From a virus (lineage: Duplodnaviria > Caudoviricetes): a DNA stretch of 64,000 nucleotides. Numbering within the stretch: the first letter of the stretch is position 1; each line of letters begins with the position of its first letter. The notes beneath the pieces are model-generated. The model was not told where the DNA came from, did no database searches, and was given only the letters and a program-made list of their open reading frames with translations. Positions 1-64,000 of this stretch are shown here, one piece after another. The stretch is from IMG/VR virus record IMGVR_UViG_3300033075_001228. One strand, 5' to 3'. A program made the position numbers and the translations under genes.

Positions 1-1
1 G

Positions 2-667
2 CTCTACAAGTCTGCGAGCTTAGGAGCGACTGCTGAACAAATCTATGAAAAGGTTCAGTATCTTTTACGACAGAATACACATATCAACTCAATCGCCACA
101 GGTTCAACAAGTATAATTGGTAAAACATCTGACCTGTTGCTTCGATTTGTCGGTGACACGTTGGAAGCGGGTACGTTAAACCCCGTCAACCCAGCTTCAG
201 GTAGCGCAAACGGAGTTATCATTGAAGGATTTTCAACGTCTGACACGAACAGGTTGACGTTTAGGGACATCGGAGGAACGAACAGAACGTACCCGTTCGT
301 TGCGACATTGACGTTGAACTTTGGAACAAATCTTATCAACGATGCAAATGCGAAGTATTGGGTCTATTTCACAACCCTTCCTGGCGGTAGCGATGATTTC
401 GGTCAAGCAAACGCAGTGTTAGTTTTGGATAATTCAAACCTGGTGATGTCCGGTAACATCAGCGCTCAGTCATCTGTCCAAAGATCTTTCAACTATGACG
501 GTAATAACCAGGGAGGTAGAACCCCTGGAACAGATGCTAGCGTGACAGCTATCGCTATTGGATTGGAAACAGGCCAATATGTTCGTGCTGAAGGAACGAT
601 TGCAAGATCGACAAGTAACACAATTTCTCTTGTCGCACCGTTGGAACGTAACTACAGCAACGCGTGA
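2..667 (+). CDS. Virion structural protein, 5'-truncated by the window edge
   Basis: Frame of ORF 137..667 stays open back to base 2 (LYKSASLGATAEQIYEKVQYLLRQ...); G/S/T/N-rich; lies in a structural cluster. Confidence 0.6.
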   Translation, partial: LYKSASLGATAEQIYEKVQYLLRQNTHINSIATGSTSIIGKTSDLLLRFVGDTLEAGTLNPVNPASGSANGVIIEGFSTSDTNRLTFRDIGGTNRTYPFVATLTLNFGTNLINDANAKYWVYFTTLPGGSDDFGQANAVLVLDNSNLVMSGNISAQSSVQRSFNYDGNNQGGRTPGTDASVTAIAIGLETGQYVRAEGTIARSTSNTISLVAPLERNYSNA

Positions 668-676
668 TTGGAACGC

Positions 677-2956
677 ATGCCAGTAATTCGCGATATATCA
701 TGGTCATTTGAATCAGTCACAACAGATGCTGGGGTAACTGTTCCGATGCCCGCGTATGAGGGTGACGATTTGCTTCTAGCCTTCATCCAGAGCGATACTG
801 GAGCTCCTACTGTGACTGCGACTGGTTGGGCACAGGTATTTACGCGCAGCAATACTACGTCATTGACTGTGCTAAGAAAGATTGCAACTGGTTCTGTGGA
901 ACCAGCAACTGTAACGTTTGCAGCAACTGTTAACGAAACGTATAACGGAGCGATCGTTTCAATCAAGAATGTTGATACGGCAACACCGATCAACGTTTCA
1001 AATAACGCAAACCAAGCTTCAGCAAACAAGTTTGCATTTCAAGCAGTCACCACAACACGTGACAACTGTTTATTGATATGTGCTAGCGCAAATTCAGCAG
1101 TTGGGGTACCGTCGATCATTGAAGGTCCTGTTATTGGGATCTTGGGTGCAGATGGAGCAGCTGAGTCTCAAGGAATAGGTTGGACGATCGCGCCCTTTAG
1201 CGGTTCAACAAACGGTATCACCACTAGCATCAGCTGCTCTAACGTTGCCGCTGGTGCAGGTGTAAAAGCAGTCATTGCTATCAATCCGCCGTTGACTGGA
1301 ACGTTGTTTGTTCCAACGTACTGCGCTAGTGATAGTTCGGTTTATGTGGATCCGATCAACGGAACGACTGCGTACAACGGCAATGCTGCGTTGGCTGCCA
1401 CGGCTGATACATTGTTTGGTACTTCGTTAAACAGCATCACTGTTGCAGATGCGACTGTCGCTGCGGCTGCTGACACGGGTCTGAATTCGTTTCATTCAAC
1501 CGGTCAACTAACTACGCCGTCTGCGACCTCAAGTTGGGGTGGGGCGACTGTTGATTTGGCGGCGGGTAATAACGTAAACGTTACTGGGAAAAATGTCTTG
1601 GTTCACGTCGGGCCTTCGACCTCTGGACAGACGCAGCGTTTTCCGACTGTTTCTTCAAGTCGTAAAGGAATTGCTTTTGGAATGTTGTCGTCAGCAGGCA
1701 ACTATAAGGTCTGGTATGTTCACGGAAATGGAACACCTTGGGGTCAATCAAGAGATGTTCCATTGGTCATTAATTCAAGCGCCGTAACGAGCTCAGTGCT
1801 TCAGTCAGCAGGAACGTTTAATGCTGCTGCTGCTGATACATTTGGGTTTTGGGTATCATCAACAGGTGTTTCCACCACAATTTGGCAGTTTGCATCGTTG
1901 TGGGTGCTTGATACCACGATCATCGCTGGCGGTAATGTATCAGGATCAGTCAATATTGAAGGCATAACTAACGCCGCCGCCCGCGGTCATGAACGTCGAT
2001 CTGTGATCCAACAAGGAGCAAACCAAGCGCTTGTTCTTCAGCCGTTACAATTTGGGAACGGTGGTACTAATCCAATTTACCTTGATCTAGACGCTACTGC
2101 CATAGAATTTCCACGTCAATACAACCTGTCAAAAAAGCAGATCGGTTACTGTAGCGCTGATAACGTAGCTGGTTTAACGTATTACGCTGGCAGCGGTGAT
2201 ACCATCAAGCATCGCAACAGCGTTGTTTCGTCACCATCGCAGTATCATTGGAGAATGCACGTTTCATCATCAGCTTCAGCCTCATATGATTTTTCTGGCC
2301 TGTCGATCATCGGCGCCGGTGATGTTCAGTTACGTAATGTGACAACGTTCTCTGACGTATCGTTTACCAATTGCGGCGTCATAACGCAAAACTCAGCTTC
2401 GCTATCAAGCTGTAACATCTCTAATAGCATTACATCATCGGCGGTCGTTTCAAACAACCCAGGCGGGATCTCCGATTGTGTATTCACCAGTGCTGGAACT
2501 GGTCACGCGATTGAGATTACGTCCGTCGGCGCATTTACGTTTTCTGGTAACGTTTTTTCTGGTTACGGTAGCACTGGCACCACTGACGCTGCCGTGTACA
2601 ACAACTCTGGTGGTGCCATCACGATCAACGTGGTGAATGGTGGTAGTACTCCAACGTATCGTAATGGTGCTGGTGCTTCAACGACTGTCAACAACAACGT
2701 TAACGTTACGTTGACGGGTCTTAAGAATCCAACTGAGGTTCGTGTATTCTCTGCGGGAACACAGACGCCTTTGGCTGGTCAAGAAGATGTAACGCTGGGT
2801 GAATTTACATTTTCAGTTGGATCAGGGGTAGCGGTTGATATTTCAATACTGTCGTTAGGATATCAAAACATGAGGATTTTAACGTACAGCACAACCTCTG
2901 ACGTAACCCTTCCTATTTCACAACAGGTTGATCGACAATATGAGAACATAGCGTGA
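677..2956 (+). CDS. Tail fibre / virion appendage-like protein (beta-rich, possible beta-helix segment)
   Basis: ~760 aa, very rich in A/G/S/T/V/N, repetitive 'FTFSGNVFSGYG'-type strands; ATG at 677. Confidence 0.55.
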   Translation: MPVIRDISWSFESVTTDAGVTVPMPAYEGDDLLLAFIQSDTGAPTVTATGWAQVFTRSNTTSLTVLRKIATGSVEPATVTFAATVNETYNGAIVSIKNVDTATPINVSNNANQASANKFAFQAVTTTRDNCLLICASANSAVGVPSIIEGPVIGILGADGAAESQGIGWTIAPFSGSTNGITTSISCSNVAAGAGVKAVIAINPPLTGTLFVPTYCASDSSVYVDPINGTTAYNGNAALAATADTLFGTSLNSITVADATVAAAADTGLNSFHSTGQLTTPSATSSWGGATVDLAAGNNVNVTGKNVLVHVGPSTSGQTQRFPTVSSSRKGIAFGMLSSAGNYKVWYVHGNGTPWGQSRDVPLVINSSAVTSSVLQSAGTFNAAAADTFGFWVSSTGVSTTIWQFASLWVLDTTIIAGGNVSGSVNIEGITNAAARGHERRSVIQQGANQALVLQPLQFGNGGTNPIYLDLDATAIEFPRQYNLSKKQIGYCSADNVAGLTYYAGSGDTIKHRNSVVSSPSQYHWRMHVSSSASASYDFSGLSIIGAGDVQLRNVTTFSDVSFTNCGVITQNSASLSSCNISNSITSSAVVSNNPGGISDCVFTSAGTGHAIEITSVGAFTFSGNVFSGYGSTGTTDAAVYNNSGGAITINVVNGGSTPTYRNGAGASTTVNNNVNVTLTGLKNPTEVRVFSAGTQTPLAGQEDVTLGEFTFSVGSGVAVDISILSLGYQNMRILTYSTTSDVTLPISQQVDRQYENIA

Positions 2957-2982
2957 TGCTATGTGTAGTATAAGCAGCAGGC

Positions 2983-3369
2983 ATGGGATACCAATTTGAT
3001 GGCGCAAATAAGCTGATCATATTGACAGCTGGAACGACATCATTCTCAGCCACAGATCTGTATTCACGATGGAAGGATTGGGTTCAAATATCCGACAACT
3101 CTAAGTACATATTTGCATTTACTAGCGTTGCTGGTGATCCCATAGGTTCCGGGCAAACGATTGCACCATACATCTTTCTCAACACGATTGATGGATGGCG
3201 AATTCGTCCGCAAGAAGTTGATCACGAGCTGCGGATTAGTGGAAACCTTTATTCGAACGACTCGTCGTTACCTTTGTTCGTGCAAACATTGGGTGATTAC
3301 ACAGTAACGATTATCATTGAACGCTCTAGCGCCGCGATCGTTGTTGGTGGTGGACGTGTGCTGAGGTAA
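2983..3369 (+). CDS. Hypothetical virion protein
   Basis: 128-aa ORF in the structural cluster (DLYSRWKDW...GWRIRP). Confidence 0.55.
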   Translation: MGYQFDGANKLIILTAGTTSFSATDLYSRWKDWVQISDNSKYIFAFTSVAGDPIGSGQTIAPYIFLNTIDGWRIRPQEVDHELRISGNLYSNDSSLPLFVQTLGDYTVTIIIERSSAAIVVGGGRVLR

Positions 3370-3372
3370 TCT

Positions 3373-4131
3373 ATGTGGTTTACACGCATGGATCAGGGTT
3401 TTAGGGGTTGGTTTGCAGCTGTTAATCCAATGGGAACATTAGCAACTGGCTTATCGTCTAGTAGCTTTACAATCACAGTTCGTAATCCAGCAGACACAGC
3501 TTCAAGTACGCCAAGTGCCATTGAATCAGGAAAACCCGGTCTTTATCGATTTGATGTTACATCATCGTATTTTTTGACACATGGTACAGGCGATTATGGG
3601 GTCGTGATTGAAGTCACCAACGGTTCGAACTCTGACGTGCTGTCGAATGTTTTAAGTGTTTACCAACATGATTTTGATACGTTGTTGTCATCATCGATCA
3701 GTATTTCATCGTCAAGCATTCAAACGTTAGTTTCAGCAACGTGGGATGCTAACATGAGTTCACATATTTTGTCTGGGACTGCTGGTGTGATGCTTAGAAG
3801 CGCGAGCTTGGGCCCGACACCAACGATCGATTACCAACAAATTGCAACGTCTGTTTGGAATGAGCAGCTATCATTGCACACTGAACAAGGTTCCACAGGA
3901 TTATCACTGTCTCAAGTATCTGGTACTATTAGCTTGATTTCCAGCTCTGTTGGTCGTATGTCTGGTACGTTAGGTTTTCTTTACGACATAAACTTCGGTC
4001 GTTGGAGAATCATTTCAAATGAAATGATCTTCTACAAAGATGATAATGCAACTGAGATAGTTAGATTTGCTCTTAAGGACAGCGCGGGCGCACCAACAAT
4101 GGAGTCAGTCTTTGAGCGTGTTAAGATCTAA
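3373..4131 (+). CDS. Hypothetical virion protein
   Basis: 252 aa, Ser-rich, two W..(M/L)..H...G(T/S).G repeats. Confidence 0.55.
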   Translation: MWFTRMDQGFRGWFAAVNPMGTLATGLSSSSFTITVRNPADTASSTPSAIESGKPGLYRFDVTSSYFLTHGTGDYGVVIEVTNGSNSDVLSNVLSVYQHDFDTLLSSSISISSSSIQTLVSATWDANMSSHILSGTAGVMLRSASLGPTPTIDYQQIATSVWNEQLSLHTEQGSTGLSLSQVSGTISLISSSVGRMSGTLGFLYDINFGRWRIISNEMIFYKDDNATEIVRFALKDSAGAPTMESVFERVKI

Positions 4132-4156
4132 CTAGCTAAACGAAAAGGCTTCAGTT

Positions 4157-4510
4157 TTGAAGATCATCACACGCGGGTTTGGTGGCATAGGCCAAAATAG
4201 CATAGTGACGCTGGGGTATGGTCCCAGCGTTGTTCAAGCTGTTGTTGATGGCATTGTTGAAATTTTCAAACCTCGCCAATCAGGCCGTCGCTCATCATCG
4301 TATGAACATGAGCTTGAAGATGTTATTACCGTGTGGGCAAAATTGATTGAGGTCAATGAAATTCAACCAAAGCATGATATCGTTGGAAAGCAAATAGTTA
4401 CACCTGACGAAAGCTCAACGTTAAATGTCATGGTTGAGTTTGTGAAATCAGTTGTTGAACGTTTAATAAGACGAGTGACAGTTAGTTTTGTGCGTAACAA
4501 ACGATCATAG
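4157..4510 (+). CDS. Hypothetical protein
   Basis: 117-aa ORF, colinear with neighbours. Confidence 0.5.
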   Translation: MKIITRGFGGIGQNSIVTLGYGPSVVQAVVDGIVEIFKPRQSGRRSSSYEHELEDVITVWAKLIEVNEIQPKHDIVGKQIVTPDESSTLNVMVEFVKSVVERLIRRVTVSFVRNKRS

Positions 4511-4549
4511 TCATCGTTAGATTTAGCTGTTCACAACATAAATACTAGC

Positions 4550-5056
4550 ATGGATCACACTGATAGCATTGATGTAGATCTTGACGAACAAACAGAGCTG
4601 TTATTCAAGGTTAAAATCGAGGGAGCTAAGCAGGAAAAAGCAACAGTTAGGTTAGTGTGTGAAGGTAGCGATCACGCGTTGTTGTTTTCTGGCAAGTCGT
4701 TAGGACATGATGATTTGGTTCAATTCATCATTCCTAGCCTAGCCTCAAAGACAAATGAGGGCCTTCACTCTGCCAAGATTGAAGTTATGATTGAAAATCG
4801 TTACTTCGTTCCAGTTAGCTTTTCGCTTAACGTAAAGAAAACCATCAAAGTTGTCGCTGAGTCAGTTACAGAAGCTAAGAAGTTTTTTCAACCAAACGTC
4901 GTGGTGAAAGCTGAACCAGTAACACCTACGTTAAAAGAACGTTACGTTCAAAAGTCTAAATTGGTCGAAGTCCAAAAGCCAGTTGAAGATCTTAACGAAG
5001 AATCGATCCTGACGTTAGCCAGCAAATTCTTGCAGAAAAGCAAAACGAAACGCTAG
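4550..5056 (+). CDS. Hypothetical protein
   Basis: 168-aa ORF preceded by TAAATA 5 nt upstream. Confidence 0.6.
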   Translation: MDHTDSIDVDLDEQTELLFKVKIEGAKQEKATVRLVCEGSDHALLFSGKSLGHDDLVQFIIPSLASKTNEGLHSAKIEVMIENRYFVPVSFSLNVKKTIKVVAESVTEAKKFFQPNVVVKAEPVTPTLKERYVQKSKLVEVQKPVEDLNEESILTLASKFLQKSKTKR

Positions 5057-5100
5057 CACCTTAGTAGCTATCAACGTTCCATACATATCGTTGAGGCTTG

Positions 5101-6306
5101 ATGGCAACGTTTACAGAAACGCTTAACCCGACGCCGTTTGGGTTTTTTGACTCTGACGCTCAGTTTCAAACTGAGGCTGACGGCATGGTTACGTTTGTGA
5201 AACGTAAGCTAGGTGATGACGTGTTGTCTGTTGAGCTTACGAAGAAGGAGATCTGGGCGTGTTTTGAGGAGGCGTGCTGCGAGTATAGCCGCCTTGTGCA
5301 CGAGATGAAGATCCAGTCTGAGCTTGTAAACGTCCTCGGCTTGCCAACTGGATCGACTGACCTGACAAACATCTACCCGCGCCAGTCGCTAGAGTTTTTG
5401 ATTCGTCAAGCTGAGCCGTATGCAGCCGAGGCGTTCCTGGGCGGACCGTACGATGCGCAGCTTGGTTACATCGATCTGGTCCAAGGCCAACAGGACTATG
5501 ACATCTATGATGACATCAAGAGCTTCGAAAGCGGAACCGTGGGGCAGAACCTCTGGCTCTCGATCCCGTCTGGTTCCCGCGGCCGCATGAAGATTGTTGA
5601 GGTGTTTCACTTTGAGCCGCTCGCCGCGCAGCACTTCCTTCTGAACGCAAGCAACATCACAAACTTCCTGGCTACAAACTTTAACTACGAATCATACGTC
5701 AACAGCACCGTCTTCTACGTGTTGCCCGTGTTTGAGGATGTATTACGTCGTGGCATGCTTGAGACTGCTTTTCGGGTGCGCAGGTCAAACTATAGCTACG
5801 AGATCATCGGCAGCCGCCTAAGGATCTACCCGGCGCCAGTGACAGACCTGCAACAAGGAAAGCTGTTCATTAAGGTGTTTGCTCAGCCTCCAAACCCCGT
5901 CAACCCGAGCGGCATCGGCGTCTCTGGCAGCGTAGACTCTACGTTGTACGGGATCTCTGGCCCTAGCAACGTTCCGCTTAACAACCTTCCGTTCACCACG
6001 ATCACCCAGCCTGGTCGTCAGTGGATCAGGCAGTACACCTTAGCGTTGGCAAAGGAGCTGCTGGGCCTGATCAGGGGCAAGTTTCAGACCGTGCCGATCC
6101 CGAACGCCGACCTGACGTTAAACGGTGAGGTTCTTCGTGCAGACGGTCGTGAGGACCAGGCCAGGCTGCGAGACCAGATCAAAGAATGGCTCGCAAAGCT
6201 GACGAACCAGGCGTTGATGGAGCAGCAATCGACACTCGCCGAACAGCTACAAAAACAGTTGAAATTTGTCCCCATGCCGTTGGGCAAAGCGATAACGATT
6301 GGGTAA
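5101..6306 (+). CDS. Neck / head-tail adaptor protein (T4 gp13-like)
   Basis: N-terminal 'RKLGDDVLSVELT' and C-terminal 'WIRQYTLALAKELLGLIRGKF...LTLNG' resemble gp13-type neck proteins; lies upstream of the sheath genes. Confidence 0.65.
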   Translation: MATFTETLNPTPFGFFDSDAQFQTEADGMVTFVKRKLGDDVLSVELTKKEIWACFEEACCEYSRLVHEMKIQSELVNVLGLPTGSTDLTNIYPRQSLEFLIRQAEPYAAEAFLGGPYDAQLGYIDLVQGQQDYDIYDDIKSFESGTVGQNLWLSIPSGSRGRMKIVEVFHFEPLAAQHFLLNASNITNFLATNFNYESYVNSTVFYVLPVFEDVLRRGMLETAFRVRRSNYSYEIIGSRLRIYPAPVTDLQQGKLFIKVFAQPPNPVNPSGIGVSGSVDSTLYGISGPSNVPLNNLPFTTITQPGRQWIRQYTLALAKELLGLIRGKFQTVPIPNADLTLNGEVLRADGREDQARLRDQIKEWLAKLTNQALMEQQSTLAEQLQKQLKFVPMPLGKAITIG

Positions 6307-6432
6307 AGGTAGGCTACTGTGAAAATGCTCATCGAAAGCAACAGGGGAAATATTCTTCGATCTTCACTACCAAATTAACAAGGCTGGCGCCATTGAGCCC
6401 GCCCACGCGCAGCCCCTCGCCTAGTTAGACTC

Positions 6433-6729
6433 ATGAAGCTAAAACTTGGAGAGCTTAAAAAGCTGATCGAAGCGTTGGTCGAAGGAACCATTGAGGTTTC
6501 GCCGCGCGGCCTAAGACCTGGTGACGTTTTGAACGGTCGATTGATTGCTCATGTGACCGTAGATCAAAAAAACAAAGGTTATGTTTTTGTAACTTACGAT
6601 GACGGATCATCTGTTCGACTTCGAGCACATAACCTCAAGTATAAGCAGGTGCCACGCATAGAACGTTCAGGGACGGAGAGCGATAAATATCTTCCCAAGA
6701 TACCAGCAGGATGGGGTTCAAAGGGATGA
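6433..6729 (+). CDS. Small protein with shared N-terminal helix (MKLKLGELKKLIE)
   Basis: 98-aa ORF; late-type motif CTAGTTA 5 nt upstream. Confidence 0.65.
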   Translation: MKLKLGELKKLIEALVEGTIEVSPRGLRPGDVLNGRLIAHVTVDQKNKGYVFVTYDDGSSVRLRAHNLKYKQVPRIERSGTESDKYLPKIPAGWGSKG

Positions 6730-7232
6730 TCATACGACTTGGTGATCTGCGACGCATCATCAAAGAAGCCTTGCGAGAGGGCCCTGGGATTCGTCTTATC
6801 AGGGTTGGCGGCCTTAGCCCAGTGAAGCAGACGAACTCAGCAGCTCCTGAACGTAAGGGAGTTTGGGCGTTTATTTGGCCTTACCACGACGTGTTCCTGC
6901 TTGGTTCAACCGGCCCGGAGGGCGTTCACCCAGGGGAAGGAAAGACTCGCTTCGATCAGCTGAAAAGAGAGGGATGGCGTCGTTTCGTGCATCGCGGCAT
7001 CATCTATACACGGCTTCCAGTTCCAGGCGCTGAAGTCGTCAACGGCTGGCATAAAACTGATGGTTCGGCGCTCGCAGCTTACATGACAAAGAACTTTGCG
7101 TCAATGACCAAACAGATTCGACAGATGCAAAAGCAGGGTAAGCTTCACAGGAACGATGTAAACCCATTCAAGGTGTTCTCTAAGGACCAGTTTGAGGTGT
7201 TTGTCCCTCGACCTGACGAGGAGGGCTTCTGA
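6726..7232 (+). CDS. Small protein with shared N-terminal helix (MIIRLGDLRRIIKEALRE)
   Basis: ATGA overlap with the upstream gene; motif family member. Confidence 0.65.
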   Translation: MIIRLGDLRRIIKEALREGPGIRLIRVGGLSPVKQTNSAAPERKGVWAFIWPYHDVFLLGSTGPEGVHPGEGKTRFDQLKREGWRRFVHRGIIYTRLPVPGAEVVNGWHKTDGSALAAYMTKNFASMTKQIRQMQKQGKLHRNDVNPFKVFSKDQFEVFVPRPDEEGF

Positions 7233-7909
7233 TGGCGCGCCTTTTCATCACCCCCCGAGAGCTAAACTTCATCAGCGATATCACAAAAGAGATCATCAAA
7301 GATGTCATCGGCCAACGCATCTACTACTACCCGATCTCTGAGGCCAAGACGCTTACGCACGGTGTCTACAATGAGTCGATGCAGAAGGTGTTCGACAACC
7401 CTATCATCATCGATGCGCTTGTCGACAGCAACTTTCAGGCTGACACAAAGATCGGTGCGTTTGGAATCGACCAACAGTATAGGTTGGAGGTCTACGTACA
7501 GTACCGTGACCTGGTCGCGAAGGGCATCAACATCCAGATCGGAGACTTCTTTTCGTTCAGCGACATCTTCTATGAGATAACCGATGAAACGTTCATGAGG
7601 AACATCTACGGCCAGGCTGAGCACCGTGACGGAATAAAGATAGTCGGCACCAAGGCCCGTGCAGGCCAGTTTGAGGCCTTGCTACGTGGTCCAACTGACA
7701 TCGCACGTCCTGAGCCAGACGCAGTCCAGAGGACGTTTGAGCAGCAACGTGGTCGTGTAGAAAACTCTGAGGGCCCAACGGGAGACGTTAGGGACCTCGT
7801 GAAAGAGGGTGTGTTGGATGAATCGCTGACTGGACCAAAGGAGGTGTCGCCTCGCGGAGCGGGAAGCGATGCATCACACCATGGCTCAAGCTTCTATGAT
7901 GATGAATGA
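7232..7909 (+). CDS. Neck / head closure protein (T4 gp14-like)
   Basis: 225 aa; 'DVIGQRIYYYPI...FGID...GDFF' pattern; position between neck and terminator genes. Confidence 0.5.
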   Translation: MARLFITPRELNFISDITKEIIKDVIGQRIYYYPISEAKTLTHGVYNESMQKVFDNPIIIDALVDSNFQADTKIGAFGIDQQYRLEVYVQYRDLVAKGINIQIGDFFSFSDIFYEITDETFMRNIYGQAEHRDGIKIVGTKARAGQFEALLRGPTDIARPEPDAVQRTFEQQRGRVENSEGPTGDVRDLVKEGVLDESLTGPKEVSPRGAGSDASHHGSSFYDDE

Positions 7910-7918
7910 GGTCAGCAG

Positions 7919-9214
7919 ATGGCAACGCGTTTCAACAACAAAGGCAGACCAAACCTAGGGGTTTCAAACCTGCCGACTGGGTATGAAGGCGCCTCTGCAC
8001 CTGACGACCTGACGATCCCAGCGGTTGGAATTGAAGACGTAGACGTAGGGCTGTTCAACCTTTTTGACAAGGAGATTGGGCTGACGGTGTCTGCAAGCGA
8101 CCACAACAGGTTGGAGCTGAAAAAGGTCCCAGTGATCTTTTCTTCTGCGGAAAAGTGGGCGCTTAGCAAGCGACAGCGGGGGTTTCGCGATCAGACGAAC
8201 TCTCTCATCTTGCCGTTGGTTACTGTAGTTCGTACGACTGTTCAGCAGCTTAATGATGACATAACTGGCCGAGGCATCAACCAACAGACAGGTGAGATCC
8301 ATGTTCAAAGACGCTTAGATAAATCGGACAGAGGATACCAAGGCCTAATAAACAGGCTGATGCTGAATCACCAGACCAACCTCGCAGTGTCACCAACGCA
8401 GGCTGACACGGACCAGCTGTCAACAAACCGTTCACTAGGCTCGTTGGCTTCAGATCCAACGGTTCGTGAAGGAGGGCTGATGCTGGCCGACCGCAGGAAC
8501 GACGTGTATGAGACCCTGGTGCTTCCTGCTCCGCAGTTTTTCACTGCGGTGTATGAGGTTACGCTTTGGGCGCAGTACGTGTTTCAGATGATGCAGATCC
8601 TTGAACAGCTCATCGCTTCGTTTTTGCCTCAGGGAAACGCCTGGCGTGTGGAGACAAAGAAAGGCTACTGGTTCGTTGCGACCGTGGACGGTAACGTCTA
8701 TAACGCGGAAAACAACTTTGAAGACATGTCGCAGGAGGAAAGGCTGATCAAGTACAAGTTTACGATCAAGCTTCCTGGCTACATCCTGGCCACGAACGTC
8801 CCAGGCGCTCCAGTTCCGATCAAACGCTACGTATCATCGCCATCAATCTCATTTGACCTTGATGCCGGATCTAGCGAGGCCGTAGACCCGAGCCTGGTTG
8901 ATGAGCCTTTTCTCGGCTCTGACGACCCTACGTTGCCGCTTGATAGCTCTACGAGGCGCGCAGACCAGAGGAACACTGGACGCACGCGGCTTTACCCATC
9001 AGACGGAAACGTGTCGCCGGACGACCCTGCGTTGTTGAACAGGCCAAGGGGTCAACCGTTGGCCAGGTACAAGAAGTTAGAGACCCTGGACGGCAACGGA
9101 CGTAAGACGACCAAATTTGTCAGGGTATCATCCACAAATACGTTTGCCGGAGAGACGGTTTTTGCGCCTGACGCGGACCTTGGCTGGTTTACGATCGTAG
9201 TCAACAAGGGCTGA
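7919..9214 (+). CDS. Tail terminator / sheath stabiliser (T4 gp15-like)
   Basis: 'KVPVIF...ILPL...YEVTLW...MMQILEQL' pattern; immediately upstream of the sheath. Confidence 0.5.
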   Translation: MATRFNNKGRPNLGVSNLPTGYEGASAPDDLTIPAVGIEDVDVGLFNLFDKEIGLTVSASDHNRLELKKVPVIFSSAEKWALSKRQRGFRDQTNSLILPLVTVVRTTVQQLNDDITGRGINQQTGEIHVQRRLDKSDRGYQGLINRLMLNHQTNLAVSPTQADTDQLSTNRSLGSLASDPTVREGGLMLADRRNDVYETLVLPAPQFFTAVYEVTLWAQYVFQMMQILEQLIASFLPQGNAWRVETKKGYWFVATVDGNVYNAENNFEDMSQEERLIKYKFTIKLPGYILATNVPGAPVPIKRYVSSPSISFDLDAGSSEAVDPSLVDEPFLGSDDPTLPLDSSTRRADQRNTGRTRLYPSDGNVSPDDPALLNRPRGQPLARYKKLETLDGNGRKTTKFVRVSSTNTFAGETVFAPDADLGWFTIVVNKG

Positions 9215-9278
9215 TCTAGGTTTTCGAACGAACGCACAATAGTTATTGTAGCGTTGATACGCTTAGAGGAAAACCGTA

Positions 9279-12200
9279 ATGACCGAACAGACTTTTAGGT
9301 CTCCGAACTTTTACGAACGTGAGATCGACCTCTCAGCCCCACAGCTGCGCGGCCCCGTTGGAACACCTGCCGGTGTCATCGGAACAGCCAACAAAGGCCC
9401 TGCATTCGTGCCTGTCACAGTTGCTAACTTTGACGAGTTTGTTGCTACGTTTGGCAACCTTGACCCGAAGAAGTTTGGTCCTTATGCTGTCAATGAATTT
9501 CTAAAGCATCGTTCAGCGTTGACATACCTGAGGGTGCTAGGCGCGGGAGCAAACAGCACTGACACGCACATTGCAACCACAGTTCAAAAGGGTCGGGTCA
9601 ACAACGCAGGCTTCTACCTCGAGGGGTCGGCAGCCGCGCACGACAGCAGGGGCCGCCACGTAGGCGCAGTCCAGTTTTTGGCGGCCCGTCACATGTTGCA
9701 GACGAACGAAGCGTTTGGCCTGCCGATGTTCACCGACAACCGCAGCTTTAGCGGCGGCTTTGCAAACGTTGTTCGCGGCATGGTTTTGATGGCGTCTGGA
9801 GCCAGGATGATGGTTCTTGACGGCAACGAGAGTGCGGTCGGAGCGTTCACCGCGGCTGGCCCAGACGACCTTGCAACGCCTGTAGGCGGCAAGTTTAAGC
9901 TCGTCATCTCGTCTACGCTTGGCAACGGATTCGTCAACACTGACAATAACCCTGGCGTCAGGATCCTGACCGCGTCGCTGGACCCATCGTCATCAGACTA
10001 CTTCGGAAAGATCCTGAACACAGATCCAGACAGGTTTGTCCAAGAGCAGCACCTGCTCTACAGCGACTTTGCTGTCGACGACGAGCTTGCGACAGCTGTG
10101 TCTGTCGCTGTGCTGTCGGGTTCTGAGTCGACAAGCTCGACCTCAGGTGACACGAGCCTGGTCTTTAGGAAGGCGTTCGGAGCGTTTGACACCAGGTACC
10201 AGACGCCGCGTTCAACGATGTTTATCTCGCAGCCGTTCGGTGCGACAGAGTACGACCTGTTCTACTTCGAGTCGCTGGACGATGGAGAGTTTGCGAACAA
10301 GCTCTACAAGATTTCGATCACAAACATCAAGGCTTCTCTTGATGAGGCCAAGCCGTATGGCACCTTCACAGTGCAGATTAGGGACTGGAATGACACAGAC
10401 GCTAACCCGTTGGTCCTAGAGTCGTTCCCTAACTGCTCGCTTGATCCTCAGGCAGAGAACTATGTCGCTAAGCTAATCGGCGATCGAAAGGTCTACTACA
10501 ACTTTGACTCATCGCTGCTCGAGGAACGTCGCGTAGTGATGACAGGCAAGTACCCGAACGTTTCCAAGCTGGTTAGGGTTCGGGTCTCTGACCAGGTAGA
10601 AAACGCGCTCGTTCCTCAAAAGTCTCTGCCATTTGGTTTCAGGGGCATCGAGGTGCTGAAGACAAACGATTCGTTGCTCGACAGCAACTCATCTGTTCCA
10701 CGAATTGTTGGCGTCCTGGGGGTTGGCTCAGGCTCAGCGTTGTCAGGTTCGATCCTTCCTCCTCTTCCGTTCCGGTTTAAGGTGACAAAGGGTGAGCTTC
10801 CAACGTCAACAGCTTTTGAAGGCCAGCCGGGTCCGTCTGAGCTTGCAAACAGCCAGCTAACGTGGGGCATTAAGTTTGAGCGTAACACTGTTCCGCTGAA
10901 CCCAAACCTGTCATCTGAAAAGAACAAGCTGCTTGAGTCGTACACAAAGTTCTTGGGTATCAAGAAGCTTGACGTGCTGGTGACTGGTTCCGGCGCAGAC
11001 CAGTTCAATGATAATAAGTTCACCCTAGCAAAAGTGGCGTTCTCAAACACAAGCATCACGCACCTGACTGGAACGATCAACGACCACATGCGAGAGGCTG
11101 CATACCTCCGTAACGGTGTCCTGGACAACTCGCAGTACACGATCAACACCAGCATCGGCCGCCGAATCACGTTTGCAACAGTCTTGGCACAGGACTCGGC
11201 TGCCAACTTCAACAAGTGGTCTGCCTTCACAAAGTTCACCAACATGATGTATGGTGGCTATGACGGCGTCAACATCCTTGACCGTGACGCCAAGCGGCTT
11301 AACGACAAGTCAACGTCGTTTGACGCTGGCGGTGGAGCTGAATCAAGCTATGTAGCGCCAGGAATGCTGATCAATCCAAACGGGGCAGGTCAGTCAAACT
11401 CAACCGTGCTTTCATACACAACTGCGATTGACATCATGACAGACCCGATGATGGTCAAGACAAACATCCTTGCCATCCCGGGAATCAGGGAATCGTTCAT
11501 CACAGATTATGCGATGAAGAAGGTCCGTGACTACGGGCTTGCATACTATGTCATGGACATCCCGTCATATGATGACTCATCAAACAGGCTCTATGACGAC
11601 TCGACTGCGCGCCCGGACGTAGACAAGACTGCGTCGGCGTTTGACACTCGCGCAGTTGATAACAACTACGCTGGCACATACTTCCCTAACGTCTTCATCG
11701 ACGACCAGACGAACAGGCGCCGTGTAAAGGTTCCTTCGTCAGTCGCAGCGATGGGTGCATTGGCGTTTAACGACAGGGTGACGTACCCATGGTTTGCGCC
11801 AGCAGGATTCAACAGGGCTTCGTTGGACTTTGTGAACAACGTTGAGGTAAGGCTTAACGTTTCCGACAGGGACACCCTGTATGACTCAAGGATCAACCCG
11901 ATCGCAACATTCCCAAGGCTTGGCTTTGTCATCTACGGCCAGAAGACGTTGCAGGTTGCAAAGTCGGCGCTTGACAGGGTCAACGTGAGGCGCCTGCTTC
12001 TTGAGGTGAAGAGGATCATCATCGACATTGCAAACGCAATGGTCTTTGAGCAAAACACCCCAGCTGTCAGGAACAAGTTTGTCTCAGACGCTGTTCTTCA
12101 GCTAGGCCTGATCCAGGCACAGGCTGGAATTGAAGCGTTCAGGGTGATCTGCAATGAGACCAACAACTCTCAGGAAGACGTGGACCTCAACAAGCTAAAC

Positions 12201-12287
12201 GGTCGTATCGTTGTTGTTCCAACGCGTGTGATCGAGTTCATTGCGATCGACTTCATTATCACGAACGCGGGAGTCCAGTTCGTTTAA
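9279..12287 (+). CDS. Contractile tail sheath protein 1
   Basis: N-terminal 'SPNFYEREIDLS...GTANKGPAFVP'; C-terminal 'WFAPAGFNR...INPI...GQKTLQ...SALDRVNVRRLL...PTRVIEFIAIDF'. Confidence 0.95.
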   Translation: MTEQTFRSPNFYEREIDLSAPQLRGPVGTPAGVIGTANKGPAFVPVTVANFDEFVATFGNLDPKKFGPYAVNEFLKHRSALTYLRVLGAGANSTDTHIATTVQKGRVNNAGFYLEGSAAAHDSRGRHVGAVQFLAARHMLQTNEAFGLPMFTDNRSFSGGFANVVRGMVLMASGARMMVLDGNESAVGAFTAAGPDDLATPVGGKFKLVISSTLGNGFVNTDNNPGVRILTASLDPSSSDYFGKILNTDPDRFVQEQHLLYSDFAVDDELATAVSVAVLSGSESTSSTSGDTSLVFRKAFGAFDTRYQTPRSTMFISQPFGATEYDLFYFESLDDGEFANKLYKISITNIKASLDEAKPYGTFTVQIRDWNDTDANPLVLESFPNCSLDPQAENYVAKLIGDRKVYYNFDSSLLEERRVVMTGKYPNVSKLVRVRVSDQVENALVPQKSLPFGFRGIEVLKTNDSLLDSNSSVPRIVGVLGVGSGSALSGSILPPLPFRFKVTKGELPTSTAFEGQPGPSELANSQLTWGIKFERNTVPLNPNLSSEKNKLLESYTKFLGIKKLDVLVTGSGADQFNDNKFTLAKVAFSNTSITHLTGTINDHMREAAYLRNGVLDNSQYTINTSIGRRITFATVLAQDSAANFNKWSAFTKFTNMMYGGYDGVNILDRDAKRLNDKSTSFDAGGGAESSYVAPGMLINPNGAGQSNSTVLSYTTAIDIMTDPMMVKTNILAIPGIRESFITDYAMKKVRDYGLAYYVMDIPSYDDSSNRLYDDSTARPDVDKTASAFDTRAVDNNYAGTYFPNVFIDDQTNRRRVKVPSSVAAMGALAFNDRVTYPWFAPAGFNRASLDFVNNVEVRLNVSDRDTLYDSRINPIATFPRLGFVIYGQKTLQVAKSALDRVNVRRLLLEVKRIIIDIANAMVFEQNTPAVRNKFVSDAVLQLGLIQAQAGIEAFRVICNETNNSQEDVDLNKLNGRIVVVPTRVIEFIAIDFIITNAGVQFV

Positions 12288-12288
12288 T

Positions 12289-12331
12289 TCTGTTGATCAA
12301 GGCTTAAGTGATCTTTGCCTTGATCAACAGA
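12289..12331 (+). terminator. Perfect 15-bp inverted repeat between the sheath genes (hairpin; terminator or processing site)
   Basis: TCTGTTGATCAAGGC ... GCCTTGATCAACAGA. Confidence 0.55.
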
Positions 12332-12380
12332 TGTCGCGCAAGCGTTAGCATTAGAATAGTTAAACACGAGGAAATTTGGC

Positions 12381-15300
12381 ATGGCACAGCTAAAGTTTGG
12401 AAGCGCAGGGGTTGCGGCAAAGGAGATTGACCTATCGGGTCCAGTTACGCAGCAGCCAGTTGGCGTTCCAGCAGGCGTCGTCGGCACAGCGCTTCAGGGG
12501 CCGGCATTTGTGCCGGTTACCGTAGGGCTGCTGAGCGACTTTTACGCAAAGTTCGGTAAGACTGACGGCAAAAAGTTTGGGCCGCTAGCGGTGTCTGAAT
12601 GGCTACGAAACGCAGGTTCTGTTACGTACCTTCGGGTGTTGGGCGTCGGTGACGGTCTAGAACGCAATGCTGACGGTTCAGTGACGAACGCTGGCTTCAC
12701 GGTGGGTGAGAACCAACCTCGTGCTGTCGATGGCGTCATGTTTGGCAACCCATACGCTACGTCTGGAAGCAACAGCGTTCCGGGCAGAACGTACTTTTTG
12801 GGTGCATTCATGTCTGAGTCTGCTGGTTCAACTGTCTTTTCAGACGCGGGCCTGTTAGGGGTAGGTGGTATCACACCGTATGGCACCGGCTCAGCGTTGC
12901 CGATCATTCGTGGCGTCTTGATGGCAGCCTCAGGCGTCATCCTCCGGCTGTCTTCGTCGGTCACTGCGTCTTCTGCGCCTGCTTCTACGTTGGTGGCCAC
13001 CGAGCAGAGCTCACAGGGTGCACACTTTGGTGCAATTGTTTTGCTCGATGGTACCGTTGCTAAGCAGGACTTTGTGCTTCTATTGAACGGTCACAAGGGA
13101 ACTGACTCGCTGTACCCGAACGTGATCACGGCCTCGTTTGACATGACGTCGCCGAACTACTTTGCAAACGTCCTCAACAAGGATCCGCTGAAGTACCAGC
13201 AGGCGGGTCACTACCTGTATGCGCATTGGGACCTTCACCCTTCGACCGCTGTTGTCACCGGCTCTGGCCTTCTTTCCACGGCTTCTGGCTCCGGGGCCTC
13301 AACTGCGCCTAAGGTCGGCGCTGAGATCGCTGCGTTCATCACGACCGGTTCGACCGCAAGGAACGTCGGCAGCTCGGTGGTGCCAAACTACGAGTCGTTT
13401 ACCGATAGGTTTGCACACGCTAAGTCACCGTGGGTCATCTCGCAGCGCTTTGGCGGAGTAGCAACAGACCTGTTTAGGCTACACGCCCTTGACGCTGGGG
13501 CTGGCATCTCGACAAACTTCAAGATTTCGATTGAAAACATCGTTCCTTCGACTGACCCTGCGAACCAATACGGAAGCTTTGACCTGATCGTCCGAGATTG
13601 GAACGACAACGACGGCAACGTAAAGGCGCTCGAGCAGTGGAGAGGCGTGAACCTGGACCCAAGCTCAGACAGGTACATTGCTAAGGTCATCGGTGACGCA
13701 CACATCTTCTACAACTTTGATCAGTCTGAGGCAGGACAAAAGATCATCGTCGACGGCAACTATCCAAACAAGTCTAATCTTGTCAGGGTTGAGGTCTCGA
13801 CCGACGTTGACAACATGACCGTTGACCCAACGGCGTTGCCTTTTGGCGTCAGGGGCGTCAGCCACCTGATGACGTCTGGCTCGGCCCCGATGTCCAGCCC
13901 GCCAGTTACGTCTAGCGCTGGCGTGTTGACGTCCAACCTGTTGAAGAGGGTGATTGAGGCTCCTCTGCCGCTAAGGAAGAACATCACGCAGGGTTCAGGC
14001 GCTAAGCTTAGCGTCAACCCGTTGCTTTACTGGGGCGTTCGTTTTGAGCACATCACCAGCTTAACGACTCCAAATGCCAGCACGTTGCAGGATAAGTCGC
14101 TTCTAAGCTTTGCAAAGTACTTCCCTGACTTCGCGGAGACAAACCAGAACTTCGTTGTGGGTGACAACGCCGGAACGCCAGCCACAGCTGAGAACGGCGA
14201 GATTGACGCGGACAGGTTCTGCAGAAACGTCTTCTCCCTGGAGAACATCCAGGTCGTCACCAACTCTACCGGCTTGGCCGACTCGGCTGAGTGGGACCAG
14301 GCAACGTATGTCCGAGACGGCAACATCTCGGCGAACGCCTCTGCCAAGACGCGAAGGCTCGCTTCAAGCGACTTCATCCAGGCAAACCGTCGTTTCATCA
14401 AGTACTCTTTCCTCATGCAGGGAGGGTTTGACGGCGTCAACCTCTTTGACAAGGATGAGTCTGAGATCAACAACAACGCTGTCGTTGCTGACATGAATGA
14501 TGCAAACCGCGGCCGACAGGACGGACCGTCGGTCAGGGCGTACATCAAGGCGTTGGACATCATGAAAAACGTGGTGAACACGGACATCCAGCTGCTGGCC
14601 ATTCCAGGCATCAGGCACCCAGTCGTCTCAGACTCAGCGATTAGCTCGGTTGAAGAGCGTTTTGATGCGTTGTACCTCATGGACATCGAGCAACTCGATA
14701 ACGCGGGTGACAACGTGATCTCTGATAGCCAGCTACCTTCGGTCACGCTCACCGTCAACAACTTCCGTGACAGGGCGCTTGACAGCAGCTTCGCTGCAGC
14801 ATACTTCCCTGACGTGGTGATGCCAGATCCAAACACGAAGAGCAACGTCGTCGTGCCGCCTTCGGTCGTAGTCCTCGGCGCCTTGGCGCTTAACGACGCT
14901 GTCGGTCACCCGTGGTTTGCTCCAGCAGGAACAACGCGTGGCGCGCTGTCGACGACCCTTGAGGCCCGCGTGCAGCTGTCGAAGACAAACATGGACAACA
15001 TGTATGACGTCGGCATCAACCCTCTCGTTGCGTTTCCAGGGAACGCAACCTCTGGAACCAACCCAAAGGGCGGCGTTGTGGTGTGGGGTCAGAAGACGCT
15101 ACAGGCTGCTGCGAGCGCCCTTGACCGTGTGAACGTCAGGCGTCTCCTCATCGACATCCGTCGCCAGGTTCGTGAGATCGCAAACACGATCATCTTTGAG
15201 CCAAACAGGGAGTCCACGCTCGCCAAGTTCTCAGCTGCGGTCACGCCCCGACTGCAGAGGATCCAGGCGCTGTCTGGCCTTGAAAGGTTTAGGGTCATCA

Positions 15301-15434
15301 TCGATTCGTCGACAACGACCCAGGCTGATGTGGAGAACAATACCATTCGCGGGAAAATCTTCGTGCAACCGACCAAATCGATTGAGTTTGTTTCGCTTGA
15401 CTTCGTTGTCACAAACAACATCAACCAAGCATAA
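12381..15434 (+). CDS. Contractile tail sheath protein 2
   Basis: Same sheath motifs (EIDLS, GPAFVP, WFAPAG, GQKTLQ, DRVNVRRLL, PTKSIEFVSLDF). Confidence 0.95.
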   Translation: MAQLKFGSAGVAAKEIDLSGPVTQQPVGVPAGVVGTALQGPAFVPVTVGLLSDFYAKFGKTDGKKFGPLAVSEWLRNAGSVTYLRVLGVGDGLERNADGSVTNAGFTVGENQPRAVDGVMFGNPYATSGSNSVPGRTYFLGAFMSESAGSTVFSDAGLLGVGGITPYGTGSALPIIRGVLMAASGVILRLSSSVTASSAPASTLVATEQSSQGAHFGAIVLLDGTVAKQDFVLLLNGHKGTDSLYPNVITASFDMTSPNYFANVLNKDPLKYQQAGHYLYAHWDLHPSTAVVTGSGLLSTASGSGASTAPKVGAEIAAFITTGSTARNVGSSVVPNYESFTDRFAHAKSPWVISQRFGGVATDLFRLHALDAGAGISTNFKISIENIVPSTDPANQYGSFDLIVRDWNDNDGNVKALEQWRGVNLDPSSDRYIAKVIGDAHIFYNFDQSEAGQKIIVDGNYPNKSNLVRVEVSTDVDNMTVDPTALPFGVRGVSHLMTSGSAPMSSPPVTSSAGVLTSNLLKRVIEAPLPLRKNITQGSGAKLSVNPLLYWGVRFEHITSLTTPNASTLQDKSLLSFAKYFPDFAETNQNFVVGDNAGTPATAENGEIDADRFCRNVFSLENIQVVTNSTGLADSAEWDQATYVRDGNISANASAKTRRLASSDFIQANRRFIKYSFLMQGGFDGVNLFDKDESEINNNAVVADMNDANRGRQDGPSVRAYIKALDIMKNVVNTDIQLLAIPGIRHPVVSDSAISSVEERFDALYLMDIEQLDNAGDNVISDSQLPSVTLTVNNFRDRALDSSFAAAYFPDVVMPDPNTKSNVVVPPSVVVLGALALNDAVGHPWFAPAGTTRGALSTTLEARVQLSKTNMDNMYDVGINPLVAFPGNATSGTNPKGGVVVWGQKTLQAAASALDRVNVRRLLIDIRRQVREIANTIIFEPNRESTLAKFSAAVTPRLQRIQALSGLERFRVIIDSSTTTQADVENNTIRGKIFVQPTKSIEFVSLDFVVTNNINQA

Positions 15435-15450
15435 GAATAGTTGGGTTTAG

Positions 15451-16137
15451 ATGATTGTTTACTGCCTAACAAACTTGATCAACGGCAAGCAATACGTTGG
15501 TCAAACGACCAAACCAGTTGAAGACCGTGTAAAGCAGCACGTTAGGGTTGCAAAACGTATGTCACGTAATCCAATTCATTGTGCTATCAGAAAATACGGA
15601 ATTGATCAGTTTGCTGTTGCAGTCCTGCAATCGTGTAACACGCGTCAGGAGCTTAACGAAGCTGAGATTCGATGGATCAGCTTGTTAGAGACACGAAAGC
15701 TTGGATATAACCTTTCTGAGGGTGGCTCTGGGGTTAAAGGTCGAGGAATTTGGAAGCACACAGCAGAAAGCAAACAAAAGATTGGCGATAAAAATCGTGG
15801 CAAGGTTAGGTCTCTTGAAACTCGAAAGCTGATCAGCGAATCTGTTCATGCTGCCATGACGGACGAGCTTCGTTCGCTGATCTCAGCATCAACACGCTGC
15901 GCGCTAACTTTCGAGGTTCGTAGCAAAATTGAAAGAAACAATTACGCTAAACGTCGAAAGCAAATAGCTCAGCTAACGATCGAAGGACAGCGCATTGCTT
16001 TATTTAAGTCTGCGACAGAGGCAGCTGCCGTAACGAATACAAACAAAGGCAATCTTTGCGCTTGCGCCCGTGGCGAATGTTTTCAAGCGGGCGGCTTTCG
16101 GTGGGAGTATGTCACAAACAACATTAACCAGGCATGA
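15451..16137 (+). mobile_element. Free-standing GIY-YIG homing endonuclease (NUMOD3/NUMOD1-type DNA-binding tail)
   Basis: 'IVYCLTNLINGKQYVGQT...R...E...GYN', 'HTAESKQKIG', C-terminal 'FKSATEAA...AGGFRWEY'. Confidence 0.85.
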
Positions 16138-16151
16138 TGAAAGATAACGTG

Positions 16152-16472
16152 ATGAAGCTTACGAAAACACAGCTCGTGAAGATCATTCGGGAGACTGTCA
16201 GAAAGAAGATGAAAGTTGTCTCTGAGGTTTCACCGCCCAGGGGAACGATGCTTTCTACTCGCGCCCCCGCCGCGGCGGCGCTCGCACATCCCAATGTTGC
16301 AGGAGCGATCGAAAACTTAAAGGACGCAATGATGGAGGCGCTTGAGGAGCAGGTCTCACGTTATGCGCTCGAGGAGGTTGACCAGATCTTGCATACTGAG
16401 TTTCACAAGGAGCTTTATGACCTTGTTGAGGAGTGGTTGAACACCCTTGTGGAGAACGCTGAGGGAGTATGA
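16152..16472 (+). CDS. Small protein with shared N-terminal helix (MKLTKTQLVKIIRE)
   Basis: Motif family member; start could be 16134-16152. Confidence 0.7.
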   Translation: MKLTKTQLVKIIRETVRKKMKVVSEVSPPRGTMLSTRAPAAAALAHPNVAGAIENLKDAMMEALEEQVSRYALEEVDQILHTEFHKELYDLVEEWLNTLVENAEGV

Positions 16473-16807
16473 AGTTAACAAAGTTTCAGCTAAGGCAGCT
16501 CATCCGTGAAGCAATCGCAAAGAAGGTTGTCAAGGAAGGTCGCCTCAAAAACCCTGTCGTTGACCTCGTTGGCGGTGCGCTTGCGCAGCAGGTGAACGAG
16601 ATGTTTGAAAACGCCAGCGAAACGCTTGAGAACAACGCATATGAGATGGTGCTGGGAACGCCAGACGCTGACGCTGCGTTTCCAAGCCGTTACGAGGACG
16701 TTGTAGAGTATTCTCGTGCATGTGCGGAGGTTGCTGTCAGCGACCTAAAGGATCAGCTGGAAGGGATTGCTTCAGGCATTCTACAGGAGCTCATGAAGCC
16801 AGTTTGA
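16469..16807 (+). CDS. Small protein with shared N-terminal helix (MKLTKFQLRQLIREAI)
   Basis: Motif family member; ATGA overlap and GAGGGAG RBS. Confidence 0.75.
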   Translation: MKLTKFQLRQLIREAIAKKVVKEGRLKNPVVDLVGGALAQQVNEMFENASETLENNAYEMVLGTPDADAAFPSRYEDVVEYSRACAEVAVSDLKDQLEGIASGILQELMKPV

Positions 16808-16862
16808 ATAATGATCGCTATCCAACCGGTGGATTGGCTAACAGGCTGATGAAGAGTTTTCT

Positions 16863-16890
16863 AGGGCCCTACAAAGATGCGTAGGGCCCT
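16863..16890. terminator. Hairpin between convergent genes (likely bidirectional terminator)
   Basis: AGGGCCCTAC-N8-GTAGGGCCCT followed by TATTTGTTTG. Confidence 0.65.
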
Positions 16891-18560
16891 TATTTGTTTG
16901 GTTGCAGCATCTTAAGGGTGACGTTGTTGCAGCCAAAGATCTTTACCACCTTTGCTTCAGCGGCGACCTCAGCCTCTGTCATGCCGCGGGAGCTGTCTGC
17001 CCTGTAACGAAACCTGTTGAACCTGCTGTGGAAGTCAGTCCACCAAAACCTGGGCGTCGTTTCTCCGACAACCGTCCACCCTGAGGCGATCCAAGACGCA
17101 GGACCACCTAGCCGAGTGTCAACATACGTGATCATTCCTTGTTGTCCTTGGTTGGCTGTCCACGCCAACGCAGCCTTCGACAGCCTCGACAGTCCACCCG
17201 GGACTACCAGATCACGTTTGGTAGCTAACCTTGCGATCTCCATCAACTTAGAGTGCGTCTTGTGGAACGGATGCCTTAGGCTCATCACCATGACGAGCTC
17301 ACCGTTGTGCTTAAGCCCGATGGCGTGCGATGCCTTCGTGTCGCCGTCAAGGTGGTTTTCATCAAAGAAAAGGCGACGTTCTTCAGTGGGAACGTCAACG
17401 ACCTCGCAGGTCCTGGCCCCAACGCGGGAAGACATCCCGAGCATGTGCCGGATCATTGCCTCAACGAGGGGCCTACGTTCCGCCCATTCGTCCTGAAAAA
17501 CATGGAACAGCTTGATCCCAGCCGCCTTGCAGGCAGCGGACTTGTTCTGGTGGTATACGTCAGACTTGTGGATGGAGCAGTGCCAGTATAAGCCGTTGTA
17601 TTCGATAGCAACAGAGCGTGACGGGATGAATACGTCGAGCTCTGCCCCTCGCTCTGGGCCTGCGATCATCTTTCTTGTGTTTCTCACCACCTCAACGCCG
17701 AGGGACTCAACGTATGCTGCGATCTCTCCTTGTGCCGCTGACCCGGCAGGGTCGCAGGAGTAGCAACGATGGTGCTGCAGCTGCCGCAGCGAGCTGTACG
17801 TCCTTGTCTTGCATGAGATGCATTCTACGTAGATGTTTGTCGTTGCGTCGTTTACGTAGCCCTCGGCGCTCAGCAGCTTGAGGTTTCCGCCGCCCTCGAT
17901 CCTTTTCCTAATCTCCTCGATGTTTAGTCGCTTAAGCTCATCGAGCCGTGTCCTGACCGCTGCGGTCTTGTGTGCCACAGACACAGCCTCTGCCATGGAG
18001 GCCACCCTTTCGTCAGTCTCCTTCGTGAGGCCCTTTGACCAGGGCGTGTATCTTCCTTGTTGGTAGGCGTCTTTTAAAGTTGTTGCAGCCGCGGCCACCC
18101 TCTCGTCGGTCTCCTTCGTGAGGCCCTTTGACCAGGCAACGATTTCGTCATCGGCGAAGGCTTTCTTTCGTCCTTCGCTGGTGGCCTTTGCCCTAGCGGC
18201 CACCCTCTCGTCGGTCTCCTTCGTGAGGCCCTTTGACCATGAAGCCTGGCCGCGCCAGTTGCTGCCGCGGGTCTGGGCGATCTCAGCGGCCTTTTCGTTG
18301 TCGTATACGCTATAGATGCTTGCGTTGTGTCCCTTGATCATCGAGCTGTAGCCGACCTTGTAGTTGATCCACTTTGTTTCTTTCCCACACCCGCACCTGC
18401 ACGTCGCGGCCCCGTTCGCCTTGTCGAAGGCTTCCTTGGCTGACACGCCGTGTTCGGCCTCTATGTGTCGTTCGACTGCTGTGATACGTTTTGAGCTGAA
18501 CCCACACAGCCCGCAGACGGTAGGCCCAATCGTTTGCTTCTTGGTTGGCATTGTCAGCAT
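16890..18560 (-). CDS. Hef-like homing endonuclease (Zn motifs, repeats, PD-(D/E)XK/Vsr-like domain, GNAT/Mom-like C-terminus)
   Basis: 'ELDVFIPS..AIEYNGLYWH...HVFQDEW'; C2H2 and CxCGC motifs; C-terminal 'EIARL...GGLSRL...ITYVDTR'. Confidence 0.7.
   Translation of the reverse strand: MLTMPTKKQTIGPTVCGLCGFSSKRITAVERHIEAEHGVSAKEAFDKANGAATCRCGCGKETKWINYKVGYSSMIKGHNASIYSVYDNEKAAEIAQTRGSNWRGQASWSKGLTKETDERVAARAKATSEGRKKAFADDEIVAWSKGLTKETDERVAAAATTLKDAYQQGRYTPWSKGLTKETDERVASMAEAVSVAHKTAAVRTRLDELKRLNIEEIRKRIEGGGNLKLLSAEGYVNDATTNIYVECISCKTRTYSSLRQLQHHRCYSCDPAGSAAQGEIAAYVESLGVEVVRNTRKMIAGPERGAELDVFIPSRSVAIEYNGLYWHCSIHKSDVYHQNKSAACKAAGIKLFHVFQDEWAERRPLVEAMIRHMLGMSSRVGARTCEVVDVPTEERRLFFDENHLDGDTKASHAIGLKHNGELVMVMSLRHPFHKTHSKLMEIARLATKRDLVVPGGLSRLSKAALAWTANQGQQGMITYVDTRLGGPASWIASGWTVVGETTPRFWWTDFHSRFNRFRYRADSSRGMTEAEVAAEAKVVKIFGCNNVTLKMLQPNK
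18001..18239 (-). repeat. Three near-identical 41-bp repeats encoding WSKGLTKETDERVA
   Basis: Copies at 18001-18041, 18094-18134 and 18199-18239. Confidence 0.9.
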
Positions 18561-18670
18561 CTAACTATTCATGCAGCCTGTTGTTTTGTGCGTTTTAAAC
18601 GGACAAAATTGGCGATGACTCCTAATTAGCATCGGGTGGTCATCACGCACCACCAAGGAGCTTTTTGAAC

Positions 18671-19159
18671 ATGGCTGAGACGCTTGATGTTACATCAATG
18701 TTGAATAACAAATTCGAACCAAAGCGGAAAAACCGCTGGGTCCTCATGATTGAAGGCATCGATGCCTACATCATCAAGACAGCGGCCCGACCGACGATGA
18801 CGACCGAGGAGGTTGAGATCCCGTTCATCAACTCCCGACGTTACCTTGCTGGCCTGTCAAAGTTCAACACCATGGCCGTGACGCTGCACGATCCGATCGC
18901 ACCGTCGGGCGCCCAGCAGGTCATGGAGTGGGTTCGCCTGCACTTTGAGAGCGTGTCAGGACGGGCAGGCTACGCTGACTTCTACAAGCGTGACATCCAG
19001 CTGAAGGTGTTGGACCCCGTAGGGACAGTTGTGGAACTTTGGGATATAAAGGGTGCTTTCATCACGGAGGCAAACTTCGGTGACCTGACGTACGAAGACG
19101 GAGGCGTAGCAGAGATTTCGCTAACGCTCCGCTTCGATAATGCGGTTCTGCAATTCTAA
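18671..19159 (+). CDS. Tail tube protein (T4 gp19-like)
   Basis: 'FEPKRKNRW...ARP...VMEW...GYADFYKRDIQL..LDPVG.VVE.W.IKGAF...LRFD'; AAGGAG RBS. Confidence 0.9.
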   Translation: MAETLDVTSMLNNKFEPKRKNRWVLMIEGIDAYIIKTAARPTMTTEEVEIPFINSRRYLAGLSKFNTMAVTLHDPIAPSGAQQVMEWVRLHFESVSGRAGYADFYKRDIQLKVLDPVGTVVELWDIKGAFITEANFGDLTYEDGGVAEISLTLRFDNAVLQF

Positions 19160-19216
19160 GTAAAAGACTTTTCAACCAGGGTTATACAACTTCGGTGGGC
19201 CATGATACATTCTATC

Positions 19217-20863
19217 ATGGCCCACAGTCGTTTGAAGTGTCCAAATTGTGATGATGATTTCGGTCAGGAGGCACGGTTCCTTGATCACCTGACAGATGTT
19301 CATGGCGTTAGCGATCACCTGTCGTTGTACCTGCAGATTAATCACGATGGTGTTCAACCTACGTGCGGGTGTTCAGAAACGTGCCAGGAAAAGCTACCGT
19401 GGGCAGGTTGGAAGAAAGGCTTCGTTAGCAGGTTTGCACGAGGCCACAATGCAAAGGTCGATAGCACATTCCTTAACAAGGAACGTCAGGCAGAGATAGC
19501 AAAAAAGAGGATCGATGGCTTTCATTCTGGCAGGCTGAAATCGTGGAACCTTGGCTTGACGAAGGAGACTGACGAACGCATCAAGTTGTCAGCAGAAAAG
19601 ACGTCCGTCACCCTTAAATCTGGGTATGAATCAGGCTCAATTGCCAGCTGGCAGTCGTTAGATCCAGAAAGAGCAAAGTTAGCTAATCAAAAACAGTCTG
19701 CAACCAAAGCAACACGTTATGCTGCGGGTGAGCTGAAGGTTTGGAACCTTGGCAAGACAAAGGAAACAGATGAGCTTGTTGCAAGCATCGCTAAAAAGAT
19801 TTCAGCACGGTATAAGCTGCCTGACGCAGGGCATCGTATCAAACTTGCTGACCTGCAGCAGCGTATCAAAAAGCATGAAAGTAAGTTTACTTTGTTATCA
19901 AACCTCGATGAGTATGTGACTAGACGTGTGCAAAGGTTAAGGTTTCAGTGTGTAACGTGTCAACGTGAGGTCACCAAAAGCCTAGCAATGCTAGAAGAAA
20001 CACCAGTCTGCTTCGTCTGTCACCCGAAAGAGTCTAAGGGTCAGCTTGAACTGTTTGATTTTGTTAAAACGTTAGCTTTGGACGCAGTGCTTTCAGACAG
20101 GACAATATTGCAGGGGCTTGAGCTTGATGTGTTTGTCCCTTCACGTAGGTTTGGCATCGAATATGATGGCTTGTACTATCATAGTGAAGAATTTGCGAGC
20201 AACGATCGCGCTGCCAAAAAGATGCGAAAGGCAGATGAAAACAACGTTGCAGTCCTTCGCATCTTTGAAGATGAATGGCGTGATAAACGTCTGATCGTAG
20301 AAGCGATGATCAAGCATCGCTTAGGTTTGGCGACCCATAGGATCGGTGCTAGGCAGTGTAAGCTTAAGGAGCTGACGTCGTCAGAACGTCGTGTGTTCAT
20401 GGACGCATGTCATCTTGACGGTGACGTTAGGTCGAAGGCTGCATGGGGATTAGTCAGTGACGGTCAAATCATCGCAGCGCTATCGGTACGTCGACCATTT
20501 CATAAGATGCACAAAAATGCTTTAGAAGTTGCTCGATTTTGCCTAAAACCAGGGATCTCCGCTCCGGGCGCGTTGGCGCGTTTAGCTAAACACGCTCTGC
20601 AGCGTTCAAAGGAGATGGGTTACGATCGGCTCATGACTTACGTGGACCGTCGCGTTGGCAAAGGTGAAGGTTACGTAGCAGCAGGATTCAAGGTCGTGCG
20701 TACGACAAAGCCACGGTTCTGGTGGACTGACTACAAACATCGTTACGACAGGTTTTCTGTCCGTGCAGACGCAAAGAACGGGATCACGCAGGAACAAGCC
20801 GCGGAAGCTGCTGGCGTTGTCCGCGTCTGGGGCTGCCCAAACGTTTTGCTTGAGATGTCATAG
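19217..20863 (+). CDS. Hef-like homing endonuclease, paralogue of 16890..18560
   Basis: Same architecture: C2H2, CGC, WNLG(L/K)TKETDE repeats, 'ELDVFVPS..GIEYDGLYYH...IFEDEW', 'LMTYVDRR'; start 19202 or 19217. Confidence 0.7.
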   Translation: MAHSRLKCPNCDDDFGQEARFLDHLTDVHGVSDHLSLYLQINHDGVQPTCGCSETCQEKLPWAGWKKGFVSRFARGHNAKVDSTFLNKERQAEIAKKRIDGFHSGRLKSWNLGLTKETDERIKLSAEKTSVTLKSGYESGSIASWQSLDPERAKLANQKQSATKATRYAAGELKVWNLGKTKETDELVASIAKKISARYKLPDAGHRIKLADLQQRIKKHESKFTLLSNLDEYVTRRVQRLRFQCVTCQREVTKSLAMLEETPVCFVCHPKESKGQLELFDFVKTLALDAVLSDRTILQGLELDVFVPSRRFGIEYDGLYYHSEEFASNDRAAKKMRKADENNVAVLRIFEDEWRDKRLIVEAMIKHRLGLATHRIGARQCKLKELTSSERRVFMDACHLDGDVRSKAAWGLVSDGQIIAALSVRRPFHKMHKNALEVARFCLKPGISAPGALARLAKHALQRSKEMGYDRLMTYVDRRVGKGEGYVAAGFKVVRTTKPRFWWTDYKHRYDRFSVRADAKNGITQEQAAEAAGVVRVWGCPNVLLEMS

Positions 20864-20885
20864 GGGTGTGTGATAGTTATCGGTC

Positions 20886-21260
20886 ATGCGACTGACCAAA
20901 CGACAGCTAAGGCTCCTGATCAACGAAGAGGTAAAGAACCTTTCTGAGGCTCCGCCGCGCCGGCCGCTCGGCCGCAGAAACTATGCATCAGGCTTCGGCG
21001 TCAAGGACGACAGCAGGAAGCTGATGAAGCTTGCTGACCTCATCGCATCGTTCTTTGACGACGCTGTTGAGAACATGGATATCTCGGGCGTCGTCTCGTC
21101 CATCGTGTCAGCCATCGAGGCGCAGGGTGACGGCCTGGACGGCGTTGACATGGACGCGTTGGAGGCTGCGGTCGTCAAGGTGTGGCAGTCTGACTACGCA
21201 AAGAAGGTCATGAAGCTAAGTGAGCTGGTCAGCGACGTTCGTGACAAGCTCGATCGTTGA
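20886..21260 (+). CDS. Small protein with shared N-terminal helix (MRLTKRQLRLLINEE)
   Basis: Motif family member; ATAGTTA 6 nt upstream. Confidence 0.75.
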   Translation: MRLTKRQLRLLINEEVKNLSEAPPRRPLGRRNYASGFGVKDDSRKLMKLADLIASFFDDAVENMDISGVVSSIVSAIEAQGDGLDGVDMDALEAAVVKVWQSDYAKKVMKLSELVSDVRDKLDR

Positions 21261-21272
21261 ACGGAGCGTAAG

Positions 21273-21509
21273 ATGTTGACAGTGAAGAAGCTTCGGCGCC
21301 TGATCCGTGAAGAGCTTGACGCCTTGGAGTCATGGGAAGACAAGCCAAGGCAAGAGCGCCTGGCTTCGTTGTCAGAAGACGAGGAAGCTGCGCTTGCTGC
21401 TGCTTCTGCTTTGATGGATGCGCTTGATAAGATCGGTGACTACGACCATTTTGAACAGGTTGGTCGCGTGCTCAACAGCATGCGTAAGACCTATCAGTCT
21501 GGTAGATGA
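21273..21509 (+). CDS. Small protein with shared N-terminal helix (MLTVKKLRRLIREEL)
   Basis: Motif family member; GGAG RBS. Confidence 0.7.
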   Translation: MLTVKKLRRLIREELDALESWEDKPRQERLASLSEDEEAALAAASALMDALDKIGDYDHFEQVGRVLNSMRKTYQSGR

Positions 21510-21547
21510 ATGATGAATGACGAAATGACGAAATATCTATTGCTACC

Positions 21548-21835
21548 ATGAAGCTCACAGAACGACAGCTTAAGTCAATCATCAAGAAGGTAGTCGCTGA
21601 ATCATTTGAAGATCCAGAGAATCTATCCTCGGTGTGCAATCTTTCTGAGTTAAAGAGGCGAAACCCTAAGGCGTTTCAGGGGTATGTTGACATGTTCGTC
21701 GAGGACTGTCAAGACGAATTTTCGTTTGAGGACGGTAAGATCGTTGCATACCGTGAAGACGGCACCAAGCTTGAGTTTGATCCAAAGAGCACGTCTATGG
21801 ACGTTGGTCGTGGCTGGAAGCCATCGCGGTGGTAA
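21548..21835 (+). CDS. Small protein with shared N-terminal helix (MKLTERQLKSIIKKVVAE)
   Basis: Motif family member. Confidence 0.7.
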   Translation: MKLTERQLKSIIKKVVAESFEDPENLSSVCNLSELKRRNPKAFQGYVDMFVEDCQDEFSFEDGKIVAYREDGTKLEFDPKSTSMDVGRGWKPSRW

Positions 21836-21923
21836 TGATGAACGATATTAATTCGCTGTCATAGGCGAAACAACGTTTGAAAACCTCTGGGTTCGTGTAG
21901 TACGATGACCAGAGGTTTCTTGC

Positions 21924-22277
21924 ATGAAAATCCAGCATCACCAGCATAGTTTGATCGGCAACGAAACTAGCGTCGCTGCCGAGGCACTGGCAAAGATGAC
22001 AAAGCTGTTCTCAGAAGGTCGCCGCCCGCCCCGGGCCGCGCTCGACAGGATCGTTAGCTTTTTTCATAAGCGAGAGACGCCAGTGTTTCTTGGCCAGGTC
22101 GCGCTTGACATAGGCTACTCGCTCGACCAGACAGAGGCGATGCTAGAGGCGTTGATCGACGTCGGCATCGTGCGTCGCTTGACGTTAGATGAAAAGAAAA
22201 AGATCCACGACATGCACCCCAACGCGATGGTGTATGCACTAACTTGCCAGGCCAAGCCAGGGTTAGCTGGCTGGTGA
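21924..22277 (+). CDS. Hypothetical protein, possible winged-helix
   Basis: 'LGQVALDIGYSLDQTEAMLEALIDVGIV' has HTH-like spacing. Confidence 0.45.
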   Translation: MKIQHHQHSLIGNETSVAAEALAKMTKLFSEGRRPPRAALDRIVSFFHKRETPVFLGQVALDIGYSLDQTEAMLEALIDVGIVRRLTLDEKKKIHDMHPNAMVYALTCQAKPGLAGW

Positions 22278-22513
22278 TGCCCCGCGCCGGCCGCCAGCCG
22301 ATGGACTTTGAGCAGCTGCTGGTGCTGCAGGATGAGCTAGACAGCCAGCTGTGTAACAGGCAGATCACCTGGGAGCAATATGAAAATGAGTGGCTGTCGT
22401 TGCTAAAGGCTGCAGGCTGGACGCACAGCGAGTATGAACGAGAGATCGACGAAAGGTGGGACCGCCTCGACGCGTTGAGGACTAAGCCTTCACGTAGGTT
22501 TGGCATGGCATAG
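22277..22513 (+). CDS. Hypothetical protein
   Basis: ORF 22244..22513; likely start at an internal ATG. Confidence 0.45.
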   Translation: MPRAGRQPMDFEQLLVLQDELDSQLCNRQITWEQYENEWLSLLKAAGWTHSEYEREIDERWDRLDALRTKPSRRFGMA

Positions 22514-22593
22514 CAATTAGTCGGTACGTCTCTTTGAGGGTTGTTACATTTACGACGCTAACGGTGAATGTTACAATCTTACGAGGAGACTGA

Positions 22594-23463
22594 ATGTCAG
22601 ACGAACGTGAGCAACGAAACCAGGTTTTTGCTGCGGCAGCACCGCAGGTAGACCCTAGGATCCCGACGGTGTCAGCTGTCGACAAGGTCAAGGCGGAATT
22701 TGGCGTGGACATCCCAGTTGAGCTTGTCCCGCTTCCGTCAGGAGGCAAGGTCTACCCTCCTGCGCATCCATTTCACGGCAAAGACAGGATCGAGATTCGA
22801 GCGATGACAGCCCGGGAAGAAGACATCCTGACCAACAGCGCCTTCCTTAAGAAGGGAACCGTCATCACTGAGCTGATCAAGTCATGCCTTGTTGACCGTA
22901 ACGTTAACCCAAGGGAGCTGTTGACAGGCGACCGTAACGCATTGATGGTTGCGATCAGGGTGACTGGCTACGGCCATGAATACGACGCAGAGGTAGAATG
23001 CAACGAGTGCGGCGCAAAGACAAACCAGCAGTTCAACCTTGCGCAGCTGCCGATTGACTCGTTGGGGATCGATCCGATCGAGCCGGGTGTGAACCTCTTT
23101 GAGTTTAGGCTTCCATACAGCAAGAAGGTCGTCAAGTTTAGGTTCATGACTGGCCAGGACGAAGAAGAGATCGTTGCAACACAGGCAAAGCAAAAGAAGC
23201 TTGGGCTTCAGGCCGAGGCGTCAGTCACCACGTCGTTGCTGTACAGCATCGTTTCGATCGATGGTGTAGACGACAGGTCAAAGATCGCAGGGTTCGCCAG
23301 GATGATGCCTGCACGTGACTCGCTGGCGTTACGAAACTACATCAAGGCCAACGAGCCTGGGATCAGGATGAAGCAGGAAACCACTTGCACGGCCTGCGGG
23401 CACACAGACGAGGCGGTGATGCCAATCGGCATCCAGTTTCTCTGGCCAGGAGCGGGACGCTAA
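22594..23463 (+). CDS. Baseplate hub assembly / tail assembly chaperone (T4 gp26-like)
   Basis: 'LPSGG..Y...RAMTAREEDIL...GDRNALM.AIR..GYG', two CxxC pairs, ends FLWP; GAGGAG RBS. Confidence 0.7.
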   Translation: MSDEREQRNQVFAAAAPQVDPRIPTVSAVDKVKAEFGVDIPVELVPLPSGGKVYPPAHPFHGKDRIEIRAMTAREEDILTNSAFLKKGTVITELIKSCLVDRNVNPRELLTGDRNALMVAIRVTGYGHEYDAEVECNECGAKTNQQFNLAQLPIDSLGIDPIEPGVNLFEFRLPYSKKVVKFRFMTGQDEEEIVATQAKQKKLGLQAEASVTTSLLYSIVSIDGVDDRSKIAGFARMMPARDSLALRNYIKANEPGIRMKQETTCTACGHTDEAVMPIGIQFLWPGAGR

Positions 23464-23530
23464 CCAGGCATTTTTCGGGCTAGGACCAGCCGACAAGGAG
23501 CAGCTGATCCTTGAGCCTGCATTCATTCTG

Positions 23531-23743
23531 ATGTACTACGGCGGTTTCCTTTGGCATGAGACCTTGCACCTTCCTGTGTCATACAAACGTTGGTTTGTCG
23601 ACAGGATCAGCAAGGAGCTAAGCAAAGGCGCAGAGCAGGGCACAAACCAGACGCGTGCCCTGCACCAAAACTCTCCTGACATTCGTTCTGCCCAGGGCAT
23701 GACGAGGCCTCAGGCTCCTTCACGATTGAGGCGCTTTAGCTAA
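23531..23743 (+). CDS. Small tail/baseplate assembly protein (gp51-like), possibly a frameshift extension of the upstream gene
   Basis: 'MYYGGF.W.E...LP..Y.RWF'; frame is open from 23420. Confidence 0.55.
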   Translation: MYYGGFLWHETLHLPVSYKRWFVDRISKELSKGAEQGTNQTRALHQNSPDIRSAQGMTRPQAPSRLRRFS

Positions 23744-23786
23744 CGTGTGGCCTGGGTCGTTGCGGCTAACATACTTACAGTGCAAG

Positions 23787-24128
23787 ATGGAAGACGAACG
23801 TAAGCAGCCTCTCAACGAGCTGAAACTGAACCTTCTTGGTAAGATTTTTTTTGCAACGTGCGCTGCATGGCTAGTTGGCAAGGCCACGAACATGAAAATT
23901 CGTGGGACTCAGGACGAGGTTCAAGCTGTTGCTGATGCAATGATGGCATCAAGGCGTTTTCAGGATGAGCTGCGCCGTCCCGGAGCGACCGTTGAATCGG
24001 TCATGGAGAAGCTCGGTTTGAAGCATGCATCAGCAAGGGAATTTGAGAGGATCCTTGGCATTGCATGGCCTCTCGTTGTTCTTATAACGTTGGGTGCCGC
24101 AGGTTTCATCCCTGTCGTCTCAGCCTGA
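23787..24128 (+). CDS. Hypothetical protein upstream of the tape measure gene
   Basis: ATG 9 nt after ATACTTA motif. Confidence 0.6.
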   Translation: MEDERKQPLNELKLNLLGKIFFATCAAWLVGKATNMKIRGTQDEVQAVADAMMASRRFQDELRRPGATVESVMEKLGLKHASAREFERILGIAWPLVVLITLGAAGFIPVVSA

Positions 24129-24146
24129 AGAATAGGTTGACAGGGA

Positions 24147-27100
24147 ATGGCGACGAAAGAAGAGCTTAGCGAACAGTTAGCTGTTACCCAAAAGCTAGCG
24201 GTAGCCGTTGAGTCGATGGCCCGCGCAATGGCCCGTGTTGAGTCATCGTACGACACACAGATTGCGTCCGTGGAAAAGCTGACGCGAGCAATAGAGCAGC
24301 TGCGAGGCGTTGACCTGAGCGGCCTCAACCAGACAAAGCTTTCGAACGTTCAAAAGGAGTTTAGGCAATCAACGAAGGAGGTCACCACGTTGTCGGGACG
24401 GCTCAAGGACCTCGGCAACAACATGACCAAAAAGTTTCCCGTGGCCGCTGCTGCGACGACAGCTGCCTTAAGCGGCTTTGTGCAGGGGCTTCGTAACGTT
24501 GTTGCGGTGGGAAAGGTTACGAGCGGGTTCCTGTACGGCCTTGTCGACACGATGGGCTCTGTCTCCGCCAGCATCATCGCAATTCCATTCAAAATGTTTA
24601 ACGCCCTTGTCGACACTGCTGCTGCTGCCGGCGGCGGAATGAACGAACTTGCCCAGGCGATTGAGAACCTTAGAAAGGAAATGGGTGACCTCAAGGGACC
24701 CGGAGCAAAGGCGGTAATTGACACCTCAAAGACGCTCAAAGGATTTTCTGACACAGGCCTGAGCACCTTCAGGGTGTTTGGAACGTTGGCTGAGCGGCTT
24801 GAGCTCGTGACGAAGGTCGCAGTCGCCATGGGCGCAACGTTTGGAACGCTTCGACATGAGTTTGAGAGCAACGGCGGTGCGTTGCTGGCGTTTCAGAAGG
24901 CGTTGGGCGTCTCTGAGGAGGGAATGAAGGCCATCGGCGACAGGGCGATCACCGTTGGAAAGCCGATGACAAAGGTCTTCATGGACATGACAAAGCAGAC
25001 CTTGGCGCTTGGCAAGGCATTTGACATCGACCAAAAGCTGATCGGCAAGGACATGACGAAGGCGTTGCTCGACGTCAGGCACTTCGGCGCGCTGACTGTC
25101 AAGGAGATAGGCCAGGCGTCTGTGTATGCACGCAAGCTAGGCATCGAGCTTGACAAGATCGTCGGCACGCTTGATGCGTTTGAGACGTTTGACTCAGCGG
25201 CCGAGAACGCAGCCAAGCTTTCACAGGCATTTGGCGTTAACATTGATGCGTTCAAGCTCATGGAGGCGCAGAACCCAGCCGAGCAGCTGGACATGCTGCG
25301 AAAGTCGTTTAGGTCTGCTGGCGTTGACGCAAGCCAGTTTACAAGGCAACAGGCAAAGCTGCTTGCCCAGACGACAAACCTTGACGAGGCGACCGTTCGT
25401 CAGGCGTTTTCAGCGAAAAACTACGGCGTCTCGCTGCAGGACGTCAGGAAGAAGAGCGAGGCCGCTGAGAAGCATGCGTTGACGCAGGCCGAGGCGATGT
25501 CAAAGCTTGCTGACAGCATCGAACGAATGGTCAAGTCAGGCGGCGGACAGGAGGGCGGCTTTTGGCAGATGTTCATCAAGGGCATCCTTGGGGGCCTGCA
25601 ATCGACGAAGGAGTTTAGGGAGATCATCTGGAGCATCAAGCGTAGCCTGCAGCTCGTCTACTTTGAGGGCGTAAAGCTCGGCAAGATGCTGCCGAAGCTC
25701 ATACCAGACATGGGCGAGTTCCTGAAGGGAATCAAGGAGTTTTTTGACCCTGCCAAGTTCACCAGGCTGTTTGGCGGCATCACCAAGGCAGTGACAGAGT
25801 TTTTGTCAGGCAAGATGGACTTCAAGGGGCTGATGGACCGCCTCCAAAAGGAGTTCTTTAGCTTCTTTGACAGCGAGTCTCCGTCCGGTAAAAAGATGCT
25901 TGACAGCTTCAAAAAGATCTTTCAGAAGCTTGCCAAGGTAACGGGCGAGGGAATAAAGTGGGCGTCTGACCAGATCGCCAACGGCCTTAAGACGTTGACA
26001 GAGTTTCTTAGGGACCCGAGCGCGTTCCTTGCCAAGGCCTCCGCCGGCGGCTCGGGCGCAATGAAGTTTGCTATTGAGACGTTGACGCCAATCGCTGAGG
26101 CGCTTAAGCACGCATGGAAGGTTCTATACCCTGCGTTCAAGGAGCTGATGATCGTTGTCTGGGGCAAGGTCAAGGGCTTTTTCGCCTCGTCTGAGTTTCA
26201 TGGCAGCATCACGCCGATGCTGCCATACATCGCTGGCGCCCTTTTTGGACCATCGTTGCTGAAGGCGTTGACCGTGGCAGCCATTTCGTCGCTCGGCAAG
26301 TCTGTCTTCGGCATGATAACCAGCGTCTTCACCGGTCCAGCGGCTGAAAAGGGCGCAGAAAGCGCAGCCAAGGGCTTGGGACGAATCTTTGGAAAGAGCT
26401 TTGGGAGCTTCGGCAAGTTCATGGGTCCGATCGGCATCGCGTTAGCGATCGCTGACGTGTCTGTCAACATCAAGAACGCAATGGACAAGTTCCAGGCTGA
26501 CCTTGCGCCTAAGTTTGGTGAAACCGAGGCAAAGGTAGGCGCTGGCGCAGCTGGCATCATCAATGCATTGACATTGGGCCTGCTTCCAAAAAACTTCCAG
26601 GCAAAGATCGCAGAGACGATCGCCAACCTAGCGAACAAGCTGTTTAAGGCTATTGAAGACTACTTTGGCGAAAAGTTCACCAAGCGGATAAAAGACTATG
26701 TTTCAAGCACGCTAGACATCTTTTCATCCATTGGGCAGCTGATCAAGGACATCTTCGCCGGCAACGAGAGCGGCATTGCTGACAGCCTCGTTGTCGTTGG
26801 GCAAAAGATCATTGACAAGATAGGCGCTGAGATCATGCTGATGATCGAGCTGATCCCAACGTTAGCCGTGCAGATGCTGAAGTTTGGCTACAAGTTTCTC
26901 GGCAGCATCTTTCACGTGCTGTCAAAGGTGTTCGCAAAGGGCGATAAGATTCCTGTCTTTGGCTGGTTGTTTAAGGCGTTGTCCAAGATCCTTAATTTCA
27001 TGGGTGACGTATACGAAAGCGTGAGCGTTGCGCTTGGAAAGCTTGCAGGCCTTTTCAAGGAAAACGGCGTTCTTGGAACGATTGGGGGCGTGTTTACCTC

Positions 27101-28280
27101 GATCTGGAACTCGATCAAGGCAGGATGGAATGCAGTCGTTAACTTCTTCAAGGCAACCATTGAGCTGCTCATCTCGCCTTTTGTCAAGACGTGGAACGTC
27201 ATCAAGGAGACATGGACAGCTGCTGCGACATGGTTTGACACAAACGTTGTCACCCCTGTGGTCGCAGTGTTTAAACAGGTGCCAACCTACATCAAGGAAA
27301 AATTTGCTGGTGCATGGATGAGCGTAAAGTCCGTGTGGACAGGCGTGACAACGTTTTTCACGGACAACGTTTGGTCGCCCATCAAAAAGGTGTTTGTCGG
27401 AGACGGAGAAGGAAACGGCGGCATCATCGGCACGATCAAGGGAGCGTTCACTGGCGCCTGGGACGCTGTTAAGGAAGTCTTTAGCCTTAAGGCGATTAAC
27501 GATCTCTTTGGCAAGGTTGTTACTGGTATCGCTAAGAAGCTTGATGAGCTCTTGAAGATTCCAGTCTTCTCTGAGATGATCGCTGTGGCCAAAAAGGTGT
27601 TTGACATCAAGAGCCCTTCAAGGGTATTCATGAAGATCGGAAGCCAGCTGTCCGACGGCATGAGCCTTGGCCTTGCTGGGCTGCCAACAGAGGTCGGGAA
27701 GCGAATGAGCGAGGCTGCAAAGGTGGCTGCTAAAGGCGCAGCCCCAATCGCAGCCCAGGTCCAAAAAGCAACGCCACAAGACGTTAACGCTGCTCCGGGA
27801 GCAGCTGCGGTAAAGGGCGCTGCTGCGGTGGAGAAGCAGATGAGCGAGCTGCAGCAGAAGGCAGGTAGCATCACAGCTAACGCAAATGCGTTTGCCAACG
27901 CTGTCTCTAAGGGCGGCCTGGCGCCAGCCTTGAAGGCAGTCGAAGACATGGTCAAGCTCGTCAACCAGCTTAACGACACCCTCAACAACCTGCCAAAGAT
28001 CGACATCAGCGCAAAGCTAGGTTCGGTTGCCAAGTCCGCTGGACTTGGTTCAAAGGGGTCATGGACGATCAAAAACAAGGAGGTTGTGCTTAACATCCAC
28101 CTCAACGTGACAATGAACGTTGACGAGGTTGAAAAGGTCCTGATTCTAAGGAAGAACTCGTTGGTTCGTGACAGAATCAACCTCGCGCTAGACTCAGACA
28201 AGAACCTGCAGCCTGCCAAGCTGCCTGACAACCCGAACAGCCCAACACAGGTTCCGTTTGCTGCTTCCAAGGCTGAGTGA
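24147..28280 (+). CDS. Tape measure protein
   Basis: 1377 aa, A/K/G-rich and helical, periodic W/F repeats, 'IKSPSRVF' motif; follows tube and chaperone genes. Confidence 0.9.
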   Translation: MATKEELSEQLAVTQKLAVAVESMARAMARVESSYDTQIASVEKLTRAIEQLRGVDLSGLNQTKLSNVQKEFRQSTKEVTTLSGRLKDLGNNMTKKFPVAAAATTAALSGFVQGLRNVVAVGKVTSGFLYGLVDTMGSVSASIIAIPFKMFNALVDTAAAAGGGMNELAQAIENLRKEMGDLKGPGAKAVIDTSKTLKGFSDTGLSTFRVFGTLAERLELVTKVAVAMGATFGTLRHEFESNGGALLAFQKALGVSEEGMKAIGDRAITVGKPMTKVFMDMTKQTLALGKAFDIDQKLIGKDMTKALLDVRHFGALTVKEIGQASVYARKLGIELDKIVGTLDAFETFDSAAENAAKLSQAFGVNIDAFKLMEAQNPAEQLDMLRKSFRSAGVDASQFTRQQAKLLAQTTNLDEATVRQAFSAKNYGVSLQDVRKKSEAAEKHALTQAEAMSKLADSIERMVKSGGGQEGGFWQMFIKGILGGLQSTKEFREIIWSIKRSLQLVYFEGVKLGKMLPKLIPDMGEFLKGIKEFFDPAKFTRLFGGITKAVTEFLSGKMDFKGLMDRLQKEFFSFFDSESPSGKKMLDSFKKIFQKLAKVTGEGIKWASDQIANGLKTLTEFLRDPSAFLAKASAGGSGAMKFAIETLTPIAEALKHAWKVLYPAFKELMIVVWGKVKGFFASSEFHGSITPMLPYIAGALFGPSLLKALTVAAISSLGKSVFGMITSVFTGPAAEKGAESAAKGLGRIFGKSFGSFGKFMGPIGIALAIADVSVNIKNAMDKFQADLAPKFGETEAKVGAGAAGIINALTLGLLPKNFQAKIAETIANLANKLFKAIEDYFGEKFTKRIKDYVSSTLDIFSSIGQLIKDIFAGNESGIADSLVVVGQKIIDKIGAEIMLMIELIPTLAVQMLKFGYKFLGSIFHVLSKVFAKGDKIPVFGWLFKALSKILNFMGDVYESVSVALGKLAGLFKENGVLGTIGGVFTSIWNSIKAGWNAVVNFFKATIELLISPFVKTWNVIKETWTAAATWFDTNVVTPVVAVFKQVPTYIKEKFAGAWMSVKSVWTGVTTFFTDNVWSPIKKVFVGDGEGNGGIIGTIKGAFTGAWDAVKEVFSLKAINDLFGKVVTGIAKKLDELLKIPVFSEMIAVAKKVFDIKSPSRVFMKIGSQLSDGMSLGLAGLPTEVGKRMSEAAKVAAKGAAPIAAQVQKATPQDVNAAPGAAAVKGAAAVEKQMSELQQKAGSITANANAFANAVSKGGLAPALKAVEDMVKLVNQLNDTLNNLPKIDISAKLGSVAKSAGLGSKGSWTIKNKEVVLNIHLNVTMNVDEVEKVLILRKNSLVRDRINLALDSDKNLQPAKLPDNPNSPTQVPFAASKAE

Positions 28281-28298
28281 TGCAGGATAGATTGAGCC

Positions 28299-28574
28299 AT
28301 GCTGTCAAAGAAAGAACTCATCAAGCGTTTAAGAAATGACCCGATGTACCTTGAGGCCCTTAAGATGGCCCAAACAGACGAGGAACGTCGCCGCATTATC
28401 GCCCTCACGGAAGGGTTTTTGTCAAGCTTTGTTGACTCAATGACGCCGCTCGCTGCTAAGGCAGCTAGCGATCCTGCATACGCTGAAAAACTTCGTGAGG
28501 CTCTAAGGACGCCCGGTCGTTTAATTAACGAGAGCGACGGCAACGTTGTTGACGATCAAAAGGCAAAGGGCTGA
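28299..28574 (+). CDS. Hypothetical protein
   Basis: 91-aa ORF; stop overlaps the next start. Confidence 0.6.
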   Translation: MLSKKELIKRLRNDPMYLEALKMAQTDEERRRIIALTEGFLSSFVDSMTPLAAKAASDPAYAEKLREALRTPGRLINESDGNVVDDQKAKG

Positions 28575-31500
28575 TGGCAGGTACCAACACGGGCGACGGC
28601 GGTTTTGAGATAGACGGCAAAGTTTATAGCTTTGACGTGGGGGAGCTTGACGCCCCGGGCATTGAGCCAACAAACGAGGACAACGGCGACCTAAAGGTAG
28701 ACAAGACTGTCAAGGACATCAGCAAAAAGACAAAGGTTACGTTAGGCACGTACTTAAGCCAGGCCACGAAGGGCGGTCATGGGTATGCATTAGGCACACC
28801 CAACGCATTTACTGTTGATCCTCCCTCAGATCCGGATAAGCCAAACGAGTTAAACACAAACGACGAAAAGGGCATGCCGGTTTCTCCGACGCCAACGACC
28901 AACAGCAGCCGTTACGTCGAAGCAGGACCAAGGGCGCCGCAGGGAATCGGTGGCGTTGTTTTTGACTCTCCTGACCTGCGGGCGTCCGAGACGGCGTCAC
29001 CAGACCCTGCTGCCTCGTTAACAACGTTGGGAAAAGGCAAGCAAGGTAAGCAGGTCGACGGCCACTCCCTTCTGCTAAACGTTTCCAAGGACCAAACGCC
29101 TGAGCCGATAGAAACGTACAGGTCGACAGTGTTGACGACAAATCGTTTTACGTCTGCCGCCAGGATGTCGGAAAACAACAGCTACAGGATCGGAGACAGG
29201 ACATATAACTCTGGCCACCTTAAACAGGTCGGGGTGATGCTGTCGTTGAGGGCCAGCCAGGAATTTCCCGCGGCGTTTAGCGAAAACGTTAACCCAGTCG
29301 CTGCAGCGTCTGTCATCGGTGCAATGTTGCCTAGCCCGGCCCAGCTCGGCGTGCTGAAGGTTCCAAACCTTTTGCTTGAGGCGCAAGATGCGTTAAAAAA
29401 CCTGTCGATTTCCCCATATGAAACGGCAAAAGAACCGACAGTTGTTGAGATCTCTCCTTTGAACGGTCAGTCATGGGGTGCATTAAACAACGTGGAAGAG
29501 CCCTGGTCAGGAACGTTAAACCTTGGCATGGTCGCCACTGCCCTTGCGCTTCAGGTTGCGTTGCTTCTGGCGTTTGAAGGTTTGGGCGCAATGATCGGAT
29601 TGATCGGCAACGGCGGCGGTCCCCCGGCGGCAGCAAGAAACCCAAATGGGTCATACACAAAAGGCAGCTACTACGCTGTGCCTACCGCTGACCCAAACAA
29701 CGTCGGTTTTCCGCCAAACATCATGGCGTTGCTAGGGATTCACGGAACAAGGTTCCCGTTTGGCGATGCCCTTAGGGTGGGCACAGCAGCCTTTTTTGTC
29801 GGCGGCGATCGTGCAAAAGAGGGCGTCGGCAGCCAAATTGGCGGTGCGCTGTCGTCTGCAGTCACGGGGGCGTTGGCCGATAACTCTTCAGCCGGTCACC
29901 TGATCATCGTTTCTCGATTGATCATTCGGACAGGGCAGGCGATCGCTGCTCAGGTAGAAAAGATTGCGAATGCGTTTGTTTCAAACCCGATCTCTGGGAC
30001 AAAGGGGATCATGGGTCTGATTGACATAATCAAGCAATCAAAGCTGATCGCAGCCATCAACATCTTTACTGTTTTGGGCGATGCAATCCTTAGCGAAGAC
30101 ACCTTTAGCAAGGACACAGCAGGACCTACAGAAAAAGGCATGCATTCGACCATAGATTCGATACCTCCTGATGCTGCTGGAGCGAGCGTTAAGAAGAGCA
30201 GGCTTAAGAAGGCAAACGATCCAGTCGGTAACTCGCTTAAGCTTGCGTGGGCATCAAACAGGGCCCCGACGTCATACCTCATTCCAGAGTCAGTTGCCAC
30301 CATGGCGCTTGCTGACGCCAAGCTCGGCGGGTTTAGAGGACCGTTCGGCGCGCAAGATCCAGACAGCAAAAGCCAGCTCATGGTGCAGACTGAGGCTGAC
30401 CGTGTGTTGGCGGGCGCTCGCATACCGCGTGCCTCCACGACCCCTGGTGGGTTAGATGTCAAAAAGATCGAGTCGATGCTTGACTCTGAGTACATGCCCT
30501 TTTACTTCCATGACCTTCGGACAAACGAGATCATCGGATTTCATGCGTTTCTAGCTTCCTTGTCAGATGATTTTACGGCAAGCTGGGAAACAACAGACGC
30601 ATACGGACGTGTTGATCCGATCAAGGTCTACAAGAGCACCGTTCGTAGGATCGGGATGAGCTTTTACGTTGTCGCGACAGACGAAAAAGACTTTGATGAA
30701 ATGTGGATCAAGATCAATAAGCTTGTTACGTTGTTGTACCCACAGTACACGAAGGGCCGCACGTTGACAGATGGAACAAATACGTCGTTCGTGCAGCCTT
30801 TCAGCCAGCTCATTGGGTCTAGCCCGTTAATTCGTATTCGTCTTGGTGACCTAATCAGGTCAAACTACTCACGGTTTGCGCTAGCCAGGCTGTTTGGCGC
30901 AGCTGACGGCGACATGAAGCTTAGCGGCCAAGCCATTAAATTCGAAGGTGCCCAGGGCATTGTCTCAGATCCCTCATCTGCCAAACAGGTCACTGACATC
31001 ATAAACGCAGCACAGGCTGACCTTAGCAACACATATCACCTGACGTCAGCAGGATGGGCGTCTGCGATGGAACCCTTAGGCTCTGGGATGGCTGCGGGTG
31101 CAGCAGGACCCTCGTCCCCAGACCAAGCGCCAACGATGAAGATCGATGAAGGAGACCTGCCTTACTTTGAGTTTAAGATCAAGAAGCCGTTAGGCAACGG
31201 AATGGTTGCTGTTGAACCCACGGTCATCTCTGCGACAGATCTTGTCGACAGGTATGGGTTTGAAACCTATGGTGCCACGCTTCAATACAACATCCTAACT
31301 GACAGGTACAACAACAAAGACAACCTGTCGACAAAGGTGGTCGGCGGGACGATCGGCTATGCAGTTCCTCAACATGCGCTTCGCCTGACGCCAAAGTCAT
31401 TGAACAAGGTGTTTGCTGGCAAGCCTGGGATCGCTAACGCAGTTCAGAACATCGACCAGCTGTCAGCGTTCCTTGACATTGAGAAAAATGCGCTTGTCAA

Positions 31501-31750
31501 GTCATTTCGGGCGATACAAGGTAAAGGCCTTGCTGGGGTGATCGAAACGATGAGCTTTGACTGGTACGACAAGGTGCAGTGGGACATAAGGCCTGAACAT
31601 CGTGCGCCAAAGACATGTAAGGTTACGTTGACATTCGCACCCATCCATGACATCTCCCCAGGCATCGATCACCTTGGTTACAACAGGTCACCTGTTTACC
31701 CCGTCGGTGGTGCGATGGGCCAGGGTTTTGATCCAGACAAATCTACGTAA
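28574..31750 (+). CDS. Baseplate / tail-tube initiator-domain protein
   Basis: 'FHAFLASLSDDFTASW...YGRVDPIKVYKST.R.I.MSF' tube-initiator-like segment; follows the TMP gene. Confidence 0.55.
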   Translation: MAGTNTGDGGFEIDGKVYSFDVGELDAPGIEPTNEDNGDLKVDKTVKDISKKTKVTLGTYLSQATKGGHGYALGTPNAFTVDPPSDPDKPNELNTNDEKGMPVSPTPTTNSSRYVEAGPRAPQGIGGVVFDSPDLRASETASPDPAASLTTLGKGKQGKQVDGHSLLLNVSKDQTPEPIETYRSTVLTTNRFTSAARMSENNSYRIGDRTYNSGHLKQVGVMLSLRASQEFPAAFSENVNPVAAASVIGAMLPSPAQLGVLKVPNLLLEAQDALKNLSISPYETAKEPTVVEISPLNGQSWGALNNVEEPWSGTLNLGMVATALALQVALLLAFEGLGAMIGLIGNGGGPPAAARNPNGSYTKGSYYAVPTADPNNVGFPPNIMALLGIHGTRFPFGDALRVGTAAFFVGGDRAKEGVGSQIGGALSSAVTGALADNSSAGHLIIVSRLIIRTGQAIAAQVEKIANAFVSNPISGTKGIMGLIDIIKQSKLIAAINIFTVLGDAILSEDTFSKDTAGPTEKGMHSTIDSIPPDAAGASVKKSRLKKANDPVGNSLKLAWASNRAPTSYLIPESVATMALADAKLGGFRGPFGAQDPDSKSQLMVQTEADRVLAGARIPRASTTPGGLDVKKIESMLDSEYMPFYFHDLRTNEIIGFHAFLASLSDDFTASWETTDAYGRVDPIKVYKSTVRRIGMSFYVVATDEKDFDEMWIKINKLVTLLYPQYTKGRTLTDGTNTSFVQPFSQLIGSSPLIRIRLGDLIRSNYSRFALARLFGAADGDMKLSGQAIKFEGAQGIVSDPSSAKQVTDIINAAQADLSNTYHLTSAGWASAMEPLGSGMAAGAAGPSSPDQAPTMKIDEGDLPYFEFKIKKPLGNGMVAVEPTVISATDLVDRYGFETYGATLQYNILTDRYNNKDNLSTKVVGGTIGYAVPQHALRLTPKSLNKVFAGKPGIANAVQNIDQLSAFLDIEKNALVKSFRAIQGKGLAGVIETMSFDWYDKVQWDIRPEHRAPKTCKVTLTFAPIHDISPGIDHLGYNRSPVYPVGGAMGQGFDPDKST

Positions 31751-31760
31751 GGCGTAAACA

Positions 31761-32057
31761 ATGGCAGTCAGCAGGTATTCACGAACACCAAGGCTCGATC
31801 TAGGCGCTCAGCTCGGAACGTCTGTCGCGGTCCAGAACATTCGATCTGCGATCAAGGATAACCAGATCCCAGTCAAGACGATCTTGCTTCGTGGGGCTGA
31901 GCGGTTAGACACGATCGCTGGTTCAGTTTACGGTGATTCACGGTATTGGTGGGTCCTGGCCGCGGCAAGCAACATCGGCTGGGGGCTTCAGGTTCCTCCA
32001 GGCACGATCATCAACATTCCTGATTTGGCTGCTGTCATTAAGATTGTGACGGGATGA
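31761..32057 (+). CDS. Baseplate wedge LysM-like protein (gp53/tail X-like)
   Basis: 'ERLDTIAGSVYGDSRYWWVLAAASNI...PGT.I.IP'. Confidence 0.8.
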   Translation: MAVSRYSRTPRLDLGAQLGTSVAVQNIRSAIKDNQIPVKTILLRGAERLDTIAGSVYGDSRYWWVLAAASNIGWGLQVPPGTIINIPDLAAVIKIVTG

Positions 32058-32060
32058 CAC

Positions 32061-34961
32061 ATGGCTGAAGACGTAACAACGCTTGACAGCATCTTTAGGA
32101 TGATCACGCCCGCGGATCTGCTAGGGGCGCAAAAGCTTTCGTTGGGTAAGAAGGTTCCTTTGAGCATTCTACGAGAGCTGCTAGACATCGTTTTTAGCCT
32201 CGACGGCGCGCAAAACGTTGACAAGATGTCAGAGTCGTTAGACGCCTTGCAAAAGAAGGTGACGGATCCAGCCGCTGCAGACCAATTCAAACGGATCATC
32301 CATTTTTACAAGACTGGTCAACCGTGTGCTGCGTTTGGCGACGCACCTTTTATGGCGCTTGACAGCGACGGAAAGAGCCCGATAAACAAGGTCACGTTTG
32401 ACCAGATCGTTGGTAAAAACGTCAAGCTGTCTCCCAAAAAGAGCATGGGCATCATGCTGTGTAACTCTGGGTTTTTAAGTCCATCGGTTCGAAACGCTGA
32501 GCGCGTCGAGCTGTTCATGAACTTCCTGCCTAGCGTCGTTGCTTCACGTCTCACGCCCCTGCTCGAGGTTGAGTTTGCGTTTAACAGAAGCGTGCCAGAG
32601 CCAAAGGTTGCGCAGCCTCACATGTGGTCGCCAGGGTTGATGAAGTTTTTGTTAGGAGGTGATCAAAGCGCAGTGGCAGATCCTAACTCACCGTCGGCGA
32701 CAATGCTTGGCCTACGAGAAACGCATGACAAGGACAACAAACAGCTACACTCAATAGCTGGAATGGAGATGTTTACGTCGCCGCAGACGTTGGTCAACGT
32801 TTCGCCGGCTGCTAACGCCGGCAGGTATGTTGACGTGTTAGATCCGTTTCGGCCATTGATGTCTATCGAAAGCTTTTCTGTAAACGTTGCGCCAACAGTT
32901 GGCCTTTATTCGTACAAGAAAGCAACGCTTGTTTTTAAGCTTCATGACCGCACAAGGCTGTCAGAGATCGCAGACCTTGTGCGTCCCCAGGTATACCAAG
33001 ACAGCTCTTCAGCACCAACGATCTGGATCACATATGGGTGGCGCCACCCGTCCGAACCGGGAAACCCGTATGCAGACTTCATCAACGGCAACATGTTGGT
33101 GCGAGAGGCATACGGAATCATCAACACACAGTTTTCGTTTGACCAGGTAGGCCAGGTGACGCTGACAATGTCGCTGTGGACGAAAGGCTTGCCTGAGATG
33201 CGGACGATGAACGTCAACGATGACGGTTCGTTGCAGGTCGTGAAGGAGATCAGGGACATCGCCCAGCAGGTCGCTCGCTACCGTAACGCGCTGGGCATAG
33301 GCCCAGTTGAAGGCGTAAACAAGGAAGTTCGTGGGTTTTTGCTTCTAGAGGCAGCTGAACGCGGATCATTTCCTGACATGTCGACAGACGACATCAAAAA
33401 GGCGCTTGATTCGCTGAAGTCAAGCCTTCGTGCACCTAACGCAAAGCTAGACAAGCAGGCAGCTGACGGCCTTTTGAAGGAGCTCAACAAGCTCTATAAC
33501 CCTTCCGATAAAAGCTACCTTGACTACAAGAAAAGGCTTGAGTCACAAGCGACAAACGTGACTAACGCTAGGTTTGCGGAGGTGATGAACGGCCCTGACC
33601 CATTTTTGCCGTCAGCTGCAAAGAACGCAAAGAAACAGGCTGAGTCAAAGTCTGAGCCGCACCCGTTGACAACGTTGGTTGAGACGTTGAACGCCTACGC
33701 AAGCGACAACGACGTTAAGACCATGGTCAACCCAACCAACAAGTCAACGTCAGCGTTCAGAAAGAAAGCTGTTTCATTTGGCAAATTAGTGTCTGTCTTC
33801 ACCGCCAATACGTTTAAGCAAATCGATGAAATCGACGAGCTGCAGCTGTTTTTCTATCAGTTTAACGACCAGGCTGGAGCATGCGCTAGCGTTAACATCG
33901 CTGAGTTTCCTATTGAGATGCCAGTCTTTCTTGACCAATACCGCGATCACGTTGAACGAAAAGGATCAGAACGTGTAACGCTTGAGGAGTTTTTGCGGCT
34001 GGTCATCGATGCCCAGCTACATGACACCCGTGCAATCGGCTACGGATTTAGGCAGTACTTTGCGCCGTATGACCCAGCGAACAAGCAGGACGCCAAGCTG
34101 AAGAAAGGGATCAATCCTGAACAGCTAGAGCTTGCGAGGGCGCAGTTTCGCATGCCGACGATCGAGGTGTACGTAGAGACAGTCTATTCGTCAACAGCGA
34201 CAAACGACGTTGATAAGCTACATCAGTTTGAGGCGTCACCAAGCGTTTCAGGGTTTGCAAACGGCGGACGTGCAAGGCAATACGTTCGTATCATGCGTGT
34301 CCATATCTTTGACAAGAGCAACAATCCATACAAGCTGGCTGACGCTGTGCTACAGTCTGACGACAAGCTTTCGTTTGTGGAGGTTGACAACGCATACCTT
34401 CGCCAGCAGGTCCAGGACAAAAAGAAGACAGCCTCAGACGTATGGGCATCGTTGCTTAAAACGTTGACGCCAGATGCCAAGATCGATAGAACGAAAAACG
34501 GCAACGTTAGCAACCAACAGATCAAAGACTTTGTTTCAAAGATGGTTCCTACGATTGTGTATGGAGGCAATGCATCTAGCATCATCAACGCAAACCTTGC
34601 ATCAAAACAGGATCCGTTGCTCGCTACTACGCAGATGCAGGCCCAGGCTAAAGGCGCCGGCCAGCCTCAAGCGCTTCAAAGCAACGGCTCAGACGTCGGC
34701 GGCTTGCCGCTGAGGATCGTGCCTGCGTCCATGTCATTGACAACGTTTGGGTGCCCGCTGCTGATGTTTGGGCAGATGTTTTTCATTGACTTTAACACCG
34801 GAACAACAGTCGACAACATCTACGGACTGACAGGCATCACGCACACGCTGACGCCTGGAAAGTTTGAATCAAACATGACATTGACGTTTGCTGATGCATA
34901 CGGAAAGTTCTTTGGGGCACCGACCATCATTGACTACGTTAAGTCTATGCAGGTGCCTTAG
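32061..34961 (+). CDS. Baseplate hub-like protein (gp27/late-control-D-like)
   Basis: C-terminal 'GCP...GQMFFIDF...NIY..TGITH...GKFES'; follows the LysM-like gene. Confidence 0.55.
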   Translation: MAEDVTTLDSIFRMITPADLLGAQKLSLGKKVPLSILRELLDIVFSLDGAQNVDKMSESLDALQKKVTDPAAADQFKRIIHFYKTGQPCAAFGDAPFMALDSDGKSPINKVTFDQIVGKNVKLSPKKSMGIMLCNSGFLSPSVRNAERVELFMNFLPSVVASRLTPLLEVEFAFNRSVPEPKVAQPHMWSPGLMKFLLGGDQSAVADPNSPSATMLGLRETHDKDNKQLHSIAGMEMFTSPQTLVNVSPAANAGRYVDVLDPFRPLMSIESFSVNVAPTVGLYSYKKATLVFKLHDRTRLSEIADLVRPQVYQDSSSAPTIWITYGWRHPSEPGNPYADFINGNMLVREAYGIINTQFSFDQVGQVTLTMSLWTKGLPEMRTMNVNDDGSLQVVKEIRDIAQQVARYRNALGIGPVEGVNKEVRGFLLLEAAERGSFPDMSTDDIKKALDSLKSSLRAPNAKLDKQAADGLLKELNKLYNPSDKSYLDYKKRLESQATNVTNARFAEVMNGPDPFLPSAAKNAKKQAESKSEPHPLTTLVETLNAYASDNDVKTMVNPTNKSTSAFRKKAVSFGKLVSVFTANTFKQIDEIDELQLFFYQFNDQAGACASVNIAEFPIEMPVFLDQYRDHVERKGSERVTLEEFLRLVIDAQLHDTRAIGYGFRQYFAPYDPANKQDAKLKKGINPEQLELARAQFRMPTIEVYVETVYSSTATNDVDKLHQFEASPSVSGFANGGRARQYVRIMRVHIFDKSNNPYKLADAVLQSDDKLSFVEVDNAYLRQQVQDKKKTASDVWASLLKTLTPDAKIDRTKNGNVSNQQIKDFVSKMVPTIVYGGNASSIINANLASKQDPLLATTQMQAQAKGAGQPQALQSNGSDVGGLPLRIVPASMSLTTFGCPLLMFGQMFFIDFNTGTTVDNIYGLTGITHTLTPGKFESNMTLTFADAYGKFFGAPTIIDYVKSMQVP

Positions 34962-34997
34962 TTGTAAACGTTCTGCAGCGGATCGTATTGTCTATTC

Positions 34998-36227
34998 GTG
35001 GAGTTTTGCGTTGACTCCAAGGTGTTAGGAACAAAGAGCCACCTCATGTGGTCTCCTGAGGGATGCGCTTGGCTTGGCGAGGTGCCAAAAAACTGCTGGC
35101 ACTTTAGCGGCAATGTCAAGCCGCTGAACGATTGGTGCATGGACTCGCTGCTGCGACTCGGTCAGGTAGACATAGGTTGCAACCCGCCAGAAAGGTACGT
35201 AAGGGTGATGCAACAGGTGGCGCCATCGTTGCAAAACCCTCCGTGGGTCCACTGCATGCCAGCCGAGGCTCACCGTGCCTTTGTGAAAAACTTGTTAGCC
35301 AGGCTGGCTGATTCCCTTGTAGGCCTACCGATCAATTATTTCCGAGACACCTGGGTGCCTGGAAACGAGGTCATGAGGGCATTGAAACCTGCGTTCATAA
35401 AATCAGCCAGGCTTGAGGAGCTAGTCAGGTTGAACGTCGGTAACGTTCAAGCGATCAAAACGTTTGCGCCGACCAGCGTAGCAGGGTTTGCAGAGCAGGT
35501 CACATACGACAGGTTTGGAACATTGACTGGAAGGCTTACGGTCTCCTCGGGGCCTCACATCTTGACGTTAAAGCGTGAACATCGTGACATAATCGCTCCT
35601 TCAACCACAAGGGGAAGCATCATGTCGATCGACTTTGCTGCGTTGGAGGCGCGCATTTTGCTGTATGAAGCCGGGCATCGCTGCGACAAGGTTGACCTTT
35701 ACGGTTCAATCGCTGCTGAGCTTGGCTACGATCGGAAAGCCGTTAAGGGTGCAGTCATAAGCGAGCTGTATGGAAGCTCAAAGCAGGCGTTAGGCGAGGC
35801 GCTAGGCATCAGCGGAAAAGAGCTTGATTCGTTTGTGAAAAGGGTTAGGAACCATTTCAACGTTCAAGACCTCATGAAGCGGATCAAGGAGCAGTTTTTG
35901 CAGACAGGAAGGATCAACAATCGTTATGGACGTCCAATCACGATTGACGAACCGCTTCCTCACATCTTCAAAAACTACTATGCGCAATCAACCGGTGTAG
36001 ACGTGTCTTTGTTGGGCTTCAAACAGGTGATTGACCATCTGGCGCTTGTTACGCCGGATGTTAGGCCTCTGTTTTTGCTTCACGATGCGTTGTTTCTTGA
36101 CGTACCGGCGCGATGTGTTGATGACGTCATGAAGGTGGGTCCCGTCACCGTCCCGGGGTACGTCCAAGCCTTCCAGCTTAAGGTTGAACGGTTGGTTTGT
36201 ACACAGGAACAACGTGCAATAGCATGA
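34998..36227 (+). CDS. Family A DNA polymerase-like protein (polymerase domain only)
   Basis: 'TLTGRL', motif A 'DFAALEAR', motif B 'RKAVK...LYG', 'NYYAQST', motif C 'LHDAL'. Confidence 0.8.
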   Translation: MEFCVDSKVLGTKSHLMWSPEGCAWLGEVPKNCWHFSGNVKPLNDWCMDSLLRLGQVDIGCNPPERYVRVMQQVAPSLQNPPWVHCMPAEAHRAFVKNLLARLADSLVGLPINYFRDTWVPGNEVMRALKPAFIKSARLEELVRLNVGNVQAIKTFAPTSVAGFAEQVTYDRFGTLTGRLTVSSGPHILTLKREHRDIIAPSTTRGSIMSIDFAALEARILLYEAGHRCDKVDLYGSIAAELGYDRKAVKGAVISELYGSSKQALGEALGISGKELDSFVKRVRNHFNVQDLMKRIKEQFLQTGRINNRYGRPITIDEPLPHIFKNYYAQSTGVDVSLLGFKQVIDHLALVTPDVRPLFLLHDALFLDVPARCVDDVMKVGPVTVPGYVQAFQLKVERLVCTQEQRAIA

Positions 36228-36232
36228 TCAAT

Positions 36233-36823
36233 ATGTCATTGACGCCTGAAGAGATTGAGAAAAACTGGCAGAGAATGCTAATGTTGCTAGGCAAGCTAGG
36301 AGATCGTTCTAGCGTTGCTATTGCAATGGTCGAAGCGTTGGGCGAACGGTTAGCGTTGTGTCCTGCGTCTGCAAGACGTGATTACCACAACGCATTTCCC
36401 GGTGGGCTGGTTGATCACTCGCTTCGGGTGTTGATGAACGCTCGCTTGCTTGCTGGAGCGTTTTCTTGGGACCTTCCTAAGGAATCATTGATCGTTGGGT
36501 GTCTTTTTCATGACCTTGGAAAGGTCGGGGACCACGAGAACGACTACTACATTCCACAGACTGATCAATGGCGAGCCGACAAGCTAGGTGAGGAATACAC
36601 CTACAACAAAGACATCCAATACATGACAGTGCCTGACAGAGGGATCTTTCTCTGCCAGCACTTTGGATTGAAGCTTTCACAGGATGAGATGCTGGCTATC
36701 AAGCTAAACGACGGACAGTATGCAGACGAAAATGCAGCATACAAGCTCAAGGAACCCAAGCTAGCAGACGTCGTTCACATGGCAGATCTCATCTCAACGA
36801 AGCAAGAAAAGGGGCTTTATTGA
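36233..36823 (+). CDS. HD-domain phosphohydrolase (YhaM-like)
   Basis: 'PAS...H....GGLVDHSLRV...LFHDLGKVG...HMAD'. Confidence 0.8.
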   Translation: MSLTPEEIEKNWQRMLMLLGKLGDRSSVAIAMVEALGERLALCPASARRDYHNAFPGGLVDHSLRVLMNARLLAGAFSWDLPKESLIVGCLFHDLGKVGDHENDYYIPQTDQWRADKLGEEYTYNKDIQYMTVPDRGIFLCQHFGLKLSQDEMLAIKLNDGQYADENAAYKLKEPKLADVVHMADLISTKQEKGLY

Positions 36824-36855
36824 CCCAAACTAAGCGAGGTGTCAATATTTATGAC

Positions 36856-37101
36856 GTGAGTAGCTTTTTGCTTAAGCAGTACGTAAGGTTGCTTTTGCGT
36901 GAGCTGGATGGATCATTGTTAAAGCTGCCCGAAACAGCGATGGCTCGCGTTCCAAACCAGCTCATTGAGCCTCACGATCAGGAAAACGAAAACGAAGAAA
37001 TAACTGAGTTTTCAGGCGCCAGTGCGGTGCCTGGTTACGTTGGTCCGTTGGGCATGGATCCCGACAAGCTAAACCGACGTAAAAATGCACGGAAAAAGTA
37101 A
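36856..37101 (+). CDS. Small protein with related N-terminal helix (LLKQYVRLLLRE)
   Basis: GTG 4 nt after ATATTTA motif. Confidence 0.5.
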   Translation: MSSFLLKQYVRLLLRELDGSLLKLPETAMARVPNQLIEPHDQENENEEITEFSGASAVPGYVGPLGMDPDKLNRRKNARKK

Positions 37102-37171
37102 ACAAAACGTTCATAACATCGTATGATCTAGACGCCCAGTAATGGGGTTTAGACACAAAGGAAAGAGGAAA

Positions 37172-38068
37172 ATGGCAATTGATCTAGAGGCGATTCGTAG
37201 GCGCGTAGCTGAGCTTAGCGGAAACAAGAAGAACTCGTCTATCCAAATGTGGAAGCCGGGCATCGGGGAATATAAGGTTAGGGGGCTCCCTTGGAAGAAC
37301 CCCACGGAAGGGCTGCCGTTCATTGAGCGGTGGTTTTACTACTTTGTCAATCCTGGCATCCTGACACCAAAGCAGTTTGGTAAGCCCGATCCGATTGATG
37401 ACCTCATCAGAAAGCTGTTCAGCTCAGGCAAACCTGACGACAGAATCGTGGCGAAGAAGATGCTTCCTAAGATGCGTGCATACATGCCCGTAATCGTCAG
37501 GGGCGAGGAAAGCAAAGGAGTCCAGGTTTGGTCGTTCGGCAAGCCGATCTATCAGCGACTTCTTGGGTTTTTTAACGAGGAAGACGTAGGAGACATTCTC
37601 GATCCGAACGAGGGCTTTGACCTTAAGGTCACCATCTCCCACACGCAAGGAAAGATGTTTAACGGCAAGCCTTCGTTGGACACGACTGTCGACGTTAGGA
37701 GACCGAGCAAGCTGTCTGACGATCCTGCCTTGTCAAAGCAGTGGTTGGACTCTGTTCCAAACCTTGATGACATGTATAAGCTCAAGTCGACCCAGGAGAT
37801 CGAAGCGATCTTGAACAGCTGGCTGAACGGCGGAGATGCATCGAGCAGCGACGGTACCTCACGTGACGACGGCTCATCAAGCGATGAGCTTGACAAGATC
37901 GCAAATGAGCTGAAGACGTCGCCTTCTGTTCCTGTGGCGGCGGCTGAGCCAAAGGCCAAGGCCAAGGCCAAGAAATCAGCCCCAACGCCTTCTGTTGATG
38001 ATGAGCCCGCAGCGGCTAAGAAGTCAATCGAAGATGCATTTGCAGAGCTGATGGAAGAAGACGATTGA
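37172..38068 (+). CDS. Single-stranded DNA-binding protein (gp32-like)
   Basis: 'VWSFGKPIYQRLL...DILDPNEGFDL'; acidic C-terminal tail; directly upstream of recA. Confidence 0.75.
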   Translation: MAIDLEAIRRRVAELSGNKKNSSIQMWKPGIGEYKVRGLPWKNPTEGLPFIERWFYYFVNPGILTPKQFGKPDPIDDLIRKLFSSGKPDDRIVAKKMLPKMRAYMPVIVRGEESKGVQVWSFGKPIYQRLLGFFNEEDVGDILDPNEGFDLKVTISHTQGKMFNGKPSLDTTVDVRRPSKLSDDPALSKQWLDSVPNLDDMYKLKSTQEIEAILNSWLNGGDASSSDGTSRDDGSSSDELDKIANELKTSPSVPVAAAEPKAKAKAKKSAPTPSVDDEPAAAKKSIEDAFAELMEEDD

Positions 38069-38103
38069 GCAAAGGCTAATCAACCTGCAGCTGTAACAGA
38101 TAA

Positions 38104-38157
38104 GCAATGATCTGGCGCACATGATAGCCGGCAGCGGCACGTGCACCAGATCATTGT
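38104..38157. terminator. Long imperfect hairpin between ssb and recA
   Basis: GCAATGATCTGG ... CCAGATCATTGT. Confidence 0.45.
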
Positions 38158-38190
38158 TTCACATTATGAACGGTAACACAAGGGGAAAGA

Positions 38191-39408
38191 ATGGCTAAAG
38201 CAAAGAAAGCGTCCAACGAAGCACACGAAAAAAGCGCTAACGATGAGATTGATGACATCACAAAGCAGCTGATCTCCGACCTCAACAAGGAGTTTGGCAT
38301 GCGAGTGGCGTATAACCTAGCCGAGGTCGAGGCGCCGACTGTTGTCAAACGTTGGCTCGATACCGGATCAATCCAGCTGAACTATGCCATTCGTAACGCA
38401 TCTGGCGGCGGGTATCCGGAGGGAAGGATCATTGAGATCGCTGGTCCTCCGTCGATCGGAAAGTCACACCTTGCATACCACGCTGCAGCGTGTGCACAGG
38501 CGTTAGGCGGCATTGTCATCTACATTGACACTGAAAATGCTACGCCTCTCCTTAAGCTAAAGGAGATGGGGATCAACATCAAAAAGGGCTTTGTCTACAT
38601 GGATGTTCATGCGACAGAGCATGTGTTCAAGGCGATCGAAGACACAATCTTGAAGGCAAAGTCGCTTGTGAAGGACGTACCTGTTCTTGTCATCTGGGAC
38701 TCAGTCGCAGCCACGTCGCCGTTGGCAGAGCTAAACGGTGAGTATGAAGACACGACTGTTGGCCTACAGGCCCGCGTCATCAGCAAAGGCATGCGAAAGA
38801 TCACTGGTGTAATTGGGCAGAACAACGTAACGTTGCTTTGCCTAAACCAGCTGCGTGATGCCATTGGTGTCCAACACGGAGACCCACAGGTGACGCCCGG
38901 AGGCAAGGCGATTCCGTTTCATGCCTCTGTGCGCGTTAGGCTAAGCAGCGGCACGCAGGTCAAGGATTCGAAGGGAAACATCATCGGCATCCACGTCATC
39001 ATGACGTTGAAGAAGAACAAGCTCGCTCCTCCGTTTCGCAAGTATGAGTTTGACATCATCTTCGGAAAAGGCATCGTTGAACACGAGTACATCTTCGATG
39101 AGGTTCGTGCATACTGCAGCACAAACAAGGTCTTTGCTGACTATGAACACCCAAAGGATGGAAAAAAGAGGGTAGAAATCAACATCAGCGGAACGTCATC
39201 ATGGAGGCTTTTCACTGTCACTGATGAGCAGACTGGCGAGGTGTTGATCGAAAAGAAGTTCTACAAGAGCGACTTTGACAAGATCATGTCAGATCCTCTT
39301 TACAAGCCTTTCATCGACAAGGCGATCGAGGACACGTATGTGATCACTTCTGGCAAAGAGGCGGCTGATCATTCTTCATCCGAAGACGAGGTTTTTAGCG
39401 ATGAGTGA
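38191..39408 (+). CDS. recA: RecA/UvsX recombinase
   Basis: '[15 protein letters not shown]', 'YIDTENA', 'WDSVAA', 'NQLR', '[14 protein letters not shown]'. Confidence 0.93.
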
Positions 39409-39841
39409 CATTGTCGTAAAGCTTAAAAGGAAGAACCTTGAGACGAACGTGCCTGCTTATAAGACTGCAGGCTCCGCAGGATGTGACGTCACTGCGACAG
39501 GATTTGTTGAGCTGGGACCAGGAGAGTCAGCCATGGTACCTACGGGCCTTTTTCTGGAGGTACCTGAAGGGTACGAATGCCAGGTTAGGCCTCGTTCTGG
39601 CCTTGCGAAAGACCACGGGGTGACTGTCCTAAATTCACCTGGAACTATCGACTCTGACTATAGGGGAGAGGTTCAGGTTTTGCTTCACAACACTAGCCGC
39701 GTAAAATACACTGTTGAACCAGGCGTAAGGATAGCCCAGTTGGTGTTTGCGCCCGTGGCTCGTGCCACATTTCAAGAACACGAAGAGCTGTCTAGCACCG
39801 CTCGTTCTGTCGGCGGCTTTGGATCAACTGGAATGAAGTGA
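39401..39841 (+). CDS. dut: Trimeric dUTPase
   Basis: 'GSAGCD', 'RPRSGLA', '[10 protein letters not shown]', 'RIAQL', 'GGFGSTG'. Confidence 0.95.
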
Positions 39842-39898
39842 TCGCTTCTGCCGTTGATCTTTGGGGTGACCCGGCATAGTATGTTAGGCACAAGTGCT

Positions 39899-40879
39899 AT
39901 GACAGAGGAAGAAATCCAACGACCTGTTCTCATTGTTGACGGTATGAACCTCTTCGTGCGTTCTTGGGCTGCGTACCCAACGATGTCATCCCACGGCTAC
40001 CAGATGGGTGGCTGCATAGGCTTCCTAAAGACGCTGCGTCGTATCGTGTCTGAGGTTCAACCTAGCGTTGTGTATGTAGCGTGGGAAGGCGGAGGCTCAC
40101 AGAGACGTCGTAAGCTGTACCCAATGTACAAGCTGAACAGGCGCCCCGAAAAGCTAAACAGGTTTTACGAGGGTGACATACCAGACACAGATGAGAACAG
40201 GCAACACCAGCTGATCACATTGCTAGGGATGCTAAAATGCATCCCTGTTTGCCAGCTATACGTTTCTGACTGTGAAGGCGATGACATCATTGCGTATCTT
40301 TGTTCATCGCCTTTGCGGAAAAAGGAAAAGATCATCGTTTCCTCCGACAAAGACCTCTATCAGCTCCTTAGCAAGGACACCAAGATCTATAGCTTGCATA
40401 AAAAAACGTTTGTAGAGGCACCTGATGTTCTGGTGGAGTTTAGGGTTCAGGCGCATAACTTTGCCCTAGCAAAGGCGTTGTGCGGCGATCCGTCTGACAA
40501 CGTTCCTGGCATCAAAGGCATTGGGTTCAAGACTGTATCTAAGATGTATCCGTTTCTTGGCACTGAGCAGGAAGCGTTGTTGCAGGATGTGATCAGCTAT
40601 GCCGCAGCTCACATTGATGAGAGCGTAATTCATCGCCGTGTTGTCCAGCAGCAAGAAGACATCAAACGAAACTGGCATTTGGTTTTTCTTGACGGAAGCA
40701 TGTTGTCTGCAACGCAAGCCGCCTCTGTTGAACATGTCATGAGTACATTCAAGCCTCGTTCTGATAGAATGGGGCTAATGAAGCTGTTGTTGAAAGATGG
40801 GATCAGCGATTTTGACGTAGAAAACTTTTTCTACTCATTCAACTGCATCAACAACATTGAGCATAAAACTGGTTCTTGA
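39899..40879 (+). CDS. 5'-3' exonuclease / RNase H (FEN/PolI N-terminal family)
   Basis: 'IVDGMNL', 'YKLNR', 'EGDDII', 'SSDKDLYQL', 'GDPSDNVPGIKGIG.KT'. Confidence 0.9.
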   Translation: MTEEEIQRPVLIVDGMNLFVRSWAAYPTMSSHGYQMGGCIGFLKTLRRIVSEVQPSVVYVAWEGGGSQRRRKLYPMYKLNRRPEKLNRFYEGDIPDTDENRQHQLITLLGMLKCIPVCQLYVSDCEGDDIIAYLCSSPLRKKEKIIVSSDKDLYQLLSKDTKIYSLHKKTFVEAPDVLVEFRVQAHNFALAKALCGDPSDNVPGIKGIGFKTVSKMYPFLGTEQEALLQDVISYAAAHIDESVIHRRVVQQQEDIKRNWHLVFLDGSMLSATQAASVEHVMSTFKPRSDRMGLMKLLLKDGISDFDVENFFYSFNCINNIEHKTGS

Positions 40880-40943
40880 TTTTGAGCACGTCATGCTTTG
40901 ACGTCTGTCATGGGCTTTGTCCACCAAACGACCTGAGGAATAA

Positions 40944-42386
40944 GTGAGTAACCAATCAACAACGTTTAACGAATACGGAAAAGCCTTTCAGGAAAAGGTC
41001 ATGCAGGCGCTGCTCGTCGACAAGCAGTTTGCTGAGCAGATGCTTGAGGTGTTTAACGTTGACTACTTTGACCTGAAATACCTTAGCTTCTTGTCAGATC
41101 GGTATTTTAGCTTTGCGAGGAAATACAAGGTGTTTCCTACGTTGCAGATGCTCGTCACAATCATCCGTGACGAGCTAAAGGTTGCGACTGACGTCGCGCT
41201 GCGTGATCAGATCATCAGCTACCTGCAAAGGATGCGATCAAACCCAGATCCAGGCGACCTCCAGTATGTGAAGGAAAAGTCGCTTGATTTTTGTCGTAAG
41301 CAGGCGTTGAGGTCTGCGATTGAGGGTGCCATCGATGACATTGAGGCAGAGAAATACGACCAGATCGTAGAAAAGATCAAGAGCGCCATCTGCGTCGGAA
41401 CAACCCCGGCTCTTGGACACGATTTCTTTGTTGACTATGACAGCAGGTTTACGTTGATGCAGCGAAACTGCGTCGCCACTGGCGTTGATGAGCTAGATCG
41501 TAAAGACATCCTCAACGGTGGCCTAGGATCAGGCGAGATCGGCGTAATCGTTGCTCCGACTGGCGTCGGTAAGAGCCACATGCTTACGTTTCTAGGCGCA
41601 AATGCGTTAAGGGCTAACGTTGACGTGTTGCACTATACGTTTGAGCTTTCTGAAGAAGCAGTCGGTCGTCGTTACGATTCTAACCTTTGTGACATTGATT
41701 CTAACGACGTCATTGACAACAAGGAAGCAATCATTGAAAAGTACAAGTCGATGAAGCTGGGGAGGCTTAGGATCAAGTACCTGCCGCCAAACACAGCGAC
41801 CATCTACACGTTGAGAAGCCACATTGAACGCCTTGATCTTAAAGGATTTCATCCTGGGTTGATTGTCATTGACTACGCTGACATCATGCGTTCAACGCGT
41901 CAGTATGACTCGTTGAGGCACGAGTTAAAGCTGATTTATGAAGAGCTTAGGGGATACGCTGGCGAAAAGAAGGTCCCAATCTGGACAGCCTCGCAGTCCA
42001 ACAAGGAAGGTTCCCAGACTGAGATCGTGGACCTGAGCAACATGAGCGAGGCGTATGGAAAAGCGATGGTTGCAGACGTTGTCATAGGCATCTCTAGGCG
42101 GTCGCACGAAAAAGCTGATGGCCATGGTCGTTTGTTCATTGCTAAAAACAGGGCTGGCCGCGACGGCATCGTGTATCCAGTGAAGATCGATACGTCTCGC
42201 AGCGTGTTTGAGATCTCAGGTCGCGCCAGCAACCCAGAAGAAACGATCAAGGAAAATGAAAGTGACTTTAAACGTGCGATCCGTGACAAGTGGAAGGAAG
42301 TTCAGAACGACACCGTTCTTCAACGACGAAATCCACCTACGATTGATGGCGAAGATGTTTCAGACGTGACCAAAAAGAGCGAATAG
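40944..42386 (+). CDS. DnaB-like replicative helicase (T4 gp41-like)
   Basis: 'APTGVGKS', 'ELSE', 'IDYAD', 'TASQ', 'AKNRAG'. Confidence 0.9.
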   Translation: MSNQSTTFNEYGKAFQEKVMQALLVDKQFAEQMLEVFNVDYFDLKYLSFLSDRYFSFARKYKVFPTLQMLVTIIRDELKVATDVALRDQIISYLQRMRSNPDPGDLQYVKEKSLDFCRKQALRSAIEGAIDDIEAEKYDQIVEKIKSAICVGTTPALGHDFFVDYDSRFTLMQRNCVATGVDELDRKDILNGGLGSGEIGVIVAPTGVGKSHMLTFLGANALRANVDVLHYTFELSEEAVGRRYDSNLCDIDSNDVIDNKEAIIEKYKSMKLGRLRIKYLPPNTATIYTLRSHIERLDLKGFHPGLIVIDYADIMRSTRQYDSLRHELKLIYEELRGYAGEKKVPIWTASQSNKEGSQTEIVDLSNMSEAYGKAMVADVVIGISRRSHEKADGHGRLFIAKNRAGRDGIVYPVKIDTSRSVFEISGRASNPEETIKENESDFKRAIRDKWKEVQNDTVLQRRNPPTIDGEDVSDVTKKSE

Positions 42387-42455
42387 GTATGGGAACCATG
42401 AGGGCTGGTCTAAGTTCACCTGACCAGCCTTGGGTTGTTTACGCCTCGGGAGACA

Positions 42456-45400
42456 ATGTTGATGAAGACGTTTAAGTACCGTGAAGTCCGTGAAGCATCG
42501 CTTAAGTACTTCAATGGTGATGAGTTGGCAGCGGATGTTTTTGCGGGAAAGTACGCCCTTCGTGACCTAAAAGGCAACATCTATGAGCTGACTCCATCTG
42601 ACATGCATCGTCGCTTAGCGCGTGAGTTTGCTCGTGTTGAAGCGAAGTATCCGGACCCACTGTCAGAAGATGACATCTTTGCGTTGCTGTCGTCGTGGGA
42701 AGTGGTCCCACAAGGAAGCCCCATGGCTGCGCTTGGTAACGATTTTCAGTATCAATCGTTGTCCAATTGCTTCGTGGTTGAGTCTCCACACGATTCATAC
42801 GGCGGCATCATGAAGACCGACCAGGAACAGGCGCAGATCATGAAACGTCGAGGTGGCGTTGGATTTGATATCTCAACGATCAGGCCTCGCGGCATCCAGA
42901 CTGCAAACGCTGCCAGGACCACTGACGGCATCAGCGTCTTCATGGAGCGCTTCAGCAACACGTGTCGTGAAGTTGCGCAAGGCGGCCGCCGCGGAGCGTT
43001 GATGCTGACGATATCGGTGCATCACCCAGAGATCCGTACCTTTATCAACATCAAGAAGGACAAGAAGAAGGTAACCGGCGCCAACATCTCCATTCGCTTG
43101 ACCGATGAGTTCATGAACGCTGTCAAGGAAGGCGGCAACGTCCACCTACGCTTTCCGGTAGAGAAGGGCGTCCAGCACCTCGTTGAGGAGCACGTAGACG
43201 CTAGGCAGCTGTGGCATGAAATCATCGAAGCCGCGTGGGAGTCGGCTGAACCCGGCCTGTTGTTTTGGGACACCGTCCTTCGTCGCGGTCCAGCAGATGC
43301 ATACGCCGCGTTTGGGTACGGATCGACGAGCACGAACCCGTGTTTGGCGGGTGACACAAAGATTGCGACAGCTGACGGCCGCGGGTATGTATCCATTAAA
43401 CAGCTGGCCGAAGAAGGCAAGGACGTTCCGGTCTATTGTCATCAGGAGGCCACTGGAAAAATGATCGTTCGCCTAATGAGGAATCCTAGGTTGACTGGTG
43501 TCAACGTTCCCGTGTTCAAGGTGACGATTGAGGGTGGCCATACGTTCAAAGCAACCGGCAATCATGCGATGATCATGCGCGACGGAACCCGTAAACGAGT
43601 AGATGAACTTGTGACGGGTGATCAGCTAATGATCTCAAAGCGTGTTGAACGAACTCTTGTTGAATTGAATGCATCATCTCGTTCATCTAACCCAAACCAT
43701 TACGTGATTATCGAAAATGACAAAGGTTCAAAATGTGAACACCGGATGATTTGGGAACATTATCACGGAAAAATCCCGACAGGTCACGTGATTCATCACG
43801 TGAATTTTGACTCAAAAGATAACCGACTTGAGAATCTACAATGCATGGGCTACATGGAACATCGAGAGCTGCATGCTGCTGCGATTCGTGGGGAAAACAA
43901 TCCGATCTTCAAGATCAAAGCCGATCCAAAACGATTCGCAGAATACTCTGCTAAGCTGAGCGCGGCCACCTCGGGCGAGAACAACCCACGAGCTTTGGAT
44001 GTTTCTAACGATGACATCAGGCAACACGCGTTGTTCCTAACGCGTGAGCTTGGTCGCAGGGCATCTATCAAAGAATGGTATGCATATGCAAAGGCGTTGA
44101 ATCTGCCGATGAGCTTTACAGGCTCCCAGAGACATGAGCTTGGCAGCTTCTATGATCTATCGTTGTGGGCTGCAGGTGAGCTTGGGTTTGAACATGCGTC
44201 TATTGACGTTCGCGTCCAACGAACGCTCGCAGCCGCTGTTGAGCAAGGCTATGACGTTGACGTCATTGACGGTGAGGTTCACGTCAACCGGACGTGCGAG
44301 TGGTGCAATGAAGCGTTCACGAACCTGTGGGGACGACGTGAGATCGCCTTCTGTTCGCACTCGTGTTCTAATCTCTATGCAAATAGGAAGCAAGGCAAAA
44401 ACGAGGCGCGGAAGGCTTCGCTTCGGGCGATGCACGCTAGGAAAGCAGATGCGTCACGAGTTGCACAGCTCAACGCATTTACCGCGAGCAGGTTTGAGCT
44501 GCAACGCGATCCGACGTTTAACGAATGGGTTGCGAAGTGTAGGCAGGTTGGGTGCCCAGCTAGGATCGGTACGAAGAACGGGTTCGCCTCGTGGCCAGCG
44601 CTCAAGGAAGCCGCTGCAAATCACAATCATCGCGTCGTCAGCGTTGAACCGTGTGGCAGCGAGGACGTGTACAACGGGACGGTGGACGAAGAGCACAATT
44701 TTTGTTTTGGTGGATGGAACGTTGGTAATAACGAATTTTTACAAGTTCACAGTCGAAATTGCGGAGAGATTACGTTATCTCCGTACGACTCGTGTCGCCT
44801 GTTGCTCGTCAACCTCTCAAAGTTCGTCAAGGACCCATTCACTTCAGGAGCAAAGTTCGACTTCGAGCGGTTTCACACTGTCGTCGTAAGGGCACAAAAG
44901 CTTATGGATGATCTCGTCGATCTTGAGCTCGAGGCAGTCGACAGGATCATCAACAAGATTGACAATGATCCTGAGCCTGAAGACGTGAAACGTCTTGAAC
45001 GTGAGCTGTGGATGAAGATCCGCAACGCTGCCGCCAATGGACGCCGCACCGGTCTAGGCATCACAGCCTTGGGCGACACGTTGGCATTTTTGGGCATCAG
45101 GTACGGTTCAGAAGAATCTGTCAGGGTGACTGAACAGTTGTACCGAGCGCTCGCCTTGGGTGCATACAGGTCGACCGTCGAGATGGCACGTGATCGGGGT
45201 CCCTTCCCGATCTTCTCGCACAAGGTCGAAGCTGGTCACGAGTTCATCGAACAGGTGATGGCTGAGGACGCCGAACTCGCCGAGCTCTACAGGAAGTTCG
45301 GCCGCCGCAACATCGCGTTGACGACGACTGCGCCCGCGGGATCAGTTTCAATCCTGACGCAGACGACATCAGGCTGTGAACCAGCGTTCCTCCTGAGCTA

Positions 45401-46352
45401 CAAGCGTCGCAAGAAGATCAATCCGAACGACCAGGCAGCGCACGTCGACTTCGTCGACGCAATGGGTGACAAGTGGCAGGAGTACACTGTCTACCACCAC
45501 GGCTTCAAGAAATGGATGGAAGCCACTGGCGAGGAGGCGGTCGACAAGTCGCCCTATGCCGGTGCAACGAGCAACGACATCGATTGGGTCAAGAAGATCG
45601 ACGTTCAGGCGGCTGCACAGAAGTGGATCTGTCACTCGATCTCGAACACGACCAACATTCCCAAGGAAACCACGGTCGACGTCGTCAAGGACATCTATAT
45701 GCGTGGCTGGGAGACTGGGTGCAAGGGCGTCACCATTTACCTTGACGGTTCACGTGATGGCGTCCTTGTCACTGAAGAACACACACATGAAGGATTGATC
45801 GTTGATACGCATGCTCCGCGCCGGCCGAAGGTCCTACCGTGCGACATCCATCACGCACGTATTCAAGGCGAAAATTATGTTGTCATCGTTGGGCTGATGG
45901 ACGGCAGGCCGTACGAGGTGTTTGCTGGGTTACAGGAACACGTGGAGGTACCGAAGAAGGCTCCTAAACGCGGGAAGCTGACGAAGAACGGCAGGAACAA
46001 GAGCGGTATCGCTACCTACAACCTTAGCATCCTAGACAACGATGATGAGATGGTGTTCAAGGACATCGTGAACCTGTTCGACAACCCAGTTCACGGAGCG
46101 TTCACCAGGACGATTTCGTTGGCAATACGTCACGGTGTCCCGGTGCAATACCTGGTCGAGCAGCTCAAAAAGGACAAACACAGCGACATGACGTCGTTTT
46201 CTAACGTCATCGCAAGGGTTCTTAAGGCATACATCAACGACGGAGCAAAGGTGACTGCTGAGAAAAGCTGCGGAGAGTGTGGCTCATCTAACCTTCAGTA
46301 CCAACAAGGGTGCGTAACCTGCGCAGGTTGTGGTTGGAGCAAGTGTGGGTGA
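42456..46352 (+). CDS. nrdJ: Class II (adenosylcobalamin-dependent) ribonucleotide reductase with intein
   Basis: 'SLSNCF', 'RRGGVG', 'QGGRRGALM', NPC|GE split by the intein, 'TAPAGS..', 'GCKGVTIY'; C-terminal Cys-rich domain; no small subunit gene adjacent. Confidence 0.88.
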   Translation: MLMKTFKYREVREASLKYFNGDELAADVFAGKYALRDLKGNIYELTPSDMHRRLAREFARVEAKYPDPLSEDDIFALLSSWEVVPQGSPMAALGNDFQYQSLSNCFVVESPHDSYGGIMKTDQEQAQIMKRRGGVGFDISTIRPRGIQTANAARTTDGISVFMERFSNTCREVAQGGRRGALMLTISVHHPEIRTFINIKKDKKKVTGANISIRLTDEFMNAVKEGGNVHLRFPVEKGVQHLVEEHVDARQLWHEIIEAAWESAEPGLLFWDTVLRRGPADAYAAFGYGSTSTNPCLAGDTKIATADGRGYVSIKQLAEEGKDVPVYCHQEATGKMIVRLMRNPRLTGVNVPVFKVTIEGGHTFKATGNHAMIMRDGTRKRVDELVTGDQLMISKRVERTLVELNASSRSSNPNHYVIIENDKGSKCEHRMIWEHYHGKIPTGHVIHHVNFDSKDNRLENLQCMGYMEHRELHAAAIRGENNPIFKIKADPKRFAEYSAKLSAATSGENNPRALDVSNDDIRQHALFLTRELGRRASIKEWYAYAKALNLPMSFTGSQRHELGSFYDLSLWAAGELGFEHASIDVRVQRTLAAAVEQGYDVDVIDGEVHVNRTCEWCNEAFTNLWGRREIAFCSHSCSNLYANRKQGKNEARKASLRAMHARKADASRVAQLNAFTASRFELQRDPTFNEWVAKCRQVGCPARIGTKNGFASWPALKEAAANHNHRVVSVEPCGSEDVYNGTVDEEHNFCFGGWNVGNNEFLQVHSRNCGEITLSPYDSCRLLLVNLSKFVKDPFTSGAKFDFERFHTVVVRAQKLMDDLVDLELEAVDRIINKIDNDPEPEDVKRLERELWMKIRNAAANGRRTGLGITALGDTLAFLGIRYGSEESVRVTEQLYRALALGAYRSTVEMARDRGPFPIFSHKVEAGHEFIEQVMAEDAELAELYRKFGRRNIALTTTAPAGSVSILTQTTSGCEPAFLLSYKRRKKINPNDQAAHVDFVDAMGDKWQEYTVYHHGFKKWMEATGEEAVDKSPYAGATSNDIDWVKKIDVQAAAQKWICHSISNTTNIPKETTVDVVKDIYMRGWETGCKGVTIYLDGSRDGVLVTEEHTHEGLIVDTHAPRRPKVLPCDIHHARIQGENYVVIVGLMDGRPYEVFAGLQEHVEVPKKAPKRGKLTKNGRNKSGIATYNLSILDNDDEMVFKDIVNLFDNPVHGAFTRTISLAIRHGVPVQYLVEQLKKDKHSDMTSFSNVIARVLKAYINDGAKVTAEKSCGECGSSNLQYQQGCVTCAGCGWSKCG
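43341..44759 (+). mobile_element. Intein (473 aa) with HNH endonuclease, inserted at the RNR active-site Cys
   Basis: Starts 'CLAGDTKIATADG', block B 'ATGNH', HNH 'IHHVNFDSKDNRLENL', ends 'VYNGTVDEEHNF...VHSRN' followed by C(GE). Confidence 0.92.
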
Positions 46353-46388
46353 TACTTAAGACAAGCTGCTTTAAGCAAAAGGCAACAA

Positions 46389-46850
46389 ATGAAAAAAGCT
46401 GTTAACGTTACCCCAGGGATGCTTCGTTCATTGATCAATGAAGCGATCCAGGGACGAAACCCTGGTGATCCTTTGTTTTCGCCGCCTTCCCGTCGCCTCT
46501 CAGAGGCAGGACCAGAGGCCATGCGCGTTGACATGTCGATCATGAGTGATGTGCTTGACAATCAGGCACACGACATCGGAATCAACCTGTCGCAAGCGAC
46601 AGTTGAGAGGTTTCAGACGCAGATTGCAAGGGTAATTGCGGCTGAGATGTCTAAGCACAGCATGGCGTTAAGCCCAATCGATCCCAGGTCGTTTGTTGAT
46701 GAAATTGAGGAAGCAAACCCTGACGTGGTGACTGAAGCCAGGGAGCAGTGTGTTTTTGAGATGACGTCTGCCCTAAAGAAGTTTGCTAACGTTCTTGGTG
46801 AAATGGGTGTGTTTTTAGCAGGCGGTCGTGAGGCTGACGAAGGGTTTTGA
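46389..46850 (+). CDS. Small protein with shared N-terminal helix (LRSLINEAIQG)
   Basis: Motif family member; downstream of ATACTTA. Confidence 0.7.
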   Translation: MKKAVNVTPGMLRSLINEAIQGRNPGDPLFSPPSRRLSEAGPEAMRVDMSIMSDVLDNQAHDIGINLSQATVERFQTQIARVIAAEMSKHSMALSPIDPRSFVDEIEEANPDVVTEAREQCVFEMTSALKKFANVLGEMGVFLAGGREADEGF

Positions 46851-46854
46851 GCCA

Positions 46855-47199
46855 ATGAAGAAGTCTATTAAGCTCGACCAGAATGCACTTCGTGGCCTGA
46901 TCAGGGAGGCGATCCAGGGTCGCCAACCTGGCAGCCCGTTGTTCACGCCTCCCGTTGAAAAGAAGAAGCGTCTTAAAGAGTCCGTTTCTCAGGGTGCAGA
47001 GCTGGAGGCGTTGCTTGATGCGTGTTCTGACCAATGGTCAGAGCTTGACGACGGAGACGACCCATCTATTGGCGCAGTAGGTTCAGAAAACTGGGAGCAG
47101 CAGGTGCAAGCCGCGGTTGATGAACTACGAGACCGTATCGTAGATGCGTGTGATGAAGTTGAGCAGCAGCTGATTGACGGTCACTACTACGAAGATTGA
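46855..47199 (+). CDS. Small protein with shared N-terminal helix (LRGLIREAIQG); N-terminal paralogue of the upstream gene
   Basis: AIQGRQPGSPLFTPP versus AIQGRNPGDPLFSPP. Confidence 0.7.
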   Translation: MKKSIKLDQNALRGLIREAIQGRQPGSPLFTPPVEKKKRLKESVSQGAELEALLDACSDQWSELDDGDDPSIGAVGSENWEQQVQAAVDELRDRIVDACDEVEQQLIDGHYYED

Positions 47200-47200
47200 C

Positions 47201-47467
47201 GTGAAGGTTTGTATAGGCGACTTAAGACGATTGATCCGCGAAGAATACCTTCGTGGCGTCCCTGAGTTTGTCCTACGTCAGGCCACGACCAAGTACGTTG
47301 ATGACATCAGGCAACAGGTCTTCAGGTACATTTCGTCAAACAGGTCAGCGACGCCTGAAGACAGAAGGAACGCTATCGCAGCTGCGAATGAAGTCCTTGA
47401 AGAGCTAGAAACAAAAGCAAACGCTCTCCTGGAAGACCAGCTGTGGAGTTTTGTTCAAAGGATCTAG
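47201..47467 (+). CDS. Small protein with shared N-terminal helix (MKVCIGDLRRLIREE)
   Basis: GTG at 47201; motif family member. Confidence 0.65.
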   Translation: MKVCIGDLRRLIREEYLRGVPEFVLRQATTKYVDDIRQQVFRYISSNRSATPEDRRNAIAAANEVLEELETKANALLEDQLWSFVQRI

Positions 47468-47498
47468 CAGCGAGCAAATAGTGTAGTAATTTTGCTCG

Positions 47499-47798
47499 GT
47501 GGAGCTAGAACACTTAACCTGCCAATGCGGCAGCTTTGAACATACTGTGAGGCTTAGCCTTGATGCTGGTGACGGCAGACTATGGCTTGAGTTTTGCACC
47601 GATCGTTTTGATCCTTGGTGGAAACGCGTCTTGACTGCGTTGAAGCATGTCTTTGGACGTGCACGTAGCAGTCGTTATGATGCCGTATTGATACGCGCAA
47701 ACGACTACGACAAGCTGCGCGACATGCTGAGGAAGTCGGAGATTGCTAAGGCTGGTGCTCAGTCTAGGGCGCGTGAACAACTGTTAAAAGGGTGGTAG
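47499..47798 (+). CDS. Hypothetical protein
   Basis: 99 aa; CxC..EH and 'WWKRV..A.K..FG'. Confidence 0.6.
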   Translation: MELEHLTCQCGSFEHTVRLSLDAGDGRLWLEFCTDRFDPWWKRVLTALKHVFGRARSSRYDAVLIRANDYDKLRDMLRKSEIAKAGAQSRAREQLLKGW

Positions 47799-47838
47799 GA
47801 TGGTTTAGAAAACCTGTCACGAAAGGGCGTATGGTCAC

Positions 47839-48717
47839 ATGGGATATGCAGCAAAGATTTTGAAAGACAGTATCACGTACAGAGGACACGAGTCACACAG
47901 GCTGACGACGATGGAGGTGACGTTTCCTCGTATCGTCTTAGCGGAGTTTAACACCCATAGGGTCTTTTCAAGAAACAGCGCATCCAGCAGGGCCATCCCA
48001 GTCGAAAAGAGGATCGCTGCGGTTGCGAACGATCCGTTCGTTCCAGGCGCATTTGGCAAAAACCAAAAGGGGATGCAGGCGTCTGAAAACCTTGAAGGCA
48101 CAGATGCATATGACGCTAAGTATGCATGGATGTCAGCCAAGGATGAAGCGGTTCGTTGGGCAAAACGGCTCGCTGAGGTCGGGGTGCACAAGCAGATCGC
48201 GAATCGTTTGATTGAGCCGTTTTGCTGGCAGACTGTCATCGTTTCTGCCACGGAGTGGGACAACTTTTTCGCGTTGCGTTGCAACCCAGACGCTCAGCCA
48301 GAAATTCGTCATGTGGCTGACATGATGCGAGAGGCGTATGAAGCGTCAGTGCCTTCAAGGCTCCTTCCCGGCGCATGGCACATGCCGTTGCTTCCAGACG
48401 AAGCTGAGCTTACTGCAGCTGGATACACGGTAGAAGACCTGTGTCGCATCAGCGTAGGTCGCTGCGCGCGGGTATCATACCTTACGCATGACGGTGTTCG
48501 TGACCCAAAGGCAGACATTGACCTATATGAAAGGCTTCGATCTAGCGGGCACATGAGCCCGCTTGAGCACGTTGCTCGCCCGTTGACACTTGATGACATC
48601 AAGAACAGGGGCCTAAAGAGCTACATGCCGTTTGTCGGCAACTTTTGCGGCTGGGTCCAGCTTCGAAAGCAGCTTCCAAACGAAGACAACTTTGCAAAGG
48701 TCATTGCCGCTCGTTGA
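47839..48717 (+). CDS. thyX: FAD-dependent thymidylate synthase (ThyX-like)
   Basis: 'LAEFNTHRVFSRNSASSRAIP', 'HKQIANR', 'FFALR...AQPEI', 'ARVSY', 'H.SPLEH'. Confidence 0.8.
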   Translation: MGYAAKILKDSITYRGHESHRLTTMEVTFPRIVLAEFNTHRVFSRNSASSRAIPVEKRIAAVANDPFVPGAFGKNQKGMQASENLEGTDAYDAKYAWMSAKDEAVRWAKRLAEVGVHKQIANRLIEPFCWQTVIVSATEWDNFFALRCNPDAQPEIRHVADMMREAYEASVPSRLLPGAWHMPLLPDEAELTAAGYTVEDLCRISVGRCARVSYLTHDGVRDPKADIDLYERLRSSGHMSPLEHVARPLTLDDIKNRGLKSYMPFVGNFCGWVQLRKQLPNEDNFAKVIAAR

Positions 48718-48725
48718 GCCACAAC

Positions 48726-49076
48726 ATGCTGTACCAATACTCTGCTAAGCTACAGAAGGTTGTAGACGGTGACACAGTTGACTTGGTCGTTGACCTAGGG
48801 TTTTCAATCAATGTGACAATGAGGTTTAGGCTTGACGGCATTGACGCTCCGGAGATGAAGGCTCCTACCCTGGTTGAAGGGAAATCAGCCAAGGAACACC
48901 TGGGTGTTTTGCTTGCTGATGCAAACAACGGCGTCATATACGTTGATTCGTTAGGCAGGGACAAGTACGGTCGCTGGGTAGCCAAGCTGACGATGGTCAG
49001 CAAGCTATCTGGCGCGATGCTTGATGTCAACAAACAGATGATCTCTGACGGATTTGCTGTGGCATACGTGCCGTGA
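48726..49076 (+). CDS. Thermonuclease (SNase family)
   Basis: 'VVDGDT', 'RLDGIDAPE', 'DKYGR'. Confidence 0.9.
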   Translation: MLYQYSAKLQKVVDGDTVDLVVDLGFSINVTMRFRLDGIDAPEMKAPTLVEGKSAKEHLGVLLADANNGVIYVDSLGRDKYGRWVAKLTMVSKLSGAMLDVNKQMISDGFAVAYVP

Positions 49077-49106
49077 CCTTTTACGTTGAGGTGGTTAGAA
49101 TTTCAT

Positions 49107-49703
49107 ATGCTTGCTAACATTATTGCAATCGAAGGCCCAGATAAGCACGGAAAAGCGACCCAGTCAAAAATGCTGGCACATTCGCTGAGGAGGTACGGCG
49201 ACCGCGTTGCCCTCGTCGAGGTTCCGTTTAACGACAAGATGACACACCGTTTGATCTATTGGATGTTGACGAACGGTTTTGCAAAACGTTACCCAAACGT
49301 TTTTCAGTTTGTTCAGTTCTTAAACAAGCTACTGTTTCAGTGGACGTACCTGCTGTGGCTGCGCCTTTCGTATGACTTTGTCATCTTAGATCGTTGGCGT
49401 TTGTCTGCTGTTGTTTACGGAGACGCAACAGGCGTCAACAAAACCTTCAACAGGGTCTTGTATCACCTGCTTAAGCCAGCACACCTGACAGTCGTCCTCC
49501 ACGGTATTTCCTTTAAGCGTAAGGAAGCAGATGACGTATATGAAAAAGACTCTAGCCTTCAAGAGGCCGTGAAGGCAGGCTACCGTGAGTGGGCCTTAGA
49601 TCATCCGAACGATCATTTGCTTGTGTTAAACACAAACGGTCGCGACTGGATCCATGACACCATTTACACGTCTGTTTGCATGAAGTTCCCGGAGGGAGCA
49701 TGA
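49107..49703 (+). CDS. tmk: Thymidylate (dTMP) kinase
   Basis: 'IAIEGPDKHGKATQ', 'VILDRW..S..VYG'. Confidence 0.8.
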   Translation: MLANIIAIEGPDKHGKATQSKMLAHSLRRYGDRVALVEVPFNDKMTHRLIYWMLTNGFAKRYPNVFQFVQFLNKLLFQWTYLLWLRLSYDFVILDRWRLSAVVYGDATGVNKTFNRVLYHLLKPAHLTVVLHGISFKRKEADDVYEKDSSLQEAVKAGYREWALDHPNDHLLVLNTNGRDWIHDTIYTSVCMKFPEGA

Positions 49704-49732
49704 AGTTCGAAGTCATCGTCGCTGATCGGTGA
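49700..49732 (+). pseudogene. Relic 5' end of the MT-A70 methylase gene (MKFEVIVADR*)
   Basis: Duplicates the start of 50541 (MAKFEVIVADP); ATGA-coupled to tmk. Confidence 0.75.
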
Positions 49733-49744
49733 ATATTTACAAAG

Positions 49745-50548
49745 ATGTGGATCTACGTCGTTCGAAACACAATCAACGATAAGCTTTATGTTGGTCAGAC
49801 TGAACGAATCAACCCAAACGAACGCTGGCGTGAACATCTAGAATGCGTCAAAGGAAGGCGCCGCCAGAGGTTGTACTCATCGATAAGGTCTCATGGTATC
49901 GAAAAGTTCGAGTTCACACCGTGGGAACAACATCTTACGTTAGATGATCTTGATGATGCTGAGCAATTTTGGATCGCTTTCTTTCGTAGTTGGGATGAAG
50001 CGTTCGGTTACAATCAGACGATGGGTGGACAGTGGGGTCGTCTGACGCCTGACGGTCGACATCACCTGTCAGAGATCAATCGAGGTGAAAAGAATCCCTT
50101 CTATGGTAAACATCACACTGAAAAAGCGAAGAGAGCGATTAGCGTTGCATTAAAGGGAAATCAATATGGAAAAGGTGTGATCTCTTCCGAAGAAAAGAAA
50201 GAAAAACAACGTCAATCAATGAAGAAAGTCTGGACAGATCCTGAGTACAAAGAAAGATTAAGACGATCACATCAAAATCGAACTTGGTCATTGTCTGAGT
50301 CGGGAAAGCGTTCTATTTCGTTGTCAACTTCACAAAAGAACGTAGCATTGCGTGGTGAAAAGGGTCGAAATTCAAAATTGACTGAAGAGAACGTCCGACA
50401 AATTTTGATCTCTCTTGAAAATGACGCATCTGGAAGTGCGATGAACAAACTTTCAAAACAATTTAATGTTTCATTGCGTTTGATTCAGGGAATCAAAGCG
50501 AAAAAATGTCCCGCATGGCAACACCTTTTCGGAGAGAACAATGGCTAA
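49745..50548 (+). mobile_element. Free-standing GIY-YIG homing endonuclease (NUMOD3)
   Basis: 'WIYVVRNTINDKLYVGQT...RW.EH...GYN', 'GEKNPFYGKHHTEKAK'. Confidence 0.88.
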
Positions 50549-51167
50549 ATTTGAAGTCATCGTGGCTGATCCAGCTTGGTCGTTTGATGATGAGTTAAAG
50601 AAGATGAAGTCAAAGACGCGTAGGTCTGCTGTTTCTCAGTATTCGACGATGTCGCTTAGCGAGATCTGCAGCATCCCGGTGTCGACTGTCGCAAATCCAC
50701 AAGGCTGCGTTCTAGCGCTATGGGTGCCGTCAACCCTTTTGCCGAACGGCCTTCAGGTCATGGAAGCATGGGGCTTCAAGCTAAAGCAGACCTTCATTTG
50801 GGTGAAAACGAAGAAGCCAAAGTTCATGAAGGAAGAACCTGTGACGTATGCTGACACCAACGATGCGTTAGCGTTTGGAATGGGAAGGCTGTTTCGTCAG
50901 GTCCATGAGCTAGCGTTGATTGGGACGTCTGGAAAGTCGGTGTATCCTTTGCTAGATGATCATTCGCAACGTTCAGTGATCATGGCACCAAACCTTGGTC
51001 ACTCACAAAAACCAAAGGAGCTTCAGGATCGTTTAGACGTCATGTTTCCTAACGCAAACAAGCTAGAGATGTTTGCCCGTCGTCAACGTCCTTCTTGGAC
51101 GTGTGAAGGCAACGAAATCGACGGCAAGGACATTCGAGTCGCTATACAAGATCTTTCGCAGCTATAG
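50541..51167 (+). CDS. MT-A70 family adenine methyltransferase
   Basis: 'VIVADPAW', 'Y.TM', 'LALW', 'AWGF...FIWVK', 'GMG', 'HSQKP', 'LEMFAR', 'GNE'. Confidence 0.85.
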   Translation: MAKFEVIVADPAWSFDDELKKMKSKTRRSAVSQYSTMSLSEICSIPVSTVANPQGCVLALWVPSTLLPNGLQVMEAWGFKLKQTFIWVKTKKPKFMKEEPVTYADTNDALAFGMGRLFRQVHELALIGTSGKSVYPLLDDHSQRSVIMAPNLGHSQKPKELQDRLDVMFPNANKLEMFARRQRPSWTCEGNEIDGKDIRVAIQDLSQL

Positions 51168-51193
51168 AATCAACCTCAGGCAAAGGAACCAAC

Positions 51194-51430
51194 ATGAGCA
51201 ACTACAGGTTAGCGGACAGCGTTTCAGCACGGCTGGTGCAGATTTTTCAGGAAGCGATCATGACGGGTGTAGACGGTGCTGACCTATTGAGGCAGGTACG
51301 TCTTGTTGTAGATGAATCAGACCCTGATGTTTTGGTGCTCTCACCTGAATACCAGAAACAGGTCAAGGAGTCGCATGAAAAGCTCCTTCAACAGGTGCCC
51401 GAGCTTTTACGTCAACGAAGCCAGCTTTGA
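51194..51430 (+). CDS. Hypothetical protein
   Basis: 78-aa ORF with AAGGA RBS. Confidence 0.6.
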   Translation: MSNYRLADSVSARLVQIFQEAIMTGVDGADLLRQVRLVVDESDPDVLVLSPEYQKQVKESHEKLLQQVPELLRQRSQL

Positions 51431-51521
51431 TTGGTTTGGTAGAAAATGTTGACATACCTAGCTGCGTTAAGCGTGGTGCTTTTTTGTGTGTTTGCGGTCA
51501 GCGAGGTTTCGAGAGGTTCTG

Positions 51522-51890
51522 ATGAGTGATAGGTTTAGCCAGATGTGGGAGCAGCAGCTTAGCTTTATGAAGCTGCTGCAGGAGAAGCGTAACTTCCCTC
51601 AGTTTCCCGCGGACATAACCTCTAAGCAAGGCCAGCAGTTCTTGAAGGACATCAGGAACCACCTCATGGAAGAGCTGTTCGAAGCGGGGCAGCATCTCAA
51701 AAACGCAAAGTCACACAGGGCGACCGAGCTTCCAGAAGTTGACCGTGAAGCCTACATTGAAGAGCTCGTTGATGCCCTTCACCTGTACATCGAGCTCGTG
51801 ATCGCAAGCGGTGTCACGGTGGATGAACTCCACGAGGCGTACATGAAAAAGGGAAACATCAACTTCGATCGAATCAAAGGTGGGTATTGA
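51522..51890 (+). CDS. All-alpha NTP pyrophosphatase (dimeric dUTPase/MazG-like)
   Basis: 'MEELFEA...EELVDALH...YMKK...N..R..GY'. Confidence 0.75.
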   Translation: MSDRFSQMWEQQLSFMKLLQEKRNFPQFPADITSKQGQQFLKDIRNHLMEELFEAGQHLKNAKSHRATELPEVDREAYIEELVDALHLYIELVIASGVTVDELHEAYMKKGNINFDRIKGGY

Positions 51891-51941
51891 ACGATGCTAC
51901 AATCCTGATCTAGAATTTGTTGCTCAAGCGAGTATGGGGTT

Positions 51942-52100
51942 ATGCTTACTAAGTTTGCAGATTTCTTGAAAGGCCTGTTCTGGCTTCCTAAACCAACAAA
52001 AGCGTTGCCTGTAGACCAAGAGATCGATGATTTGCTTGGAAGCACTAAATTGATGGCGAAGCTCAACGACGCTGAGTCGGTTGAGATCAAAAAAACATAG
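51942..52100 (+). CDS. Small hypothetical protein (52 aa)
   Basis: ORF below the track cutoff (MLTKFADFLKGLFWLPKP...), fills an intergenic gap. Confidence 0.35.
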   Translation: MLTKFADFLKGLFWLPKPTKALPVDQEIDDLLGSTKLMAKLNDAESVEIKKT

Positions 52101-52179
52101 CGCAGCCTGTTCAAGACACGCATAGTGTTTATCTTGTTGTTGTGGGTGATCTTGCCCACAAGAGAGGAGTGAAAACACC

Positions 52180-52590
52180 ATGCTAACCAAGTACTTTGAT
52201 TCCATGAGTAAACGAGACCCGTTTGATGGACTGTGGCGCGTTGGAATGCGTCGTGATCTCACCCATGACATTTTTGGTGGTCTGTTTGAGGACTTTCCAC
52301 CAAGGACCGCGAACACGATCAGCCATCGCATCGAAATGAACGAGAAAGAAATGATTGCGTCGTTTGACCTTCCCGGGGTGAAACCTGGCGACATTGAGGT
52401 TTCCGCCGTCGATCAACGTCTAACGATTTCGTATACGCTTCGCGGCAAGAAGCACACGCGAAACTATGACATCAACAACGACTATGACGCATCGGCAACG
52501 ACTGCTCGTGTCGAAAACGGGGTGCTTGAGCTGCGGTGTCCAATGATCACTCGAACAAAAGGGAAAAAAATCAACATTGAAGTAAAGTGA
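52180..52590 (+). CDS. Small heat-shock protein (Hsp20)
   Basis: 'DLPGVKPGDIEV...LTI...A.VENGVLEL..P...KKINI'; GAGGAG RBS. Confidence 0.88.
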   Translation: MLTKYFDSMSKRDPFDGLWRVGMRRDLTHDIFGGLFEDFPPRTANTISHRIEMNEKEMIASFDLPGVKPGDIEVSAVDQRLTISYTLRGKKHTRNYDINNDYDASATTARVENGVLELRCPMITRTKGKKINIEVK

Positions 52591-52637
52591 TCAGCTAAAC
52601 GTGCAAATGGGCACCGTGACCTATTACGATAGAGATC

Positions 52638-53255
52638 ATGGTGCCCTTCGTCGTTAACCCAACGAGCTACAACAAGGCTCAGGCGTTTGTCGCGGCTCAA
52701 AAGTACGTTGGTGACTTCTTGTCGCTCAACAGCCTTTGTGCGCCATCGAAGCTGATCACAGAGGCATTGACGGGCCACGAGAACAGGTGGCGCGACTATG
52801 GATGGTACAAGTTCGACACGACGGAGATGTTCGTCAACCTAAAGAAGTCGCGCCCGCCCGTCAAGACGCCCGGGTTTCAGTGGTCGTTCACGGGTTTCAA
52901 GGCCGACCTAACGGCACCCGGCATCCTGGCCCATGAGACTGGTCACCACATCCACAACATCCTCAACCCACGCGTTGGCTCTAAGGCCCTGATCAAGATG
53001 ATCAAGAAGTGCGCGGACGCCGAGCCTCATGTCTCCAGCTACGAACCTAACGCTCATGAGGTCTTCGCTGAAGCGATGCGCCTCTTTATCCTCAACCCCG
53101 AGCTGCTGCGAGAGGGGCGCCCAATCAGGTGGGCCTTGATCAACGGAGACCTGGGTTTGAAGCCACTGCACGCGGCGCCTTGGCGCGATGTGCTCGTTCA
53201 CGCTCACCCGCGGCTCATCGCTGCGGCCAAGTCCTGGATCGATCATGCACTTTGA
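52638..53255 (+). CDS. Putative zincin metallopeptidase-like protein
   Basis: 'ILAHETGHH' followed by 'SSY..N..EVFAE'. Confidence 0.65.
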   Translation: MVPFVVNPTSYNKAQAFVAAQKYVGDFLSLNSLCAPSKLITEALTGHENRWRDYGWYKFDTTEMFVNLKKSRPPVKTPGFQWSFTGFKADLTAPGILAHETGHHIHNILNPRVGSKALIKMIKKCADAEPHVSSYEPNAHEVFAEAMRLFILNPELLREGRPIRWALINGDLGLKPLHAAPWRDVLVHAHPRLIAAAKSWIDHAL

Positions 53256-54201
53256 TGTCGAAAAGCGAACAATTGCGTTGGTGAGGCACGGTAGCCATGC
53301 ATATGGGCTCAACGTGCCGACGTCTGACGAGGACTTCAAAGGTGTTTGCATCAAGCCCAAGGAGTGCTACTTCGGGTTCACCCGAACCTTCGAACAGCAC
53401 GAACACATGGGCTCCAAGAGCGACGGCGTCGACAAGGTCGTCTACTCGCTCGACAAGTTCGCCAAGCTGGCGGCTGACTGTAACCCGAACATCATCGAGG
53501 TTCTGCACGTTTCAGAATCGAGCGTGCTACGCCTCGACGAGTTTGGAGAGGAGTTACGAAGCATCAGGAACGAGTTCCTGTCGAAGAAGGCGAAATTCAC
53601 CTTTTCTGGTTACGCTCACGCGCAGCTAAACAGGATCAAGACGCACCGTTCGTGGCTGCTCAACCCACCCAAGGAAGTTCCAACACGAAAATCGTTTGGA
53701 TTGTCGGAGACGACAAAGGTGTCGACGTCCGAACTGGGCGCGTTCGATGCAGCGGTACGTGAGGGCATCGAAATCGAGATGACCAATGACATGCTGACCT
53801 TGTTCACCAGGGAGAAGCAGTACCAAGCAGCCAAGACGCGCTATGACCAATACGTCGGTTGGGTCAAGACACGTAACCCGGCTAGGGCTGAGCTCGAATC
53901 TAAGCACGGGTACGACACCAAGCACGGCATGCACCTGCTTCGTCTCATGCGAATGGCCAAGGAGATCCTGGCTGATCACGTTGTCTATGTCGACAGGCGA
54001 GCCAGGGGCGACCGCGACGAGCTCCTTGCCGTCAGGTTCGGTGACAGGTCGTACGACTCTTTGATCGAAGAGGCTGAACGTCTTGAAGCAGAGTGTGAAG
54101 AGCTGTATAAGACGTCGACCCTTCGAAAGGAACCGGACAGGAACATGCTTGACGCTGTGGTAATTGACATCACCGATCGTTACCTACGTATGCACGGATA
54201 G
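53245..54201 (+). CDS. Pol-beta superfamily nucleotidyltransferase (T4 nrdC.11/RlaP-like)
   Basis: 'GSHAYGL..PTSDED.KG', 'NPNIIEVL', 'GYDTKHGMHLLRL'. Confidence 0.85.
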   Translation: MHFDVEKRTIALVRHGSHAYGLNVPTSDEDFKGVCIKPKECYFGFTRTFEQHEHMGSKSDGVDKVVYSLDKFAKLAADCNPNIIEVLHVSESSVLRLDEFGEELRSIRNEFLSKKAKFTFSGYAHAQLNRIKTHRSWLLNPPKEVPTRKSFGLSETTKVSTSELGAFDAAVREGIEIEMTNDMLTLFTREKQYQAAKTRYDQYVGWVKTRNPARAELESKHGYDTKHGMHLLRLMRMAKEILADHVVYVDRRARGDRDELLAVRFGDRSYDSLIEEAERLEAECEELYKTSTLRKEPDRNMLDAVVIDITDRYLRMHG

Positions 54202-54210
54202 TTACTGCAC

Positions 54211-54522
54211 ATGCAGGTAAGTTTGCGTTTGCTTAAAGCTCTTATTAAAGAGGCTATGCAACCTAAGTCTAAGTTCGTTCCGTTGGGCAAAAGAGCGCCC
54301 ATTGAGCAGGCAACCTATTACGTTAAGTCAGCACGCAGCTGGTTAAAAGCAGGTGCGCCGATCTTAGCAGCGGAAGAACTTAACAATGCGTTAGCTATTC
54401 GTGATGGATCAGTTGCTTCGATCAGGCCTCTTTTGTTGAAGGCTAAACAACTTGCGTATGGGCCCTCGCCGAGAGCAGCAGACTATGTTGTTGATGACAT
54501 TTTGGCGATGCTTTTAGCCTAA
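54211..54522 (+). CDS. Small protein with shared N-terminal helix (MQVSLRLLKALIKEAM)
   Basis: Motif family member; ATAGTTA 6 nt upstream. Confidence 0.65.
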   Translation: MQVSLRLLKALIKEAMQPKSKFVPLGKRAPIEQATYYVKSARSWLKAGAPILAAEELNNALAIRDGSVASIRPLLLKAKQLAYGPSPRAADYVVDDILAMLLA

Positions 54523-54530
54523 GGCTAAAA

Positions 54531-54559
54531 GTGTACAAGAGACGTGCTTAGCTTACAGT
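54531..54559 (+). promoter_or_regulatory. Sigma70-like promoter for the 243-aa gene and downstream ncRNA
   Basis: GTGTAC-N17-TACAGT, matching the promoter family seen elsewhere in the window. Confidence 0.5.
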
Positions 54560-54584
54560 CATCCTTACGTAAGGAATCAAGAAC

Positions 54585-55316
54585 ATGACCAAGCTTTGCC
54601 AAGTCATTGCAGTTGAGAAGTCTGTCAAGAACAAGGCCCATGAAGGCATCACTGCAGCGTACCAGCGTATGCAGAAGCCAGCGTTGCTGGCGGGTATCTC
54701 ACGGACGTATCGTCCAAACGAGGAAGCTGGTGAGCAGCTTCCGTCTGAGTCGTCAAAGGTGCAGCTCAACGCAGCAGACCTTTTGAAGGACGTTGCGAAG
54801 GCGATGGTCGACCTGCTGGACGTCACGGCCACGAAGGACTCCGCGAACTGCCTCGCGAAGGCTGACGTTGTCGTCGGTGACGTTGTCCTTGCCAAGGAGG
54901 TTCCTGTCACCTACCTCATCTTTCTCGAGAAGAAGCTTGTTGACATCCATACGTTCGTCAGCAAGCTGCCGACGCTTGACCCGAGCGAGGAGTGGACGCT
55001 GGACCCAAACGTCGGTTGCTTCGTGTCGAAGCCGTCTGATACTGTCAGGACGAAGAAGGTGTTCGTGCCTCTCGTTTTGGCTCCAGCGACCGACAAGCAT
55101 CCTGCGCAGGTGAAAGAAGGCTTTGAAGATAAGCCTGTCGGCACCTGGCGTACCATCAAGTTTTCTGGCGCACTGCCTGCGCAGAAGGTCGCTGACATGC
55201 TAGAGCGCGTCGAGCGCCTGCAGAAAGCGGTGAAGTTTGCTCGTGAGGAGGCCAACTCTCGCGACGTTGACCAGGTGAAGGTCGGCGAGAAGGTGTTCAA
55301 CTTTCTGTTCGGTTGA
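54585..55316 (+). CDS. Hypothetical protein (243 aa) immediately upstream of the tRNA-like ncRNA
   Basis: AAGGA RBS; codon use looks like a highly expressed gene; helical ends with a central beta region ('ATDKHPAQV'). Confidence 0.85.
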   Translation: MTKLCQVIAVEKSVKNKAHEGITAAYQRMQKPALLAGISRTYRPNEEAGEQLPSESSKVQLNAADLLKDVAKAMVDLLDVTATKDSANCLAKADVVVGDVVLAKEVPVTYLIFLEKKLVDIHTFVSKLPTLDPSEEWTLDPNVGCFVSKPSDTVRTKKVFVPLVLAPATDKHPAQVKEGFEDKPVGTWRTIKFSGALPAQKVADMLERVERLQKAVKFAREEANSRDVDQVKVGEKVFNFLFG

Positions 55317-55327
55317 TCCGGACAGGA

Positions 55328-55522
55328 TTGCGCAAGCTGATAACATCAGTCTTACGCTAACAAAAGCACGATCCAGTGCAGGTTCGATTCCTGCCCCTCT
55401 CACCAAGGACGTGTACAGTCCTTGTAAAGCATCCAGGAAAGCTTGAAAAACATTTCCTGGGTCGACGAGAGGGTGGCGCAAATTGGCAGACGCTAGTGGT
55501 TCTTAACCTGAAGCTATCGCAA
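55328..55522 (+). ncRNA. Circularly permuted tRNA-like domain 1 (YrlA-like topology)
   Basis: T arm GCAGG-TTCGATT-CCTGC 55378-94; acceptor 3' strand CCCTCTC+ACCA 55395-405; then acceptor 5' strand GAGAGGG 55467-73 (7/7 pairs) and Leu-type D arm GCG-CAAATTGGCAGA-CGC 55476-93; closing stem 55328-38/55512-22. Confidence 0.85.
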
Positions 55523-55534
55523 CAGGTTTACTGA

Positions 55535-55765
55535 GTCGATACGGAGAACGTTCAATCGATCGCTAACAGGCTGAATTTACGTACCGATGAGGGTTCAAGT
55601 CCCTCCTGGACCTCCAAGCACGTCGATGCTGCGTCATTGATAGTGCCCTTGCCCAAGGTGATGCAGCATTCTTAGGCGTTCGGTTCGGTAGCTTAAAGGT
55701 AGAGCAGGCACGTCTAAGGGCTGACCCGTTGGCTTAAATGTGTGAACGACTCTTGATACATCGAC
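55535..55765 (+). ncRNA. Circularly permuted tRNA-like domain 2 (YrlA-like topology)
   Basis: T arm GAGGG-TTCAAGT-CCCTC 55589-605; CTGGACC+TCCA 55606-16; then GGTTCGG 55682-88 (7/7 with 2 G:U) and D arm GCTT-AAAGGTA-GAGC 55691-705; long closing rod out to GTCGAT/ATCGAC. Confidence 0.85.
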
Positions 55766-55792
55766 GATGACAATGTTTGTCATCAACAAACA

Positions 55793-55832
55793 GGGGGCCC
55801 GGGTAGGATACAACCGGGCCCTCGCTAATTTT
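55793..55832 (+). terminator. GC-rich hairpin ending the ncRNA unit
   Basis: GGGGGCCCGG...CCGGGCCCTC followed by GCTAATTTT. Confidence 0.65.
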
Positions 55833-55876
55833 ACGCACAGCAAGTCCAGGCCTGGTGCGTTGTAGTAGGGTTTCTT

Positions 55877-56131
55877 ATGAAGATTCGTTTCATCAAAGGC
55901 GTTAGGTTCAACAAGGGCTCGCTTCTGGGGCTGCGTTCCGAAACGTTTGCAGTTGACTTTGGCGTTTATCGTTGCTGCTTGGGCTCAGTCGAGAAGCTGG
56001 AGCCGTGTTACCTTCAGGAAGCGTCGCCAAACCAAGGCTGGATCTGGGGCCGCGCCGTGGAACGTTACGATAAGATGATCGATTACCTTGGTTTTGGTCC
56101 CGTCATGCTCTTTAGCTGGATTCCTAGATGA
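55877..56131 (+). CDS. Hypothetical protein
   Basis: 84-aa ORF. Confidence 0.45.
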   Translation: MKIRFIKGVRFNKGSLLGLRSETFAVDFGVYRCCLGSVEKLEPCYLQEASPNQGWIWGRAVERYDKMIDYLGFGPVMLFSWIPR

Positions 56132-56178
56132 AATTCGACTAGTGTAACTGTTGCCCAAGTAGTGTTACGATGGCTACA

Positions 56179-56679
56179 ATGGCTTTTTGTAATCTTCTGT
56201 GTAGGTGTGGCAAGTCCTGCGACAGACAGGATGATCACGGCGGCGATTGCGATTGTCGCGAGCCACATGCGTCTAGGTACGTCTTTTACGCCATTGCTAA
56301 CAGGCCCGATCTTGATGGCGCTAAGTGGTATCGCACGTACAGCCATCACAACGAGGCTGGCTTTGTTGACGACGTTGCTGACGCTAAGATCTGGGCGAGG
56401 AAGTCGCTAGCGCAAGGCAAGTGTACCCGCCTTGGGAACGAAGCGTATCTCATCGAGTTCGTCGTTGAGAAAGTCAACGTGGTCGACCAACGCGAACGAC
56501 TCAGGGAACTCGCTGAAAAGAAACGTCGAGCGGAAGAACAGCGACGCAAAACTCAAGCCGAGCGTGAGATCGATGATGCGCTGCGGGCCCTCAAGGCCTC
56601 GCAAGACAAGGTCGCCAGGTTGACCGGCGGCCACAAGTACGATGACCAGTGTGGTTGCAAGTCGTGCATGGGAATGTGA
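56179..56679 (+). CDS. Hypothetical Cys-rich protein with coiled coil
   Basis: Cys clusters at both ends; ATG 7 nt after a -10-like element. Confidence 0.6.
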   Translation: MAFCNLLCRCGKSCDRQDDHGGDCDCREPHASRYVFYAIANRPDLDGAKWYRTYSHHNEAGFVDDVADAKIWARKSLAQGKCTRLGNEAYLIEFVVEKVNVVDQRERLRELAEKKRRAEEQRRKTQAEREIDDALRALKASQDKVARLTGGHKYDDQCGCKSCMGM

Positions 56680-56690
56680 AAGAAGAAACA

Positions 56691-57701
56691 ATGCGAACTC
56701 TCTTTATTCTACGCGGGCTCCCGGGCTCAGGTAAGTCGACCCTTGCTGCGGAACTCATCCGCAAGGAACCCAATCGATGGATCCGTGTCAATAGGGATGA
56801 TTTGCGGTCTATGTGCGTGGGCCCGGGCAACAACCCGCACGCTCGAAACGATGACCGCGAGGAACTCGTTCGTGGCATGAAGGAGGCGCTCATGCGCCAG
56901 GCCTTTGACGCTGGTTACGACGTCATCCTGGATGACACGCATCTGGTCCCGATGACGGTGAAGAAGCTGCATCAGGCCGCAGCAGCGTACGGCGACGTCA
57001 AGGTCATCGAGAAGGGCGTCAACGTCGACATCAAGACCGCCATCGAGCGAGACTCGAAGCGGACGGGCTTCGCCCACGTCGGCGAGAAGGTGATCATGGA
57101 CATGGCGCGTGGAGCCGGCATCGACAAGGGCCGGAAGCTGAGCGATAAGGAAGCGTACTACGAACCGCGCCCGGGATCGTTCAAGGTCGAGCTTAAGCAG
57201 GATGAAAGCCTGCCTGCGGCGATCCTATGTGATCTTGACGGTACGCTTGCCATCATCAACGACAGGTCTCCGTACGATGCGACCGACTGCGACCTCAAGG
57301 ACAAGCCGAACTGGCCCGTGATCCGCACCGTCCTGGCGATGCACGCACGCGGCTACAAGATCGTGTTCATGTCAGGTCGAGACGAGAAGTATCGACCTGA
57401 GACTGTGCGCTTCATCAAGAAGTACTGCGTTCGTCAGAACAAGGAGAACGTCTTCTTCAACGGCAAGCCTGTTGCCGTCAACGAACCGATTGGTTTTGAG
57501 CTGCACATGCGCGGCGAGACGAACCCCGATCCGTCGAAGGCCGACATGCGCAAGGACGCTGTCATCAAGCAGGAGCTTTTCGACAGGTTTGTGCGCGGCA
57601 AGTACTACGTTGACTTCGTGCTCGATGACCGTGATCAAGTTTGCAAGTTGTGGAGAGAAATTGGCCTGACCTGTTTTCAGGTCAATTATGGTGCTTTCTA
57701 G
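56691..57701 (+). CDS. pseT: Polynucleotide 5'-kinase / 3'-phosphatase (T4 PseT-like)
   Basis: 'RGLPGSGKST...RDDLR' kinase; HAD 'DLDGTL', 'SGR', 'DDRDQV..WR.IGL.CFQV..GAF'. Confidence 0.9.
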   Translation: MRTLFILRGLPGSGKSTLAAELIRKEPNRWIRVNRDDLRSMCVGPGNNPHARNDDREELVRGMKEALMRQAFDAGYDVILDDTHLVPMTVKKLHQAAAAYGDVKVIEKGVNVDIKTAIERDSKRTGFAHVGEKVIMDMARGAGIDKGRKLSDKEAYYEPRPGSFKVELKQDESLPAAILCDLDGTLAIINDRSPYDATDCDLKDKPNWPVIRTVLAMHARGYKIVFMSGRDEKYRPETVRFIKKYCVRQNKENVFFNGKPVAVNEPIGFELHMRGETNPDPSKADMRKDAVIKQELFDRFVRGKYYVDFVLDDRDQVCKLWREIGLTCFQVNYGAF

Positions 57702-57725
57702 ACGATAGCAAACTAGTTACAAAAC

Positions 57726-58817
57726 ATGCTTCTTCGTCAAGTCAAAGGTTGCATCTGGCTGTATCAGTGCGACTGGTGTCAGAAAGAATTTCAGGCGCCG
57801 ATCAGCAAGTCTCGTGCAAAGACACATGGATGCTCTCGATCGTGTGGGTCGAGAGCATCTCGTATAACAGTCAAGACGAATCTTCTTGCGAATCACGGCG
57901 TCGAGAACGTAAGTCAATTGCAAGAAGTTCGTGAGAAGGTCAAACAGACGTGTCTTGAACGTTACGGTGTAGAATGCTCGTGGCAGAACGACGAAGTCAA
58001 AGCACGCATCAAGCAGACGATGTTAGAAAGACATGGAGCTGAGTCTCCACTGAACGTGCCAGAGATTCGAGCACGTATCGAAAAAGCAAATGTGGAGAAG
58101 TACGGTAACAGACATGTGTGGAGCAACGAAAGCGTTCGAGAAAAGTCAAAACAGACGATGGCTGAACGTTACGGTGCAGATAACCCACAGAAGTCATCAG
58201 AGATCAAAAAGCGAACACGAGCGACTTGCGTGGAACGCTATGGCGTTGTGAATCCTCAGCAAGTTGTTGCGATCAAAAATCGTACTCAAGAAACGTGCCT
58301 GAAACGTTATGGCCATTGTTGTGCGATGATTTCAGAACATGGAAAAGAAAAAGCACGTCAAACATCACTTCGAAATTGGGGAACTAAACATCCGATGCAA
58401 TCGGCTGAAGTTCAACAACGAGCGATCCAATCTTGCCTGATCAAGGGAAAAGGATTCGTGTCGAAGGTTGAACTCAGGTGTTTGGTTATCCTACGAGAGT
58501 TGTTCACGGACGTTCAACATCAGATTCACGTTAATGGATGGTTACTGGACTTCTACGTTCCCTCTATTGACACGTATGTTCAATTCGATGGTGTCTATTG
58601 GCATGGTCATCACCTCACCGAAGAACAGGTTCAGAACCCACAATCAAAACGCCAGAGAGACATCGTCAAGAAGCGTCAACGTGACAACGAGCAGGTTACT
58701 TGGTTCAAAGACAATGGTAAGCGTCTTGTCAGGTTGACTGACGAACAGTTTAAGCGTTGGGAAATCGATGGAAAGACTCGAGAACGCATCTTTTCATTGA
58801 TTACTGGCACATCCTAA
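57726..58817 (+). mobile_element. Free-standing endonuclease (repeats + PD-(D/E)XK/Vsr-like domain), probable homing endonuclease
   Basis: About seven '(K)QT(C/M)LERYG' repeats; C-terminal 'SKVE...LDFYVP...QFDGVYWHG'. Confidence 0.7.
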
Positions 58818-58818
58818 G

Positions 58819-58881
58819 CGTATTTGCAAGTTCTCTTCTGGTGTCCTGACTCATCGCTGTGTCGCGCCAGGTGCTTTCTAG
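58819..58881 (+). pseudogene. Degenerate duplicate of the PNK 3' end
   Basis: Encodes RICKFSSGVLTHRCVAPGAF* versus VCKLWREIGLTCFQVNYGAF*; shares TTTGCAAGTT and GGTGCTTTCTAGA. Confidence 0.7.
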
Positions 58882-58941
58882 ATCAATGATCTGTTTGTGA
58901 TTGAAGTGAATGAAAGCAATTCACAGAAAGGATGGATGTCA

Positions 58942-59181
58942 ATGAAGATCCGTGTGACGTTGAAAGATCCGGACGGTTTCTCACAGGGCGTCGATTACGC
59001 AATCGAGAAGTCAGTCAAGGCGGAATTTCCGTCGGTTGACGACGACGAAAACGAAGCGATCTGCGAAGAACGTGTGGAAGAGGTGTGGAAGGCGCTCAAG
59101 AAGTTCGTTGAGTATAAACAGTACGTCACGATCGAGTTTGACACTGAAAAGGGCACTGCTGAGGTGGTGAAGAGAGCATGA
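58942..59181 (+). CDS. Hypothetical protein
   Basis: 'MKIRVTLKDPD...YVTIEFDTE'; start uncertain (58897-58942). Confidence 0.6.
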   Translation: MKIRVTLKDPDGFSQGVDYAIEKSVKAEFPSVDDDENEAICEERVEEVWKALKKFVEYKQYVTIEFDTEKGTAEVVKRA

Positions 59182-59747
59182 AGCGAAAGAGAGTCTTGTT
59201 GGACTGTGACGGAGTGCTTGCTGACTTTTGTGCCGCGAGCTTTGCCCTGATCGAACAGCACACTGGAGACCGACACCTCCCTGAGGAGGTCACTCAATGG
59301 GACCTGTTTGTCGCCGTCGGCAAGCCGCACCTCAAGCCGCTCATGAAGGAAACAGCGGCTAAGTCTGGCTGGTGCCTTGGCTTTCCGATATACCCTGGTG
59401 CTCAGGATTTCGTCGCTAAGCTACAGGAGACGTGTGATGTTGTCATCGTCACCTCACCAATGACGACTCCCTACTGGGCATACGAGCGGACGATCTGGCT
59501 CGAGCAGCACTTTAGCATCCCGAAGGGTCGCATCGTGCACACGGAGGGAAAGCAGTACGTCAAAGGCGACGTATTGATTGATGATGCTGACGAGAACTGC
59601 TTCAAGTGGCACAAGGAGTTTCCTGAAGCGCTGACGCTGCTGTGGGATGCGCCCTACAATCGTCAGGTCGATCTGGCGGGCACTGGCATCGTCCGTGTCA
59701 AGTCGTGGTCTGATGCGATGGCTAATATCGAGGAACGCAATGCATGA
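59178..59747 (+). CDS. 5'(3')-deoxyribonucleotidase (HAD, NT5C-like)
   Basis: 'LLDCDGVLADF', 'VTSP', 'WL..HF', 'K..V.GDVLIDD', 'APYN'. Confidence 0.88.
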   Translation: MKRKRVLLDCDGVLADFCAASFALIEQHTGDRHLPEEVTQWDLFVAVGKPHLKPLMKETAAKSGWCLGFPIYPGAQDFVAKLQETCDVVIVTSPMTTPYWAYERTIWLEQHFSIPKGRIVHTEGKQYVKGDVLIDDADENCFKWHKEFPEALTLLWDAPYNRQVDLAGTGIVRVKSWSDAMANIEERNA

Positions 59748-60063
59748 CGGCAAGTACATGGACGACTACAGCTACCATGATTGGTCGAAGTTCATGGTGA
59801 GGCATCCTAAGGACAAGCCCAACGGCCCTCACTTCGGTGCAGTGTTGTTCGACACGCGTACCGAATGGACGCCCGCCTACGACAAGAACCATCCTGATAC
59901 GTGTGTGACCCTTAGCGAAATCCACTACTTTGCGTTTCCTGACAAGGAAACGCTGGTAGAGTGGATCAAGAGGGCATCGAAGGAAAAGAAGCAGTTTTTC
60001 TTTTTCGAGGTCAAGAAGGTCGGCGACCTTGAGGTCAAGGTCAGCGTAAACCTCGACGTGTGA
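59740..60063 (+). CDS. Hypothetical protein
   Basis: 3' part of ORF 59647..60063; GAGGA RBS before ATG 59740. Confidence 0.55.
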   Translation: MHDGKYMDDYSYHDWSKFMVRHPKDKPNGPHFGAVLFDTRTEWTPAYDKNHPDTCVTLSEIHYFAFPDKETLVEWIKRASKEKKQFFFFEVKKVGDLEVKVSVNLDV

Positions 60064-60074
60064 TCGCCAACGTT

Positions 60075-60108
60075 CAACGTGTTGAACTGATTTTGTTCAA
60101 CACGTTGG
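60075..60108. terminator. Inverted repeat / hairpin
   Basis: CAACGTGTTGAAC...GTTCAACACGTTG. Confidence 0.5.
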
Positions 60109-60141
60109 TGCTTAAAGCAGTCGTTTCGCCTACCTATCGAC

Positions 60142-61527
60142 GTGGCAACGATTGATCGTCGAGGCATTGTCGATGATGGGACACCAAACCTTACCGTCGC
60201 TGGCAGCATCAGGGCGGGGCTTGTTGAGGCGTCCCCAGCTGTCAACACGTTCACGTTGGTGGTGACAGTTTCTTTAAACAACGAAGTGCAGGTCATCCCT
60301 GCCAGCTCTGGTGCTGTCATCTTGCGCCTGGCACAAAGTGGACACGTTGACGGTTCGCACCTACGAATCGTTTGTCCTGCTGGAAATGCGACAAGCATGG
60401 TTCTGCCTCCTGACCTGCAGGTGACAGGCGATGTGTTTGATCCGGCGAGCGACTGGATACTTGACGTTGAGTGTGACTCGTATGGGCTGTTGACGCCAGC
60501 TTTCAAGGCCGTTGCATGGTCGATCCCGGCCCGCGATAGAACTGCACCGACAATCACGTCAGCGTCCATAGGCGCCAGCACGCCAAACCAGCTTTCAGTC
60601 TCCTTCTCTGAGCCGGTCTACGTTGCGTCTGTCGCTGGGCTGACACTGAACGGTACAACGCCGACAATCTCAAGCATCTATAGCGGCAACGGAACGTCGA
60701 CGGTCATCTTTAGCCTGTCAGGAAACGTGTCTGGTTCAGACGTGATCACGCTTGTCTATTCAAGCGCAAACACAGTTGAGGACCTGTCAAAAAACGCGTT
60801 GGCTGCGTCATCGATATTGGTGACAAACAACGTTTCTACGTTTACAGGTTTGATCGCTCGTTATAGGCTGGACGCCGTGACGCTTAGCGGTTCTAGCGTC
60901 ACGGAGATCGCTGATTCATCTGGTAACAATAACACGTTGGTGTTTGCGAGCACAAAGCAGCCAATCCTCACGTCCTCAAACGCATCTGTCAACAACCAAC
61001 CAACGTGCAAGTTTGACGGCGTTAATGACGTTGGTCAGTGTTCAACGGTGCTTGTCACTGGATCCAACCCGCCTGATTACACCGGCCTGACGATCGCCAT
61101 GATCGCCAAACTTAACTCTGCGGCTTCTGCATACCTTGTTAACTTGACAGATGCTACAGGCGCCAACTTCACGTCTTTTGACCTGTTTATTGACGCTCCA
61201 AGCACGCTTTACTGGGCAGCAGGCGGCAACGGAAACATGGCGACCAAGGCATCGCCTACCACAAACGCATTCATGTCGTTCATCTGCGTGCTTACGTCTT
61301 CAAACGCAGGAACCGAGATCTTCATCAACGGTTCGTCTGTCGGCGCTAACGTCGCTGCTCACAACCCAGCAGCGATCCGTAAGCTTTCGATCGGTGGGTC
61401 TTACGCGTTGTTGGGCGGCTACTTTTCTCAGATGGACCTTGCAGAGGTCTTGGTTGCAGACCACCAATGGTCTGCTGCTGAACGATCAAACTGGGCATCC
61501 TACATTAACACTCGGTATGGCCTGTGA
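60142..61527 (+). CDS. Virion-like protein with Ig-like central domain and LamG/concanavalin-like C-terminus
   Basis: 'DRTAPTITSA...FSEPV...DLSKN' Ig-like segment; 'FDGVND...IFING...Y...YGL' LamG-like segment. Confidence 0.6.
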   Translation: MATIDRRGIVDDGTPNLTVAGSIRAGLVEASPAVNTFTLVVTVSLNNEVQVIPASSGAVILRLAQSGHVDGSHLRIVCPAGNATSMVLPPDLQVTGDVFDPASDWILDVECDSYGLLTPAFKAVAWSIPARDRTAPTITSASIGASTPNQLSVSFSEPVYVASVAGLTLNGTTPTISSIYSGNGTSTVIFSLSGNVSGSDVITLVYSSANTVEDLSKNALAASSILVTNNVSTFTGLIARYRLDAVTLSGSSVTEIADSSGNNNTLVFASTKQPILTSSNASVNNQPTCKFDGVNDVGQCSTVLVTGSNPPDYTGLTIAMIAKLNSAASAYLVNLTDATGANFTSFDLFIDAPSTLYWAAGGNGNMATKASPTTNAFMSFICVLTSSNAGTEIFINGSSVGANVAAHNPAAIRKLSIGGSYALLGGYFSQMDLAEVLVADHQWSAAERSNWASYINTRYGL

Positions 61528-62678
61528 GAGCAAAAAACCTGCAACTACACGGCATTAAAGGTCGCCGCATAGATGCGTACCAAGAAGGAACTACGTCCTA
61601 CGCGTCAACGTTTGATTCTGCGTTAACAACGCTAAAAGTAAAGTACTGCTACAACGACGGTTTCCAACGCGTCGTTCCGTTGCTGATGCTTCACGGCTTT
61701 GCAGAAAGCTCAACCGCTTTAATAACCTATGACTACAGGCCTTTAGCGGACAAAGGTTTTCTTGTCCTGATGCCAGACATGCGTGGCCGTAACGGAAGCT
61801 CTGGCACGCAGGACGCTTCTGGGAGAGAGATCCTGGACATTTATGATGCGTTGCTGTGGGCACGTTCTGGAAGCCTTGGACCGGACGTTGACCCTGAAAG
61901 GGCTGTGATTGTCGGCTTCTCTGGCGGCGGCGGAAACGTACACGCGACAGCTGTCAAGCTGCCTGACATATTCTCGTTTAGGGTCTCGTACTTTGGGATC
62001 TCAGACTACGGAGAGTCTGAGTCGACTAGCTGGTACATTCAGGCGCCTGGACAGGACGCAACGCTTGACAGCTGGGTCGGCTCTCCACGGGCCAGCGTCA
62101 TGGAATACTACAAGTCACGTAACGCAGCAAGGTTGGCTGCGGCTTGGATGGCGCTTGAGCCGAGCATACGCAACCGTTACAGGTTATACCACGACTATGA
62201 CGATGGAACTGTCAGCAGGACACATTCTGTGAACGTTAGCAACGCATTGACGACCGCAATTGTGCCACACACGTTCTCTGAGAGCACGTCGTTAGACGTT
62301 AGGCGTTACCAACACGGCTACCCACACGACAGAATACCAGATCTTTTAGATTCGTTTTCTGACTGGATGATAAGCAGCATTAACGCCGTACATTGGTCGG
62401 TACCTGCGAAGTGGAGCGGAACTGGGTTGAAAGTCGGCGGCTTTGTGATCACCCGTAGGTTTGAGATCTGGACTGGTCCGACAGCGAGCCCAACCCCCAA
62501 GGCCGACACTACACACGGCGGCAAGGAGGTTGTGTGTGAGCTGCTCTCGTATGACGTTAACACCGGTGTCTACAGCGTTCGTCCGCACACAACGTGCTAT
62601 GTTCAAATAATCCAAGGCTCGCGCTCTGTGATCCAACAGGTCACTGAAAATACGATAGCAAACTTAACTGTGGCGTAG
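61524..62678 (+). CDS. Alpha/beta-hydrolase (esterase / S9 peptidase-like)
   Basis: 'LHGF', 'PDMRGR', nucleophile elbow 'GFSGGG', 'HDYDD..V', downstream His. Confidence 0.75.
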   Translation: MRAKNLQLHGIKGRRIDAYQEGTTSYASTFDSALTTLKVKYCYNDGFQRVVPLLMLHGFAESSTALITYDYRPLADKGFLVLMPDMRGRNGSSGTQDASGREILDIYDALLWARSGSLGPDVDPERAVIVGFSGGGGNVHATAVKLPDIFSFRVSYFGISDYGESESTSWYIQAPGQDATLDSWVGSPRASVMEYYKSRNAARLAAAWMALEPSIRNRYRLYHDYDDGTVSRTHSVNVSNALTTAIVPHTFSESTSLDVRRYQHGYPHDRIPDLLDSFSDWMISSINAVHWSVPAKWSGTGLKVGGFVITRRFEIWTGPTASPTPKADTTHGGKEVVCELLSYDVNTGVYSVRPHTTCYVQIIQGSRSVIQQVTENTIANLTVA

Positions 62679-62717
62679 TGTAACAACGCGCGCCGTCGTT
62701 GTAAGATGACCTTTACC

Positions 62718-63518
62718 ATGGAACACCAGATTCGGAAATACCCTAGGACGCGCCACGTTAGGGGCTCTCGACTTCAACATGGCGACCATGATCTGGAGGC
62801 TGTGCCGTGGTCTGAGCTTGAAGGCAAGAACCTCGTCGTTGAAGAAAAGATGGATGGAGCTAACTGCGGCATCAGCTTTTCAGAAGACGGAAGGCTTCTT
62901 CTCCAGTCAAGGGGCCACTACCTTCGTGGAGGGCCACGAGAAAAACAATTCAACCTGTTTAAGCAGTGGGCATCATCGCGTCAGGAAGAATTTTTCTGTG
63001 CCCTTGGTTCAAGGTACGTCATGTATGGCGAATGGCTCTTTGCCAAGCATACGTTTTTCTACGATGCATTACCTCACTATTTCATGGAGTTTGACATCTT
63101 AGACACCCAAGAAGGGAGTTTTCTAGACACACACAGGCGTGCTGCGTTGCTGGCTGCCGCAGATGTCAATGTCACCCCAGTCAAGGTCCTTTATGAAGGA
63201 ACTGTTGCCTCTGTCGATGCCTTGGCAAAGATGGTCACAAGGTCACACTTCATCACCGACGATCGTGTCATCAACTTTAGCAACGCAGCCAGGATGTCTG
63301 GTGTCGCCGCGGCGGATGGATGGCGTCACACGGATCCTTCGACTGACATGGAAGGCCTCTACGTCAAGTGGGAAGAGGACGGAGTTGTCAAAGGTCGCTA
63401 CAAATACGTTAGGGACTCGTTCACAAGCTCCATCCTAGATCAGGACGAACACTGGGTGGACAGGCCAATCATCCAAAACCAGCTTATGCCTGGCGCGTTT
63501 GAAAAAATGTTTTTGTGA
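62718..63518 (+). CDS. ATP-dependent RNA ligase family protein
   Basis: 'KYPRT.H', motif I 'EEKMDGAN', 'YGEW', 'EFD', 'EGL', 'KYVR'; start 62706 or 62718. Confidence 0.85.
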   Translation: MEHQIRKYPRTRHVRGSRLQHGDHDLEAVPWSELEGKNLVVEEKMDGANCGISFSEDGRLLLQSRGHYLRGGPREKQFNLFKQWASSRQEEFFCALGSRYVMYGEWLFAKHTFFYDALPHYFMEFDILDTQEGSFLDTHRRAALLAAADVNVTPVKVLYEGTVASVDALAKMVTRSHFITDDRVINFSNAARMSGVAAADGWRHTDPSTDMEGLYVKWEEDGVVKGRYKYVRDSFTSSILDQDEHWVDRPIIQNQLMPGAFEKMFL

Positions 63519-63559
63519 CGTACGTGTAAAATATTGCCCTATTGATGTATAGTAAGGTG

Positions 63560-64000
63560 ATGAGCAAGTATGCATGGGCCACTGACATCCACCTTGACCA
63601 CATCGATGACGAAGGTCGTTTGGTTAGGTTTGCGGAGTCCCTTGTGGCGTCTGACCCGACTGGCGTATTGATCACAGGCGACATATCGAACTCTAAAACG
63701 TTGGTGTACCACCTGTCATTGCTGGAGCGGGTCGTCCAACGCCCTGTCTATTTTGTGCTCGGCAACCATGACTACTGGGACGGTGAGATAGAGCCTGTTC
63801 GCAAGTCGATGCAGGAGCTAACAAACATGTCACAGTTTTTGAAATACATGCCAATGAGTCCGTACGTTGTGCTGACCCCGGGCACTGCGTTGGTGGGGCA
63901 CGATTGCTGGTATGACGCCCAGTGTGGTGATCCATTGAACTCTCGGTTCATGATGAACGATTGGTCGATGACAAAAGATTTCATCCAACACTCTGGCGGC
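63560..64000 (+). CDS. Calcineurin-like metallophosphoesterase, 3'-truncated by the window edge
   Basis: Read from sequence: MSKYAWATDIHLDH...ITGDIS...VLGNHDY. Confidence 0.85.
   Translation, partial: MSKYAWATDIHLDHIDDEGRLVRFAESLVASDPTGVLITGDISNSKTLVYHLSLLERVVQRPVYFVLGNHDYWDGEIEPVRKSMQELTNMSQFLKYMPMSPYVVLTPGTALVGHDCWYDAQCGDPLNSRFMMNDWSMTKDFIQHSGG

What the first reader, a model, noticed from the sequence alone, without database searches (positions are those of the whole stretch)
55395..55688. Both permuted modules keep an encoded NCCA and a structured, potentially excisable linker
Seen: ACCA (55402-05) and TCCA (55613-16) sit exactly at discriminator+CCA positions. They are followed by 61-nt and 65-nt linkers that fold on their own (CAAGGAC/GTCCTTG, CCAGGAAA/TTTCCTGG; ATGCTGCGTCA/TGATGCAGCAT). 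Established: RNase P and 3'-trimming nucleases recognise the acceptor/T-arm elbow, and LeuRS largely ignores the anticodon and reads A73 plus tertiary shape. Inference: removing the linkers would give a multi-piece RNA with two free CCA ends. Module 1 has A73 and a Leu-like D loop but no long variable arm; module 2 has U73. The RNA might be charged, or might titrate synthetases or EF-Tu.
Basis: partly seen in the sequence, partly recalled or inferred. Interest (0 to 1): 0.7.

Follow-up and report, generated by a model that had tools for sequence, protein, structure and literature searches.

The report
Loop inserts in phage double tRNA-mimic
The two "NCCA plus linker" stretches are the oversized end loops of two tRNA look-alike domains in one roughly 500-base phage RNA that always travels with an unknown protein gene (DUF7873); the sequence suggests, but cannot show, that tRNA-processing enzymes open these loops.

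Summary
ACCA (55402-05) and UCCA (55613-16) follow perfect 7-bp acceptor-like stems, and 61- and 65-nt self-folding linkers come next.

A covariance model built only from short-loop homologues finds exactly these two modules (E 1.5e-10 and 1.3e-8). It places the linkers as insertions right after NCCA.

The modules are two YrlA-type, permuted tRNA-like domains of one ~500-nt RNA encoded after a DUF7873 gene. The unit sits inside an RlaP-PNKP-Rnl RNA-repair cassette. This scan has met the DUF7873/double tRNA-mimic pair many times on other DNA. I found it neither in Rfam 15 nor in the papers searched.

New here:
- **Loop length:** across 140 phage modules the loop is 4-76 nt (median 9.5). The window's linkers are fast-evolving, clade-specific extremes.
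- **3' end:** C74 is kept in 91%. CCA is kept in 42% of phage copies, against about 2% background and 10% in neighbouring true tRNA genes, but in only 16% of bacterial copies.
- **Stem and leader:** 95% have exactly 7 bp. G1:C72 is present in 82%. In phage copies the last loop bases resemble tRNA leaders.
- **Charging:** there are no conserved synthetase identity elements.

These are RNase P-substrate features, and M. smegmatis YrlA is a precedent. Cleavage is plausible (about 45%) but unproven. Charging is unlikely.

The parts
54585..55316 (+). DUF7873 gene (243 aa), the constant protein-coding partner of the RNA
   Evidence: Pfam PF25283 E 6.9e-104. The family has 2326 clusters at 50% identity. 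The RNA modules lie downstream of it in 78 of 82 sources searched.
55305..55325 (+). 8-bp hairpin spanning the DUF7873 stop codon; possible 5' boundary or processing structure of the RNA
   Evidence: Sequence. Equivalent hairpins are seen in relatives in the segment A alignment.
55330..55357 (+). 5' hairpin P1 (GCGCAAGCUGAU...AUCAGUCUUACGC)
   Evidence: Alignment and RNAalifold consensus of 8 clade members.
55378..55401 (+). Module 1 T-arm (55378-94) and 3' acceptor strand (55395-401)
   Evidence: R1 hit at 43.8 bits. T and acceptor helices covary in the family: 216 double-changed cells against 65 in shuffles.
55402..55405 (+). A73-C74-C75-A76 of module 1, the start of the acceptor loop
   Evidence: In first modules A73 occurs in 41/61. 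Across all modules C74 occurs in 127/140 and CCA in 59/140.
55406..55466 (+). Linker 1: a 61-nt two-hairpin insertion in the acceptor loop
   Evidence: z -3.7 for the whole loop, A73-CCA plus linker, against dinucleotide shuffles. Modelled as an insertion by R1. It is the longest first-module loop among the 61 two-module phage loci. Only the first hairpin shares sequence with one relative, L099.
55467..55493 (+). Module 1 5' acceptor strand (55467-73), U8 and a Leu-type D-arm (55474-93)
55505..55539 (+). Conserved central block AACCUGAAGCUAUCGCAACAGGUUUACUGAGUCGA with helix 55505-10/55523-28
   Evidence: Alignment B and RNAalifold.
55579..55585 (+). 5' strand of the anticodon-stem-like closing helix of module 2; pairs with 55707-13 and has one C-A mismatch
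   Evidence: A 7-bp duplex is present with different sequences in most of the 27 loci examined.
55589..55612 (+). Module 2 T-arm (55589-605) and 3' acceptor strand (55606-12)
   Evidence: R1 hit at 36.7 bits. A weak YrlA match of 19.1 bits spans 55568-55738.
55613..55616 (+). U73-C74-C75-A76 of module 2
   Evidence: U73 occurs in 46/61 second modules.
55617..55681 (+). Linker 2: a 65-nt long-hairpin insertion in the acceptor loop
   Evidence: z -2.9 for the whole loop, U73-CCA plus linker. No homologue was found among 13 clade members. No copy elsewhere in the window.
55682..55713 (+). Module 2 5' acceptor strand (55682-88), D-arm (55689-705), A26, and the 3' strand of the closing helix (55707-13)
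55713..55746 (+). Conserved 3' blocks UCUAAGGGCUGA (55713-24) and UUAAAUGUGUGAA (55734-46); helix 55728-32 pairs with 55563-67
   Evidence: Alignment C. Compensatory changes between the window and L003 were read from that alignment.
55793..55823 (+). 3' GC-rich hairpin with conserved loop UAGGAUACA; probable end of the RNA
   Evidence: Not called by the simple terminator scan because the U-run is weak.
53188..54201 (+). RlaP nucleotidyltransferase, upstream member of the RNA-repair cassette
   Evidence: PF10127 E 1.3e-20. The order RlaP-DUF7873-RNA-PNKP is kept in L001, L002, L004 and L009.
56649..57701 (+). Polynucleotide kinase-phosphatase (PNKP), downstream member of the cassette
   Evidence: PF25109 E 8e-44, PF13671, phrog_505.
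62706..63518 (+). RNA ligase
   Evidence: PF09414 E 6e-33.

Best explanation
The flagged stretch holds the apical loops of the two acceptor-like stems of one structured, roughly 500-nt phage RNA (about 55305-55825). This RNA is probably co-transcribed with the DUF7873 gene. It carries two YrlA-type tRNA mimics. Each has a closing helix, a T-arm, a 7-bp acceptor helix and a D-arm, and neither has an anticodon loop. The 61- and 65-nt linkers are clade-specific, fast-evolving hairpin insertions into loops that are 6-10 nt long in most homologues. They are therefore dispensable for the core function. The loop start N73-C74(-Y75-R76) is a family motif. The full CCA seen here is the commonest single variant in phage copies, but it is not required. 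Inferred mechanism: with DUF7873, the RNA presents two tRNA elbow/acceptor mimics to tRNA-handling enzymes, within a phage RNA-repair cassette (RlaP, PNKP, Rnl). Whether the loops are opened is unresolved. The stems have the sequence features of bacterial RNase P substrates. I put about 45% on RNase P nicking at 55466/55467 and 55681/55682 followed by 3' trimming, as shown for M. smegmatis YrlA. I put about 10% on aminoacylation.
For: - Independent detection: model R1 hits exactly the two modules.
- Helices: the T and acceptor helices covary.
- Closing helices for both modules are present, with different sequences, in most loci examined.
- Gene pairing: the RNA follows DUF7873 in IMG/VR, metagenome, cultured-phage and bacterial loci.
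- Loop census of 140 distinct phage modules: loop 4-76 nt, median 9.5, only 9 above 40 nt; 7/7 pairs in 133; C74 in 127; CCA in 59; G1:C72 in 115.
- CCA background inside long loops is 2.5%.
- Neighbouring true tRNA genes encode CCA in 13/127, against 27/63 modules in the same loci (Fisher p 8e-7).
- The last three loop bases have the same Y-R-Y, G-poor profile as real tRNA leaders in those loci.
- N73:N-1 pairing is depleted: 40 observed against 59 expected.
- Linkers in the window's clade differ in length (10-76 nt) and sequence despite 73-83% identical DUF7873.
- The order RlaP-DUF7873-RNA-PNKP(-Rnl) recurs in four distinct relatives.
- Precedent: a YrlA with a 7-bp stem is cut by RNase P and gets CCA in vivo (PMC4201824; 10.1101/312249).
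Against: - There are no transcript, end-mapping or binding data.
- CCA is absent from 58% of phage modules and 84% of bacterial modules.
- Bacterial copies keep C(-3) in 88% and G(-2) in 64% but have no U(-1) preference. This points to a family-specific loop motif, perhaps read in closed form, rather than a generic RNase P leader.
- Nine of 57 long loops are fully paired extensions of the acceptor helix.
- In the window, the first linker hairpin can sequester C75-A76. Only 2-4 nt are single-stranded before +1.
- The solved S. Typhimurium YrlA has a closed loop.
- That DUF7873 binds the RNA is inferred from gene order only. Its fold matches nothing informative.
Confidence: 0.75

Rival explanations
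1. Obligate multi-piece maturation. Both linkers are excised by RNase P and 3' nucleases in every infection. This gives three pieces held together by the two acceptor helices, with two free CCA ends that are aminoacylated or that titrate synthetases or EF-Tu.
For: - Stems of 7 bp, G1:C72, C74, and CCA enrichment over neighbouring tRNA genes.
- Leader-like loop ends in phage copies.
- Loop length is unconstrained.
- M. smegmatis YrlA precedent.
- Module 1 has A73 and a Leu-type D-arm.
Against: - CCA is missing in most family members, and 9 of 57 long loops are fully paired.
- No conserved identity set: every acceptor pair varies, N73 varies, and G3:U70 occurs in 3/140.
- There is no anticodon arm.
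- No conserved tag-like reading frame: the frame through the conserved block stops early in L004 and runs on in L006 (read).
Confidence: 0.1
2. Closed-loop mimic only. The loops are never opened. N73-C74...C(-3)-R(-2) is a structured loop recognised as such (for example by DUF7873), and the linkers are neutral expansion segments.
For: - Conserved bases at both loop ends in bacterial copies, without U(-1).
- Fully paired loop variants exist.
- The YrlA crystal structure has a closed loop.
- CCA is dispensable.
Against: - Ro-linked YrlA-type modules in the same bacterial genomes cap the stem with only 2-5 nt and no such motif. The 6-8-nt minimum and the exact 7-bp stem here are therefore a specific constraint.
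- RNase P cuts the one tested 7-bp YrlA.
- CCA is four times more frequent than in neighbouring tRNA genes.
Confidence: 0.4
3. A two-piece (permuted) tmRNA, or degenerate or split tRNA genes.
For: The gene order T-arm, acceptor 3' strand, CCA, spacer, acceptor 5' strand is that of permuted ssrA. There is a local beta_tmRNA match of 17.7 bits.
Against: - ARAGORN finds no tmRNA or tRNA.
- The match is far below the gathering score (84 bits) and covers only the T and acceptor helices.
- No G3:U70, no conserved tag frame and no anticodon loops.
- There are two modules in one RNA, conserved with covariation across phyla.
Confidence: 0.02

Closest known systems
YrlA (Y RNA-like A, Rfam RF02553), partner of bacterial and phage Ro60/Rsr (Chen et al. 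2014, PMC4201824; Wang et al. 2018, 10.1101/312249)
   Same: Same permuted order: closing stem, T-arm, acceptor-like stem-loop, D-arm. tRNA elbow nucleotides are kept, there is no anticodon loop, and both are linked to RNA-repair genes. The M. smegmatis member, with a 7-bp stem, is opened by RNase P and receives CCA. My model R1 also detects Ro-linked modules in bacterial genomes.
   Different: - Only 19.1 bits against a gathering score of 69.
- No GNCGAAN0-1G Ro-binding motif.
- No TROVE gene in the window ORFs scanned or in 5 related contigs.
- Two modules sit in one ~500-nt RNA, and the constant neighbour is DUF7873.
- Stems are exactly 7 bp with 6-nt or longer loops carrying N73-C74, whereas Ro-linked modules in the same genomes have 2-5-nt caps.
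Two-piece (circularly permuted) tmRNA of alpha- and beta-proteobacteria and cyanobacteria
   Same: A permuted gene in which an encoded CCA is followed by an intervening segment that is removed, leaving pieces held together by the acceptor helix.
   Different: No Ala identity, no tag frame and no pseudoknot architecture detected. ARAGORN is negative, and Rfam reaches 17.7 of 84 bits.
Circularly permuted tRNA genes of Cyanidioschyzon merolae (Soma et al. 2007, as cited in 10.1101/312249)
   Same: The 3' half precedes the 5' half, and the acceptor loop is opened by RNase P or RNase Z.
   Different: Those mature into real tRNAs through a circular intermediate made by a splicing endonuclease. Here there is no anticodon loop and no such enzyme is known in bacteria.

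Membership tests
YrlA (RF02553) | Permuted tRNA-like module: T-arm, acceptor-like stem-loop and D-arm on a closing stem | tested here: met
YrlA (RF02553) | Reaches the Rfam gathering score | tested here: not met
   19.1 bits against 69, E 0.3, module 2 only. No hit at gathering thresholds.
YrlA (RF02553) | Ro-binding helix with the GNCGAAN0-1G motif | tested here: not met
   No match in 55300-55850.
YrlA (RF02553) | Encoded next to a Ro60/TROVE gene | tested here: not met
   No TROVE among the 27 window ORFs scanned or in 5 related viral contigs. The whole phage genome is not held, and a host Ro cannot be excluded.
Two-piece tmRNA | G3:U70 and A73 for alanine charging, and a tag reading frame | tested here: not met
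   3:70 is G-C in module 1 and U-A in module 2. G3:U70 occurs in 3/140 family-wide. ARAGORN finds none. The candidate frame is not conserved.
tRNA or permuted tRNA gene | Anticodon stem-loop | tested here: not met
   ARAGORN finds 0 genes. The closing stems lead into other helices, not into a 7-nt loop.
Bacterial RNase P substrate (functional class) | T-arm stacked on a 7-bp acceptor helix, unpaired N73, C74(C75), and a single-stranded -1 | tested here: met
   Sequence features only. In the window -1 is C in both modules, and C75-A76 of module 1 may be paired.
Bacterial RNase P substrate (functional class) | Actual cleavage at -1/+1 | not testable with these tools
DUF7873-associated double tRNA-mimic RNA (this scan's informal class, not a published family) | Two R1-type modules within about 500 nt downstream of a DUF7873 gene, on the same strand | tested here: met
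   Two modules were found in 60 of 78 phage loci.

The most novel reading that the evidence does not exclude
RNase P and 3' exonucleases open both loops, with CCA encoded here or completed by the CCA-adding enzyme elsewhere. This would turn the transcript into a three-piece, two-headed acceptor-stem mimic with two free CCA ends. Bound by DUF7873 inside the phage's RlaP-PNKP-Rnl cassette, it would act on tRNA 3'-end biology. It might be a sink for host defence enzymes that attack or modify tRNA acceptor ends, or a docking platform that brings the repair enzymes to damaged tRNAs.
Probability: 0.2. Interest if true: 0.85.

Novelty: new variant of a known kind. Interest (0 to 1): 0.6.

Why it matters
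tRNA mimics that work outside translation are few. Known examples are tmRNA, viral tRNA-like structures, mascRNA and YrlA. This RNA has two such mimics on one scaffold. It lacks the Ro-binding motif, has no Ro gene beside it, and always sits next to one unknown protein. In this phage clade it is wedged between the enzymes that heal and seal broken tRNAs.

The loop census gives a concrete, cheap experiment: are the acceptor loops cut at -1/+1, and is CCA exposed? A positive result would define a new processed RNA-protein particle in phage-host conflicts over tRNA. A negative result would show that a near-perfect RNase P substrate is shielded in vivo, presumably by DUF7873. Either way the long linkers of this window are natural evidence that the loop tolerates large cargo.

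Tried and rejected
- **Standard RNA annotation:** ARAGORN and Rfam at gathering scores find nothing.
- **DNA similarity:** blastn of the locus against cultured phages gives no match.
- **DUF7873 fold:** a high-confidence model (pLDDT 95) matches nothing in the PDB by Foldseek. VIA-align gives only generic helical matches with Z of 8.6 or less. The ESM Atlas feature search is uninformative.
- **Literature:** no paper mentions DUF7873. Burroughs and Aravind 2016 is not held. The supplements of Chen et al. 2014 are not held. So the M. smegmatis YrlA loop could not be compared base by base.
- **Rejected readings:**
  - A repeat or mobile-element origin for the linkers: no other copy in the window.
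  - An internal promoter or terminator splitting the RNA: none found in 55000-56200 apart from a promoter-like site at 56151.
  - A tmRNA tag reading: the frame is not conserved.
- **Failed scan:** the first genome-contig scan with the broad alignment failed for lack of a conserved stretch. It was repeated with a narrower alignment.

Full report
**Observation**

The region 55317-55876 is intergenic, between a DUF7873 gene (54585-55316, PF25283, E 6.9e-104) and a small ORF.

Read directly, module 1 is:
- T-arm 55378-94
- 3' acceptor strand CCCUCUC 55395-401
- ACCA 55402-05
- a 61-nt linker 55406-66
- 5' acceptor strand GAGAGGG 55467-73
- U8 and D-arm 55474-93

Module 2 is:
- T-arm 55589-605
- CUGGACC 55606-12
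- UCCA 55613-16
- a 65-nt linker 55617-81
- GGUUCGG 55682-88
- D-arm 55689-705

The whole loops, N73-CCA plus linker, fold better than dinucleotide shuffles (z -3.7 and -2.9).

**Independent test**

ARAGORN and Rfam at gathering thresholds see nothing. A permissive Rfam scan gives YrlA at 19.1 bits over module 2 and a local beta_tmRNA match over the T and acceptor helices of module 1.

I collected relatives through the DUF7873 protein. From them I built covariance model R1, using 57 short-loop modules from other contigs only. R1 hits the window at exactly 55378-55493 (43.8 bits, E 1.5e-10) and 55589-55705 (36.7 bits, E 1.3e-8). Nothing else in the window is significant. R1 models the 61 and 65 nt as insertions immediately after NCCA.

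In the seed alignment both helices covary strongly: 216 double-changed cells against 65 in shuffles, and 42 extra pair types against 29. The seed was chosen for perfect pairing, so the percentage paired is true by construction.

**What it is**

The same two modules follow DUF7873 in several kinds of source:
- IMG/VR contigs.
- Metagenome contigs.
- Cultured phages of Rhodococcus, Klebsiella, Ralstonia, Pseudanabaena and Arthrobacter; in a Rhizobium phage only one module was found.
- Bacterial chromosomes, mainly Streptomyces, plus Planctomycetota, Chloroflexota, Sorangium and Armatimonadota.

Both modules sit on anticodon-stem-like closing helices that change sequence but keep pairing. For module 2 of the window this helix is 55579-85 with 55707-13.

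Conserved blocks and a 3' hairpin with a conserved loop (55793-55823) flank the modules. The unit is therefore one structured RNA of roughly 500 nt with two YrlA-type tRNA mimics.

It is not a YrlA by membership:
- It lies far below the gathering score.
- It has no GNCGAAN0-1G Ro-binding motif.
- No TROVE gene was found among the window ORFs scanned or in five related contigs.

This scan has reported the DUF7873/double tRNA-mimic pair many times on other DNA. I found no paper naming DUF7873.

In this clade the unit is embedded in an RNA-repair cassette. RlaP (53188-54201) lies upstream, and PNKP (56649-57701) and an RNA ligase (62706-63518) lie downstream. The same order occurs in L001, L002, L004 and L009.

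**The NCCA question**

An R1 census of 82 sources gave 140 distinct modules downstream of DUF7873. Sixty loci had two modules.

| Feature | Count |
|---|---|
| Acceptor stem 7/7 paired | 133/140 |
| G1:C72 | 115/140 |
| C74 | 127/140 |
| CCA at 74-76 | 59/140 (42%) |
| N73 = A in first modules | 41/61 |
| N73 = U in second modules | 46/61 |
| G3:U70 | 3/140 |

Three comparisons put the CCA figure in context:
- CCA elsewhere inside long loops runs at 2.5%.
- True tRNA genes in the same loci encode CCA in 13/127, against 27/63 modules (p 8e-7). Those tRNA genes also keep C74 in 85%.
- In 121 bacterial modules C74 is kept (87%) but CCA falls to 16%. CUU and CUC are the common forms there.

In the window's own clade of 13 loci, CCA is present in 4 first modules and 9 second modules. 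So C74 is a family constant. CCA is strongly enriched in phage copies but is not required.

**The linker question**

Loops run from 4 to 76 nt with a median of 9.5. Only 9 of 140 exceed 40 nt. The window has the longest first-module loop and one of the four longest second-module loops. Short loops read N-CCA-(N)-C-R-U.

Within the window's clade (DUF7873 73-83% identical), linkers range from 10 to 76 nt and are not alignable to the window's. The one exception is a shared ACCAAG..GUGUACAG with L099.

Most clade linkers share a design: N73-C-Y-R, then a stable hairpin, then an A/U-rich single-stranded tail. Family-wide, 47 of 57 long loops contain a hairpin. Nine are fully paired extensions of the acceptor helix, which leaves no free CCA. 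The linkers are unique in the window. They are therefore fast-evolving insertions at a permissive site, not a conserved functional element.

**Are the loops opened?**

Evidence for:
- Chen et al. showed that M. smegmatis YrlA, singled out for its seven-base-pair acceptor stem, is cut by RNase P in vitro and in vivo and receives CA to complete CCA.
- Here the stem is exactly 7 bp in 95% of modules.
- N73:N-1 pairing is depleted, 40 observed against 59 expected.
- In phage copies the last three loop bases have the same Y-R-Y, G-poor profile as real tRNA leaders in the same loci.
- Ro-linked R1-type modules in bacterial genomes that also carry a DUF7873 locus cap their stems with only 2-5 nt and no such motif.

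Evidence against:
- Bacterial copies conserve C(-3) and G(-2) but not U(-1). That looks like a family-specific loop motif.
- Fully paired loops exist.
- In the window C75-A76 of module 1 can be sequestered in the first hairpin, and only 2-4 nt are free before +1.
- No expression data could be obtained.

I put cleavage at about 45%.

**Charging or titration**

Every acceptor pair varies. N73 is only a majority rule. G3:U70 is absent and there is no anticodon arm. The Leu-like D-arm and A73 of module 1 are real, and relatives even carry a variable-arm-like hairpin before T-arm 1. But this looks like ancestry rather than a conserved identity set. I give charging about 10%.

**DUF7873**

The family is large, with 2326 clusters at 50% identity. 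It models confidently (pLDDT 95). It has no informative structural relative. Its binding to the RNA is inferred from gene order alone.

**Verdict**

The finding is a lineage-specific elaboration (large loop inserts with intact NCCA) of a widespread tRNA-mimic RNA that I could not find described. The family-level loop statistics make RNase P-type opening a testable hypothesis, but it remains unproven.

Noticed in passing
L013:4518-4597 (Klebsiella phage vB_KpM_FBKp24, MW394391.1): The record annotates a 'tRNA-OTHER / tRNA-Sup-TTA' that overlaps the T-arm, 3' acceptor strand and ACCA of module 2 of the DUF7873-linked RNA (module at 4570-4648). It is probably a false suppressor-tRNA call caused by the mimic.
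   Followed up: partly
G007, G009, G010, G008 (loci L190-L193): All 5 bacterial genomes checked that carry a DUF7873 locus also carry a TROVE/Ro gene elsewhere. In four of them, R1-type modules with tiny 2-5-nt acceptor caps lie within about 2 kb of it, on the same strand. The Ro/YrlA and DUF7873 systems therefore co-occur rather than replace each other.
   Followed up: partly
window 55793-55823, and equivalents in L001-L009, L015, L017: The 3' 'terminator' hairpin has a conserved loop, UAGGAUACA (AGGAUA core), across relatives with different stems. This suggests a function beyond termination. A similar AUAGGAUAAAU lies upstream of module 1 in phage NiceHouse (L012, about 4285).
   Followed up: no
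window 55305-55325: An 8-bp hairpin spans the DUF7873 stop codon. Equivalent hairpins occur in relatives. It may be a processing or coupling signal between the mRNA and the RNA.
   Followed up: no
L001/L018:4001-4036 (IMGVR_UViG_3300014208_001166): The DUF7873 gene has an in-frame stop at codon 12 of the match, although it is 83% identical to the window's protein. This could be a sequencing error, a recoded stop or a recent pseudogene.
   Followed up: no
canonical tRNA genes in L012-L097 (ARAGORN): Phage tRNA genes in these loci rarely encode CCA (about 10%) but keep C at position 74 in 85%. Their leaders carry information only at -3 to -1 (Y-A-U, G-poor).
   Followed up: partly
L194 (G006:C1:2547000-2547800): A strong R1 module (49.3 bits, 7-nt loop GCGCGAU) and part of a second lie far from the DUF7873 locus and the TROVE gene of this Streptomyces genome. 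This may be a second copy of the RNA or another partner.
   Followed up: no
window 42435-46352: The ribonucleotide reductase large subunit is interrupted by an intein with an HNH endonuclease (Pfam Intein_splicing, HNH_3).
   Followed up: no
window 55403-55410, 55614-55618 and 55654-55664: Both loops begin NCCAAG. CAAGG/CCUUG words recur in both linkers (CAAGGAC...GUCCUUG in linker 1, CCUUGCCCAAGG in linker 2). A linker-linker contact is conceivable but untested.
   Followed up: no
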